From Lophium mytilinum (lineage: Eukaryota), in the NCBI GenBank assembly GCA_010093605.1, contig MU004194.1, forward strand, positions 1,278,323 to 1,342,322: a DNA stretch of 64,000 nt, in the 5' to 3' direction. Positions 1 to 64,000 of the stretch are shown in pieces. Made by a program: the position numbers and the translations under genes. How positions within the stretch are numbered: the stretch's first letter is position 1; each line of letters opens with the position of its first letter. Under the pieces are notes generated by a model. The model saw only the letters and a program-made list of their open reading frames with translations. It was not told where the DNA came from and did no database searches.

Positions 1-1910
1 GAAGTGTCGTCTGCGACTAGTGACATTACAGCAGTAATAGTGCCGGGATCTGACCTCAGTTGCCTTGGCCTTGTGAATGAGAGGTAAAGAAGCGCAATTG
101 CAAACACGGATACTACACCAAGCAGACCCTCAACAACGTATGTGAAGGCAGGAACGAGAATGACTGCTCCAGTCTTATATTCACGCGTCCCAATCGTGCC
201 AGCTGTGGTGGCCCAGCTAGTATTGAGCACGTCAACCATCGCACGCGCAAATATTAGTCTATACGCCGATTCGTAAGCGCGTCCTAGTATCTGCGGGTCT
301 AGGTATTCTTCCAGCGAGTGGTCGGAAGCTCCGATCATGAATGCAGCCATAAATGGAAGATCTGCCCCGCCGATTGATTGGGAAAGGTTCATAGAGGAAA
401 TACGCTCGATCTGAGATGGCCATGTTCGTGAGGGCATATCTCCTCTGACTAGTGCCTCTTCACCAGCGCTATTCATTCGGCTTTCAAGCACGCTGGTGTT
501 GTAGATCGCCGGTGAAATTGGGCTCTTCGGTCCTATTGGATTGGCTTTGACCGGATGCTGAAGCGGGACGGTCACCATGGCTTCAACTTCTTGCGAATAG
601 TACTTTGGCTCGCAGAAAATGGTAGTGAGTTGCTCCGGTGGGTCTGACGCCAGTCTCTTATTTCGGGTAAAAGCGGCGTAGAACGTGTGGTTGGCCTCCA
701 CTGGACAGGAGCCGTCAGAGAGATAATAGTCCGCCTCTCCAATGTAGTTCCAGTAGCCAACATAAAACGTCGAGAACTCTTTGACCTCCAAAACCGCGTT
801 GCCACCAATTGTATTATTCCCAGTGAGCCCGAGATTTGTTGGAAAGCGGCATCCATTACTGCTGGTGTAGTATTCGGTCTCGTTGATCATTTTGCGCTTT
901 CCCTCTTGACAAAACAGGTCCAGGCCATACGAAGTGGTTTTAGCGCTCCAAGTCTCCTGATAGCCATATGCTGGCTGAGATTGTGTCTTGAAAGGGGCGA
1001 GGGTAAGCAAGCGGCTCATGTATGGGGGAAGCGTTTCGTTTAGCCAAGTTATGCCGAAGACAGACTGCATGTATTGTGTCGTAACAATCTCTTTCTGCTG
1101 GTCTAGGGAAAGAGGACCAGTAGGTACGAGCATAGGAACCTCCGAAGACTTCGTAACGGTGCTTGTCGCAAATATGCCTGCTTGTATGGGGACAAGCCCC
1201 CACGTTATCATGACCATTACCGTCGATGCCCAGAAGACCGGCCAATGGCTAAAGAAACGTCAGTGGGGGTTCAAGAATCATCGAAATGGGCCTTACCGAT
1301 TTCTCATCGCTCGTATGGGCACAAATGGAATGAAATCAAACGGGTAATGTAGCATCAAGGAATCTTTTCCGAAGGCCCCTTCGGACTTGGATAGTTGGTA
1401 GTAGGGCTCAAGTCGCTTAGTCTCCAAATCAATCCAGCTCCAGAATAGACTGTAAACGACAGCAATAACTGTCGGGAAGTACAAATATAGGAACGAGCAG
1501 CTGAGCGGTAGTTCGCTCGTATTAGCAGCAAAGATGATACCACTATCGCGTTGCGACTTGGCCAGGAGCAATTGTAGAACGATGATTAGGGCCCATGATA
1601 TTAAGACAGCACACGCCAGAATAGGTGCTCTAAGTGCGAACGGCTTCCACGGAGAACAATTGATGTCTGTAAGCGTAATTAGCTTAGATGATTTAGGTAG
1701 AGGTTGTCAAATACCTCCGCTGGCAGTACGTTTCATGGTTGCAAAACGAGATAAATCTGTCAATGTCCTCCATAACGGACGCTGTAGAGACGAGGGCGAC
1801 TGGTCTGACGGCGACTCAGTTGTTTGGCGAGTTCCCTGGCATGTTCCCGATTCATTGAGATAGTGTATTCCAACAGAGTCCTCGTTATAGCGGGTGATTG
1901 TCCGATCCAT
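1..1910 (-). CDS. DUF3433-type multi-pass membrane protein (3' end runs off the window start)
   Basis: ATG at 1910, introns near 1667-1714 and 1249-1296; spliced frame reads WKPFALRAPILA...YLYFPTVIAVVYSLFWSWIDLETKRLEPYYQLSK...DSLMLHYPFDF...HWPVFWASTVMVMITWGLVPIQAGIF and has no stop in the ORF track before position 1. Confidence 0.75.
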
Positions 1911-2985
1911 AGATAGTAATATACCTGGTAGGTAAAGACGTGTACAAATAGAGAAAAGAGATCAAACAACAAACGTCAATTCAAACGAAAGACACGAGCA
2001 GCAGGTTCGGAGAATTGATAGCATTGAGGCAAGAAACACGCCTAGAGGTACTTGTCCTATGTATGAGACGTGAGAATGCGGCACAGCCATGCAGCCGCTG
2101 CCAACACATGTAACCGCCGCAAGTTCGCATGGCTCCATTTCATTCGCCAGCATCACCAAAAATAACCTTAATTGCCCGAGAGATCGTTACGCTACCAGGA
2201 TATGATCTGCTAGGAACCAAAGTCCTGGAAGTGGTTGAGATTCGTCTCTTTGCACGCTTCAAGGCGCTCTGGCCATAGAAGCGGCTTCAATAAGTGGAAA
2301 GCGAGCGGCATGTCAACTGGCGTTGGAGTGAACGCTACCTCGCTGACACGAGTATGAACGTCAATGGCATAAGCAATGGACGACAATGAACATCCAGACA
2401 GTGGTAAGAGGTTGCTGTGCCGCCCGCAGACCGTGTTTCAGTTTGAGCAGCCGCTGGGGAAGAAGTACTAATTCAAGATGGTTCGGGCCTAGGCGAGGCA
2501 GACTAGAGATTTGCAAGTAGTTCGGAAACGACTGATAGATGCATGCAAGGTGGTAATGGCCGAAGGTACAAAGGGTAAAGTTAGAGGCACTGCCATTGGC
2601 CTTGTTACATGCGGCGAAGCTCTTCGTAATCCGATCATTCCGTGGAGGGCTATGGCAATGTGGGCCTACGAAGACGACTTGATTGTAGTCGATGCAGTTC
2701 TTGAGGTGCTCGTCAAGAACAGTGCGGAATGCTGATGAAGCATGAGTGGTGAATGGGTGCAGCGGAGTTCACGCACCAGGCCGTAGGGCTGAGAAATTCG
2801 GCGCTAGTGGAGGACAATCCTAACGGCGGACCGGACGGGAGTCATGTTCCAAGGATGAGATTTTTGAGCCATAGCTAAACATCCTCTGCACTCAACACCA
2901 CTCTGCCATGCCATGAATCTTTCCAGCTCATTGGCACAGGCACACCTGCCAGTATCCATATCCTTACCGCCACAGCCCGCCGCTC

Positions 2986-3172
2986 ATTTGTCGAATTCAA
3001 AATAGCACAGAACACTTGGCGTTTTTTTCTCGGCGTTCCTCACTAAAATTTATATAAGAATTGTAGGGAGCACTACCTAATTAAATATTAACCTTTTAAC
3101 GTCCCCTATATAATAATAAGTAAGGTTTCTTACCTATACTATATAACTACTTACTAATATTTTTCTAGTATT
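2986..3172 (+). repeat. Left terminal inverted repeat (187 bp)
   Basis: Ungapped reverse-complement match to 15833-16019; 12 mismatches by manual count, all transitions. Confidence 0.95.
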
Positions 3173-3199
3173 ATAGTATTCCTACTAACTACCTATAGT

Positions 3200-5120
3200 A
3201 ATAGAAGACGCGTTTTCTTCGCGCCTAATAACGCGCCTAATACCCCCTCTATTTATATAAGTCTAAGGACTACTACTATAGTAAGTATACTAAAGGGTAC
3301 GCCTAAGCCTATAAAGGCTACGCCTAAGCCTATAAAGACTATACTAAAGCCTATAAAGGCTGCGCTAAAGCCTATAAAGCTAAAGGCTATACTAAAGAGA
3401 AAGCCGCCTCTAGCGCGTATATAGACGCCCTCTATAAAGGCTAGAGCGTTAGTATAGTAGAATATATTACTAGATATACTAAGTAGCCCTCTAAGAGTTA
3501 AAGAGGGCCCTATTAAGGTAGATATAAGTAGTAATAAAGGCTAGAAAGGTTCTAAGAATATAGAAATAGGCGGCGAGAAGGGCCCTAAAAAGGTAGATTT
3601 AACGGCTATTAGTTCTATAGAGGCGTAGGCTTATTATAGTATTAAAAGAACTACTAGCGGCGTATTAACTAGCGCCGGCGCTAGTATCTAGTACTATATT
3701 AAAGAGGTGGAAGAAAAGGTTAATAACTTTCTAGTTACTCTATTCTATCTTCTCTATATTAATAGTAAGAAGGTTAGTAGTAGGTAGCTAGAGAACTTAA
3801 CCTAGTTTACTCTTAATACTAAAAACCTAGAGGTTAAGCTAGATATAATAGTAACTATAGCGTAGATTAATAGTAACTATAAGAAAGAGTATAAGGTTAT
3901 CTAGCGCACTACTATTATTTATATAATAAAGGGGACTAGAGGTTTTCTTAGTTATAATATAGCTAACTTCTTACTCTTAGAGTTCTAGTAGGTATTCTAT
4001 ATACTTAATTTAAAGCGGAAGAATTATTTAAAGGCTACTATTTCTATAATATTTAAATATAAGTTAATATATAATCTACTACCGCCGCTATTAAAGAAGA
4101 GAAAGAAAGTAGAGGTGCTATTATTATTGCTATTAGGCACGCCAACTACTAATAGATTCTATAGCGGAAGCGGGCCTTGCACTACTAAGCTATTAAAGTA
4201 GCAGGCAGTTTATTTAGAGTTAATTTAAGAGTCTAGCCGCCTATAGACTAGTATACTATTACTATATAAGTATATAAATAATACCTACTCTAATATAGGT
4301 AACCTATACTAGGTTAATAATAATTAAAAGTACTATATATTACTTATAAGGTACTACTAGGCGTAGATAGATATAATTACTTAGAGTAAGGCTATAATTA
4401 CTAAGCCGCCTAATAAAGTATATAAAGATCTTACTAGAGAGGGCCTAGTTAAAAAAGATTACTAGCGCACTATAAAGTTAAATTAGGCGCAGAAGTCTAA
4501 AGATAAGATAGCTAGAATATTTAATATAATAGAGCGCTTAATAGAGCTCTAGATATAGTAGAAAGGTATAGAGATAGTAGATTAGATAGTATTATAAAGT
4601 ACTCCTTCTTAAAGCGCTTCTTCTTCTTCTTTTTCTTCTTCTATATAATCTTAGTATAGCCTTTCTCTATAGGCTCTATAGATATATATATAGCTTTTCT
4701 CCCCTCTACTACTTATACTATAGAGTTATTCTTAGCCTACGCCTACGCCTTAGCCCCTAATATAGCCGCCGCCGTAGTATATCTCCTCTAGCTAAGTAGC
4801 GCTAGCGGTACGTTCTTATAGCTTAAGCCTAGTATACCTAGAGAAAGATGCTAATACGCTTAAGTTCTTTTTTTTCTAGAAGGTTAGAGCTATTATAAAT
4901 GTAGGTATAAAGTAGTAGTAGTAGCACGCTATATAGATTATTATTAATTAGGTATAGAATATTAATTTTCTTTAGTAGATGCAGGATAGATTCTTAGAGA
5001 TATATTATATAGCTCTAGCTCTAGGGCTATTAAATAGAATAGTAATATAGTTTATAAGAAAGCTATATAACTTTAAGAACCTATATAGGTAAAAGAAGGC
5101 CGCGTTAGAGGTATTAACTA
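3200..5120 (+). pseudogene. RIP-destroyed accessory ORF1 of the Tc1 element (~640 codons, approximate ends)
   Basis: Reverting TAG/TAA/ATA-type RIP changes gives Lys/Pro repeats, a C..C.N...CW...HH.L...W...I..G.A...PP motif (~4265-4410), a Ser/Pro/Gln-rich linker and an SSP...FF.W...W...W.I...GL.DG...F...L..FK C-terminus. Confidence 0.65.
3299..3379 (+). repeat. Four 21-bp tandem repeats (ACGCCTAAGCCTATAAAGGCT-like), in frame in ORF1 (TPKPxKA-like)
   Basis: Units begin at 3299, 3320, 3341 and 3362. Confidence 0.85.
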
Positions 5121-5370
5121 TACTAGAAGAAGGCGGAGTAAGTTAGAATAGGCGTAGAATATAGAAGAGAGTTAGAATATAGTTAGGCATTTAGAAGCTA
5201 GTTAAATAGAGTAATTAGTATTATTCTATACTATTATAGTTCTATATATATTATATATAGCCTATATAGCCTTTCTATTTTAGTTTTTCTATTTTAAATT
5301 AGGGGCATTATAATATGGGGCTTAAGTATTAGTATAGGCGAAATATAAAAATATATCTTAATATTATGCA

Positions 5371-5536
5371 GCTTAAGTATTAGTAGTAAGAATCTTATTT
5401 TAATATTTTATAGCTTAAGTATTAGTAGTAAGGATCTTATTTTAAGGCTTAAGTATTAGCGTAGGGTAAATTTTCTTTACGCTAATACTTAAGCCTTAAA
5501 ATATTAAAATAAGATTCTTACTACTAATACTTAAGC
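5371..5536. repeat. Compound palindrome built from GCTTAAGTATTAG units
   Basis: Perfect 40-bp inverted pair 5371-5410/5497-5536; perfect 26-bp arms 5438-5463/5478-5503 around a 14-nt loop. Confidence 0.9.
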
Positions 5537-5749
5537 CTTATATTAGATTATATATAGAGTATATATAAAATAGAAAGGCTATATAGAAATAGAATCTATT
5601 ACTTTATTATATATTAGTAAATATAAGTCTAAATTATATAAATAGATAGCTAAATTACGCGTCTAGACATATATATTTATATCCGCGTGCTAGATATATA
5701 GAAGTATTAATTAGTAGTAATAGAACTTAGAAGTAATAGTTATAGTTTC

Positions 5750-6564
5750 TAAGTATATAGTTAGATAGGCTTAATTCTCTATCTACTTCTTTCTTCTAGT
5801 ATAACTAGCTCTAGACTTTAAAGCCTGCTTAAACGCTACTATATCTCCTATAGTATTAACCTAAGTATAGCACTTACTTTTAACTCTATACGCACTATAT
5901 TTACTACCTAGATTATTATTAGTATAGAAATTAATATTATACTAATAATAGCCCCTAGTAGATATATTCTAGGCGCACTCTAGATATATACTATAGGCTA
6001 GGCCCGCCTAATTCTAGCTATATTAGCTATTAATAAGCTCTATATAGGTAAGCTTAGCGCAGCGGAAGCGCTCTTAGAGAGCTATAGTAATAGTAAAGAA
6101 GCTAAGGGCGGCAGTAAAGTTATTAGCATACTAAGAGGGAGTTAGTAGGCCTAGAATAATAGTAATAGTAAGAGAAGAGAGTAGGTAGTAAGTGTAGCGC
6201 TTTCTATATAAATAGGTTAGCTAAATTCTTAAGCTACTATACTAGAAATTATATATAGTAGAGGGGGATTAGTTTTTTCTTCTTTTTTCTTATTTTTATT
6301 CTTCTTCTAATTAGGCACGTTATAGATATCTCTATTAATAGTAAGAGTAGAAAGGGGGTATATAGGCCTACTATATACTATATAAAGCCTCTAAGGGCTA
6401 GAATTCTCTAGGCTCTTACTAGAGGAAGCTTCTAGCTTCTTATTTTTAGCTTAAACGCCTATTATCTCCTTTTTAATAGAGAGTAGCTTAGCTACTACTA
6501 CCTATATTACTAGAGGATCCGGGCAAACTCTAAGGGGCCTAAAGGGTGCGCTAAAGGGGTGCAT
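5750..6564 (-). pseudogene. Putative RIP-destroyed accessory ORF2 (3' part; 5' part probably ~14427-14560, split off by the Gypsy insertion)
   Basis: Minus strand shows coding-like Glu/Lys-rich and de-RIP CxxC..K.C-like stretches and ends in the same 3' module as the other two element genes; frame not fully reconstructed. Confidence 0.4.
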
Positions 6565-6766
6565 TATTATAGACTATGAGAGGCAAGGCACGGAGCACGG
6601 TGTTAAATAAGAAATAGGGTGTATTTATAAAGATAAAGTCGCGTAGAGGTAGAGGTTCTACGCGGCGTAGGCTAAATATAGGCTGGAGGTGTAAAACCGC
6701 GCTAGCGCACGGGCTTATATAATGTAGCCGAGGGCACGTAATATATGCGGAGCTAGATCCGTTACA
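6565..6766 (-). repeat. 3' LTR
   Basis: Ungapped match to 14225-14426; 19 differences by manual count, all transitions. Confidence 0.95.
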
Positions 6767-6959
6767 CTACCCCCCTAAAATAAAGAAGGAAGGCTATAGA
6801 AAGGAAAGGCTATATAGTAAGGCTATAGACTAAGGAAATAAATACTAAGGAAATGTAGTTATAAGTAATTAGATAAAAATTGCGCGAGGAAGGGGCGTAC
6901 TTATAGTGTTACGAAGGTAGGCGTTTCTATTAAGACAGCTCGGCTAGCTAGGTGCGGCG

Positions 6960-9900
6960 GAGGATCCGGGTCTTAGTTAAGTTGTGAATAACGTCGTAAT
7001 ATTACTGCGCAAGGTGTGCAAACGTAGTCGGTAAACGCGCGCGTTGCGGATCGTAAGTGCGCGCTTATTAAGGACCTGTTGCTAATTGGGGTTGGGCCTA
7101 AAGCCTGGATGAGGGCCGTCGGCGTTGGGGTAATAGTGATAGAACTTGCTAATAAGCTTATTGGCGCCGTACTTGCTAAAGTTAGTCTAGTTCTGCTATA
7201 TCTATGGCTTAGTATAACCTTTGTACTAGGCGCGGTATTATAGTTTGCGACCGTGGCGGCCGCGTTATAACTAGCGGCTGTCCGCAATGAAATTAATTGG
7301 CTATGCGTTGACGCGATCTTATTTATTGTTAGTTATTCTATGGGGGTCAACGACCTGTATAGGCGGGGGTAGTAGTGGGTTCTATTCTAGCATGGGCCTA
7401 GGTTTAAACAGGTAGAGAAGGTAAGAATAAAAGATATTATGCGTGCAACGTCCTTTAAGTAACGTTCCTGTAAAGTCGAGTTGGAAGGCGTAACCCTAAT
7501 TAATAACCTTAGTAATGCGGAAAGGACTAAGGTTCTTATAATTAAGTAAGCGATTGGGGTGTTGGGTCTTAATATTGCGCGCGTTAAGCTAGACTAGGTT
7601 ATCTACTTTAAGATGTGGTGGCGGTTAGCAATGTTAATTAGTAAAGTAAGCCTATGCTGCTGTAGCCTACGTAATAGCGTTGCAACATTCTTTAAGTATG
7701 TTCTTTATCTAGTCGGCGTGTTAATCCGCAAGTAGTTGTTTATCACGCGCAGCGGCGCGGCCGGTAACTAGTGTAGCTGGCTTAATACCTAACCGTAGGT
7801 GGAAGCCGCGGGTAGCGAAGAAGGGAGTAAAGCCTGTCGAGGCTAATTTATAGTTATTGACTACAAATTTACTAAGGGGAAGATAGTTAACCCAGTTATC
7901 TTGCTAGTATAAAATAAATTAACGTAGGTAGGCTTTTATAATAGAGTTCGCGTTTTTAGTCTAGCTATTAGTTTTAGAATGGAAAGCGGTGGAAAACTTA
8001 GGCTTAACGCCGAGTCGTTTATATAGGCGGCGCCATACGGCGGACATAAATTGCGCGCTGCGATTGCTAATAATTACTTTAGGTAAGCCGTGTAGTTAAA
8101 ATACTTCGCGGATAAAGGCGTTAGTAACGTCCTTAATAGTGTCGCCCGTTATAGAAATATAGTGGCGTTTCTTAGAGAGTTAGTTAACTACGATAAGAAT
8201 AAGCGTGTACGTTTATCTATTTTACGTGTAAGGAGGCAGATCTATAATAAAATCTATGGTAATCTTGGTCTATTACTTATCTAGTGTGTTAAGGCTGCGG
8301 AGTAGTTCTTACTATTTGTCTCGGAAAGCTTTTGCTCGGCGGCAGCCGTAATAGGCACCCGTGTAGCGCTTAATATCTTTGCGGAAGTTGGGCCAGAAGT
8401 AGTAGCGTTAAAGTAGCTTATAGAAGCCGTGCTTGCCAGGATGGCCGGTAACAGGAGTATCGTGAGATAGGCTAAGCAGCTTAGTGCGCAGCTGGTCGTG
8501 GGCTGGCACGTATAGACGGTTGTAATAGTATAGTTAGTCGTCCCGTATTTTAAAGCTGTTAATATTAAGGTTGCTAATGAGGTTATAGAGGGCTTTTAGG
8601 ATGGAGCGGGCGCCGCTCTAGATAACGTCTATAAGCTCGTATAGTATAGGGTCGTATAGGGGTTGGCGTGCGTAGGCCTTATTAATAAGGTGTTATAGAT
8701 CGTCGTTGTTGTGGTTAATATTGTTGTCGTTATTACCTTAAACTGGCTGTGCTGCGATGACCTCGTTAGCGGCTACAATGTCCTCGTCAGCTAACGGAGC
8801 TGCAAAAATCTCGTCAGCGTTGCCGGGTAGCGCCGCGATAGCCTCGTTAGCGCTTCCGTCGCCGTCGCCGTTGTCACTGGCACGGTCGTGGCTGCGCAGC
8901 CTGGCGGGGGCGAGTCGAAGGGGTGAGAGGAAGAGAGAATGTATTTAGAGAGAGGATTGTAGTAAGGTTGTTAGAAGAGGCTTAAGTAGTTCGGTGCACG
9001 GGTAAAGTGCGTTGAACGGCCCGTGGGCGCCGGGCTTACTTAGCTTAGCGTTGTTGAGTGAGAGTAATTTACTGTTCGGCGTAACTCCCGGTCCAAGGTT
9101 ATAAGATTTAAGTACGGTTTAACGTTGAAATTAATTCCGTGGATTATTAGGCCCGTGAGGTAGGTCTTATAAACGCCGCGTGAGGCTATTAGGCTTACCG
9201 CCTAGTATACTAGGGCGGTAGATAATCTTAAAGTTAAACCCGGCGAGGAATTTAGCCTAACGGGCTTAACATTAATTAAGCTTCTTAGTAGTTATAAACT
9301 ACTTAAGATTATAGTAATCTATAAGGATATTAGTTGGGTCTATAGAGTTAGTACTTGCAAGCTCGGGTCTCTATTCTTTAAAGGCCTTAACTATGGCAAG
9401 GAGTTCTTTATTATAGATCTTGTAGTTGTACTTAGCTAGTAATATCTTAGAAGAAAAGAAGGCAACTAGGTGTAGAAGGCTATTAGGCCTAATTTAGGAT
9501 ATGACGCCGGCTATTACATAATTAGAAGCGTTAGTTTTAAGGAAAACCTTCTTACTATACTAGAAGTGCATAAGAATAGGTGCTTCTATAAATACTCTTT
9601 TAAGCGCGCGGAAGCCTTTTTTATAGGCTTCTATCTATAAGAAACGGGGTTTCTTCTATCCTTCTTAGAGCTTTATTATGTCGGTAAGAGGTTTAATAAT
9701 ACATAAGAAGCCGTGGATAAATCGCCGGTAGAAATTGGATAGCCTAATAAAGGCTTGGACGTCCTTAATATAGGTTAGGGTGTTCTACTTAAGAATGGCG
9801 GCAACTTTCTCTAGATCTATCTAAATTCCTTTAGTGGAAATAATTAGTCCTAAGTAGGTAACCTCTTTTTAATTAAACGCGCATTTAGATAAGTTAATGT

Positions 9901-12900
9901 GTAAGCCTGCTGCCTTTAAGCGCTTAAGGATAGCGGCTACATAGGCCTTGTAATCTTCTTTTAAACCTCCCGTGTAAATAAGAATATTATCTAGGTATGC
10001 TGTGTAGAATTTATTAAGGAAATTGTGTAGTATTTAATTAATAAAGAATTAAAACGTCCCGGGTCCTTCTGTAACGCTAAAGGGTATAATAAGGGACTTG
10101 TATTTACTATAACGTGTTGTAAAGGCGGTCTTGTATTTATATTCTGGGGCCATGCGGACTTTATTAAAGGCGGCAATAATGTCTAGTTTAGTAAACTATT
10201 TAGCTTTTTCTAGCCGGTGAAGAGTTTCTTGCATGAGTAGAATTAGGTACTATATTTTAATAGTAAGTGCGTTGACAGCTCTATAATTAACGTAGAACCG
10301 TACACCCCCGCCCGGTTTATAGATAAGGAGGATGGGGGAGAAGACTTATAATTGCGAGCGTCTAATATAGCCTTTAGCTAGATTGTTATTAAGCTATTTC
10401 TTAACAACTTGGAGCTTGTTAGCGGATATAGAGTATAGTCTAGCCTTAGGTAGCTTAGTAAGGTTAACGCCGTCAACCTAATTAATTTTATAGTCGATGC
10501 CGGGTCTATATAGGGGAAGCGTGTCTGCATTAACTTAGTTAAAGATGCGGACGTACTTATAAAGACTTAGAGGGAGCTTAGCAAATGTTTTCTCTTTAGT
10601 ACAGTATTGCTTAACTTCTATAAACTTTTTAATATCGCGCATAGCTAGTTTATAGAGATAGATAGATATATTACTTATCTATATAGCCACGACTTGCAGG
10701 TAATTTAAATAGAGCAGGAAATCCTCGCCGGTATCTATAAGGTCGGCTGCGACGTATTAAGGTAAGTTATTAAGCTGGTCTCCTTTTACGGCGGCCATGC
10801 GGCGCATGGCGAGATAAGCTGTAACGCCTATACGTTTCGCGGATTTATTATTAGTATTGGACGGGTGTAGAATAAGATTGTAATTATATATAAAGTTAGA
10901 GGGCGCTAGTCCTTTAGCGTAGGTAATGGCGCTATTAGTGTTATCTATATAATAATAGTAATAGGTATAGGAGATTCTATTGCATTTTTCTTTTATAAAG
11001 TTAATCTTGCTAGTAACCTAATTAACGGCTAGATTATAGCGCTAGAACTAGCGCAGGCCTAAGATAATATTATAGTCGCCGAGGTCGGTAATATAGGCCT
11101 ATTCGCGGCTCTAATAGCCTTAAATGGCGATAGGGATAAGAGCTTTATAGGTAATCCTTTTAGCAACAGCTAAGCTGTTAGCTAATTTAAGTGTTCGTGA
11201 TTTAGATAGGGGGCGGGTAGGGAAGTTTATTTAGTGCGCGTAAGCAGTGTCTATAAATTTATTAGTTGCTCTAGTATTGCCGTAAAGGTGTTCTTTAATT
11301 ATATCTAGTGGTTGTTCTTTATAGAAACGCTGGACTTTAGCTAGAACTAGAAAGCTATAGAGGGTCTTTTTATTAGTTCGACCTGCTTGAACATTATTGC
11401 TAAGAGAGGTAGCTAAAATAACTAACCTTCTTATTCTTAACTATAACTATATAGATTCCTTGTTTTTATAGTATTAGACTACTTAAGTAATAATACGCCC
11501 TAGATCGCGACTATAATCTAGAACCGAGCATTTCCCGAGTAGCTCTAGTATTAAGATTAGCCGTATTCTATAAACGGTCCTCCCGCGCCTCTAGATAAGA
11601 TAGGAGTATTAATACCTACTTTAGTGGGAGCTAGAGTAAACGTAGTGGGGGCCGCATATATAAAAGAAGTGTACGTCGACAGGGGTGCGTATATGGACGG
11701 GGCGTACATAGATAGAGCTGGGGTTGTAATGTTATTAGGATACGTGCTAACACCTTATAGGGTAAGTGTAGAGCGCTCTATAGGGCACTGCTAGTTAGTA
11801 GATATATAACTAATAAGTCGGCAGCAGAAGTAGCGATTCTTACTTATAAGTTAATATTTTTAGTTATCCGTAAGACGGCCTAGGGCTGGGCGCTGCTAGT
11901 TAGTAGAAACGTTAATAGGGAAGTTCGTGACTTTACGTGTCTATAGTGTAGACATCTAGTAATTCTAGCTAGGCGTATTTATTGTGTTCTAGGTTTATTC
12001 TTAGCTACAGTTATTCTAGTAGCCTTAGTTCTAAGTAACCTAGTTTTAAGTGGCTTGGAACTGGCCTATCGGGGTCTAGTTAGGGGGGTTCCAGGGCTTG
12101 TTACCGCGGTAGCCTCCGCAGTAGCTATTGTTATTAGTCTAGTTGTTAGGCTGTTAGCCGTACTGTCTAGGCTAGTTATTATATTATTAGTGTGGCTGGG
12201 TATAATCTACTATAGCCTAATTAAGGAGCTAATTACAGTATGCGTTAATAACTTTATGTCCCTTCTTATAATATTTTTCTAGGACGCCCGCAGGCTTAGT
12301 AATACCGGGGCGGATCTTTACCTTAAGCGCGGTAACGTCCTAATAGTGTTTTTAATTTAGCAGTTATACTATAAGCGCTTAGTATTTTGCGTAGAATGTA
12401 TTAAAATTATTATTGCCCTGTATTAGTTAGTTGAGTTGCTAGGAAGTAATAGCTTTAGGGTTATGCGGTAGGTTCTTAACGTCGAGGCGCTTAATAGTAT
12501 TATTGAGAGTGTAAAAGGGCTAATAGCCTGTTATCCGCGCTACGTAGTTACTAAGAGGTATGCCGGTAAGGCATGTGCCTAGGAAGTAGAGGCGGAATTC
12601 TTTATTATAGCGGTAGAGACAGCTACCGTAAGTAAACTTACTAAGAATCTAGTAATGCTAGGTAATATACTTAGTTTTATCCCCATTATACTTAGGGGGG
12701 TGTGGCATAGTTTTATCCTTATTTTAATCGGCGCGTGTTCCGCAGTTAATATTGTGCGGGGGTAGTAGGGCGCTATTAGGTTCTATAAAAGGTGCAGGTG
12801 GTGTATATAGTTATGGGCCGCGAATTGGATTGTAGTTGCGGGAGTCCTTGTTATTATCGCTGTTGCTGGAATTAGAGGGGGGTCTACCGCCGCCCCCGGT

Positions 12901-14100
12901 GGGGCGCATATAGCTCTGTTAACTATAGAGGGGCTTATTAGGGCGGCGGGGTAGTAAGGGTTCTTATTGCTAGCGGTCGCGGCCGCGTAAGTAATCTTGG
13001 CCAGGTGGAATAGAAGGGCGACGTTCTGGCTTAGCGCCTTCTTTAGCTGTAATGTAGGCTATAAGCTCACGTTAATAGCTTATAGTAGCGGCGAGCTGCG
13101 TGGTAATCTTAGGGGGAGGGCTATTAGCGCGGGCTATAGGGCTGTAGATAGTAGTATTCTAGAGACTATTAATATAGACTTTAGTAGCGGTAAGGGCTTT
13201 TTTAACGTTCTTAATATAGGCTTTAAGCTTAGCGATGCGCTTAGCTAAAGCTTTGCCGTGGGCCTTAAGCTTAGTAATGCGCTTTACTGCCATCGCGTTA
13301 ATAGTATCTATCTAGGCGGTAAACGCTGCTATATTAGCAACATATTTATATATAATTTTATCTTTAGCGTTCCTAGCGTAGATAGCGTTATCTCTATCTT
13401 AGATAGCATTGTCGCGGTTATTATAGGCCTGGTCCCGGTCCTCTTTAGCTTTAATAATATCGGACTTGTGTTGGAATTTTATGTCGGCGATGGCCTTTTC
13501 TAGGCGCTTAATATTATTCTTTGCAGCTAGAAGGCGATTGTTTTGTCGCTAGATTATATTACAAGCTTGCTTATTAAGCTTGGCCTATACTTCTATAGAG
13601 GCCTTATTACGCTCTAGTTAGTTGCGTAGTTAATGGATCTTAGCTTTATATAAACGGGTTAATTTAAAAGCTATTACCTTATCTTTAGTAATAAAGTCTA
13701 TAAAGGCTTTAGCGTTCGGGACCTTATATATAATAGGGGCTTTATTAGCGTCTTATTTATCGACAGCGGAGTAATTAATAAGTTTATTTACTTTAAGAAT
13801 AGAAGTCTTAAAGGCGCCGGGCATCTTAGGGTAGTAGATGTAGCTACTGGCGTTAGGTTAATTAGGGTGTTCCTAAAGTTTATCTTTAAGGAAAGCGTTA
13901 TTATTAGTAAGGTTATCTTTAGTATTGTCTTAATTATAGTCGCGTGCGCGCTGTAAGTTTCTAGTAATTGTCTAGGAGTCTCCGGCCACGGTTTAGGAGT
14001 CTTAATTCTGGGAGTCTTAAGTTGAGGCCTAGGAGTTTAAGGGTACGAGGATAGTGCGCTATAAGAGGAGGTCTTAGAGCTTCTACATGCTAGTTATGCT
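6960..14100 (-). pseudogene. gag-pol of the Gypsy element, many RIP stops (approximate ends)
   Basis: De-RIP motifs: CCHC knuckle ~11785-11835, protease GDTGA ~11270, RT FTKLDIIAAF...KTAF...AYLDD ~9980-10200, NFYRRFI ~9720, RNase H NYEIYDKELLAIV ~9390-9430, integrase GHPG ~8440 and FSTAFHPETDGQTE ~7950-8000, chromodomain W.V..I.DSR...LQYRA...GY...W...DF...FH..YP ~7120-7310. Confidence 0.9.
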
Positions 14101-14224
14101 AAGGGGGTTAAGGTTGTCGGCTATAGTGTTAATGGCCGCGCGGGGTAGAGTATTGTAGTTCGCTAGCAGCAGATTATAGTTTAAGGACTTAGTAGAATAG
14201 TGGCTAGGTAGAGCGACTTTATAG

Positions 14225-14426
14225 TGTCACGGACTATAAGAGGCAAGGCACGGAGCACGGTGTTAAATAAGAAATAGGGTGTATTTACGAAGATAAAGTT
14301 GTGTAGAGGTAGAGGTTCTATATAGTGCAGGCTAAATATAGGCTAGAGGTGCAAAACCGCGCTAGCGCACGGGCTTATGTAATGTAGCCGAGGGCACGTA
14401 ATATATGCGGAGCTGGATCCGTTACA
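14225..14426 (-). repeat. 5' LTR
   Basis: On the + strand begins TGTCAC and ends GTTACA, followed by the TGCAT target duplication. Confidence 0.95.
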
Positions 14427-14814
14427 TGCATAGTAAGAGGTAGAGAGGGGGAGGGCTCTATAAGGATATTATTAATTAGGCTATTAATAGAGCCCTAATT
14501 ACTAGTATTATTAGCTATAGTATTATTAGCTATAGTATTATAGAGGTAGTAATTAATAGTATATAGAGTTTAAAGAAAGAAAAGAGTTAAAAAAGAGATA
14601 AGAATATATAGAAAAATAAATAATAGCTATTAAGCTTTACTATATAACTTTACTCTATACTAATATATAAGCCGTAGATTATTTACTAGCGCTAATACTT
14701 AAGCCTTAGCCTAGATAGTATATAAAAAATAGTAATACTAAAATAGTAATACTAAAATAGTAATACTATATATAGAGTATATATTAAATAGAAAGGCTAT
14801 ATAGAGTATATACT

Positions 14815-15799
14815 TAGGCCTTCTTCTCTATCTACTTTTTCTCTATCTACTTCTTCTCTATCTACTTCTTCTCTACCTACTTCTCCTCTACCTAATTCTT
14901 TCTTTTACCTCTCTTATATATATCTAGGTATACCTAAATCTACTCTAGCTCCTCTATCTATATATATACGCCTCTAGTAGTATAGTAGAACTACTTACGC
15001 GTAAATCTATTATAGTAACTACGCTTAATTATAGCCTATAGAAAGTTACTAAAGTTATAATATATAGAGTATAGATAGTAGTAGTAGTAATAGATCTACG
15101 CCTTTAGAGTTATAAAGGTTAATTTAATTAAATTAAAATTAGGTAAGTATAGTAGTAGGTACTTTATAATATAGCCCTGCGCCTAGATCTTATTAATAAT
15201 CTAGATATCTATATATATATTAACGTTATTAAGTATAATTACCTTAATAGCTCTATTAAATTCTTCTTAGAGGGCTAGTAGAAGCGTATTAATAACCTAG
15301 TTATAGAAGTCCTCTATATTAAAGTATTCTTCTCTTACTCTAGTATATAGTAGCTAACCTTTAAGTATTATTATAGTGTAGATACTCTATATCTTACTAT
15401 ACGCTATATTATTCTTATAGCGGGCAGCCTTTCTAGTCTACTTACGCTATTTAAGTATATAATAGATAGTAGGCTACAAGACCTTAATACTATATTCTAG
15501 AAAAAGCTACTTTATAATCTTATTCTAATCTCTCTAGCCTTCTTCTAGTAGCTACTTAAAAATCTTATCCTTATTAGCTTAAGTAAGCCTTTAAGGCCGC
15601 CTAGCTAATATAAATTAAGGTAAAATAGTACTACTAAATTATAATAGGTTCTATAGTGTTATATAGATAGTTACTAGTAATACTTAAATATATAAGGTAA
15701 TATTCTTTATAGGCTAACCTAGTATAAGAAGATGCGTAATATTAAGGCGTTAAGAGGTAGATATAGAGTATTAATTCTAGCAGCGCGTTTAGGTAGTAT
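14815..15799 (-). pseudogene. Tc1/IS630-type (DDE_3) transposase relic, DD34E
   Basis: Literal translation VIILNNVNIY...KYLLLYLPNFNLIKLTF de-RIPs to VIVLDN...YLPPYSPDFNPIE with 34 codons between D (15228-15230) and E; upstream GRPR/HTH-like region; 15-bp tandem repeats at the C-terminus (14821-14895); at least one frameshift. Confidence 0.88.
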
Positions 15800-15832
15800 A
15801 CGTGCGGAAAAGCTTATTAGTAAGGCTTACTA

Positions 15833-16019
15833 AATACTAGAAAAATATTAGTAGGTAATTATATAGCATAGGTAAGGAACCTTACTTATTATTATATAGG
15901 GGACGTTGAAAGGCTAATATTTAATTAGGTGGTGCTCCCCGCGATTCTTATATAAATTTTGGTGAGGAACGCCGAGAAAAAAACGCCAAGCGTTCTGTGC
16001 TATTTTGAATTCGACAAAT
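15833..16019 (-). repeat. Right terminal inverted repeat (187 bp)
   Basis: Reverse complement of 2986-3172. Confidence 0.95.
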
Positions 16020-16089
16020 TGACCTCCGCCTCTTCTCAAATTCCACCACACTGCCCCTCCACGAGAAATCCCGAAACCCCACCTCCGCC

Positions 16090-17246
16090 ATGGGCTCTCC
16101 GCCTTTTAAACCCAAATCCGCCCTGCCTACCCACCTCACCAACGGCTCCTCTCCCCTCCACGGCGCTGCGACTGAAACCCGCGACCGTCGCGAACGCGAA
16201 TCCCTCTTTGCTGCCATCCAATCCTCCAGCAGCACCGGTCGTCAAGCGATTGACTTCGACGATGGCCCTCCAAGACCGGACCTGCGAGCACCGGCACTGA
16301 ACAGGCCAACGACGACGAGATCGAGGGACCAACCCGCCAACAATGCGCATAGTGCGGTTGGAGACGAGCTCGAGGAGGAGCCAGCGCGGGATCCGAGGGA
16401 GGAAATCGCAAGTCCGAGCCCGCTGGGTATGAGCCGCGCGCAAAGCCCGTATACCCAGCATCCGACGATCGACTTCGATGGCTTGAGTTGGCCGAGTGAG
16501 TCACCTTTTTCTTTTTCTCTTCCCTTGAATGATCATTGCCGAATTGCTCAAGCTAATAGCTCTGTGCTTCTACAGGTCGCGGCACCCGTGAACGTAAAGA
16601 AGCCACCGAGGAGCAGAAGGAAGAGCGCCTGGAAAAGCTCGCAGGCGCAGTACGCACAATACTGGAATGTCTTGGCGAGGACCCGGAGCGTGAGGGGCTG
16701 TTGGGTACGCCGGAGCGCTATGCGAAAGCTATGATGTTCTTCACCAAAGGCTACGAAGAGCACCTGAAGGACATTGTAAACGGAGCTGTGTTCCACGAGG
16801 ACCACGATGAGCTCGTGATTGTGAAGGATATTGAGATATTCTCACTTTGCGAGCATCATCTGGTCCCGTTCACTGGAAAGGTATATACACCTGCACGGGA
16901 AGGTTTCATTGTGGTGTTGGCAAAAGCTAACGACATGCTTTAGATGCACATAGGATACATTCCCAATAGGCGGGTGATAGGTCTCTCCAAGCTTGCCCGC
17001 ATAGCCGAGATGTTCGCGAGGCGGCTCCAAGTCCAGGAACGCCTGACGAAGCAGGTCGCTCTGGCTCTCTCTGAGGTCTTACAGCCGCAAGGCGTTGCTG
17101 TAGTCATAGAATCTAGCCATCTTTGCATGGTTATGCGAGGTGTGCAGAAGACTGGCGCAAGCACAGTTACGAGCTGCATGCTGGGACGCATGCGCTCAAC
17201 CGCGAAGACGCGCGAAGAGTTTCTCAGCCTCTTAAACCGGAGGTGA
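16090..17246 (+). CDS. FOL2: GTP cyclohydrolase I
   Basis: Three exons (introns ~16496-16575 and 16881-16943); motifs [55 protein letters not shown]. Confidence 0.96.
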
Positions 17247-17409
17247 TCTCGTACTGCTTTTGCATACATGAAGCCTCGACAATCATTTCACATTTGCATG
17301 TGGCGGAAACCTTTTGGACTGTAAAATGTTTACATACGGTGTTATGGGGGCGTTCCAAATGGCGGCTATCTTATCATAGACCTCCCTAGTCCGGACGTTC
17401 GTCTTTAGT

Positions 17410-19236
17410 CTACTCTGCGTCTTCAACGTTCGCAGAGCCATTTTGTATTACCCCTTTCCGGGGTACCTCGAATATCACAGCTCCGTTCCTCCCATTCTTG
17501 AAAGTGGTCCACCGTGCGAGCCTATGCTCTTTTCCTACTGCTGCAACAACGCAGAGTCCGTCTTTGCCCCTATCGCCACGCTCGAAGACTGATATGTCGT
17601 TGACTATACCCCTGACCTGCAATCTCTCCTCTGTCTCATCATCGGAATTTCCAGCGTCCTTCCCGTTCACTCCGATAGGTGGTATCCTCCCAATAACGCC
17701 CACTTCTTCGATAGTCCTTTTCTCTGGCCCGACCCTCCAACACCTGATCCACCCATCCCAACTTGCGCTTAGAATCAAGTCTGCAAATGGTACCGTTGCT
17801 AGGGCTGTGATCCATCTCGGTAACTTGGGTCCTTCTCTATGATCTGCAGGATCCAGATCGGCCGACATCTCCTCCGCTGGTATAGGTGGGTCCCGGCCAT
17901 GGGCAAGAGGCAACGTAAATAGTGGTTTCTTCTTATGGGTTGACCACAGTGAAAGAGCGCCATTATCCGATCCAGTAACGAAGATGGTGCTGTCGAGAAG
18001 AGCCACACAGTCGATAGAGCCTTCAGCGTATGCCACGAAATCATCGTCTTGCTCAGCCGGCCCAGTGCCATTCACTCCCCTCTTTTTCAAGACGCTTTTC
18101 TCGTCCTCGTAGTGATGTATCCGAATCTTGTCCAGTTCTTTTTGTCTTGCCGTCCCACCGCCCCTGAACACAAGCTGACTCTCTTCCAACACCTTCCACA
18201 ATCTCGCGGTACGATCCCTTGCACCCACACTCACACACACTTCTTGTCCTCCATTTCCCTCGACACCTCCAGCGACGCCAACGACAATGTCCTGGTGTCC
18301 GAATAGAGTTTCTACATATGCAAGCGTGTCGGCACTCCATATCTTGATTGTACGGTCTGAGGAAGCTGAAAAGAGCTGGTGTGTACCACGACGGAAAGAG
18401 AGCGAGTTAATAGCTGCACGATGCTGGGTGAAGACTTTTAGGGGGGTGAGATTCTCGGCTTTCCAGATGATGAGTCGGGCGTTGGCGTCTCCAGTGGCTA
18501 GATAGGTCCCTGAGGATGAGACAGCGATGGAAAGAATCGGCGCCGTGTGTCCTAAATAACTGGGGTCCTTCCCTTTACTCTTTTTTCCTTTTGCAAAAGC
18601 GACCCGCCTTGGTCTCGTCCTAGGCGTGATATTCGTTGGCCTGCGCTCGCCATTGCTCTGTCCATCCAAGAGATGTGCCGGTGTAGCAACCTCCCACTTG
18701 ACAAGACTTAGATCCTTGCCAACTGTGTACACATATGGCGCAGCTGCTGCAATGCCCGTCACGACATTTTGATCTGCCCGAAAAAACGTATGTGTTGCGG
18801 CCTCCCAATCCAGCTCTTTCGCCAGGTACCGGTATATTTTTCCCTTGTTCTCCGCCACATCTTCAATAAGTCTTTCCGCGATGATGTCGCGATCTATGTC
18901 TCGGGCGTCGAATCCTACACCGTCGTCCTCGACTTCGCTTCGAATGTTCGCTAGGTAGCGCTCTGCGAGCCTCAAACGTTTTTCCGCCGCTGTCTCGTCC
19001 TCGCCGGCAGAGTCTTCAGACTCGGATGGTAGTAAGTCGTCTGCATCATTGTCAATCCCCTCAAAGTCGTCCGATTCGCTTCCAGATATTGACTCGGAGC
19101 GGTCTTTGCGAGCGCGGGGTGTGCTCTTTGCTTGTGAGGGTGCGGATGTGGTGTTGCGCTTTTTAAATGCGGGCGATGGGCCGTCAGGTCGTTTCCGTTT
19201 CCGCTGCGAGGCCGGAGTCGTGAAGAAGGAGGACAT
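17410..19236 (-). CDS. RRP9: U3 snoRNP-associated WD40 protein Rrp9
   Basis: Starts MSSFF; acidic N-terminus, ETAAEKRLRLAERYL, WD repeats, YVETLFGHQD, GARDRTARLWKVLEESQL, VGKEHRLARW. Confidence 0.92.
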   Translation of the reverse strand: MSSFFTTPASQRKRKRPDGPSPAFKKRNTTSAPSQAKSTPRARKDRSESISGSESDDFEGIDNDADDLLPSESEDSAGEDETAAEKRLRLAERYLANIRSEVEDDGVGFDARDIDRDIIAERLIEDVAENKGKIYRYLAKELDWEAATHTFFRADQNVVTGIAAAAPYVYTVGKDLSLVKWEVATPAHLLDGQSNGERRPTNITPRTRPRRVAFAKGKKSKGKDPSYLGHTAPILSIAVSSSGTYLATGDANARLIIWKAENLTPLKVFTQHRAAINSLSFRRGTHQLFSASSDRTIKIWSADTLAYVETLFGHQDIVVGVAGGVEGNGGQEVCVSVGARDRTARLWKVLEESQLVFRGGGTARQKELDKIRIHHYEDEKSVLKKRGVNGTGPAEQDDDFVAYAEGSIDCVALLDSTIFVTGSDNGALSLWSTHKKKPLFTLPLAHGRDPPIPAEEMSADLDPADHREGPKLPRWITALATVPFADLILSASWDGWIRCWRVGPEKRTIEEVGVIGRIPPIGVNGKDAGNSDDETEERLQVRGIVNDISVFERGDRGKDGLCVVAAVGKEHRLARWTTFKNGRNGAVIFEVPRKGVIQNGSANVEDAE

Positions 19237-20009
19237 GGTGGGTGAAGAAGAGGTGTGGGAAGCCTGGAGCTTTGCTGGTGATTTCTTCGAACTTTTTTTC
19301 GATGCGAGATTTCGGCAGGGGTGTTGTTGCGCTAGCACGGATAAGGGAAGGACTGATCCATGGTTTTGGGTAAACATACATCATCATCTCCTTTTTCCTC
19401 CTCTCATTACAATCAAAAATCCTTCTATGCCCTCGTAATTCACTCTAAGAGCACATGGTCAGTATGACACTCTGGAAAAAGGATTCAATAACGAATAGGA
19501 GCGGCTTTAGATCTTGAAGGCATTGCAAGCCATCGAGTTAGCATAGGGAGAGTAAAGATAGTCGATGAGTTTTGTTTTGTTCTTCGGTCTAGTCTTAGGC
19601 TTTCTATCTTGACTGCATGTTTTCTCTGATGCACATATCTTCTTTGCAGCTTCATAAATGATTATTCGATGCGTAACTCCTTCTATCTTGGACCAGATTC
19701 ACGGCGGCATCAAAAGCATGCAAAGAGCCTCAAGGGGCATCATCGGTACCGTAACGTTATACTAACGTGCATCATCTTGTGCGTTCGCCAACAGGAGGAC
19801 ACATTCGTTTTCTAAGAGTGCTCTCCGGCGACTGGTGTTTGCTTTTGCAGAACCCTTGACATTGCCCCGCCCACTCCAATTGTGTAAGCCGGCGTCTACC
19901 CATCTCATGGCAGTGTTCCAAGACGGACTCACGTCACCCCGCACCGAACGGCTCGTCAATTCTCTAATCTAAACACGCATTCTAACTCAATTTATTCAGA
20001 CACCCCATC

Positions 20010-21945
20010 ATGGCTCTCGCTAGCCTCAAGGACCATACGTCCGCCATACTGCAGTCATTTTCGTATGCGGAGCTGCTTGCAATCGCTGTAACTACTTATA
20101 CGATATACGTGAGTAACTTCATCTTCGCTCCAGTAACGAAGCTACAAGAAGCTTCACGGCTCACAAAGAAAACTGCATCGGGACTATCGAGGGCCTTACT
20201 AACCAAGCGGTTGATTAGAGCGTCTTAAGAATCGTTTATCGCCTTACGCTCCATCCTCTCGCAAAGTATCCCGGCAACTTCATTGAGAAAATATCCGATT
20301 GGCCCACGATTTACTACTGTTATTGTGGCGATAGACATCTACGTATTCAAGAAGCACACAGGAAATATGGTAAGATCGATGTGTCCATCTACCGTCCCAA
20401 ATCACGTCCTTTGGTTGTTCTCCATTGCGTTTGGAAACGAAGTTGCCTCACACTATGCATGCAATCACACGTATCTAACTCTATCTAAAGGCACTGTCGT
20501 CCGAATCGGGCCTAATATGCTTGACTTCAACACCGCAACTGCTCTCAGCGCCATCCACCGCGATAAAAACGCCAATGTGAAGAAAGCCGATTGGTACCAC
20601 ACCGTAGACGCCGGTTCAGGAGCCAGGAGTGTTCAATCTGTAGTGGACAAACCTTACCATGCTTTCAGGAGGAAGATGCTTCTCCCTGCTTTCTCGGAGA
20701 CAGCGTTGAGGGAGCATGAGAAATTCGTCCATAACAACGTCACGACCTTGATTGACGAGATGTGCAAAGAATGCAATCAGGGGGATGACAAAAGCGCATG
20801 GACAAGCCCTGTAGATTTCATGCTCTTTGCTGCATGGTATGGATTCGATTATACAGCTGACCTGGCTTTCGGATCGCCGATGGGGTTGCTGCAAAATGAG
20901 CACAGATATGTGCCGGATGTAGTGAAGTGGACAAGCCAGTTCTTATACTATGTAAGCCACTCCACGTTATTTCTCCGTCCTTGCCAATCCGAACTTTAGA
21001 TCAAGCATCGAAGCTTACAAACTCCAGGTTGGCTATCTCCCATTCGCACCACTCATCCGCCCCATATTGATATACACCTCAATAATGAAACACATCCCTT
21101 CAAAGAACACCCGCGACACTTACAAATTCTTCCAAATTGGCGAAGAAAGACTCATAGCACGCCAAGCTGCAGAAGAGCGATCGGTCAAAAATGACAAGGA
21201 CGTCCGCCGCGATATCTTCCACTTTATCTTCCACGCTCGAGACGAATCCGGTGTCGCGCTCTCACAAGAGGAGATGATTGCAGACGCCTCTTTCTTCCTC
21301 GCTGCGGGTAGCGACGGCGTTGGTATTGCGCTGGGCGCCGCGCTGTACTACCTTCTCCAAAACCCAGAAACGCTGAAAATTCTCACGACCGAGCTGCGAA
21401 GCTCATTTGCGTCAGCGGATGAGATCCGCTTGCCGAAGCTGAACCAGCTTCCCTACCTCTATGGCGTCGTTGAGGAAGCTTTGCGGATGGTCCCTTGCGT
21501 TGCGTCCCCGTTTCCCCGCGAGGTCCTTCCCGGCGGCTTGACTATCGATGATCTGTACATCCCCGCCGGAACCGTGGTTGGCACGTCCCCGTATGCGCTG
21601 CATCATAACGAGGACAATTACCCGGATAGCTTTGCGTTCAAACCAGAGCGCTGGTTGGGAGATGAGGAGAGCGTAGCACGGGCGAAGAGCGCGTTCAATA
21701 CGTTCAGTGTCGGCCAGTATAACTGTATTGGGAAGAATGTGGCATATCTTTCTATCAAGCTTGTCATAGCGAAACTGCTGTGGGAATATGAAGTCAGAGT
21801 ACCCGAGGAGGTGGGCTTGATTGGAGGAGGGGGAAGAGGTGCGTGGAAAGGGGATTTGAGAAGGGAGAACGAGTATCAGTTGCTGGACTATCTGGTGGGA
21901 TATAGGGAGGGGCCGATTGTGCAATTTCGGAAGAGGGAGGTGTAG
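20010..21945 (+). CDS. Cytochrome P450 monooxygenase
   Basis: Multi-exon; HPLAKYPG, VVRIGPN, AGSDG (I helix), EEALR, PERW, heme motif FSVGQYNCIG. Confidence 0.92.
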
Positions 21946-22696
21946 TGGGAGGCATGAAGATCTGGAGGTGTAGGAAGAGCTGTGAGGTCTACATGAGGCT
22001 CCTTCTAGTAAGATTCGCACGTCGGTTATTTTTCTGAGCGCTCAGTCCTTTCCTATGATTAGAAATTACTGGCACCAAAGGCACGAACATTTTCGAGTGT
22101 GAGACCATCTCGACTTCCAGAAGTCAACCATACACTGCAACCTGTGCTAGGACTATTAGAACTAGAGTGAATCTATTAACTTCCTTTCTGGTTTCAAAAT
22201 AGTCATGATAGACACCATGTCCCTTACTTAGCACCATCACATGGAACCGTGTTTTGTCCGGACCGCGAGACAAAGACTCCTTTCAGTTCAAAAGAAAAGA
22301 CCTCGATGTATTACCCCAATAGAGCGTATCCTTTCAAGCACATTGCCTAATGTACGGAACTACTCGCCATCTAGAAGCAATGCCTGCAAGTTTGTTTGCG
22401 TGTTGAGATAGAAAATCAGTTTTTCGCGACCTGTGGACCCCTCCAATTAGTGATTGGTGTGGGCAGGGCGAAATTGGATAAGAGTTCGACATTTGGGATA
22501 TATAGCTAACAAAAGTCCCTCAATCTACAATCATTATTTGTATGAAGGCTCCGTGAAGAGTATTAATAGAGCAAGGGGCTTCTATTTCTCTTCAGACATC
22601 TACGGATCTGTCCTTTTTGTCCCAAACGTCAAGATATATTGGTCCGATTCCTAAAACTCCGTCCTATGCGCGCTCTAGCCACTACATATATAAGAA

Positions 22697-25600
22697 CTAC
22701 AGCTCATCATGTGCCTTCTTCTTTGCACCAGCAATAGCCTCTTCTATTTCCTCCATCGTAGCACCTGGCTCCAGCTTGATCTTTCTTGCTTGTTGCCCTT
22801 CCGCCTTCACATCTTCTTCCTCCTCAGCTTTCTCTCCCCTTTTCGACTTCTTCTTGGCCGCCTTCTTCGGCTTCTTCGTCGCCTTGGGTTTGAACGTCTT
22901 GCTCTTAGTCGGCATGCGCATCTTCCTCTGGACCATCTCCATGAGTGCGCTGTTAAGCTTTCGGGATTGCTCTTCCAGCTCCTTGATCGTAAACGCTGCG
23001 TCTTGCGTCTCAGAGAGCTTGGCTTGTTCGGCCAATTTCTCGTCCAGCCACTTCTGCACCGATTCCGAGACGCTGGTGAGAACCTCCAAGTCATCTTCGG
23101 AGTAGACGGGCGGTTCGGGCACCTCGGACGGCTTGACTGCTTCAGACGACGCCGACTTCAGCATATCTTCCTCCTCAAGGTCGTCAAGGGGGTCAGTAGT
23201 GGCCGGTTCTTCTGCCGAGGCAGTAGAGCTGGCAGCTGCTTTGCTCGCTTCTTCGGCAGCCCGAGACGCCTTTGCGGCGCCTTCCTTGATGTCGTTGGCG
23301 ATGATGCCCGTAAAGCTTTTGACTTGATCGAGAGCTTCTTCAAGTGATTTGATGGCATCCGGCCGCCTGCGGGCCTCGTCGATTCGCTTTTGAACAGGGT
23401 CGACAATGTCCTTGAGGTCCTTCAGCTTAGCCTTCAGTGCCTCTTCGGTAGCGTCACGACCATCTCCGTAGATCCAATCGCTAGTAAAGCTGAGCTTGTC
23501 CTCGAGCGAGGATTTTTGCTCGGTCGTAGAGGCGGTAATGAAGTATTCGTTATCCAAAAGATCCCGTGCACGGTAGGTAAAAGCTTCCAATGAGTTGAGA
23601 ACTTCTTCGCGTCCACGTCGAGCTTTGTCTGAGGCATCAAAAGCAGCAAGTCTGCGAAATTAGTGGATGTTTGAATCTGGCGTCTTCGTCACTTAACGTA
23701 CCTGTCCTTCATGCGGTTGTATTCCTTCCGAGGGTATTTTTCATAGCCCTTTTGCGTGATATGGAAGGTGATGGCTGAAGTGACGGTCTTTTTCTTTCCT
23801 TCTGTGGGTTCTGGTGACTCTGACGCCGCGGATGCTGACGATGATTTTGAAGATGATTTTGAGGCTGATTTCGAAGCTGATTTCGAGGACGATGAAGTGG
23901 ACGAGGACTCCGTCGATGATGAAGCCTCTCCTTGAGGCGCTTCCTCGCCTTCTTTAAGGGGCTGTTGTTCTCCATCCTTAGCCCCGAAGCCGAAGAATCC
24001 TTTAACTCCTTCCATCACACCACCCTTGCCCGTATCCTCGGTTTCACAACTGACCCAGCCTCCAACAACCTCAGGAATTCCAGTCACAGGACTCAGTCGT
24101 ACAGAGAACTTAGTGTTGACGGTTTCGCGATCACATCCTTCCTTGTCGATCAAGTTACTGACAACTTTGGTCAAATTCCCAGTCGTAACATGAATGACCG
24201 GTTGTTGTGTAAGCTCCTTTCCATCTGATGGGATGCCTTGGTGTAGAGTAAACTCAAACTCGCCCATCATCTTGAATGGAATATCCTTGGTTGTTCCGAC
24301 CGGCGAGGTAGACGTGAAAAGCTTCTGAAATCGGTCTTTGAGATTCCAAGTATACTGCACACCAACTTGATAGCCTTGAGTATCAACGTCCCGAATCTCC
24401 TTGACTCTGAAACTTGGGCTCAGTCCAGCGGCCTTGAAAGCAGCACCAAAAACAGCTGACTCATCGGCGTTGACGTTGCTCTTAAGCTTGGCTGCTCCAA
24501 TCAGAGATTCAAGCCGCTTTTGAATGAACGGAGTTCGAACAGCGCCACCATGGAGAATGACAGAGTCCAATTCAGACACTGTTAGGCCAGCTGCAGCTAG
24601 AGCTTGCGTAATAGGTCCATCAACACGGGAAGCAAAGTCTGTAGTCAATTCTTCAAACTTCGTCCGGGCGATCTTGTACTTGAAGTCGACATCCTCGTAG
24701 AGTCCTTCGAAGCTTGCCCCGGTATTGGAATTCGCGCTCAAAACTTGTCGGACCTTCTCCGCCTCTTTCAGCAGCTTCGAAGCTGTCCTGCCGTGGGCTT
24801 TGACATCCACAGCTGCAACACCAACTTTCTTTGCGCCAGAGCTTTCAACAAACTGCTGCACCATATCGTCCATGACGATACCGTTCAGTGAGTCTCCGCC
24901 CAAGGCCCGGTCCCAGCCCGTACCGAGTACAATGACCTCTTGAATCGTCTTGTTGAACCTTCCCACATCCTTGACCGTCCTTCCCTGGAACTTCAAGACA
25001 GTCGCCTTGGTAGATCCAGCGCCCATATCAAAGACCATATGATATTCTGCCTTTCCTCCTTCACTAATACTCGGGAATGTCCTTGAGGTCGCGTATTGTA
25101 TGCCAACTGCTAGCCCATCAGATACCATGCCCAGCACCTTCAGCCCAGCCAGGTTGGCCGCGGCCTCCAGCGCCCTCTTCTCATCCGCGGTGTAGAACGG
25201 CGGGATCGTGAACACGACCTCCGACACGTCGTTTCCCTTGCCTGCCATTGCTACAGCGTTATCCCGCACATTCTGCAGCTCCATTGCCAGCAATTCCTCA
25301 ACGGAAAACGGCAGCTCATCTTGGGGCAGAGTCCCGCTCTTAAACGCAATAGTGGGTCGTCCGTCCACTCCCACAACCTGCAATGCCGGATGCCTGTCCT
25401 TATATTCTGTGACTACGCTCGGGTCTTCGAGGGGTACACCGAGAAGGGTCTTCAGATTTGGGTAGACGTCGCCTGGGAATCGCGCCGCGAGGGCGAGGGC
25501 ATCACCGCCATAGAATCGTTCGGGGAAGCTGCCGGCCTGGTGACCAGCTCTCGAAGGTTTGAATGCGACGGCGGAGGCCTCTTTGCGTTTTGAGTCCTTT

Positions 25601-25779
25601 GTCAGTACGATATCGAGAGGGATACCAGGTTTAACGAGGGCCGCTTTGATGTATTCTGTGCCAATGTCTACACCGAGGACAGCTGAGGCAGCGGAGGCTG
25701 TGCTGGAGAGAAGCAATAGTAGGCCGAAGACGATGGTCAACGGAGAGAGGAGGAGTCGTCGGCGACCGGGTGGTGCCAT
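22697..25779 (-). CDS. LHS1: ER lumenal Hsp70-family chaperone/nucleotide exchange factor (Grp170/Lhs1)
   Basis: Signal peptide, VLGVDIGTEYIKAALVKPGIPLDIVL, FDMGAGST, NVNADESAVFGA; intron 23652-23701; C-terminal HDEL. Confidence 0.95.
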
Positions 25780-26366
25780 TGTGGATTGAAGCTGTGGAGG
25801 GGGCCGGGGGAGCTTCAATCAATAAAAAAGGCGAGATGACGATGTGGCCAGAAGCGAGGGGTTCTTTGATGCGCCAAAACACCAAGGAAAAGATTCAGAG
25901 GTGCTTTAGGTGAAGAAATAGAAAGAAGAGAAGAGAGCATGAGTCCTCTAAGTCTTGTAGGCGAGAATGGACATCGATGTTGTCCTAGCGGTGTTAAATC
26001 AGCAGCATTCAAGTGAACACCGTGGCGTTTTGCATTGAGGCCACCTTTGATGCCGCGAACCGCCCCATGAACAATTGGATCTTCCTCCACGCGCGGGAAA
26101 ACATATGAGGTCCTCTGAGCTTATTCTAGCTAGAAGCACCCTTTAAATTGAACTGCTATCTATATTGGGTGATCACAAACTGGGCACTTTGCCTAAGAGA
26201 CGGACGCATGTGATTGGTCGGATATATTCACCATTTTGTACGCTTCCAACGCTGGATTAAACTACATAGCTTGACACAAGCACTTTTTCTTAGTTCATTT
26301 TGTTACATAACGCAGGCTTATACAGACGACCTCCGAAGCTCCACCAGAATTGATACTCTCAGTGGT

Positions 26367-27673
26367 CTAGATACCCCGATTGAATTCGACCATTCCGTCC
26401 TTCCCAGCACGCTCCCAGAACTCCGGTTCCAATGTCTTCGCACTCACTGCCTGGCGCTGAGGGAAGGCACCGAGAGCTAGAGGAAGCGCGAATATAGATG
26501 TTGCAAAAATTAGTCCTAATGGTAGATGTTAGTATACCGTGCACTGTTGGCGTCTTCAGGAATTCGTTCACTTACCGACATTCAAGGGCATTACCATCCT
26601 TGGCCTCTGTTTCAGCCAGTTTGTACGCTGTAGTCTGACTAAGACAAGAGGCGGTAGTACCATAATCGGTGTAGCGTTCAAGACTCGACTTAACGCCGTC
26701 TCTCCCACAGCCAATTTAGCGGCAGATTTGCTCTTTCCCAAGCTCTTGATCTCCAGGCTCCCATCCTCCACCTTCCTCTTTTCTTCCTCGCTAAGCACGG
26801 GGAATACATCGATGCCTTGTCTGATCTCCTCGCCGCGCATGAGGAACACATTCAAGGCACCTGCACTAGCCACCGCCGCAAATGGCACGAGGCGCCCCAG
26901 TGTTATCTTAGCTGCTGGCGAGAGACGCTTCAGACGCGGTACGAGAGCGTTTAGGCCCAGAGCAACCGTACATGACGCACCAACAGCCATGAAGTATGAT
27001 TGTATGAGGGTCGACGTGGAGAGAGCCGTGGATTTGTTCGCATTGGCATTATTGATGGCCACATTGAGGGATTGATTAGTGATCTGCCATCCTAATATAC
27101 CTGCAGTCTATGGTTTAGTTAGTATCGAAAGTCTCCCTGCGACGTGTTGGGTTGCTTACCCCAAGCCCAGGCGTGAGCATACCCGCCGTCACCACCAAGT
27201 TGGAAATAACAAAGCAGGACATGCGAAATGGGAGGAAAACTGGCTTTCCGGTGTCTTTTGAATAGTCAGATTCTAGCCTTTGTGTTGATCGTATGACTCC
27301 TACCCGGATGGAGTGTAGAATCCACGATCTTCTTCGCGGTCCACAGCTCCGGCGTCATCTCCTTGATCTCGCCCTGCTTATACAATGTGACCAACTTCTT
27401 CGCATGATCAAGACCGGTTGGGGATGTCAGGAGAGTCCTGTATCATGTAAAGTTAGCTCAAGCTCTCCACGCGCAAAACATTGGAATTGAAGCATGACGC
27501 GCATTCAATGGTAGTGGTACTCACCACACCAGGACAAAGCAAGGAGATATCTACAAGCAGCTTCCTCACCTAGGGTCTGAGATTCCTGCGGAGTGTTTGA
27601 CCCGCCCCCAGTATGTACTGAGGTCATACTGGGAAGCGGGCAAGTCGCGATTTCCGGGTAATGCAGAGGACAT
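26367..27673 (-). CDS. FSF1: Mitochondrial sideroflexin
   Basis: MSSALPG...YDLSTYWGRVKHSAGISDPR, LHPD, NQSLNVAINNANAN, RLVPFAAVASAGALNVFLMR, LALGAFPQ...VEFNRGI*; several GT-AG introns. Confidence 0.93.
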
Positions 27674-28130
27674 TGCAAGAGCTTCGGCGGTAACGAGGGG
27701 AGAGTGGAGAGTGGAGAGTGAAGTTTGGTCAATTGACAAGAAGCATGCTTTATTAGGAAGTAGAGCCCATGGTTGAAGCACAAAGCTTTCGTTTGCAGAC
27801 GACAAGCTGGCCGGCTAGATGGTGTCGTAGCTGGCCGGCGGGCGGAGGTGAGCTTAGGACGATATCGGCACCTTTTTAGCGGTGTGACAGCTTTCGGCAT
27901 GCGTCGGCTGTTCCTGTTTCGGCTCAACCACTTCTATTTCCTTCAATACTTTGAGCCTCTCTAACTTATTATGAGACAGTATATCTTTTTCGTTGTACGG
28001 AACTCAGAATTCAGTTTATTCGAATAGTATGCATAGCTTTTGCTGAGGTACCTTTGTATAAACAAACAGATATTCTACCATAACCAAACGAGCCTCCCCT
28101 GGCTTTAGCATCCGCAAGATCTGATATCAT

Positions 28131-28169
28131 CCTGTGATCTTTGCATTCCTGACCTTCGGTGGTGCTTTA
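28131..28169 (-). repeat. Inverted 39-bp copy of part of the tRNA-Thr gene (canonical intron plus 3' exon start)
   Basis: Reverse complement matches 29433-29471 at 37/39. Confidence 0.9.
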
Positions 28170-29286
28170 ACACGCCCTCTTGACTTTATATGGAAGATAC
28201 TGCAGTGTAAAGTAGCGGAGCCAGTGTAAGAACTCTTCGAAGTGTTGAAATTCTAGCTTAATCGGAGTCTCAAAAGTGTTCGAAGCACCGATGGCAGTAG
28301 CAGTACACAGACTAATGACAGCAAGCTGATTTAGCCATGTGATGGCGCAGATAGAGCAAACGGTCTGCACCGTGTCACTGAAGCGCTCGATTGCTTTCAA
28401 AATGGTGGTCCACGGCACTACTTACAATGCCAGCGCTGCTCTCTGTAGTTTGCATCTGACTCTTGTACGCAGCTATCAGTTGACAGGTTTTTAAGATGCC
28501 TATTCAGAAGTCTCTGCACTATCTTGCCGACGTCTGTGGTACCGTGGCACACTTTCAAGGATCAGAATGAGATAGACATGAATCCCTCTGAAGAGCCTGT
28601 AAACTTGCTGAGCCACCTAAGACGGTCGTAACCCAGGATAGCAAGTACCGATTTCTAGATTGTCTCAAATGTGCGATAGACAGTGATGGAAGAGTGCGCA
28701 ACTGATAAAGAGAGATTGAAGAAGATTACACAGGTGTGTACGCGTGTATGCCACTGCTTGGGGTGCTCCAATACATTTTAGGACATCTAAACGGGATAGA
28801 AGCTCTTCCCTTTGCGCTCCGTGAAAACTCATGGGGACACTTCAAACAGTGGTAAATAAGTGCATTTAAGAGACAGCGTAGTAGTTGAGTGTCAATACAC
28901 GAGTTCGTGAGGTGTGCTATTTCTGTGTACGCTTGTTTAGCACCACTTGAGGTTCTCCAGTACACCATTTCTATTCATGGAATACCAAATTTGGCAAGGC
29001 TGATAGCTCTCCGGACCACCTCAGACGGTGTTGACCTGCGTGGTGGCTGGGAGAGGCCTGCGGCCTTTCACAGCACGTGATAACGCTGTTCGACCGATCT
29101 TCCAACATTTCAAGCCAAAAATTTAGGACTTGATACATTCGATGGATGCAAAGATAATCCAAAGGGTCGATAGCATGTCAGAGCGAAATTCTTTGAGAAG
29201 TTTTGAAGTGACGTGGCACCATACCCCGCTTGTGCCCCACCTGGTGTAGAGTTAATAAGGCGAATAATTTTTGGTCTTGCCCAAAA

Positions 29287-29491
29287 GCCTGCATGGCGCA
29301 GGTAAGCAATATGCAATTCTCACATAGTGGTGCAATGGCTAATTCATACTAGTGGTAACGGTAAGCTCCAGTAACAGTCACTGCAAACTTCATGGGTTGA
29401 TTTTCGATAGCGTTGCACTTGTATCAAGGCGGTAAAGCACCACCGAAGGTCAGGGATGCAAAGATCACTGGTTCAATTCCAGTTGTAGGCA
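29287..29491 (+). tRNA. tRNA-Thr(TGT): tRNA-Thr(UGU) in four exons: two spliceosomal-type introns plus one canonical tRNA intron
   Basis: Exons 29287-29301, 29353-29360, 29411-29423 and 29456-29491 join to GCCTGCATGGCGCAGTGGTAACGCGTTGCACTTGTAATGCAAAGATCACTGGTTCAATTCCAGTTGTAGGCA (72 nt): acceptor stem GCCTGCA/TGTAGGC, anticodon stem TTGCA/TGCAA, loop CTTGTAA, T arm ACTGG-TTCAATT-CCAGT. Confidence 0.88.
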
Positions 29492-29495
29492 CTTC

Positions 29496-29511
29496 TTTTT
29501 GCATTCTTTTT
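29496..29511 (+). terminator. Pol III oligo-T terminator(s) of tRNA-Thr
   Basis: T5 runs at 29496-29500 and 29507-29511 just after discriminator A73. Confidence 0.7.
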
Positions 29512-30355
29512 GGTCCTTGAATGGTATAGGGTGGGTCCTTACGTGGTATAGGGTGGTGGTTGGATGGGCGGGGCCCTAGGATTCAAGACTGGCACACCAC
29601 TTCAAAATTGTGCAACAACCACAACACCAACGCTTCAAGGAACACCCGATTTATCATCGCTAACCATCGAAGTGTTTGTTATTAACATGTTAGAGTCTTC
29701 TACAGAGATTTAGATTTACTATGCCCTTACGATGCCCGCCTTAGGTACACAGTGACAGGCCACAAGTACGTACACTGGTACGCCGCTGCTTGGGATGCCC
29801 CCACAGAGTTTCCAGGACTTTAAGGGGGATGTCAAGCTTTAAGCAGTTCATATTAGAGTTTCTCATAATCAACTAGATGTGCAGTAACCAGAGTACCCCC
29901 AATAGTAGTTTCAAGTAAGCAAAGTTGGAGCAAGGCAGAAATGGTTTCAGGTGAGCGGACTTATGGCCCAGTGCAGTCGATGTCGAGGTTCGAGCAGTAC
30001 ATGTTAGACTGCCTTGTGACATATCGCCTGTTCAGCGGCCAGGTTACCCCTAACAGTGGTATTGAGTGGGCAAGTTGGAGTCTGCCAGAGCTGTAATGAA
30101 TCCGTGTGCCCAGACTTGTGGCCTAGGACTGTATAGTATTAGTACATGGCATCGACAATCTCCAACTACTTACTGCATGTCGGAGTTTAGGTCTATTGCG
30201 CTAGATTCAAGCACGTCCTATCGATCTTTGCGGCATATCCGTATCCTATTGGTTCTTCTACTCACTGGCCTTAGTTTTTAACAGTACGTCGAAGCGCCTC
30301 AAACAACGGTAGGGAAGTGGACGGATCTCCATGGCAAGACACAGTATTGAATACA

Positions 30356-33218
30356 TTATACAGGGCTTTCCAAGCCTTCTTGACACGTGCGAGATCCAGT
30401 GTTACATCCCAATGTGAGCGAATGTGAACTGTCTCCAATCCAAAGAGTGTAGTCCCCGCCTACACCAGCAACAAGCCAGTTTTGCATAACTGCATCCCAA
30501 ACACTCAAGTCCTTTCTTGTTACGCTCAGGTTTAGTACTTCACTTTCGCCAGGTCCCAGAGTACTAGTTTTCTCGAAATCTCTGAGCTGGATGATTGGAG
30601 TATCGTAGGCAATGCCCTCTGGGAACTGCACATACAACTGTGCGACAGCCTTGCCGGTGTGGTTTCCAGTGTTGGTCACAGTGACAGAAACGTTGTAAGC
30701 AACATCCCAAAGCGCAGGATTGCCCCCCTGAGCACCTCCCGCAGCTGGTCCTGGCTTTTGAACGGTACTATAGCCAGCGGGGTAGGAATATTTGGTAGTA
30801 TTCGCTGATTTCGCTGCGGCATCGGCGTCAGACTTCTCCAGCCATGAATAGAGGTAGCGCCAAATGCGGTTGAAGTTCGATGGCCAATATGCTTCTGAAG
30901 CCGGAGGAATTGCCATGGAGTAGACCGGCGGAGATCCTTTCGAGGGCCTGTCAGGTGGTAGAGATGACATTGGCGTGATGGCAGTAACAGTAGCATTTGT
31001 GAAGGCGAATGTGGTGTAGCTCATACCATAGCCAAAGGCGTAGCGTGGTTTGATGCCTTCTTTGTTGAAGTGCCGGTAATCAATATAAAGACCTTCGGTG
31101 AACGTATCTTGCGGCTGTCCCAGCTCGAATTCAAGAAGACTGACGCTTTCCGGGTATTCGGACTCGGTATGGGGAATTGTATAGGGCCTTGCTGTGTCAG
31201 CATATTGGTGGTATACGACGACATAATGAACACGAGCTTCTTACAGATGGCCGCTTGGTGAGACTTCACCGAAGAGGATGGAAGTGAGAGACTGTCCAGC
31301 TTCCTGACCGGGAAGGTGAGCGAATAGTACAGACTTCACCGATGGAAGATCTATCCATTCTTCCAGGAGTATTGGCCCCACTGTATGTACTATAACAATG
31401 ACGGTGTCGTAGACCGCTGCGGCACTTTTAACAAGATCGTCGCCACTATGCCAGGCGTGCAGACCGGCACTAGTACGATCACCGGGGTTGTTCTCGACTG
31501 TGATGTAGTTCTCTCCGCTATCAGCGTTGATAAACACGAGTGCTATGTCTCCAGCGGCAGCCTTTGCGCTCGATGGAAAGGAATCCGTGTTGTAGAATAC
31601 GAAATTACTTGTCCTATTCGTGATGGCATCAGTCGGGGAGTCCAAATAGGGATATCTCGCACTCCCTGAGCCCCATCCCATTCCTAGGGTTCCTTTGTCA
31701 CAGCCTTGATCCGAGCAAGAATTAATTCCGTCCGGGTTTTTCTGCGCATCGGTCCCAAATATCTTGAGTGTTGAGTTTGCTTTCAGAGGTAAGGTACTAT
31801 TTGTGTTCTTAAGCATGGTGATTGCATCTCTTGCGATGTCTCGGCAGATTACGGCATGACTTCCTTGGACGTCGACGAATTCGTTTACAACTCCGGATGG
31901 CGAGAACAGCGCACCTGGATATAGTGGCCCCATCGCATCGAGGGTATTCGTTGAGAAGTTCGGGTCCGGATAGTTTTCATCCTGTCCCATTTGGAACCAT
32001 GTGGCAAGTATCCTAGTGGCCATATCGTTGAGACGATCAACCGGCACTGACCCGTTTAATACTGCTCTGGAGAGTTCGTACATCCAGTAAGAGTCTCCCA
32101 ACAGTGGAACCAACCCATCGCCAGGCATGCTCATGTCAAGCCCTGCTAAGGCTGAAGGAACCCCGGAGATTTGAGCAAGCCAGTCAGACATGATGAACCC
32201 CTGAAATCCAAGTTCGTCTTTGAGAATGCCATTTATCAGATAGCTGTTCTGAGAGCACGCAGAGCCATTCACCTAGGATTATCAATTATGCTCATGCATC
32301 ATACATGTATAGAATTCACTCACCGCATTATATGCTGCCATCACAGATCCAACCCCAGCTTTGACGCCTTCCGCAAATGGCCACAGATAAAGTTCATGCA
32401 GAGTCCTGTCATCGCTGTTGGAGCTTATGCCTGGTTGTAACACGTTGTACATCCGGTACATTTCCTGCTCGTTGAGAATGAAATGCTTGATTGTAGCAAT
32501 TACGCCTTGCTCTTGTACACCCTTGATGGTCAATGCTCCCCCTACTGCTTGGAGCACCGGATCCGCACCAAAGCCTTCCCAATTTCTTCCTCCGCGGGGC
32601 TTTCTCCCCACAGGACCGACTGTAGGGCCAACTCGAAAGATGTCAATATGAATATTGTAGGATACCAGCGTACACACTTACGATGAATGTTGATTCCTTT
32701 ACCCCGAAACTCTTCCCCAATCGCCACTCCCCGAGCGTGCATCAAAGACTTGTCCCAAGTTGCCCCTACAGTGATTCCAGCAGGGAATGCTGTATTGTGG
32801 TCGGAGTTACGTATTCCAAGTGGAGAATCTTGCAGACATAATTGCGGCACACCAAGCCGAACAGCACTTCCAGTGTTCCCGACACACCTCCCTGAACCAG
32901 TTAGTCTAGTATCAACAGTACTCAAAGAATCGCTCGTATCCTACCCATGTCGTATCCTGATCCACACGTTATGTTTGTTTTCTCTGCCAATGTCATGTTA
33001 GCGACGAGCAACGCAGCTTTTCTGTAACTCTCGCTCCAATCTGCAACCCACCCTCCGTGAGGAGTAGGATAATACGGAGGCGCGACATAGCCATCAGGAA
33101 CAGCCAATCGCTTGCTGAAGCGAGTGTCATCGATTAGGGAAGCAAAAGCCAACGAGGTACATAAGGAAAGTATTGATACGACTTTAACAAGACGTGAGAT
33201 AATAACAAACGTAGACAT
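30356..33218 (-). CDS. Secreted GH3 beta-glucosidase
   Basis: Signal peptide; [47 protein letters not shown], nucleophile [15 protein letters not shown] fibronectin-like C-terminus; about 4 introns. Confidence 0.95.
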
Positions 33219-34059
33219 TATGATTGTACTCTTGAAAAAGGAATGAACGAAACGAACCGCGAGCTTGCCTCGATGCCTAAGACATTGCGCATCGCGTCGA
33301 GTAATAAAGAATGTGCCCTTGCCGCTCCGCAAGAGATTGGATTCGGACTCAGCCCATATTCGTCTAAGACCGATGACACCCTCCCCAGCATCTGATTCAA
33401 AGGTTAATATAGACTAGGAAAGCCATTTATGCGCGTGGGTGTAGTGACGTCCGCACGCGTTTTTGCCGAGGAATGAAGGACGATCAGGGGTTGGTCGGCA
33501 CGATAAAGGAGCTGACAGGGTGGAACCCTTGATTGGTTAATTAATTGATTCGGTGGCTTTGAACTTGGCCAGGCTGATCGGCGGCCGTCTTGCCATTCAG
33601 ACCTGTTTCCGAAGCTGTGTTGCGCATAGTAGGCAGGAAACTTGCAGCGGTTGATTACTTTTAAGAGTCAGTGGTGGCGATGCAGTCCAAGTAACCTTTG
33701 TAAAATAGTTTGGAGCTGCCTGAATAGAGAATGGCTAACAGCCAAGGCGCGCAAGAGACAGCTAGATCGTGAGCTTTTGAAGCCACATCATGGGGTTTTA
33801 CATAGCAATATGCAGCTCATAAGGGAACGTGGTACTGAAAACTGACGGTGTAGAGGGAAGATCCGTAGGTGGCCCACATCGTACTCTTGTAGCCTCGCTT
33901 TGATAGTCTAGACCTAGATAGTGCTAGTCAAATTATGGGCCCCTCTAAGGTTAGGGTAAATAGTGACCAGACTCCTTCAACCATCATCAGCACCCTCTTT
34001 ACCAGCCACCTCAGCTAGTGTATATAGCTAGCCGCTGTACTATCCTCACAACACGACTC

Positions 34060-35001
34060 TTACAACAAGCTTCTTGTCCTGAATTTTGACACATTCCACC
34101 CATCCGCTGTCCAACTCTGAGGCCTTTGACTTACACCTGCCTTCCAAGTCGCCAAAACAGCGCTCCAATACTCCTCCTCATGCCCTCTTACATGGCCACA
34201 GTGTGAGCTGGACTCAAAGACTAATTCTTCCACCTCTGGCCAACCCAGTGCGCGTGCTTCAAAGGCATGGTCATGGATATCTTTCCACCCGACCACCTCG
34301 TCCGATTTCGAGTAGATGTAACACCTAGAAGCCGAAGGACTGAATAGACTCTTGTTATGGAGACCCTTCCGAAGCCTCGTCACAAGCTGATCTTGCCCGG
34401 TAACAGTCTGGGCAATGGCGACAATGGCCATGACACTATACAGCACGACGGTTCCTATAGCCTGTACAAGCCATGATTTTGGAAGGCCGGACAATACTGC
34501 GCGCGCACTCCCTCTAATGGTGTCCTTCCCTGGAGCGCTGTCTACGATGATTGCGTTCACTGGTAGTGGGAACCCTTCCGCCTCCTTGAAGGCTTCCGCA
34601 ACTTGGAGGATTTGGTAGGCTCCTCCGTGGCTCATAGTATGAAGAAGGATCCAGGGCTTCCGGTTGGATGTCGAGTTGATTAAAGATTTTATGATCTTCG
34701 CAGCTGGCCCTACGCGTTTTCGTTGTGCTTTGGCTGAGTATATTATGACATCAGCCGGACCAGTAATGATGAGCACAATTTGCGCAAGCGGAAAGAGGGT
34801 CTTGAAGCCCGATGTGTACTTCAAGACGTGACGGGGTCCTGCTCCTAACCAGGTCGCGAGGAGGATCAGATCGGGTGGATCGTCAGAATTCCCATTGCTG
34901 GAGGTCGGAGCGATGGTGGCATCTGGGTCTGAGCTCGGTGTATACAAAAAGACAACGTCGGTCAGCCTTTCGAATCCCTCTGGAGCTTGGAAGGTAGGCA
35001 T
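34060..35001 (-). CDS. DUF829/TMEM53-like alpha/beta protein (PaxU-like)
   Basis: LILLATWLGA...LKY, LLHTMSHGG, IIVDSAPG, RCYIYSKSDEVV.WKDIHDHA, FESSSHCGH. Confidence 0.82.
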   Translation of the reverse strand: MPTFQAPEGFERLTDVVFLYTPSSDPDATIAPTSSNGNSDDPPDLILLATWLGAGPRHVLKYTSGFKTLFPLAQIVLIITGPADVIIYSAKAQRKRVGPAAKIIKSLINSTSNRKPWILLHTMSHGGAYQILQVAEAFKEAEGFPLPVNAIIVDSAPGKDTIRGSARAVLSGLPKSWLVQAIGTVVLYSVMAIVAIAQTVTGQDQLVTRLRKGLHNKSLFSPSASRCYIYSKSDEVVGWKDIHDHAFEARALGWPEVEELVFESSSHCGHVRGHEEEYWSAVLATWKAGVSQRPQSWTADGWNVSKFRTRSLL

Positions 35002-35432
35002 GACCAAAAAATGTTCGCTGAGAATAGAGAGAGCAGCAAGCAAGTATTTATCAGACCCAACCCAACCCCAATACTTAACGTCCGGGTTTCAGCTAAGCCC
35101 GAAACCCGCCCAAACGCACGATAGACGGTCAGGCCTCCCAATTAGGCCTTATACTTAGGCACCGCAAACATTGTCACGCAATCATCGACGTTCATGCCTT
35201 GAAGTACACTTTCAATCTTTGCAGACCATTTTGACACCGTCTGGGGTAGCCTCGCGAGTTTAATGGTAGTCCAGACTTCCATGCTTTTTCCTTATTCGGA
35301 ACGCTGAAAGCACCTGGGGCTCCTCAAGCAGTGGTAAGCGAGTGTACAAATTTCTATAACGAGTCATTGTAGTAATTATAGTTGAAGTCAGGTCCGATCT
35401 CCCAGTCCATTTACCCCTAAAATTACCCAGTC

Positions 35433-36353
35433 TCACACCAGCTGCCACAGCCACCTCTTCTCTCTTTGTCTTTTCCACTTCTCTATCCACCACTCTGGGC
35501 TCCCATTCCACTGGATTGCTCTCGGCCTCTCAGACTCTCCAATCACAATCACCGGTAACTTCTCAGCCGGTGGCTCCCAAGGCACAAACTCCGGCCTCCC
35601 AAGCGTCCTGAATTCGTTCATCACCTCCACTCTCGTCTCCGTTCTCTGCCCCCCTTCCCCATCCCGCGAAACAATGCAATGCATCCACATCTCCTCCTCT
35701 TCCTGCGACACCGCCCACGTCTCAAACTGCCCGCTGTCCAGCCTCCCAGCCGGCCACTGCACGCTCCAAGGCCGATCCTTCGGCCACGCCAGCGCCCGCC
35801 CGCTCTTAAAGAGCCGGATCGTCTTCGCGAACCAGTCATCCGTTCCTAGCGGATGCCCAGGGACTGAAGAGATTTGTCGCTCAACCCTCATGACGGGGAA
35901 CATATGCCGCACGAGCAGCGTGGCGGTATGGAGGCCGGGAAAATGGAAGACAGCGTTCGAAAGGAAGACTGAGAGGTCGTAGATGCTGCTGTAGTCGCCC
36001 GGACAGCTGTACGCGATGTGGGCAATGGCCGTGAAACAAGGGCGGGGGAGGGTCGACGTGCTTTTCGCTAAAGAGTAGTAGTCGGATTTTGTGGTGACCC
36101 ACGTGGTGGTTGCGTACGCGAGGACGGCGGCTTCAAGGTGGATGAGGCGGCAGGTTTCCAGTAGGGCTAGGGCGTTTTTGATAGGGGATTTGGTGGAGAA
36201 GACGTCGGTGTAGATTTGATTACGGAGTTCGGCGGGGAGGTTGAGGAAGAGGCATTGTGGTTGGGCTTGGGGTGGCGAGGGATTGGACTTTGGTGGTGGA
36301 ATGGGTGCAGTACTGCAGTTTCGCTCTGGTTTACTGCTTTGAAATGGCCCCAT
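35433..36353 (-). CDS. Hypothetical protein with F-box/2EXR-like N-terminal motif
   Basis: FLNLPAELRNQIY...ALLETCRLIHLEA in a ~306-codon ORF; start uncertain. Confidence 0.65.
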   Translation of the reverse strand: MGPFQSSKPERNCSTAPIPPPKSNPSPPQAQPQCLFLNLPAELRNQIYTDVFSTKSPIKNALALLETCRLIHLEAAVLAYATTTWVTTKSDYYSLAKSTSTLPRPCFTAIAHIAYSCPGDYSSIYDLSVFLSNAVFHFPGLHTATLLVRHMFPVMRVERQISSVPGHPLGTDDWFAKTIRLFKSGRALAWPKDRPWSVQWPAGRLDSGQFETWAVSQEEEEMWMHCIVSRDGEGGQRTETRVEVMNEFRTLGRPEFVPWEPPAEKLPVIVIGESERPRAIQWNGSPEWWIEKWKRQREKRWLWQLV

Positions 36354-37036
36354 TGGGAGCTGTTCGAGGGATATCACCCGGACTGCGTGAGGGTCTATCG
36401 CGGAGAGTTGTCCTCAAATGCTACACCTTTGAACGAAGTTTTATCAAATGAGGCTGTGACAATGGCATTGAATCGGGGTTTGAGAGGATTTTGTAGGAGC
36501 AGCTCTTGCAGCCACGTATTCGTTGATTGATGGTCGTGGCGGCTGAGCCCCAGGCAGCAGGTTCGGGTTACAATCTTCCTGATACGGGAGTCCTACCCTG
36601 CGACAAAACGTGGAGTCAGGTACTTGGCGTCGACTCTATCGAATCAAAATTGTTGTTTCCAATGCTATTGGGATGCCTAAAATCCTATAGAAATCTAAAC
36701 TCAGGTCTGTTAGAGCTCTGGAGTCAGCTCAACCTTGTTATCAGAACGTAGGTAATGTAATAAACGGCCTGTTATAGGTTCAGCTAGGACGGAGGTTCCC
36801 ATATATACCCTCAACGCCTTGTGAAAGCAAATGAGACCTGTGAAGAACTAAGACGTGGTGTAGTATCTACTACGAGATCTGATTGTACACGTGAATGGAC
36901 CAGGTGCCTTGAGAGAGTGTGGGGGCGTGGGGGCCATTGCGTAGCTTGGCTCTCCGTCATTGCAGACCCTTGTTCCCTCCACAACCCCTCCACCGGAACT
37001 CCTCCACGACATCGTTAGTCGCATTTCTATTACACC

Positions 37037-38313
37037 ATGGGCGACAGACTCAAAGGCCTCACGAAGGGGGGATGGCACCCGAAAGGCAAAGATGGCGGAA
37101 AGGAGACATGGCGCGGCGATTTTAAGGGCGTTAACACCGTCGTAAGCTGTCCATAGACCATGTTAGTACTCATCCTCTCTCTGACTAGGAACTTTAGGCC
37201 GGATGGATGGGAAAGGGCAAGAGTCCTGCGGAAGCGGCCCAAGACCACCAATCCGCTCCTCTCAGTACGCTGAAAGACCCGGCCGCATTCGGACCCCCTC
37301 CAAAACACATACACTTTCATGGCGCAGCGGCCGCCCCGAATAGTCTGACTCCGGATCGCGGTGGGTGGGGAGCTCCGTTATCTGAAGAAGAGGTCCGCGC
37401 GAAAGAAAGGCTAGAGGAGCAGAAAGAAGCAAAGAGGAGGGAGGAAGAGGAAGCAAATAAGCCACCTCCGGGCCCCTACAAAGTAAACACTACAGGCCTC
37501 AGGGTTGATAATCTTCCTCCACCACCTAAATTTCAGCCATCTTTGGCTGCCCAGTCAACTGCTCATCCTGCTGCGAAGCCAAAGCTGCCTCCGAGACTAC
37601 CTCCGAGACAAAACTCTCGCCCGGATGCTCATTCTGCAGCGCCTCCACCAACGTACAATGACAGTTCCAAGGACCCGCCGGCACAACCGTACATCAATCA
37701 GGGGGCGATGGACAGATTGGGGCAAGCTGGTGTATCCGTCCCCGGGTTTGGTATCGGCCGAACCGCTTCTCCGCCTGTTCCGCCGCGACAAACACCTTCT
37801 CCTCCCAAGCCTGTCATTTCCCCTCCAGCTATCAGCAACAGAGGGCCACAGCTTGGCGAGCTTCAGTCAAGGTTTTCCAAGATGTCAACGTCCTCACCAC
37901 AATCACCAGCCGAACCTTCTACAGGGACCTCGTTCGCACAGAAACAAGCAGCCTTGAATACTGCAAGTTCGTTCCGAGAAGACCCATCCAAGGTCTCTTT
38001 TTCGGACATGAAAAGTGCTGCAGGAACAGCAAACAACTTCCGGGAGAGGCATGGCGAGCAAGTCGCTTCCGGATGGCGGACAGCCAGTGGTCTTAACCAG
38101 AAATACGGCTTGGCAGACAGGGCGAATAGCCTCGCCTCAGGAGGTAGCGCTTCTGCCGCAGCTCCAAGCTCTCCAGTTGCTACTTCACCAGTACACGGAG
38201 GTCTTGGAAAAAAACCTCCGCCACCGGTGCCACGGAAAAAGGAGACGCTGGCAAGCCCAACGGGTCCTCCGCCCATTCCGCTAACTAGTAAACCAAAACC
38301 TGGGGCGTCGTGA
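37037..38313 (+). CDS. AIM3: Proline-rich AIM3-like protein
   Basis: Exon 1 MGDRLKGLTKGGWHPKGKDGGKETWRGDFKGVNTV, intron 37142-37197, then PLSTLKDPAAFGPPPKH and poly-Pro tracts. Confidence 0.7.
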
Positions 38314-39600
38314 GCAACGAAAGAACAACGACAGTATTGAAATCTAGGAAGTCTTTCCGCATCAGATGAGGACTATGCACACGAGAGGATGGGCTCGACG
38401 ACGACGAAGGGTTGACTGGAGAGCTGGCATCCAACGTGAGCTGATTTGACGGACAATACGGCCTAAAGGAGGGGACATTCGGAGCACCAGAGACGCTTCC
38501 ATTGTTGACCTAAATTTCGCCCAAGGTGAGGGCCAAGAAATTGTCCAAGCAAGCTTCACCAAAAGGTGGTCCTTCGCGCGCTACAAGCGTTGCTTGTTTG
38601 AGGAGGTCTTTGTAAGCAGTCATCTCTGTTTAGAAACTTTGGCGGGATAGCCTGGCGTCGATGGTGGCATCCTTTCCTTCAGCAGTATCATTTTATCAAA
38701 AACATCGGCCAGCTTCTGATGTGGTATCGGCTCGGTAGCATATCTTCACATGATACTTATCTTCAGTACGATGGTAAGTATAGTGTACCTTTTATGGACT
38801 AGTTTGACGCAAAGAGCTCAACGTTCATGGATCCTGCCTGCACTCCTACTCAACCTTGGGATGCTAGCGGGTGGCATGCCTAGACCGCGTCACACTAGAT
38901 AGGGAATACTTGTATTTGTGAGGTCCAAGCAATCTGGTGGGGTTGTGACTTGCAGGGTCTTTAATGTGTAACTTTCTCTTCATGCTAGTATACACCCCTC
39001 TCTTGATGCTAGGAGCTCTTGCGGGAACTGATCCGATAGGATGTCGGATCCCGCTATATGTATATTTGGTACAGGTTCGAATCTGCGATATAACTGCGAC
39101 GTTGTGAAGTGAAAGCTGAGCTGGGCGTGGTTCCGTTTGGATGTCGGCCGGTTGACAGTTCGTGACGACGACGGCATTGGTACCTCCTCTATCAGGAGAA
39201 GACTCCGGCACGGCGGTTCCTAATGCCTAGGTGTACCAAGAGCTGTAGCTGTGCACCCTGCAGACGTTGACTTTGCCCGCGCAATGAAGTAATAGCCTCG
39301 GCGAGTGTCTAGGTACGTCATTGGCTGTCGCGGCACCGGACCCTGGTCAAAAAGTTGGAATCGCCTCAACAAATACAGTTGGCAGACAAGCCCGCCGTTG
39401 TTGCGCCTCGTCCTTTCAGCCGTCATACATCTCTCACTCATTACCTTCACTTGCCCGTAGAGCGCCGTGCACTTTTCCACCACCGCCCTCACCTATTACA
39501 TTGTTGCCTTTCTCCATCCTTCCCCCAACAAAGTCACCACCAAACACTCATCGCCACGCGTGCACCGCGACCTCTCCGCCCGTAGGCGCTGTCAGTCAAC

Positions 39601-41486
39601 ATGTCGGGCCCTTCTTTTCACGTCAAGGTGCCATCTTCCTCCCTATTCAAGTTCCCTCCAGACTCGGCCCCGCCCGCGCTCCCGCCTCCGAACGAATACA
39701 GCTTTGGGAGCCCGTTCCCGATCCCCGCCAAGCTATACAACCAGGCCCTCTCCGAGAAGTGGCCCATCACCATAGCCTCTATTTATGTTGTCACTGTAGT
39801 TTCCATAAACGCGTACAACCGCAAGCAGGGGAACAAGCCATGGGCAATCAGCAAGACCGGGTGGTTCAAGGCATTCGTCGTCTTGCATAGCTCCTTCTTG
39901 GCCGTCTACTCCGGAGTGACCTTTGCCGCCATGGTCAGGGCGCTGTCGCGATCATTCCCAGCGATTGACAACGAATACGGCCTCGTTGGCTTCACGGACG
40001 CGCTCTGCAAGATCCATGGTCCGCGGGGCCTAGGCGACGCTGTGACGTACAACTCCAGCGCCGACCTTTGGGAGAGCAAGAACAGGCTCATACAACTGGG
40101 CTCCAACAACTTGCCTGACTCTACCGATGTCGGGAGGATCTGGAATGAAGGTCTCGCATTCTGGGGCTGGTTCTTCTACCTCTCCAAGTTCTACGAGGTC
40201 CTGGATACCGCTATCATACTTGCAAAGGGCAAGAGGAGCTCCACTTTGCAGACGTATCATCATGCCGGAGCCATGTTCTGCATGTGGGCTGGCATCCGTT
40301 TCATGTCGCCTCCAATCTGGATGTTTGTCCTGGTCAACTCGGGCATCCACACTATGATGGTGAGCAGCTCATGTGCTTCAAGTCCCTAATATAGTTACTA
40401 ATTTTCGAACAGTACACATATTACACAGTCTCAGCTCTACGATATCGTGTCCCTCAGTTCATCAAGCGGACCCTCACGACCCTGCAAATCCTACAATTCG
40501 TTGTCGGTGTCGGGTTCGCCGCGATCCACCTCTTCGTCTCCTACTCAGTTCCAGTCTCCACCCCGTACACCATCTTCAACACTGTGAAATCTGCAGCTTC
40601 AGCGCTCTCGTCGACCATCGACTCTAGCATTATTCCAGCTGCGACCGCGAACGTAGGCGCCATAATCAAGAAACTCGCATACCGTGCAGCTGGCCAGGAA
40701 GGATTGGCAGAAAATGTGCGCAACACCCAGGGCGAGATTTTCGGGCACGAGGCAGAAAAAGTCGAAGAGACCGTCAACCGCGAAATTCGTTACAGGAACG
40801 AGTACAAGGAAATTCCATGCATCGATACAACCGGGCAGTCCTTCGCAATCTGGCTCAACGTTGTCTACCTCCTCCCGCTCACGGCATTATTCATTCGATT
40901 CTTCGTCCGTTCTTACTTCAAGCGGACATCGGTATCGGCAAAGCATCCGACGCACCACCATGCAATTGCGAAAGCTGGCCATGACGCTGTGCATGGCTTC
41001 AACCGGGAGCTTGAGTCGCTAGGCGAGAACCTGGAAAATGGAGTTGCGAATCTTGCCAGCAAAGCGACGAAGAACGCTAAGAAGTCCGACTTCCAGACTC
41101 CGGTCAAGAATGCTGCGAGGACTGTAAAGAACGCGTCAAACTCCGCAGCTCAGAAGTTGAAGGAGACTCCGAATACGCCGTCTATGGTAGATGAGTTTGA
41201 TGAGAAGCTGAGGAAGACCGTGAAGGATGGATACGACTCTCCTCCTGCGAAGCGCGCACAGGAAATTGCAGCCCAGTACGCGAAGGATGGAAAGAAAATC
41301 CCAGAGTCGCTAGCTAGCAAGCTACAACAGGCGCTGAAAGAGCAAAAAGAGGTCGATCCCAAGGTCAAGCCGGAGGAGGAAGAAGATAGTCTTCTCGGAG
41401 CTGGCGATGAGGAGGATGGGCTTAGCACAACGGACCCAAAGGAGGAGGGAGTGTCGTATGCGGAGAAAGTCAAGGACGAATCGTAG
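39601..41486 (+). CDS. GNS1/SUR4 (ELO) family fatty-acid elongase-like membrane protein
   Basis: FYLSKFYEVLDT, LQTYHH, NSGIHTMMYTYY (intron 40360-40411), LTTLQILQF, LFIRFFVRSY. Confidence 0.9.
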
Positions 41487-42033
41487 CTGCCTTGACTTTG
41501 GAGTTAGAGATACCTTCAAATGACTGGCTTTACGTGCTCTGGGGAGGGAGGCGGGTTTGGAACTTTAGGCAATGCAGAACTGCTATCTTTTGATTCGACA
41601 GTATGGCAAGGGGTTTGTTATTCTCTTCGGCACGATGCGAAGGCCGATTCGGGATCTTGCATCTTTACAATGTATTTTGAGTTGCGATTGGGCTGGTTCA
41701 GACACGAGCACGTGTCAAGTAGTGCGCGTTTATCGAATTGGGGACGCGTGGAGATCAGTGAATACCAGATAAAACCTCAAACAAATCAGTAACACATCAA
41801 CAAAGTTCTTCTGTAGCGCGATATTGATGTGATGTAATATTGATAACTCTCGAGCCCTGCAGACTTCGCGACCGAGCAGGGACCAAAACACCAACAAAAA
41901 TCTGGTGAAGCACCCACCAGAAATTATCATAACCGCGGCCTCTCATTTGTTGCACAGACTTTACCCGAGCCGACACCCTCTCCGCGTCGCTGTGAGACCC
42001 TCGAAAATCACACCTCTCCCCTGCACCGCCAAC

Positions 42034-42618
42034 ATGCAGCGTCGAATGGTACGTATCTACCTTCTGACTCCTAAAGATGGTCCGAGGGAGACTCGCTGAT
42101 AGAAGCTGCAGCTAAGCAAGGAGGACGAGGCCGCGACCGAGGACATTGAAGTCCGTCGCGAAGACCAGGAGAAAATCAACAAGTTCAGCACGCTACATCA
42201 GAAGGAGACGGGGATCGAGGAGGAGCTGAAAGGGAAGCAGGTAGGCAGGGCATCGTGATGTGGTGAGAGTAATGGTGGCTGATTGTGTCGCTATAGAAGG
42301 AGAAAGAGGACTTGGAAGAGATTTCTACGGAGCTGGAACTCGTCGATGAGGACGAGAAGGTGCCGTATGTTGCTTTCCTCTCACATTCATGGTTGGTGGG
42401 CTCACTCTAACGCGTGCGATGCTAGGTACAAGATTGGCGATTGCTTCGTGTCGCTGCCTCAGTCCGAGGTGCTCGAGCTGCTCACTGCGTCGACAGAGGA
42501 TATCGACCAGGATGTCACGAAGCTCGAGGAGAAGCTGGGCGCTGTGCGAGAGCAGATGTCGGAGCTGAAGGTGGCATTGTATGCTCGATTTGGCAGAAGT
42601 ATCAACCTGGAGACATGA
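42034..42618 (+). CDS. GIM3: Prefoldin subunit 4
   Basis: Four exons: MQRRM/LSKEDE...VRREDQEKINKFS...KEKEDLEEIS...VPYKIGDCF...LKVALYARFGRSINLET*. Confidence 0.93.
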
Positions 42619-43159
42619 GGACTACGAAGTATCAAAAGCAGAATCACGATATCAGACTTCCATCTTGATTCTTGGAGTGGGGTCACTTGCATTATCATTT
42701 CAAATTTCCATTTTCTTTTGTTCTTTGGTGTGATAGTTCTGTGGTCAAAATAATCTCGTCACGTCCAGCTCTCTCTATCTCAGCGTCTCTCGGAATGTCT
42801 TCTCCGTACGCGGCCGCTCACCTGGAACGATTCACGTTACCTCGCCCGATTATTAGCCACTGACGCTCCTGTGGCTTATTCCCGCCTTTGACGCCCATGC
42901 ACGCTCTTCTCACCGCGTGCGGGACTATCATGAGTCGGCTATAACGGCACGGTAGACTTATGGGTTCCCCGCCAACCCCACCAACAGCTACTGATTTGAG
43001 GGGAGAGCTTGAGCAAATCTGTTCCTGTGACTCTTAGCGCCTACTGGCGGACTTTCCATCATTTGGCCCTCAAATGGTGACGATCCCCGCCACTTCTCAT
43101 CTGACTAGGTTCTCGATGGTACTCGATTTAGTTTTTTTGCTCAGGAACCCCCAATAACC

Positions 43160-45077
43160 ATGGCAGATTTCGAAAAGCAGAGCTCGCAAGGGCGCCGTCA
43201 TCGGGTCGAGTCTCTGTCAAGTGAGGTGTCTGAACAAAATGAGGACTTAATTGGTTAGTTGTGGTTCCTTACGCAGTTGGGTGGACTTTCCGCTAACTCA
43301 AAATCACAGTCCATCGCATTCCCTCCAGGGTCATTGCCACAAATGAAAAGGATGTAGACGAAAAGCTGGATCTAGAGAAGGACGACGAGGATCCCACGTC
43401 ACCATCGAATGCCTCAATGGATTCTATACCGAGCACGCCCCGGACGATAATATCCTTTGAAGACAACGATCCTGGACAACCGAACAATTGGAGCTCGGTA
43501 TGCATTCGCGACACCCTTGGCATGTCACAATGGCTGACAAAATCGTCTTGGGATTAGAAAAAGAAGAGCTACGCACTATTCGCGGCCATCTGCACGGTCA
43601 TGAACAGCACCGTCTCCTCCTCGCTTGCGGCTGGGAATACTAAGCAGCTTTCGGACTATTTCAACGTCACCAACGAAGAACAGCTCGTCCTGCCTACGTC
43701 GATCTTCTTGGTTGGCTATACTTTCGGACCTTTGATATTCGGTCCGTTGAGCGAGACATGGGGAAGGAAATGGACAATGATCTGGGGTTTTCTAGGTTTC
43801 ACGCTCGCTTCAATGGCCTCTGCATTAGCACCCAATTGGGCAGCATTGAACGTCTTCAGACTGTTTGTGGGTATATTCGGAGCTTGTCCAATCGCCGTCG
43901 TAGGCGGGTACGTTGTTTCCCTTCCTTGAACGATAGTAAGCTTTATGTTCTCACACTTACAAACTCTACTAGGATATGTGCAGATATCTACCATAATCCC
44001 CAGTCGCGCGGTCGTGCAATGGCCATATTCATGGCGGCTACGACCTTTGGTCCTGTGCTTGGCCCTCCCATTTCAGGCTTCATTGCGGTCGTCAGCTGGC
44101 GCTGGTCCTTCTGGGTTGGAGTGCTCCTCACCGCCGGCGCGTGGCCCTTCCTCGTAACCATGCCTGAGACGTATGCACCCATTCTCCTCAAGCACCGCGC
44201 AGCCAAAATCCGCAAGGAAACCTCCGACCCCAACCTCTTCGCCCCCATCGAGCTCGAAAAGACCAACATCCACCACATCATCACCGTCGTCCTTACTCGT
44301 CCCGTCCGTATGTTCTGTTTCGAGCCCCTCGTACTCTTCACGTGCCTCTACCTCTCATACGCCTACGCCATCTTCTACATCTTCTTCCAATCCTACCCCA
44401 TCATTTTCGGCGGCATCTACGGCATGAACGCTGGCGAGGAAGGCCTGACATTCCTCCCCATCGGCATCGGCGCCATCATCGCCACCGGCATCTACCTCGC
44501 CTGGGACAGCATCCTCGCCCGCGCACAGAAAGCCGATAGACCCTGGAGCCGCAGCGAAGAGATGCGCCGACTACCCCTCGCCTGTCTCGCCGGGCCGTTC
44601 TTCGCGCTCAGCATGTTCTGGGCGGGGTGGACAGCGAAGAAAGACGTGCACTGGATCGTGCCGTGTCTAGCTGGGATTCCATTTGGCATCGGTTATCTGT
44701 GTCTCTTCATGGCTCTGCTGAATTACCTTGTCGACGCGTACGAGATCTTCGCGGCGAGTGCAATGGCGGCGGCGAGTACGTGTCGGAGTACATTTGGCGC
44801 GGTGCTGCCGTTTGCAGCGAGGCCTATGTATAGGACGTTGGGTGTGCCATGGGCGTGTAGCTTGCTAGGGTTCTTGAGCATCCTAATGTGCGCGATCCCG
44901 TTTGCGTTTTTGAGGTATGGGACGGTGTTGAGGGCGAAGAGCGAGTTCTGTCAGTATTTGGCGAAGAGGAAGGCGGATGAGGTGGAGCAGAGGGAGAGGG
45001 AGAGGGGGCCGGTGGTTAGGGAAGCGGACTTAGAGGAAGGCGGGGGGCCTAACGAGACTGTGGCCAAAGAAGCGTGA
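43160..45077 (+). CDS. MFS multidrug transporter (DHA1 family)
   Basis: DPGQPNNWS, GPLSETWGRK, GPVLGPPISG, PETYAP, YLVDAY...ASAMAA...RS.FGAVLP; multiple introns. Confidence 0.92.
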
Positions 45078-46324
45078 GACGTAGGGGTAATAATTGTGCG
45101 GATTGCATTGAGGTGTAGGGGGTACAAGCATTGCGCTGGCGTTTGGATGAAGCATTTGTCAGCCTGATAAAGATTTTCGTCCTTTGAATGGCAATAAGCA
45201 GTTCATACTTCGTTACAGTAACCTTGCTTGGTACCATTAGCCTCAGCCATCATGGGATTTAACATTGTAGGCCCCCAGGCCCCATGCTGTATAGCCAATT
45301 ACTCAGCAGTTTCTGTGTACACACATACATCTTTCCCCCTTGCGGACCTAGCGAGCTTTCCTTTCACAGACACCAACACAATACATTTCTCTTTGGACAT
45401 TGATTGATCTCTGGTAACAATTAGTTGATGAGCGGTTCTTGTTATGATTCCTGCCACTCCCATACGCTACTGGGGCTGCCTTGGTGCCTTAGGAACACTC
45501 GCATACTTCACCTTCTAGCGAACATGCGCATATCTATCATCATTCGACCATCTCTTGTAAGTCGAGGTCGTTGCTCTTCTAGTGCATAATGGAAATAGGT
45601 ACGACATTCTCGCTGGTCTAGAATTCTCTAGTGGCGTCGAGTGGAGAGTAAGAAGCTTTGGCCAAGAGTTCTAAGACGCAAGGTTCCAAAGGTGCAGCGA
45701 TGAGGAATACGACCGATCCTACGTATCACAAAGCTCCATCTATCGCCCCAAACACCTGATTCGACATTGTCCACTGTCTCCCACGGTCGCGTCAGCTTCT
45801 GGCTTGATTCAGCATCCCTCACCTCGACACTGGCCATATCGTCAAGCCTTTAGATAGCATGAAAAACATCTCGCAAGACAAACGGCACACTTCCGCGATC
45901 GCAGAATGATGCCGGCCCACGACATGCATACAGAGCGATCTCCGGGAGAGGAACATGGTACTACACCGCATTGAGGGGGTTGCATGCGATGTCTATGTGC
46001 GACTGTATTTCTTTTCCCAAAGGGTGCCGGGGTTGATAAGACTCCCCCTGCTCATCGGCCGACGAGCTTCCCCAGTATTGCGATAGAGCTACCGTGGACC
46101 CTGCAATCGCCCAATGGCAATCGTCGAATCGCCAGCAACGTTCGATGTGTCAAACCATACGAATGGTCCGGTCTATCGCATGTCGGTGACCCGACCAGGC
46201 GGGATGTCTGCTACATATACGGCGAGGCAGCTGCGACTAGGAGCCCGACGTCCTGGTTTCTAGCTCTGCGTGTGAAGCTTCATTCCTCTGAGAAAGCTCC
46301 TACTTTGCAAGAACATTCGAAGAG

Positions 46325-48330
46325 ATGGCAGAAAAGACGGTTGAGGGTACTCAGGAGCCTGAGAGGCGGGCTTCTGTCACGGCTGCTGCGGACGGCCTGG
46401 CGAATGAGGAGGATGCTGCAAAGCTGGGTATGTTACCACCATTAATCCACGAAATGCCAACGCTAATGGAGATACAGCCCAATTGGGCTACAAGCAAGAG
46501 CTGCGCCGCAACTTCACTATGATCGAAGTCTTTGGTATGAGCAGCTGTCCACCCTTATCGAAGCCAGTCTGACAGATAATTCTACAGGAATCGCTTTCTC
46601 TATCATGGGACTGCTTCCTTCGATTGCCAGTACATTGTCATACAGCTTGCCCGCGGGGCCTGCAGGTCTAGTTTGGGTACTTTACATCTCGTCATGCTTA
46701 CGAAAACAATGATTGACCTCCGTAGGGATGGTTCGTCGCCAGCGCCTTCATCTTCGTCGTCGGCCTTGCAATGGCAGATCTGGGATCTGCCATGCCAACG
46801 TCGGGCGGGCTGTACTGGTGGACGCATTTCTTTGCTTCGCCGAAGACAAGAAATCCTTTGAGTTTCCTGGTTGGTTACAGTAACACACTTGGTAAGACTT
46901 GATATCTTGCTAGAATCAGACCCAATCGCTAACCTTATTACAGGCTTGGTCGGTGGACTGTGCTCTATTGATTATGGCTTCGCCCTCATGTTCTGCTCTG
47001 TGATTGTCATCGCGAGAGACGGGGAGTGGGTCGCATCGAATGGTATCGTGTACGCCGTCTTCATGTGCACCGTTCTCTTGCACGGAGTCCTGGCCTCTGT
47101 CCTTGCGAACGTCATGGGAAAGCTTCAGACAGTGTTCGTTGTAGCGAACTTCCTTCTGATCGCCATTACCATCATCGCACTGCCCATTGGCCGTTCACAC
47201 GAGCGGAATGATGGGAAGTATATTTTCGGAACAACCGGCAATCTTACTACATGGCCTGTGGGATGGGCATGGTTCCTCTCTTGGCTGAGTCCCATTTGGA
47301 CCATTGGAGCGTTTGACAGCTGCGTAAGTCGTCTTTTTCTTCCATTGAAATCCACAGGCACCGTCTGACACCCCAACAGGTTCACATGAGCGAAGAAGCT
47401 GCCAACGCCACCAAAGCCGTCCCATTCGGTATCCTCATGTCCATCGGCAGCTGCTGGTTCTTCGGCTTCATCATCTGCATTGTCATCGCGGCTTGTGTCA
47501 ATCCGGACATTGAGTCTGTCCTCTCAAGCCCCTTCGGCCAGCCCATGGCCCAGATCTACTACGACGCCGTGGGGAAACACGGAGCCATGGCGCTCATGTC
47601 TCTTCTCTTCATTGTGCAATTCCTCATGGGCCTCTCAATCCTCGTCGCAGCATCCCGCCAGACTTGGGCATTCTCTAGGGACGGAGCGCTGCCGTTCAGC
47701 AAGTTCTTCCGTCCCATCTCGAAGAGCCTGGGCTTTATTCCTTTCCGCACCATCTGGGGCTGCGTCTTCCTAGCCCTTATCCTTGGGTTGCTCTGCCTAA
47801 TCGCGCCTGCAGCGGCCGCTGCTCTCTTCTCCCTCGCAGTCGCAGGAAACAACGTAGCATGGGGGACACCTATCTTCTGCCGCCTCGTTTGGGGAGGAGA
47901 CAAATTCAAGCCCGGCCCATTTTACACGGGCAAACTGAGCAAGCCGATCGGCTGGGTCGCTATTGTGTTCCTCGTGTTCGGCATTCTCCTCAGTATGATG
48001 CCAGTCGGAGGCCCGAACCCAACGCCACAGGATATGAACTACACAGTCGTGATCAACAGCGCGGTCTGGGGCGGGTCGCTGATCTATTATTTCATTGATG
48101 CACGGAAATGGTGAGTCCTCTTCCAGTTTCGTCCAATTGAGGCCTTCAAAGCATCTTTCTAACTGGAGAACAGGTTCACTGGTCCAAAGATCACCCTCAA
48201 TGCGGAAGATCTCACTGAAACGCAGGAGGCTGCCATCCGCGCTGAGGGTATCCAGATTGAGGGGCATCCACCCGCTGATAAGAGCGACAGCGACGCTGAA
48301 GCGGCTAATGAACCTGAAAAGGTAGTATGA
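46325..48330 (+). CDS. APC-family amino-acid/GABA permease (UGA4/HNM1-like)
   Basis: LGYKQELRRNF, FSIMG, MADLGSAMPTSGGLYWW, FDSCVHMSEEAANA, ASRQTWAFSRDGALP, MNYTVV...WFTGP. Confidence 0.92.
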
Positions 48331-49024
48331 ACGCACTTTGGAAATGAAGACATATTGGTGGACTCTCGCTCTCTGGAGATATAACCCAGTCGCTACTTCT
48401 ATCTATAGCAATGCTGAAGATATATATAGAATACACGCCTATACTTCTAAGCCATGTTGACTTGAAGAGTTCAAGAGGATATTCTAACAAAGCCCGCAAC
48501 GTGAAGCATGTAGTCTACTAAGCCCGTCAATGAAAGCTAACCTCAGACGGAAAACTACCATGCTGGCGCCATCACGTGAAACATCCGGCATCCGGGACGG
48601 GAGAGGGCCCGTCCCGGATCCAATCACGACCCGGAATTCATGCTCTCCGAGCGTCCACTGCCGAAGCTCCACAATTGGCTACCAAGACATGCATTACCTT
48701 TGCTATTGAGTGTGCCATAGGATGGAGCAAGGACTTTCGGGGAAGCTTCTCAGCTGCTTTGTAATGTTTGTAGAGTAGTGACGCTGAAACCAGCTTAGTG
48801 ACGTGAGGGGAGGCCTGGCCGTTGGATGTGGGGTAGAGTGGGTAGGTGTATATATACTATGATGTGGTATGTAACTATAGAAGCTTCAATACCATATCTA
48901 CTAACGCTTTGAAGCTCTGGCTGCCATCCGACTCCTCGCCTTTCCCGGGAATTGTAGAATCTTCAGTCAATATCTTCAGAATCGATTCGGATATCCTAAA
49001 TCTTTTTCAAGTACAGCAGCTAGA

Positions 49025-50181
49025 ATGGTCAGAGTCGCGATTGCGGGAGGGACTGGTGGGCTAGGACGTGCAGTTGTGGAAGAAATTCTCGCAACCAAGA
49101 AACACGATGTCTTCTTGATATCTCGGACTGAGGTTTGTCGCCTGGATGCTCCACTCAATTCTTCTCCAGAAGTCTAATTTAGCCGCGTAATACAGGACGT
49201 TAAGGCTTTCAAAGACGACCCAAATGTCAAGGTCCTCGCCATCGACTACGACTCCCCAGAAGCCATTGCCTCGGTACTAAAATCCAACAACATCGACACC
49301 ATCATCTCCACCCTAGGGATCTTTCAGGAAGCGCAGCAGAAGGCGCAGTTGAACCTGGTTGAAGGAGCAGTGCAGTCGGGGACCGTGAAGCGCTTCGCGC
49401 CCTCGGAATTCGGACTCGATTACGTCCAGAACAAGAAAGAGTGAGTACTCCTTGGATATTCGGCCTTTTTGAACCCAATGCTGACGGCAACCTCGAATAG
49501 CGGCGTCGCCATCCCCTCGGAAGCCATGCGCGACCTCAAGACCGGCACCGTGGACAAGCTTGAGGCTTCGCCACTCACGTACACGCGCTTCGTGTGCGGT
49601 TTCTTCCTCGACTACTTTGGATACCCGCACTACCCGACCTATCTGCCTTATATGGGCATTATATTGGATATTGCCAACGGGGTGGCGGCGATCCCTGGGG
49701 ATGGCGAACAGCCCGTCACCTTCACACTGACGCGGGACGTGGGCAAGTTTGTGGCGGAGAGCTTGAGTCTGGAGAGCTGGGAGCCGACGAGCTACATTGT
49801 TGGTGACAAGGTCAAGCTGAATGATATGCTGAAGTGGGCAGAGGGGGCGACGGGTAAGTGTATTCCTTTCCTAACCTCTCCTCTTACGCTTTTGGCCGAG
49901 ACGCCGGGCTAACGCGATCGAAACGCACAGGAAAGAAGTTCGATGTTCACTATGACGACGTGGCAAAGCTGAAGACCTACCAAGTTACCGAACTCCCGTC
50001 CAACGTGCCGAGATACGCGTTCTTCCCGAAGGAGATGATGTTCGGCATGTTGGCTATGATGGGGCTCGGGATGGCGGAGGGGCACTTCGATTTCAAGGGG
50101 CCGACGCTAAATGAGAAGTTGCCGCAGGTGAAGACGACGAAGGTGAAGGACTTTTTGGAGGAGTATTGGACGGGGAAATAG
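49025..50181 (+). CDS. NmrA-like NAD(P)-binding oxidoreductase
   Basis: MVRVAIAGGTGGLG, VKRFAPSEFG, GFFLDY, DVGKFV; three introns. Confidence 0.88.
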
Positions 50182-50985
50182 ATGGGAAAAAGGAAGAACT
50201 GGTGATGTTGAGAAGAGGATAGCTTGGGACGTTGTTCCCTGGTAGACAAACCTCAGTTTCAATGCTCTTATTGGGCTAAGATTTGATAATCAACATCAAG
50301 AGCTTCAACCCGCTATGGATGAGTGATATGTGCCTCTGTCGTCAGAAACGGAAATTGGAAAGGGGTGCCTCTTTACTGATCGTCTTCCTGATCCACAATG
50401 AAGAAGAGGTGGAGGACAGACTAAGCCTGGGCAGATTTCAGGTGTTGGTCTCGGCTCTTGAGGTCTGTTGAATAAAACGGGGTCCATTACAAAAGCGGCA
50501 TCTTACTGTAGCAATCTGACCTTCTGACAAGCGTATCATGGCACCACGGCAAGAAAATTCATTTCTGGCTTGCTAACCGTTATCGCTGGAGCCTCTTAGC
50601 ATGATTCCAAGTGTCTGGAAGTATGATTATGGGCGTGGCTTGCTGCGCAGCAAAAGTGTGGATTCTGGTGCTTGTATGATTATGCACCGAGCCGGCACCC
50701 CTGACACTTCTCATAATTCACTGGTGGAGTGGAAACGTTACGTCACGTGAAGATGCCAAGCCTCTCCCGAAATGTGTCCTCGAACCTGGCGGTCCATGGG
50801 TCGTCTGAATGTCGTGGGGTTAAATATTCGCAACTTTCTTTGAGCCGTAACACACCACACTCCTTGCTCGCTTTTCGCGCGGCGTTAAGGCACCCTCAGT
50901 CCTCCTAATACTCTTTGCTTTTTTTTGGACTGGTGAAAGCAACCCAAAACCAACATCGCGGAAGAGCGCCTTTCGCAACTCCGCC

Positions 50986-53320
50986 ATGTCCTCCACGGAT
51001 TACAACTACGATGGGGATGTGAGTATTCTCCGTGACTGTTCTGCGAGTAAAACTGACCGCGCATAGGGGCAATTCTTCCCCTACTTCGTCATCACCATTA
51101 CCAGTCTGATCACGATTCCCGTCACATATTCTCTCCTAAAACCTAGCAAAGGTACATTCCACTTAGTGCAGCTAAAGGTTTCGGTTTCCTGACTTTATCT
51201 AGAGCTGGAAAACACTGCGACTCGGATACAGTCGGATTTCACCCCAGAACATGCGGACCTTATTGCTGGACAGAGGAGGAAGCAGAAGCGGCGGGAACGG
51301 AGGTTGAAGAGGGGCATAGTCAGCCTGGGAGGATGGCTAGTGATTGCTTGGATGGTATACTTGATGGTCGTGACTGCGAGGACAATTCCCAAGATTTATG
51401 ATCCATATGATGTCTTGGGGGTATCGAGGGCAAGTTTGGCACCGCACCGCACCGCATGGTAGACATGGAGCAATGCTGACTTTGAATAGTCCGCCAGCGA
51501 GAAGCAGATTAAGTCCCACTACCGAAGACTCAGTCTTACTGAGCACCCCGACAAAGCCCGAGAAGACGCTGCCCGGAACATCACCAAAGAATCGATTAAT
51601 GACCACTGGGTGGAGATCACAAAGGCATTCAAATCTCTGACCGACGAGGAAATCCGGAACAACTATCAGCAATATGGCCATCCCGACGGCAAACAGAGTA
51701 TCAGCATAGGCATTGCGCTGCCGAAGTGGATTGTCACCGAAGGCCACGGCAAATACGTTTTGCTTGTCTATGCGCTCCTCCTGGGTGTACTTCTGCCATA
51801 TTTCGTGGGAAAGTGGTGGTATGGAACACAGCGCGTCACGAGGGACAGAGTGCTTGTTGCGAGTGCTGGACATCTATTCCGAGAATACAAGCCGGAGATG
51901 GGAGATGGTGCCGTAATTGGGGTCCTCAGCAGCGGAGAAGAGTTCAACGAGATTTTGAAGGGAAACAAAGCCGATCATGGTGCCTCGAAAGTGGAACAAA
52001 AGATCCTGGCAGAGGGTGATCTGTCGATTTCGAAGGCCGGTTTGGATGAAAAAGACCGCCGAACACTGCAAGACTTGGAGGGTGCGCGGCGGAAGGTGCT
52101 CTCGTTACTGTGGGCATATCTAGGTCGCATTGAGTTGGACGATGAGACTCTTAACGACGGCAAGTATCTGCGTATCTTCCGTAATAGTGATTATAGGTTA
52201 ACATGCAGCAGAAAAGTTCGAGGTCGCACCTGTTGCCCTTCAGCTCAATGAAGCTTTCGTAGCGATATCTCTCGCGTTTGGCATCACCAGCCCTGTCCTG
52301 TCAGCTTACCACGCCTCTCAAAATCTCATACAAGCTGTCCCACCCAGCGCCTCGCCACTACTACAACTACCGTATTTCACGACAACAGTTGCCAAAGCCG
52401 TAGAAGGAGAAGCTTCCAGGAGGCACATGTCAATCCAGGACTTCATGAACCTCCCGGCTGACCTAAGGAAGAAGCGCGTAGTTGGTCCTGGTCTTCTTAC
52501 TGGAGACCAATACAAGGACGCTATTGCGACAGCTTCGCAGTTGCCGTTCTTGCATGTAGAAAAGACGTTCTTCAAGGTCGTGGGAGAACGCTTTGTTACT
52601 CCCAGCAGTCTAGTCCAGTTCGTCGTCAAGGCTCGCATAATACCTCCAGGAAGCGTCCACGTCCCTCTTGTCAAAGACTCAGATCTCGAAGACATTGACG
52701 CCCCCGAAGGTGACGTGGCTGCCATTACCGGGCGCAAAGACGACAAATCTGGCGAAAAGCCTATCCAGCCTCCGCTAGCCCATGCCCCATACCTCGCCCG
52801 AAACCGTTCACCGCGCTGGCATGTTTTCCTTGCGGATAGCAAGCAAGGCAAGATCGCAGTGCCGCCGTTCACCTTTTCAACCTTCGACAAGCCACTCCTC
52901 GACGAGAGTGGAAAGCCTACTTTTAATGTTCAAACCCTCAAGATGCAGTTCGGGGCACCGCCACAAGCTGGTCAATACACTTTTGTTATGCATCTAGTTT
53001 GCGATTCCTACGTCGGAATGGACACTAAGATGGAAGTGACTCTGGTAGTCGAAGAGGCATCGAAGGCTGAAGAGATGGGAGAGGACGATGAGATAAGCGA
53101 GCCAGATGAGGGTAAGTTGTACTTTCGGATCTCTGATAACCCAGAAGCTAATATAAATTTAGACACTGTAGCAGGACAGCTGCGAACTCTCAAGTCAGGC
53201 AGCCTCCCAGGAGCCACCAAGCCAAAGAAGCGGTATGATTCGAGTGACGGCAGCGATACAGAAGGCGACGTCGATACTGAGAGTGAGACTGATACGGATA
53301 CCGACACGGATGATGAGTAG
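50986..53320 (+). CDS. SEC63: ER translocon J-domain subunit Sec63
   Basis: MSSTDYNYD, three TM segments, J domain YDPYDVLG...HPDK...LTDEEIRNNYQQYGHPDG, Brl domain, acidic tail; includes two GC-AG introns. Confidence 0.95.
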
Positions 53321-53677
53321 GTAGGCACAAGCTGGCAAGGTCTGGAGTTATCATATGCATTTCTAGGCGTTTTATCGATGCTCTCAGGTAGCATCGGTGT
53401 GTAGCAATGCAGTTTCAATAGTACATTAACATTAAACACCCGTATTCGAACTACATGGAATAATCTAACGTGGCAAAGAGTCGATAAGAAGATGTGAAGG
53501 CTTGCTTTAACTCGCGTTCCGGAGCATTCTATACATCTTCGTCTAGGCCACTCATAGTGCTTTGAGGCAAATTCCATATTAATTAGGAAATTAGCATAGG
53601 CAAAATAAAGCGCCACCTACAGCGCCCCGAAACTGCGACTGCCTATCAATACACATCTTCCCATTCTATGGTCTTGG

Positions 53678-54705
53678 TTAGGGTACTCGACCGATCACCT
53701 CCTTCAATAATTCCGGAACGATGACCGAGGCATCGCCTTGAAAGAACCAATCACCATCCTGCTCCCTCTGAACGTCGTCTCCATCCTTTACCTCCATATC
53801 CACCACCGCAACCCTCGCATGATTCACTCTCGCGATGTGAATGTAACCCGCTGCGGGATACACGATAGCAGTCGTCCCAATGACTAACATCAGATCGATC
53901 TGCCCCTTGTCAAGCCACTCTCCAATCCGTTCAGTGACAGGCTGTGGCACCGCCTCGCCGAACAAGACAATGCCGGGGCGGAGGAGGCTGTCAACGCATT
54001 TCGGACAATGGGGCAGATCTGCCCGGGGCACTTCGCGCAGTGGGAAGTTGGCGTCTCCAATGTCCTGGTCTTCTGGCAGCTGGAGCGCGGGGACGATGGG
54101 GTCTGTGTAGTTGGTTTCCTGGAATTCGCAGGCCTTGTTCGTGCAGCGGACCTCGAACAGGGAGCCGTGGATGCGCTCGAGTTGGGAAGGTGAGTGGTTG
54201 GCTTGCTCGGAAAGACCTAATAGTGTTGTTAGTGGGATATTGCGAGGTTTGGTTCGGCGTGAGTACCATCAATGTTCTGCGTGATGGCCAGGAACCCAGG
54301 CTTTTGCTTCGCCAGTTTCGCAAGGGCAATGTGTGCCCGGTTCGGCATCGCCGTCAGCGCCTGGTGGCGCCGATAGTTGTAGAATTGCCAGACTAAGCTG
54401 GGATTTTTGAAGAAGCCCTCGGGACTCGCGAGATCGGTCACATCGTGCTCTCTCCAGAAACCGCCAGCGCCGCGGAAGGTAGGGATGCCAGATGCAGCGG
54501 AGAGGCCAGCGCCGAGAAGCGCAAGGATCCGAGTGGAGGACTTCAAGTGTTCCGCGAACGCAGTGTACTCGTCGATGTTGATGGCGGGATCAAGCTCGAT
54601 GGAGCTCTTGAGCTTTCGTTTCTGTTGCTTCTTATGTATGTCTTGGAGCTCTTTTTGGAATTTTGAAGACTTCCTCGACGCAGCTTGAGCGGACTTATCG
54701 GCCAT
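53678..54705 (-). CDS. Class III sirtuin (SIRT5/CobB-like NAD-dependent deacylase)
   Basis: [35 protein letters not shown] (across an intron ~54217-54266), HGSL, Cxx[23 protein letters not shown]. Confidence 0.92.
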
Positions 54706-56097
54706 GTTGGATTCTGAATCTGGGGACGACGTTTAGCTGAGTATATGACCTGTATAGAACTGGAGAAATAGACCCTTCTCTGCTTGTATATTGTTAGTTG
54801 ACACGCAGTTAATTGAACCGCAGGTCAAGATGACAAACTTGTCTTACCTTCGAGAATCTTGAATATTAGATCTATCGAGGCCCTTCAAGTAGTCTTTACA
54901 AACACTTTCGTTATGGCGCTGTGAAATGAAGAAAATCGGAAGGATGGAATCAAGGTGGAAACACCTCTAGATCGGAAAGCATCTCTGAGTCATGCGACGA
55001 CTTTAGGCAGTCTTTACTGGTACGCTAACCTTGCCTTTCGATTTAGGAACTTGGAAACTGCTTTTGAATGCCTGCATCTGTATGTTCAGTTCTTTGGTAT
55101 CGAGTCTCCACGAAATTTGGTTGGGCGAATGATGGGATTGGCCCCTAACTAGATCGAGCGGTCACGTGAATAGTACGAGGATCTTCGTACTTTAAGCCTC
55201 ACGTGTTGTTTTCCGAGTCTGTCGACCGTGATTGAAGTCAGTGGGGAGTCGGTGCCTCTATAATTGTGGGACAGAACCTTTTCGAACGAATGGCAGCATG
55301 TAAAAGCAGTGCCATTCACGCGATTTGATAAACAGTGATCACCACCACGCCTGGCGTCCACCAGCTGGAAGCTGTTGTTCCCGAGCAACAAGCATGAAGC
55401 TTGGCCCCATATACAGCAAGCCTTTTAAGCTCGAATTAAGCTTAACCAAGATGTGATTTTGACGCCTTGGCGTTGCAGATCCAACGTCGCGACTAGGACA
55501 GTTTCAGTGCTGTCGCGAACTCCCCTGGCCCTACACTAGCTGTACGCCAACCACATCAGCCTCTGCAAAGCCTCACACGCCCGAAGTCTCGGCATTTCAA
55601 ATTCTCACCTCTAGAACCCCCGTCTTCGCCTCCTTGGGGCTTTCCATGTGCGTTCGAGGATCAGTTGCAGTAGTTGGTCCACGTCTTTAGCGCCGCATTG
55701 AGGCATACGTACGGCTTCAGGCAAACGCCAAACAGTCGCATCAATCTCCCGTGGATGTGCTTCAAGGGCGCCGGCCAGGCTTTCGGGATGGCAAGCGGCC
55801 GGATCGCATGATGGGGGCTGGTGGTGGGCGGTCGGAGGTCGAGCGAAGTCTTCTTAAGCTGTGATCTGCCGTCTCCGTTTTTTCCGTCCTACCTCGACTC
55901 CACCACGCTCCGCTCCTCACAGTAGACATTCCTTAGGACTCTTAATCTTCACTCCTTCTTTTACATTCTCTTCTGCAACTTTGATAGTTGCGTTGCTTCG
56001 ATAGCACCTTACACTCTTTCGCGTCTGTGACAGCGCTGGTTTTCCCATCCGACCTAATACATTCTTTGTGTGTAATTCGTAACGTCTCATCGCCATC

Positions 56098-56933
56098 ATG
56101 CTCTTCTCCAAGTCAGCAGCTTTTGTGCTAGCACTAGCGACCGGTTTCGCTTCCCAAGCAGGTATGTGAACGGTCGGACATGTCCCTAGTGCTGTGGGTG
56201 TCCCTGACTAACTCTTACCTTCAGTTGCATACCCAGCGACTCCAGTCGGCAATATCGTAGCCCGATATCCGCAGAACGCTCCCGCCCTACCCGCTCCTGA
56301 GGTCTTTCCTCCTCTAAAGCGGGCCGCCAAAAAGAAGGGAAATTCGAAAAACGACGTGATCAAGATCACTCAAGTCGACATCACGGAAGTTCAAAAAGGA
56401 AACAACGTGGCAATTGTGGAGACGGTTAAAACGGTGTTGATAAAAAACAACAGCAACAACAAGAAGAAGAACAAGAAGAGGAAGGGTTCGTATAAGAAGA
56501 AGAACAGCAAGAACACCACTGTTCTAAAGATTGTGCAACAAATCGAGGTACAACTTTCCGACAATAAAGGCAACAAGGTCAAGAAGGTCGTCTTTGCGCA
56601 GAGCGAAGTCATCGCCAACAAGGGGCAGAAGAAGACGGACACTATCATGAGTAAGTCCATTCGTCCTTCTTCTAATCATGCATGCTGACTGTAATAGTTT
56701 CCGACGCCTCCATTCTCATTGCAAGCGTCGGAGGTGGGGCACAGGGCACGGGCGCGGCTGCTGCTACCGGGGCTGATACAGCTGCGGCTGCTCAGATAAC
56801 GGGCACTGGGGTTGGCAATGCTGCCAATGCGACAGAAGCTGTCACTCTCGCAGACGTTGCGCCGACGTGGACTTCAATCGATCCCGATCCAATCCAGGCG
56901 CTGCTAGCTGCGGCCACCAGCCTTATCGCATAG
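56098..56933 (+). CDS. Secreted hypothetical protein, Lys/Asn-rich core and Ala/Gly/Thr-rich tail
   Basis: MLFSKSAAFVLALATGFASQA signal-like exon, introns ~56162-56224 and ~56651-56697, KR site before the basic region. Confidence 0.7.
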
Positions 56934-58650
56934 TTAGGCAGACGGTCCACTCGGTATCCTTCACCGTACGAGACTCTAATCGTCTTCTTGCCATGCAGAA
57001 CCTGGCGTTCTTGGTTATGTGATAAATGTTGATATGTGTTTGGAAGTGGAGTCGAGGGGGAAGCTGTAGACAAGCACGCTTATTTTGCCGGATATCCGAT
57101 GAAAAATTGTAATTTCAATATCTTGGGTTCTCCATTTTCGGGATGGAATGTGGTTCGAATGACATATTTTGAAATCTAGAGCCCCATGTCTTTGCAAATA
57201 GATCGATATAGCTTTCGTGAAGGGAGAATAAAGATTAACATACTTGATGCCTAAAGCCTTCCTAACGTTATACGAGCATCGATAGAGAGAGCGATAGTAG
57301 ACTGCGACAGGCTTTCGGGGTTGATGACGGCATGTCACGGATAGGTCTTCAGACGACCGCAGGAATCTTGCAAGACGGCGAAATCCGTGTTGAGCCCGGA
57401 AATCCCGCGGGCTAGTCCAAAGAAGAGATGGGAACAGAAATGAGGTGGCGACTTTAGTTCAACGTCAAAAGCCCATATGGGAGGACAGAAGAAATACGAA
57501 GGGACAAATAGCGTACTTGTACTCTAGCCGTTTACCTTTCATCGGCACAGCTGCTTTCCGTGACACTCACACAGTATCAGGACCAGTATGGTGAACCAGC
57601 CAAGATCTCTTAGACAGTCTGAAGCCTCTCAGAGATGTTTCCTTTCGATGTTTTGCAACGAGACAAGTTTCGGAGACTCGTTTTGACTCCGCCTAATACC
57701 TCGAACTTCGGAAACAGGAATGCCGGTGAACGCGCGAAGGATCTTACTACCGTCGTGTCATAGTAGAAGACTATGCTTGGTGATAGAGATGATAGACATG
57801 ACTGTACAATGCTTCTGTCTGCAGCCCCAGGCTCACCATCACAAAAAGTGAGAGTCCGGTGGCCAATGCTTTTTAATACAAGAGGTCATTCTTGTACGTC
57901 CCATTGCTAGAATTCAATTCAGAAACTTGCAGCACATGTAAAGCCAAGCCGTGCGCTTAAGCCCAGCTAAAATGAAAATTATTCGTCCATTCGTTGCTAC
58001 TGCAGATGTGAATAGGTATGTATTTTTCTGTCAGTGCGCGACTCTCACTTTTTGTGATGGTGAGCCTGAGCCCTAAAGATGTCGTTTGGAATAGGAGAGA
58101 AGGGTCGATTAGTTTGCTGAGGTATTGTCTCACGCTACTGGGACTAGCGTCATCGCTTATGTTCAACCTCCCGCGTCGCGTTCACGGACCAACAACACCA
58201 CTCGAGCTCCCATGCGATCTGATGGGAAGCAGAGATGAGAGCTGGCCACCAAGCTCAGCGACCCCTCGTTGGAATCCAATTTGCTCGACAACTAATCGGC
58301 AGCTCACCACTCAGCAACCACAGACCTAGTTGCTGCTCGACCTCACAACTGATCTGCACAGGCTCTGCTAACCAAGATAAACAACACTGAAGCAGTTGCT
58401 AGCGAACCATCTTGCGCTGTAGGCTACCGGCGTGCGACTAGGAGTCACTTTGTGGTTCCATTCGGCAGAATGATTCGTCTGACCAAGGGTAGGTTACAGA
58501 TTCTCCCCCGCTTCCCACTGCGCACGAAGTGCTTGTGTTCTGGTTGCAAGAGAGGACGAGACAAGAAGAAACTATTTGCTCACTGACGGCTTTGACAGTA
58601 TCGAACTTCCCCCTCAACTTAACAGATCTTCATTAGGTTTTCAAAATGCC

Positions 58651-59861
58651 ATGCGATTGAGAATCATTCAAAGAACTAACTGGTTCAAGCATCGCAGCAT
58701 TGTTCTCGCCATAGCAGCTTTCTTCCTCGTGTTCTCATTCTCCCGTCTCAACCCACTCCACTCTAGTCTTCCAAATGTCAAGCCGAGCCTTCCAGTCCTC
58801 AAACCGAGTCTCCCAGTACCCCCGCATGGCTCCAAGATGAAGGAGAACGTGCGAATCGCTAAAGCGTCGATGCTGTACGGGGCTCAGAATGAAATCTTGG
58901 AGGGCGCAATGGAGACGCACAGACTTCACAATGTGAACTACGGCTACGAGATGCACGTCCTCAGACAAAGCATTACCAACGGGTATTGGAACAAGTTCGC
59001 CTATTTGTTCACGCTAGTAGCGAAGGAGTTGACGAAGCCCGAAGAGGAGAGGATTGAGTGGATCATGTATGTGAGGGGCCTCGACCCTAACGGAACGGTC
59101 CATCTCTTACAGTCCATTCGAGTTGATTTGCTGACCGGTGACCGAATCTTTGCAGGTACTTCGACGCCAACAACATCTTTCTCAACCCGCTGATCCCACT
59201 CTCCATATTTCTGCCGCCGCCGGATTTCGCCCATGTCAACATGCTCGTCTCCAACCACCCCTACGGCCTCAGCAGCTCGGTCTTCTTTCTCCGGGTCTGC
59301 CCTTGGTCTCTCAAACTGCTGGTCGCAGTAATGGGGTTGCCTATGTTCGACTCTGGCATTGACTCTGTCATAGCCATGGACCTAGCCTGGGATCGCGCCT
59401 CGCTCGCCAAAGTCCTCGACCGGCCTGAATTTCGCTCAAAAGTTTTGTATCAGCCCGCCAGCTGGTACAATTCCGCCAAGTCCATCAACGGATCCTCAAT
59501 CACCATACCCGGCCTGTTGCTTCTACAGTTTCACATCTCCCTCGAAGGCAATCGGTGGTCGAGCATGAAGGATGTTCTGGACGAGTTGGCAACTGATGCA
59601 ACGAAGTTTGCTATGAAGCTGGAAGATACGGCATACCCAGCAGCCATCGAGGACTACTGGAATCGTGTCAAGTCGGCAAGGCTCAGGCTACGAGAGGCGG
59701 AGCAGGGCCTGGAGTTTATGGGCGAGGACGTGTCTGCGGAGCTCAAGAAAGCAATTGAGTCTTTCAGGAAAGGCTTTGCTGTTACGGTTGCAGATGAGGA
59801 TGAGCTGAATCAGGCGGTCGGTCGCTTGAAGGACGCAATGTGGAGTCACAGCGACAATTGA
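58651..59861 (+). CDS. Glycosyltransferase family 34 (GMA12/MNN10-like)
   Basis: Type II TM anchor, RIAKASMLYG, H...YGY...LR, YWNKFAYL...ELTKPEEERIEWIMYFDAN..FLNP..PL.IFLPP, VFFLRVCPWS; intron 59068-59156; start uncertain. Confidence 0.85.
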
Positions 59862-60607
59862 CTGGCCCTAGTGTATGTCGGCACTACTTGTTGCTTGTTG
59901 GAAATGGGCTTGATGGCAGTGGGAGACACTGTCGGCTCTTATGACTGTAATTGTACCATACTCAAGGCGCTGAAAGTGCGCGCCACGGCGTTTCGGAACT
60001 TGTTTTGAGTGTATGTCTCATGTGTTCTTGGCCTCCTCTGTGCGGTGACAAATTGCTGAGTACACGTGTTTGTCGCTGTTCGAAGTCCTTCAATCCATTT
60101 TCAAGAAGCTGCACGAGATGCAGGTAGATCCCTTTGACAGACCTGTAACTCGCCGAGCCATCACAAACGATGTCATGCGCCAGTACACAGATTGGATATA
60201 GAAAAAAAAGCCTCGAGCGACAGAACACAAATCTAATGTGTGCACACTTGCTTGCCACTGTCTGAGGCACCTCGGTTCGGGATCAAAACTCTGGATAGGT
60301 TGTGAAAGTCTCAAGGACGTAACTGAGATAGGTTTTAGACGTGCGATTGTTCTGCATACATCAGCAGACTATTTTAGTATCGAAGAACTGAATCGGCGTA
60401 CAATCCAAGACCATGAACCTTGACCAGAGTCATATCCCGTCGGTAAAGAACACCCAAACCGCACCTGAAGGTACCAGACGCCCCGGGTCCAACACCAAAT
60501 GATTCCCTGATTCTGTTGATACCCCAACACCAATTGACACAGCCACCGCTAAAGAACCCAAGAAGCGCCAAACTCCAAGCCCGAACATATATTTCCGAAA
60601 TAAGCGC

Positions 60608-61916
60608 CTAATCGCCCGTATCCATCTCTTCCCCCTCCTCCTCGCCCTCGCCCCCCTTCCTACTCATCCCCTTCACCAGTCCCTCCAACGCCCTTACCTC
60701 ATCCCCAGCAACCCGCCGCCCCTCAACCGCACCTCCATTCCTCACATCCACGCCTCTCCGCTCCAGAACTCTCCGCGTCTGGCTCTCCACATACTCCTTC
60801 CGCTCTCTCGCCGCCTCGGCCGCCTCCGTCGTCTCCCGGCCCGACGGCAGCGACGCGGTCGCGAGATACGGCTTCAGCCCCTCCAGCTGCGCCCGAAGCG
60901 CCGGCAGCTGCGCGAGGGTGAAGGTCGTGTGTGTCGTTATAGGGCCAGAGGTCGACTCCGGGCCTGACGCGGCTCTAGAAACAGAGGCATGGGGGAGGGG
61001 TTGGATGCCCAAGCTCTGCGCAGCGGGCGTGTGGGTGAGGAAGGCGAAGGCGCCGTCGCCGTTGCTGTTTATGACAGGTATCTCGTTTTGGCTGGGAGAG
61101 GAGTGCTCGGTCTTTGGGGGAGGAGGAGGGGGAGAGAGGAAGCTGCGGAGGCGGGCGAGGGTGGTTTCGTTGCGGGTTTTCTCAGCGAGGAGAGCGGCGT
61201 GGAGTTTCTGTGTTTCTTGCAGCTTGCGGCGGAGCTGTTGGAGGGACTCGGGGGTGGGTGTTGTGGCGTTTGGGGCGGGAATGGTGAGGTTCTGGGGCTT
61301 GTTAGTCTTCGTTCATGACTGGAAGGTTTAACTCCCAACTCTGAAGATGAACTCCAGTCCACCTCTCGAGAGCCAGTTCAATCCCGAATTCCTCAACCAA
61401 TCCAGGAGCCACGACATCCCCAGAGCACTCAACGAATCCACTAACCTCATAATGCCCCAACCTCACCCACGGCACCAAATCCTCTGGCACCGTCAAAACA
61501 TTCCTGAGCGTATAAATCTCAAACCGGTCAAAGTTCTTGTCAATCGTGTTTTCCAGCAGCGTCTCTAGCTGGTGCACGCCCTCGTCAATCTCGAGCTTCG
61601 CCTCCGGAAACACCTGCTTGCCCTCGTCATCCGTCTCTGGCACTCGGCCTTCTTCCTTTGCGCGCGACTCGAAGCCCAGCTGCATTGGGTCCGCTGCGAG
61701 CAGGGACGACTCGATCGCGTCGGTCGCGTGGTAGGCGCGCTCGTTGACGGCATTGATGATGTCGTCTATGAGGGTCTGTGAGGAGGAGCTTCGTCAGTTG
61801 TGTCTCGTGGGGCATGTCGGGGAGCTGGGGTGGGGTGAAGGGGTGACGCGTACGAGGGGCGTGAATTTGAAGTGTTCGGTGAGCAGTAGGTTTTGCACTT
61901 GTTTCGGGTTTGCCAT
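60608..61916 (-). CDS. MIS12: Kinetochore protein Mis12/Mtw1
   Basis: MANPKQVQNLLLTEHFKFTPL/TLIDDIINAVN, EIDEGVHQLETLLENTIDKNFDRFEIYTLRNVL, ERKEYVESQTRR; two introns. Confidence 0.92.
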
Positions 61917-62725
61917 ATTGGAGGTATAGACGTGTTCTGAGGCGCGTCAAGCACGCCGGCGCAAGTCGAAGTGGGCGTGTTGGTGAGGGTTGTTTACAGA
62001 TATCTTGGCGCGACCGCTCGGTTAGAGCTTCAGTTTCAGCCTTGTGGCCTGGCCGCCGGGCTCCCCAACGCAGACTACCTATGGCAGGGTTGCTGTGGGG
62101 TAGTTGATAGTGGCGCACCTGGGCGCTTACAAGCTTACCTAATCGTCAAATCGATTCACTGGCGAGACGTCATTTCAATATTGTTGGGTTGGTCATCCGA
62201 GAACATGTCCCAGATCAGTCATTGAGTAGTGCTCTTCCTATCCAGGGCTTCCCGTCCTGCAGTGTGCTCCCAAGAGCCTCCCCTACTGCCCGAACACCAG
62301 ACACCTTCGACTTCGTCTCCACGTCTATGCACCAAAAGATAGGAATGGGAGAACAGCAGACTACCGGGTCCAGCTCCATATAGACGCAATAGACAGAACG
62401 CATGGAATTTTGTCTTTCTCCGCAAATAACATCAACTTGCCTGCCCTCAGGGACCAGAAGTGGCCGATTGACAAGTGGCAGCAGAAACATGCAGAAACAT
62501 GATTAGTGGCGCCCAAGTGCTACCCAGGTCGACATCCATCGCCGCAGAAAGTATAAGAGAATCGTCACTTTGACGCCAAAATCCAGTGGAAACAGTCCGT
62601 CGCCCTGCCATGCATCGTATCGACTAGTCGTAAATGCAGAAGATGAGACATGTCCCGAGGCAGCAACAACGTGCCTGGGGTAAGTGGATGATCGTTCGAC
62701 ACCGTCGTAATATCATAGCCCTCCA

Positions 62726-64000
62726 TCAGTACCGGCCTTCTGCTTGGGCTCGAATGAGCTGCTTCTTCTCGCGCTCAAGACGGATCTTGTGGGCCTCGGT
62801 TCCATCATCCATCAGCGTCTCCTTGAACCAGTCATGCTGGAGAGCTTGCTTCGCTGTGATCCGCTTCTTGGGGTCGTACACGAATATTCTTCTCAGCAGA
62901 TCAAGGAATTTCTTGTTAAACTCGGTGATGGGGGGGATAGTGTCCTGCAAGGGGCGTAAGTCATTGACTAGGCTGTTGGTAGTTCTATTCACCTGTAGCT
63001 TTTTCATCGCCTTGACGTATTTCCTTGACGCCTTTGGTGTCTCGCCGTTAGGGTAGTCGAGCCTCGAATTCTTGAAGTATCTGTGTGGAGTTAGTACAAT
63101 TATAATGAAAGTGGTGATATATGGCTTACGCAGTGGCGGCATTCGAGCTCCGAGACGAGCCCCTCCCATCCTTGTGCACAGCTTTTATTATCTCCTTGTC
63201 CAATTTGCCTCCGCAGACGGCTTCCATCATAGCCAAGTGCTCTAGATTGTCATGAGTCTGGAATAGCGCATCTCCGGTGAAGAACTCGACGAGAATACAA
63301 CCAATACTCCAGATATCACAAGGGTAACTCCAGCCAAGGTTGAGGATGATTTCGGGCGCACGGTAATGACGGGTGGAGACGACCGACGAGTGGTATTCGT
63401 CATTGAAGGTAGCGGATCCAAAGTCGATTAACCGTATCTCGGGATCAAGCAAGACTTTGCGATGTCTAGCAGAGCGGCTGTTCGTAGTTGATGATGACGG
63501 AACAGTGCGGTTGTACGTGAAGGTTTGGTACCCGTTGTTTACCAAGAGAATATTTTCAGGCTTCAGATCCGTGTGGATGAGGTTCAGATCATGTAAGACT
63601 ACAAGCTTGTCAGTGTGTGCGTAACAAAATTTGGCGGATGGGGTCGACTTACACGCTACGCTAGTGAGTAGCTGCTTCGCGAACTTCTGAATGTGAGTGC
63701 TTGGGAATGGCACAAATGCGTTGGACTTCAGGAAGTCGAAGACACTCTGGCCGTAGAGGTCGGTGACGATGCAGATGTGGTTTCGGAAATCGAAGCAGTC
63801 TCTAAGATGGATGCACCGGTTCTGGTTCTGCTTGTCGTTGGAAGAAAGCGTGGAGAGAACTCTGAGCTCTATGCGGGAGGCATCGCGGTACTTCGGAACA
63901 GAGCGGATGACCTTGATGGCACACCGGGTTCCTTTTCGCCTGTCAAAAGCTTCCACGACTTTGCCGAAAGTGCCTTGGCCAAGGAGCTTAACGATTTGGT
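62726..64000 (-). CDS. LKH1: LAMMER dual-specificity kinase (5' part outside the window)
   Basis: LGQGTFGKV, HTDLKPEN, IDFGSA, STRHYRAPE, EHLAMME signature. Confidence 0.96.

Follow-up and report, generated by a model that had tools for sequence, protein, structure and literature searches.

A tRNA-Thr(UGU) gene of Lophium mytilinum split in its D arm by two introns with spliceosomal-type signals

Can a nuclear tRNA gene carry introns of the kind that the spliceosome removes from mRNA precursors? Textbooks describe tRNA splicing as spliceosome-independent. The question is raised by a locus in a 64-kb stretch of the genome of Lophium mytilinum (Dothideomycetes, Pleosporomycetidae, Mytilinidiales), hereafter the window, to which all positions refer. 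The initial annotation of this locus had read it as a tRNA-Thr(UGU) gene interrupted by two GT-AG introns in addition to a canonical tRNA intron, and had proposed that two different splicing machineries are needed for its maturation. We asked whether the gene is really split in this way, what kind of introns split it, and whether it is likely to give rise to a working tRNA.

A threonine tRNA gene in four exon pieces

Reading of the sequence placed the tRNA-Thr(UGU) gene in four exon pieces at 29287-29491 on the plus strand (Table 1), and the coordinates and letters of all exons and introns agreed exactly with those first annotated. The insertion points of introns 1 and 2 both fall in the D arm, after G15 and after G23, respectively. 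The micro-exon between them supplies the D loop, including G18 and G19, and the first part of the 3' strand of the D stem, whilst the anticodon, TGT, is carried by exon 3. Once 29302-29352, 29361-29410 and the 32-nt intron at position 37/38 are deleted, the reconstructed tRNA is 72 nt long. Only when 29302-29352 and 29361-29410 were left out did the sequence give a cloverleaf in which a 7-bp acceptor stem is joined by D, anticodon and T arms and the anticodon is TGT. The locus is intergenic, with a sideroflexin gene (26568-27900, minus strand) to its left and a GH3 beta-glucosidase gene (30174-33846, minus strand) to its right. LHS1 lies further to the left, its product being 91% identical to the relative in Mytilinidion resinicola and 75% identical to that in Glonium stellatum, and a DUF829 gene lies further to the right.

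Table 1 Features of the split tRNA-Thr(UGU) gene and its immediate flanks, in window coordinates.
Feature	Position	Strand	Content
AT-rich upstream stretch	29252-29272	+	TTAATAAG at -35 to -28, AATAATTTTT at -24 to -15
Exon 1, 15 nt	29287-29301	+	acceptor 5' strand, U8, G9, D-stem 5' strand, A14, G15
Intron 1, 51 nt	29302-29352	+	GTAAGC 5' site, GCTAAT branch motif, CTAG 3' end
Micro-exon TGGTAACG, 8 nt	29353-29360	+	tRNA positions 16-23
Intron 2, 50 nt	29361-29410	+	GTAAGC 5' site, GTTGAT branch motif, ATAG 3' end
Exon 3, 13 nt	29411-29423	+	D-stem end, G26, anticodon-stem 5' strand, loop to A37
Canonical tRNA intron, 32 nt	29424-29455	+	position 37/38
Exon 4, 36 nt	29456-29491	+	anticodon-stem 3' strand, variable loop, T arm, acceptor 3' strand, A73
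B box GGTTCAATTCC	29470-29480	+	within exon 4
Two T5 runs	29496-29500, 29507-29511	+	Pol III terminator-like, directly 3' of the tRNA

The gene was expected to escape standard tRNA finders, and it does. ARAGORN in its default mode reported no tRNA gene in the 64-kb window, and Rfam reported no match in the window at the gathering score. At a relaxed threshold, the Rfam tRNA model reached 22.0 bits, against a cut-off of 29, with a match that spans 29386-29491 and has a forced 5' strand that is mostly unpaired. ARAGORN in intron mode found both acceptor strands (29287-29492) but wrongly assigned them to a Glu(ctc) tRNA with an intron of 132 nt. The genomic sequence thus fails, and the in-silico spliced sequence does not: with both D-arm insertions deleted, ARAGORN called a tRNA-Thr(tgt) with a 32-nt intron in the anticodon loop, and with all three introns deleted a clean tRNA-Thr(tgt). 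Other Rfam families gave nothing better than E=0.19 in 27900-30300.

To place the reconstruction beside related genes, a 27-nt stretch of the 3' half was searched against JGI metagenome contigs. It matched three loci (L001-L003), two of which are identical in sequence. L001 is an ordinary fungal tRNA-Thr(UGU) gene on a metagenome contig, with a single 25-nt intron at position 37/38 and an Rfam tRNA score of 56.1 bits. L002 (62.3 bits) is a tRNA-Thr(UGU) gene with a 12-nt intron at the same position, and has its 3' half in common with the Lophium gene. Introns 1 and 2 are absent from both. Of the 72 positions of the in-silico spliced product, 70 agree with the L001 tRNA, and the two mismatches together form the acceptor pair 7:66, which is A:U in Lophium and U:A in L001; the sole mismatch in exon 1, at position 7, is therefore compensated at its pairing partner. 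The micro-exon has the same letters in L001, and exon 3 shows no mismatch to it. Since the product matches L001 at 70 of 72 positions, the exon pieces are native and the insertion boundaries exact. The C13-A22 mismatch in the D stem, remarked on when the gene was first annotated, is common to L001 too, which indicates that it is native to this tRNA. The third intron is canonical by its position as well as by comparison with its homologues (32 nt, compared to 25 nt in L001 and 12 nt in L002). The flanks of L001-L003 have nothing in common with the window beyond the tRNA, and there is no synteny; from their sequences, the three loci are taken to be homologues.

As a control, 551 deletion constructs were made from 420 loosely intron-like segments on both strands of the window, removed singly and as nearby pairs. 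Only 2 of the 551 constructs gave a tRNA call, and both lie at the 29287-29491 locus. The sole construct called as Thr(tgt) was the one that deletes exactly the intron pair of the initial annotation, and omission of the micro-exon led to a spurious call of Leu(cag). No hidden split tRNA was found elsewhere in the 64-kb window among these constructs. The split structure of the tRNA-Thr(UGU) gene is real, very unusual and far beyond chance.

Spliceosomal-type signals of the D-arm introns

A reference set for mRNA introns of this genome was obtained from X1, the single public run in which this DNA was found; the run is RNA-derived, since its contigs skip mRNA introns. Over 14 kb, the RNA contigs of X1 skip 10 GT..AG segments, nine of them on the minus strand (50, 60, 52, 49, 132, 57, 51, 50 and 53 nt) and one on the plus strand (54 nt). 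Nine of the 10 verified introns, the 50-nt LHS1 intron among them, are 49-60 nt long, and the likeness in size to the mRNA introns of the window that had been claimed for the D-arm introns (51 and 50 nt) holds. The signals also agree. Both D-arm introns have a 5' site, a branch motif and a 3' site, as first described. Their 5' site is seen in 2 of the 10 verified introns as well, and their branch motifs, GCTAAT and GTTGAT, correspond to the CTAAT, CTAAC, TTGAT and TTGAC of the verified set. In both, the branch A is followed by exactly 10 nt and the intron ends in TAG.

The general criterion that we used for a U2-type intron is a GTRNGY 5' site, a YTRAY near the 3' end and a 3' YAG. Under a strict rule (an initial GTAAGY, a YTRAY whose branch A lies 6-22 nt before the end of the intron, a final YAG and a length of 45-65 nt), both D-arm introns pass, compared to 2 of the 10 verified mRNA introns; under a looser rule both pass again, compared to 5 of the 10. 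In shuffled sequence, 1.9e-6 of all combinations of start and length satisfy the strict rule, compared to 6.7e-6 in the real window; these rates are to be read as orders of magnitude only, the rule having been written after the data were seen. For intron 1 there are three possible registers of the deletion that restores the tRNA, and for intron 2 there are two. With these registers counted, and with the same post hoc rule, the joint chance of both intron-like segments is of the order of 1e-10. On these estimates from sequence, a chance origin of the two intron-like insertions is excluded. By every sequence criterion applied, 29302-29352 and 29361-29410 classify as spliceosomal-type introns.

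Introns 1 and 2 show no similarity to each other. Repeated, introner-like copies inside the window were considered and rejected: blastn-short found no second copy of either intron in the 64 kb, only chance matches of 9-13 nt. An internal duplication of the tRNA was also considered as their source, by aligning each intron locally with the pre-tRNA on both strands, with plain and with transition-tolerant scoring. The resulting p values (0.024-0.60 over 8 tests) are not significant after correction. Since the two introns are mutually unrelated and not significantly like the tRNA, they are unlikely to be a duplication artefact. Nor do any reading frames run across the junctions, the longest open stretch being 70 aa, with 10-15 stops per frame, so that no overlapping protein gene accounts for the introns.

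A working tRNA or a decayed copy

The sequence around and within the gene bears on whether RNA polymerase III (Pol III) could still transcribe it. As judged by the consensus from sequence alone, the B box and two T5 runs are present and the A box is interrupted: positions 1-8 lie in exon 1, intron 1 splits the box past its eighth position, and 8 of its 11 positions are contiguous. The spacing from A box to B box is now about 165 nt. There are no T5 runs inside the gene, and it was correctly annotated that the two GT-AG introns have none; the longest such run in them is a T4 in intron 2 (29401-29404). The AT-rich stretch upstream is a possible TATA-like Pol III element, and L001 likewise has an ATAATAT about 30-38 nt 5' of its tRNA. 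The intact B box, the two T5 terminators, the 37/38 intron in its usual place and the lack of an internal T5 support function. The split A box and the widened spacing may weaken the use of the gene by Pol III, and some Pol III transcripts could terminate at the T4 run in intron 2.

We interpret the locus as a nuclear tRNA-Thr(UGU) gene of Lophium that has acquired two U2-type introns and whose transcript is spliced into a working tRNA, and assign to this reading a probability of about 0.55. Directed by the B box, by the A-box positions in exon 1 and perhaps by the upstream AT-rich element, Pol III would transcribe as far as the T5 runs and yield a precursor of about 215 nt. The spliceosome would then excise the 51- and 50-nt introns by intron definition and join the micro-exon, a step with a precedent in fission yeast, whose U6 snRNA is made by Pol III and spliced. 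The tRNA splicing endonuclease and ligase would excise the 32-nt intron, and RNase P, RNase Z and the CCA-adding enzyme would mature the ends. In a variant of this scheme, the substrate that is spliced would be a Pol II read-through transcript. Such a tRNA would pass through the spliceosome twice, with ligation of an 8-nt micro-exon, and through the tRNA splicing endonuclease once, and would be the first of its kind, a proposal to which we give even odds.

RNA evidence was sought in the Logan contigs of X1, whose strand is unrecorded. Of 108 sampled words of 28900-29900, 81% occur in X1 in genomic form, which shows that unspliced RNA or contaminating DNA spans most of this interval. Contigs cover 28538-29938 at depths of 24-350, with bin depths near the locus of 350.6, 148.5 and 23.8. 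Arithmetic on these bin means suggests that the tRNA locus may be covered only by the contig of depth about 24. Antisense transcription that reads through from the GH3 gene could account for this cover, and would fit its depth, which equals that of the contig of the downstream minus-strand GH3 mRNA. Among the joints listed for X1 over the 14 kb, none crosses 29302-29352 or 29361-29410, and no entry for letters between joined contig pieces matches the micro-exon (8 of the 86 contig pieces are listed); the same contigs join across the 10 mRNA introns. X1 contigs drop rare forms, and mature tRNAs of 72 nt do not enter such libraries. Since the mature product would be a 72-nt modified tRNA that has no genomic 31-mer outside exon 4, it is not expected among these contigs. 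The absence of joined contigs thus argues weakly against efficient splicing of a plus-strand Pol II transcript, and the X1 result has no bearing on a Pol III transcript. For the proposed maturation by two machineries, this means that the anatomy stands, with its boundaries, its signals and the 37/38 intron, and that the joined RNA contigs which might have borne it out were not seen in what is a weak test.

The most serious alternative is that the gene is a dead copy, a redundant member of the tRNA-Thr(UGU) family that was hit by intron gain, is now untranscribed or unmatured, and looks intact since the event was recent. This reading holds, in our judgement, a substantial minority of the probability. 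It is consistent with the X1 cover of the region, which consists of unspliced contigs only, and with the interrupted A box and the T4 run in intron 2. tRNA genes are commonly multi-copy, and a copy of this one has decayed nearby: an inverted tRNA-Thr relic of 39 nt, identical at 37 of 39 positions, lies at 28131-28169, 1.2 kb from the split gene. Intron gain is also at home in this group, as Hysterium pulicare, a member of the Pleosporomycetidae like Lophium, is credited with 144 introner-like elements in the available text of PMC3609843 (Table 1 of that paper). The condition of the gene argues against its death. Its exons are undamaged, with the two changes relative to L001 compensating each other, and neither the B box, the terminators nor any of the six splice signals shows damage. 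Moreover, two independent insertions 8 nt apart would be very unlikely if the first had silenced the gene.

It has also to be considered that the two introns belong to an unannotated plus-strand Pol II transcript, an mRNA or lncRNA, that overlaps a tRNA-like sequence. The RNA contigs over 28538-29938 do indicate that the intergenic region is transcribed. Against this, no reading frame spans the junctions, the X1 contigs are unspliced here in the same data in which 10 mRNA introns are spliced, and an overlap leaves unexplained the exact match of three exon pieces, 15, 8 and 13 nt long, to a conserved tRNA. We therefore regard this explanation as very improbable.

Archaea, the red alga Cyanidioschyzon merolae and nucleomorphs have multiple or non-canonical tRNA introns that are recognised through a bulge-helix-bulge, and the D-arm insertions might in principle be introns of that sort, cut by the tRNA endonuclease, with coincidental GT-AG ends. 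The fungal Sen endonuclease measures from the mature domain of the pre-tRNA, and we know of no site that it cuts besides 37/38. A coarse junction-duplex test, which differs from a dedicated bulge-helix-bulge search, showed no sign of such a structure at introns 1 and 2: the duplex energies were -6.7 and -10.5 kcal/mol, compared to means of -6.6 and -8.8 kcal/mol over 300 shuffles, and the fractions of shuffles at least as stable were 0.46 and 0.26, respectively. With full spliceosomal signals in both insertions, at a chance of about 2e-6 to 2e-5 per segment, this explanation is the least credible of all.

Returning to two acquired U2-type introns in a tRNA gene, their most likely source is reverse splicing or introner-like insertion, in a class of fungi with active intron gain. 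That a gene of 72 nt should have gained two unrelated introns with 8 nt between them is not easily put down to random insertion, and argues for insertion via spliceosome-bound RNA. The first intron would have drawn the tRNA precursor into the spliceosome, and a second gain 8 nt away would thereby have become likelier. A second intron gained by reverse splicing is easy to explain if the first had brought the RNA into the spliceosome.

Relation to known introns in non-coding RNA genes

Genes for non-coding RNAs are known to carry mRNA-type introns, and a tRNA is a new host for them. According to the available text of two papers, spliceosomal introns are recorded in the genes for U6, U1, U2 and U5 snRNA and U3 snoRNA and in ascomycete rDNA (PMC5855946, PMC5832005). 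The closest parallel is U6, whose introns in Schizosaccharomyces pombe and other fungi were described by Tani & Ohshima (1989/1991) and Canzler (2016), both as cited in the accessible part of PMC5855946, where up to four spliceosomal introns per fungal U6 gene are reported. The Lophium gene resembles fungal U6 in being a short non-coding gene of the Pol III type with internal promoter elements, its use by Pol III being predicted here. Like the U6 genes, it has several short introns with canonical 5', branch and 3' sites that are otherwise unconserved, and reverse splicing is the proposed origin in both cases. There are also differences. The place of U6 in the spliceosome's catalytic centre explains why introns hit it, whereas to our knowledge no contact of a tRNA with the spliceosome has been described. 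The Lophium tRNA requires, unlike U6, a second, enzyme-based splicing system on the same RNA. Finally, splicing of S. pombe U6 was established by experiment, and the Lophium introns are known from their sequence.

Further hosts are the U1, U2 and U5 genes of Rhodotorula hasegawae and ascomycete rDNA (Takahashi 1993/1996 and Bhattacharya 2000, as cited in the accessible part of PMC5855946), and fungal U3 snoRNA genes (Canzler 2017, available in part as PMC5832005). As in Lophium, these are fungal structural RNA genes with lineage-specific introns found mostly by their signals. Closeness to the spliceosome's active site is not required, because U1 and rRNA genes are among the hosts in the available text of PMC5855946. 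In contrast to the tRNA, the U1, U2 and U5 genes and rDNA yield Pol II or Pol I transcripts, and U3 is given as a Pol III transcript in the part of PMC5832005 at hand. None of these hosts is a tRNA, and none requires the joining of an 8-nt micro-exon. According to the available text of a 2026 review, in which tRNA splicing is classed as spliceosome-independent, micro-exons of 3-15 nt can be spliced (PMC13149111).

tRNA genes of archaea, C. merolae and nucleomorphs resemble the Lophium gene in being divided into more than two pieces, in combining introns in the D arm and at 37/38, and in being missed by standard finders. Their introns are defined by structure and cut by an endonuclease, whereas the Lophium introns carry spliceosomal signals and have no junction helix. 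Introner-like elements, described in Dothideomycetes (van der Burgt 2012; Collemare 2013, PMC3609843, available in part), share with the Lophium introns the class of fungi, a recent and ongoing intron gain and, as far as the text of that paper at hand goes, a decay into ordinary short introns. They differ in that they occur as many near-identical copies in protein-coding hosts, whereas each Lophium intron is single in the 64-kb window.

The initial annotation had knowledge of no described case in a tRNA, and the literature is likewise without one: no description of a spliceosomal intron in a tRNA gene was found in a search mostly of work outside subscription journals, and the listings of hosts, in their accessible parts, omit tRNA. 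tRNA-hosted spliceosomal introns receive no mention in the available portions of the Kuraishia capsulata genome paper (PMC3879985), of Ares 2024 (PMC11146597), or of PMC11282704 and PMC5647799.

If the preferred reading is true, this would be the first tRNA gene with spliceosomal introns, and the host list of such introns would extend to the most abundant class of Pol III genes. The spliceosome could then act on a pre-tRNA, probably one made by Pol III, and the gene would provide a natural substrate for asking whether and where the spliceosome meets pre-tRNAs. Intron gain in Dothideomycetes would reach even the most compact RNA genes. The failure of ARAGORN and Rfam at this locus points to a blind spot in annotation, and a hidden class of tRNA genes that are now called absent or pseudogenes may exist. 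Should the gene instead be a dead copy, it would still be a clean footprint of intron insertion into a gene that does not encode an mRNA.

A-box-like stretch in intron 1

Intron 1, the first of the two spliceosomal-type introns in the D arm of the tRNA-Thr(UGU) gene, contains a stretch, TGGTGCAATGG, that fits the general A-box pattern TRGYNNARTNG. Comparison with the reconstituted A box of the same tRNA revealed matches at 9 of the 11 positions, both mismatches being transitions. A rough, post-hoc count puts the chance of such a match at about 1%, with both introns taken together. Alignment tests of the introns against the pre-tRNA found no significant similarity. The intron of the S. pombe U6 gene holds a B box. 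By analogy, TGGTGCAATGG could be a substitute promoter element, or it could be a coincidence.

Surroundings of the tRNA gene

The T5 run upstream of the gene lies inside an AT-rich stretch, 15 nt 5' of the tRNA start. It would halt any Pol III read-through arriving from upstream, and may form part of a TATA-like upstream element. On the other strand, the window carries an inverted copy of part of the gene, which comprises the 3' portion of the canonical 37/38 intron and the initial 16 nt of exon 4, and lacks both the T arm and the acceptor strand. A few bases upstream, a weaker similarity is also present. This copy is a tRNA-Thr gene relic, located 1.2 kb from the intact gene.

Feature coordinates in the window
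Feature	Position	Length	Remark
A-box-like stretch	29328-29338		inside intron 1
T5 run	29268-29272		
Inverted copy of 29433-29471	28131-28169 (minus)	39 nt	identity 37/39
LHS1 intron		50 nt	RNA contigs
Sideroflexin introns (n=4)		60, 52, 49, 132 nt	RNA contigs
GH3 beta-glucosidase introns (n=4)		57, 51, 50, 53 nt	RNA contigs
Plus-strand intron	35334-35387	54 nt	RNA contigs; antisense to, or beside, DUF829 gene
'Intergenic' stretch	28538-29004		X1 summed depth up to 350
'Intergenic' stretch	29939-30405		X1 summed depth up to 195

RNA contigs and mRNA introns

Between window positions 23652 and 35386, 10 mRNA introns were confirmed by RNA contigs. RNA contigs from X1, the single public run containing window DNA, also cover the two 'intergenic' stretches. 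Several X1 contigs stop at loose ends at 28736-28777, and a single one jumps from 29766 to the earlier position 28746, the two being separated by 13 other letters. Similarity was only 90-95% for 34 of the 67 aligned X1 records. This pattern may point to a transcript missing from the annotation, or to a repeated element.
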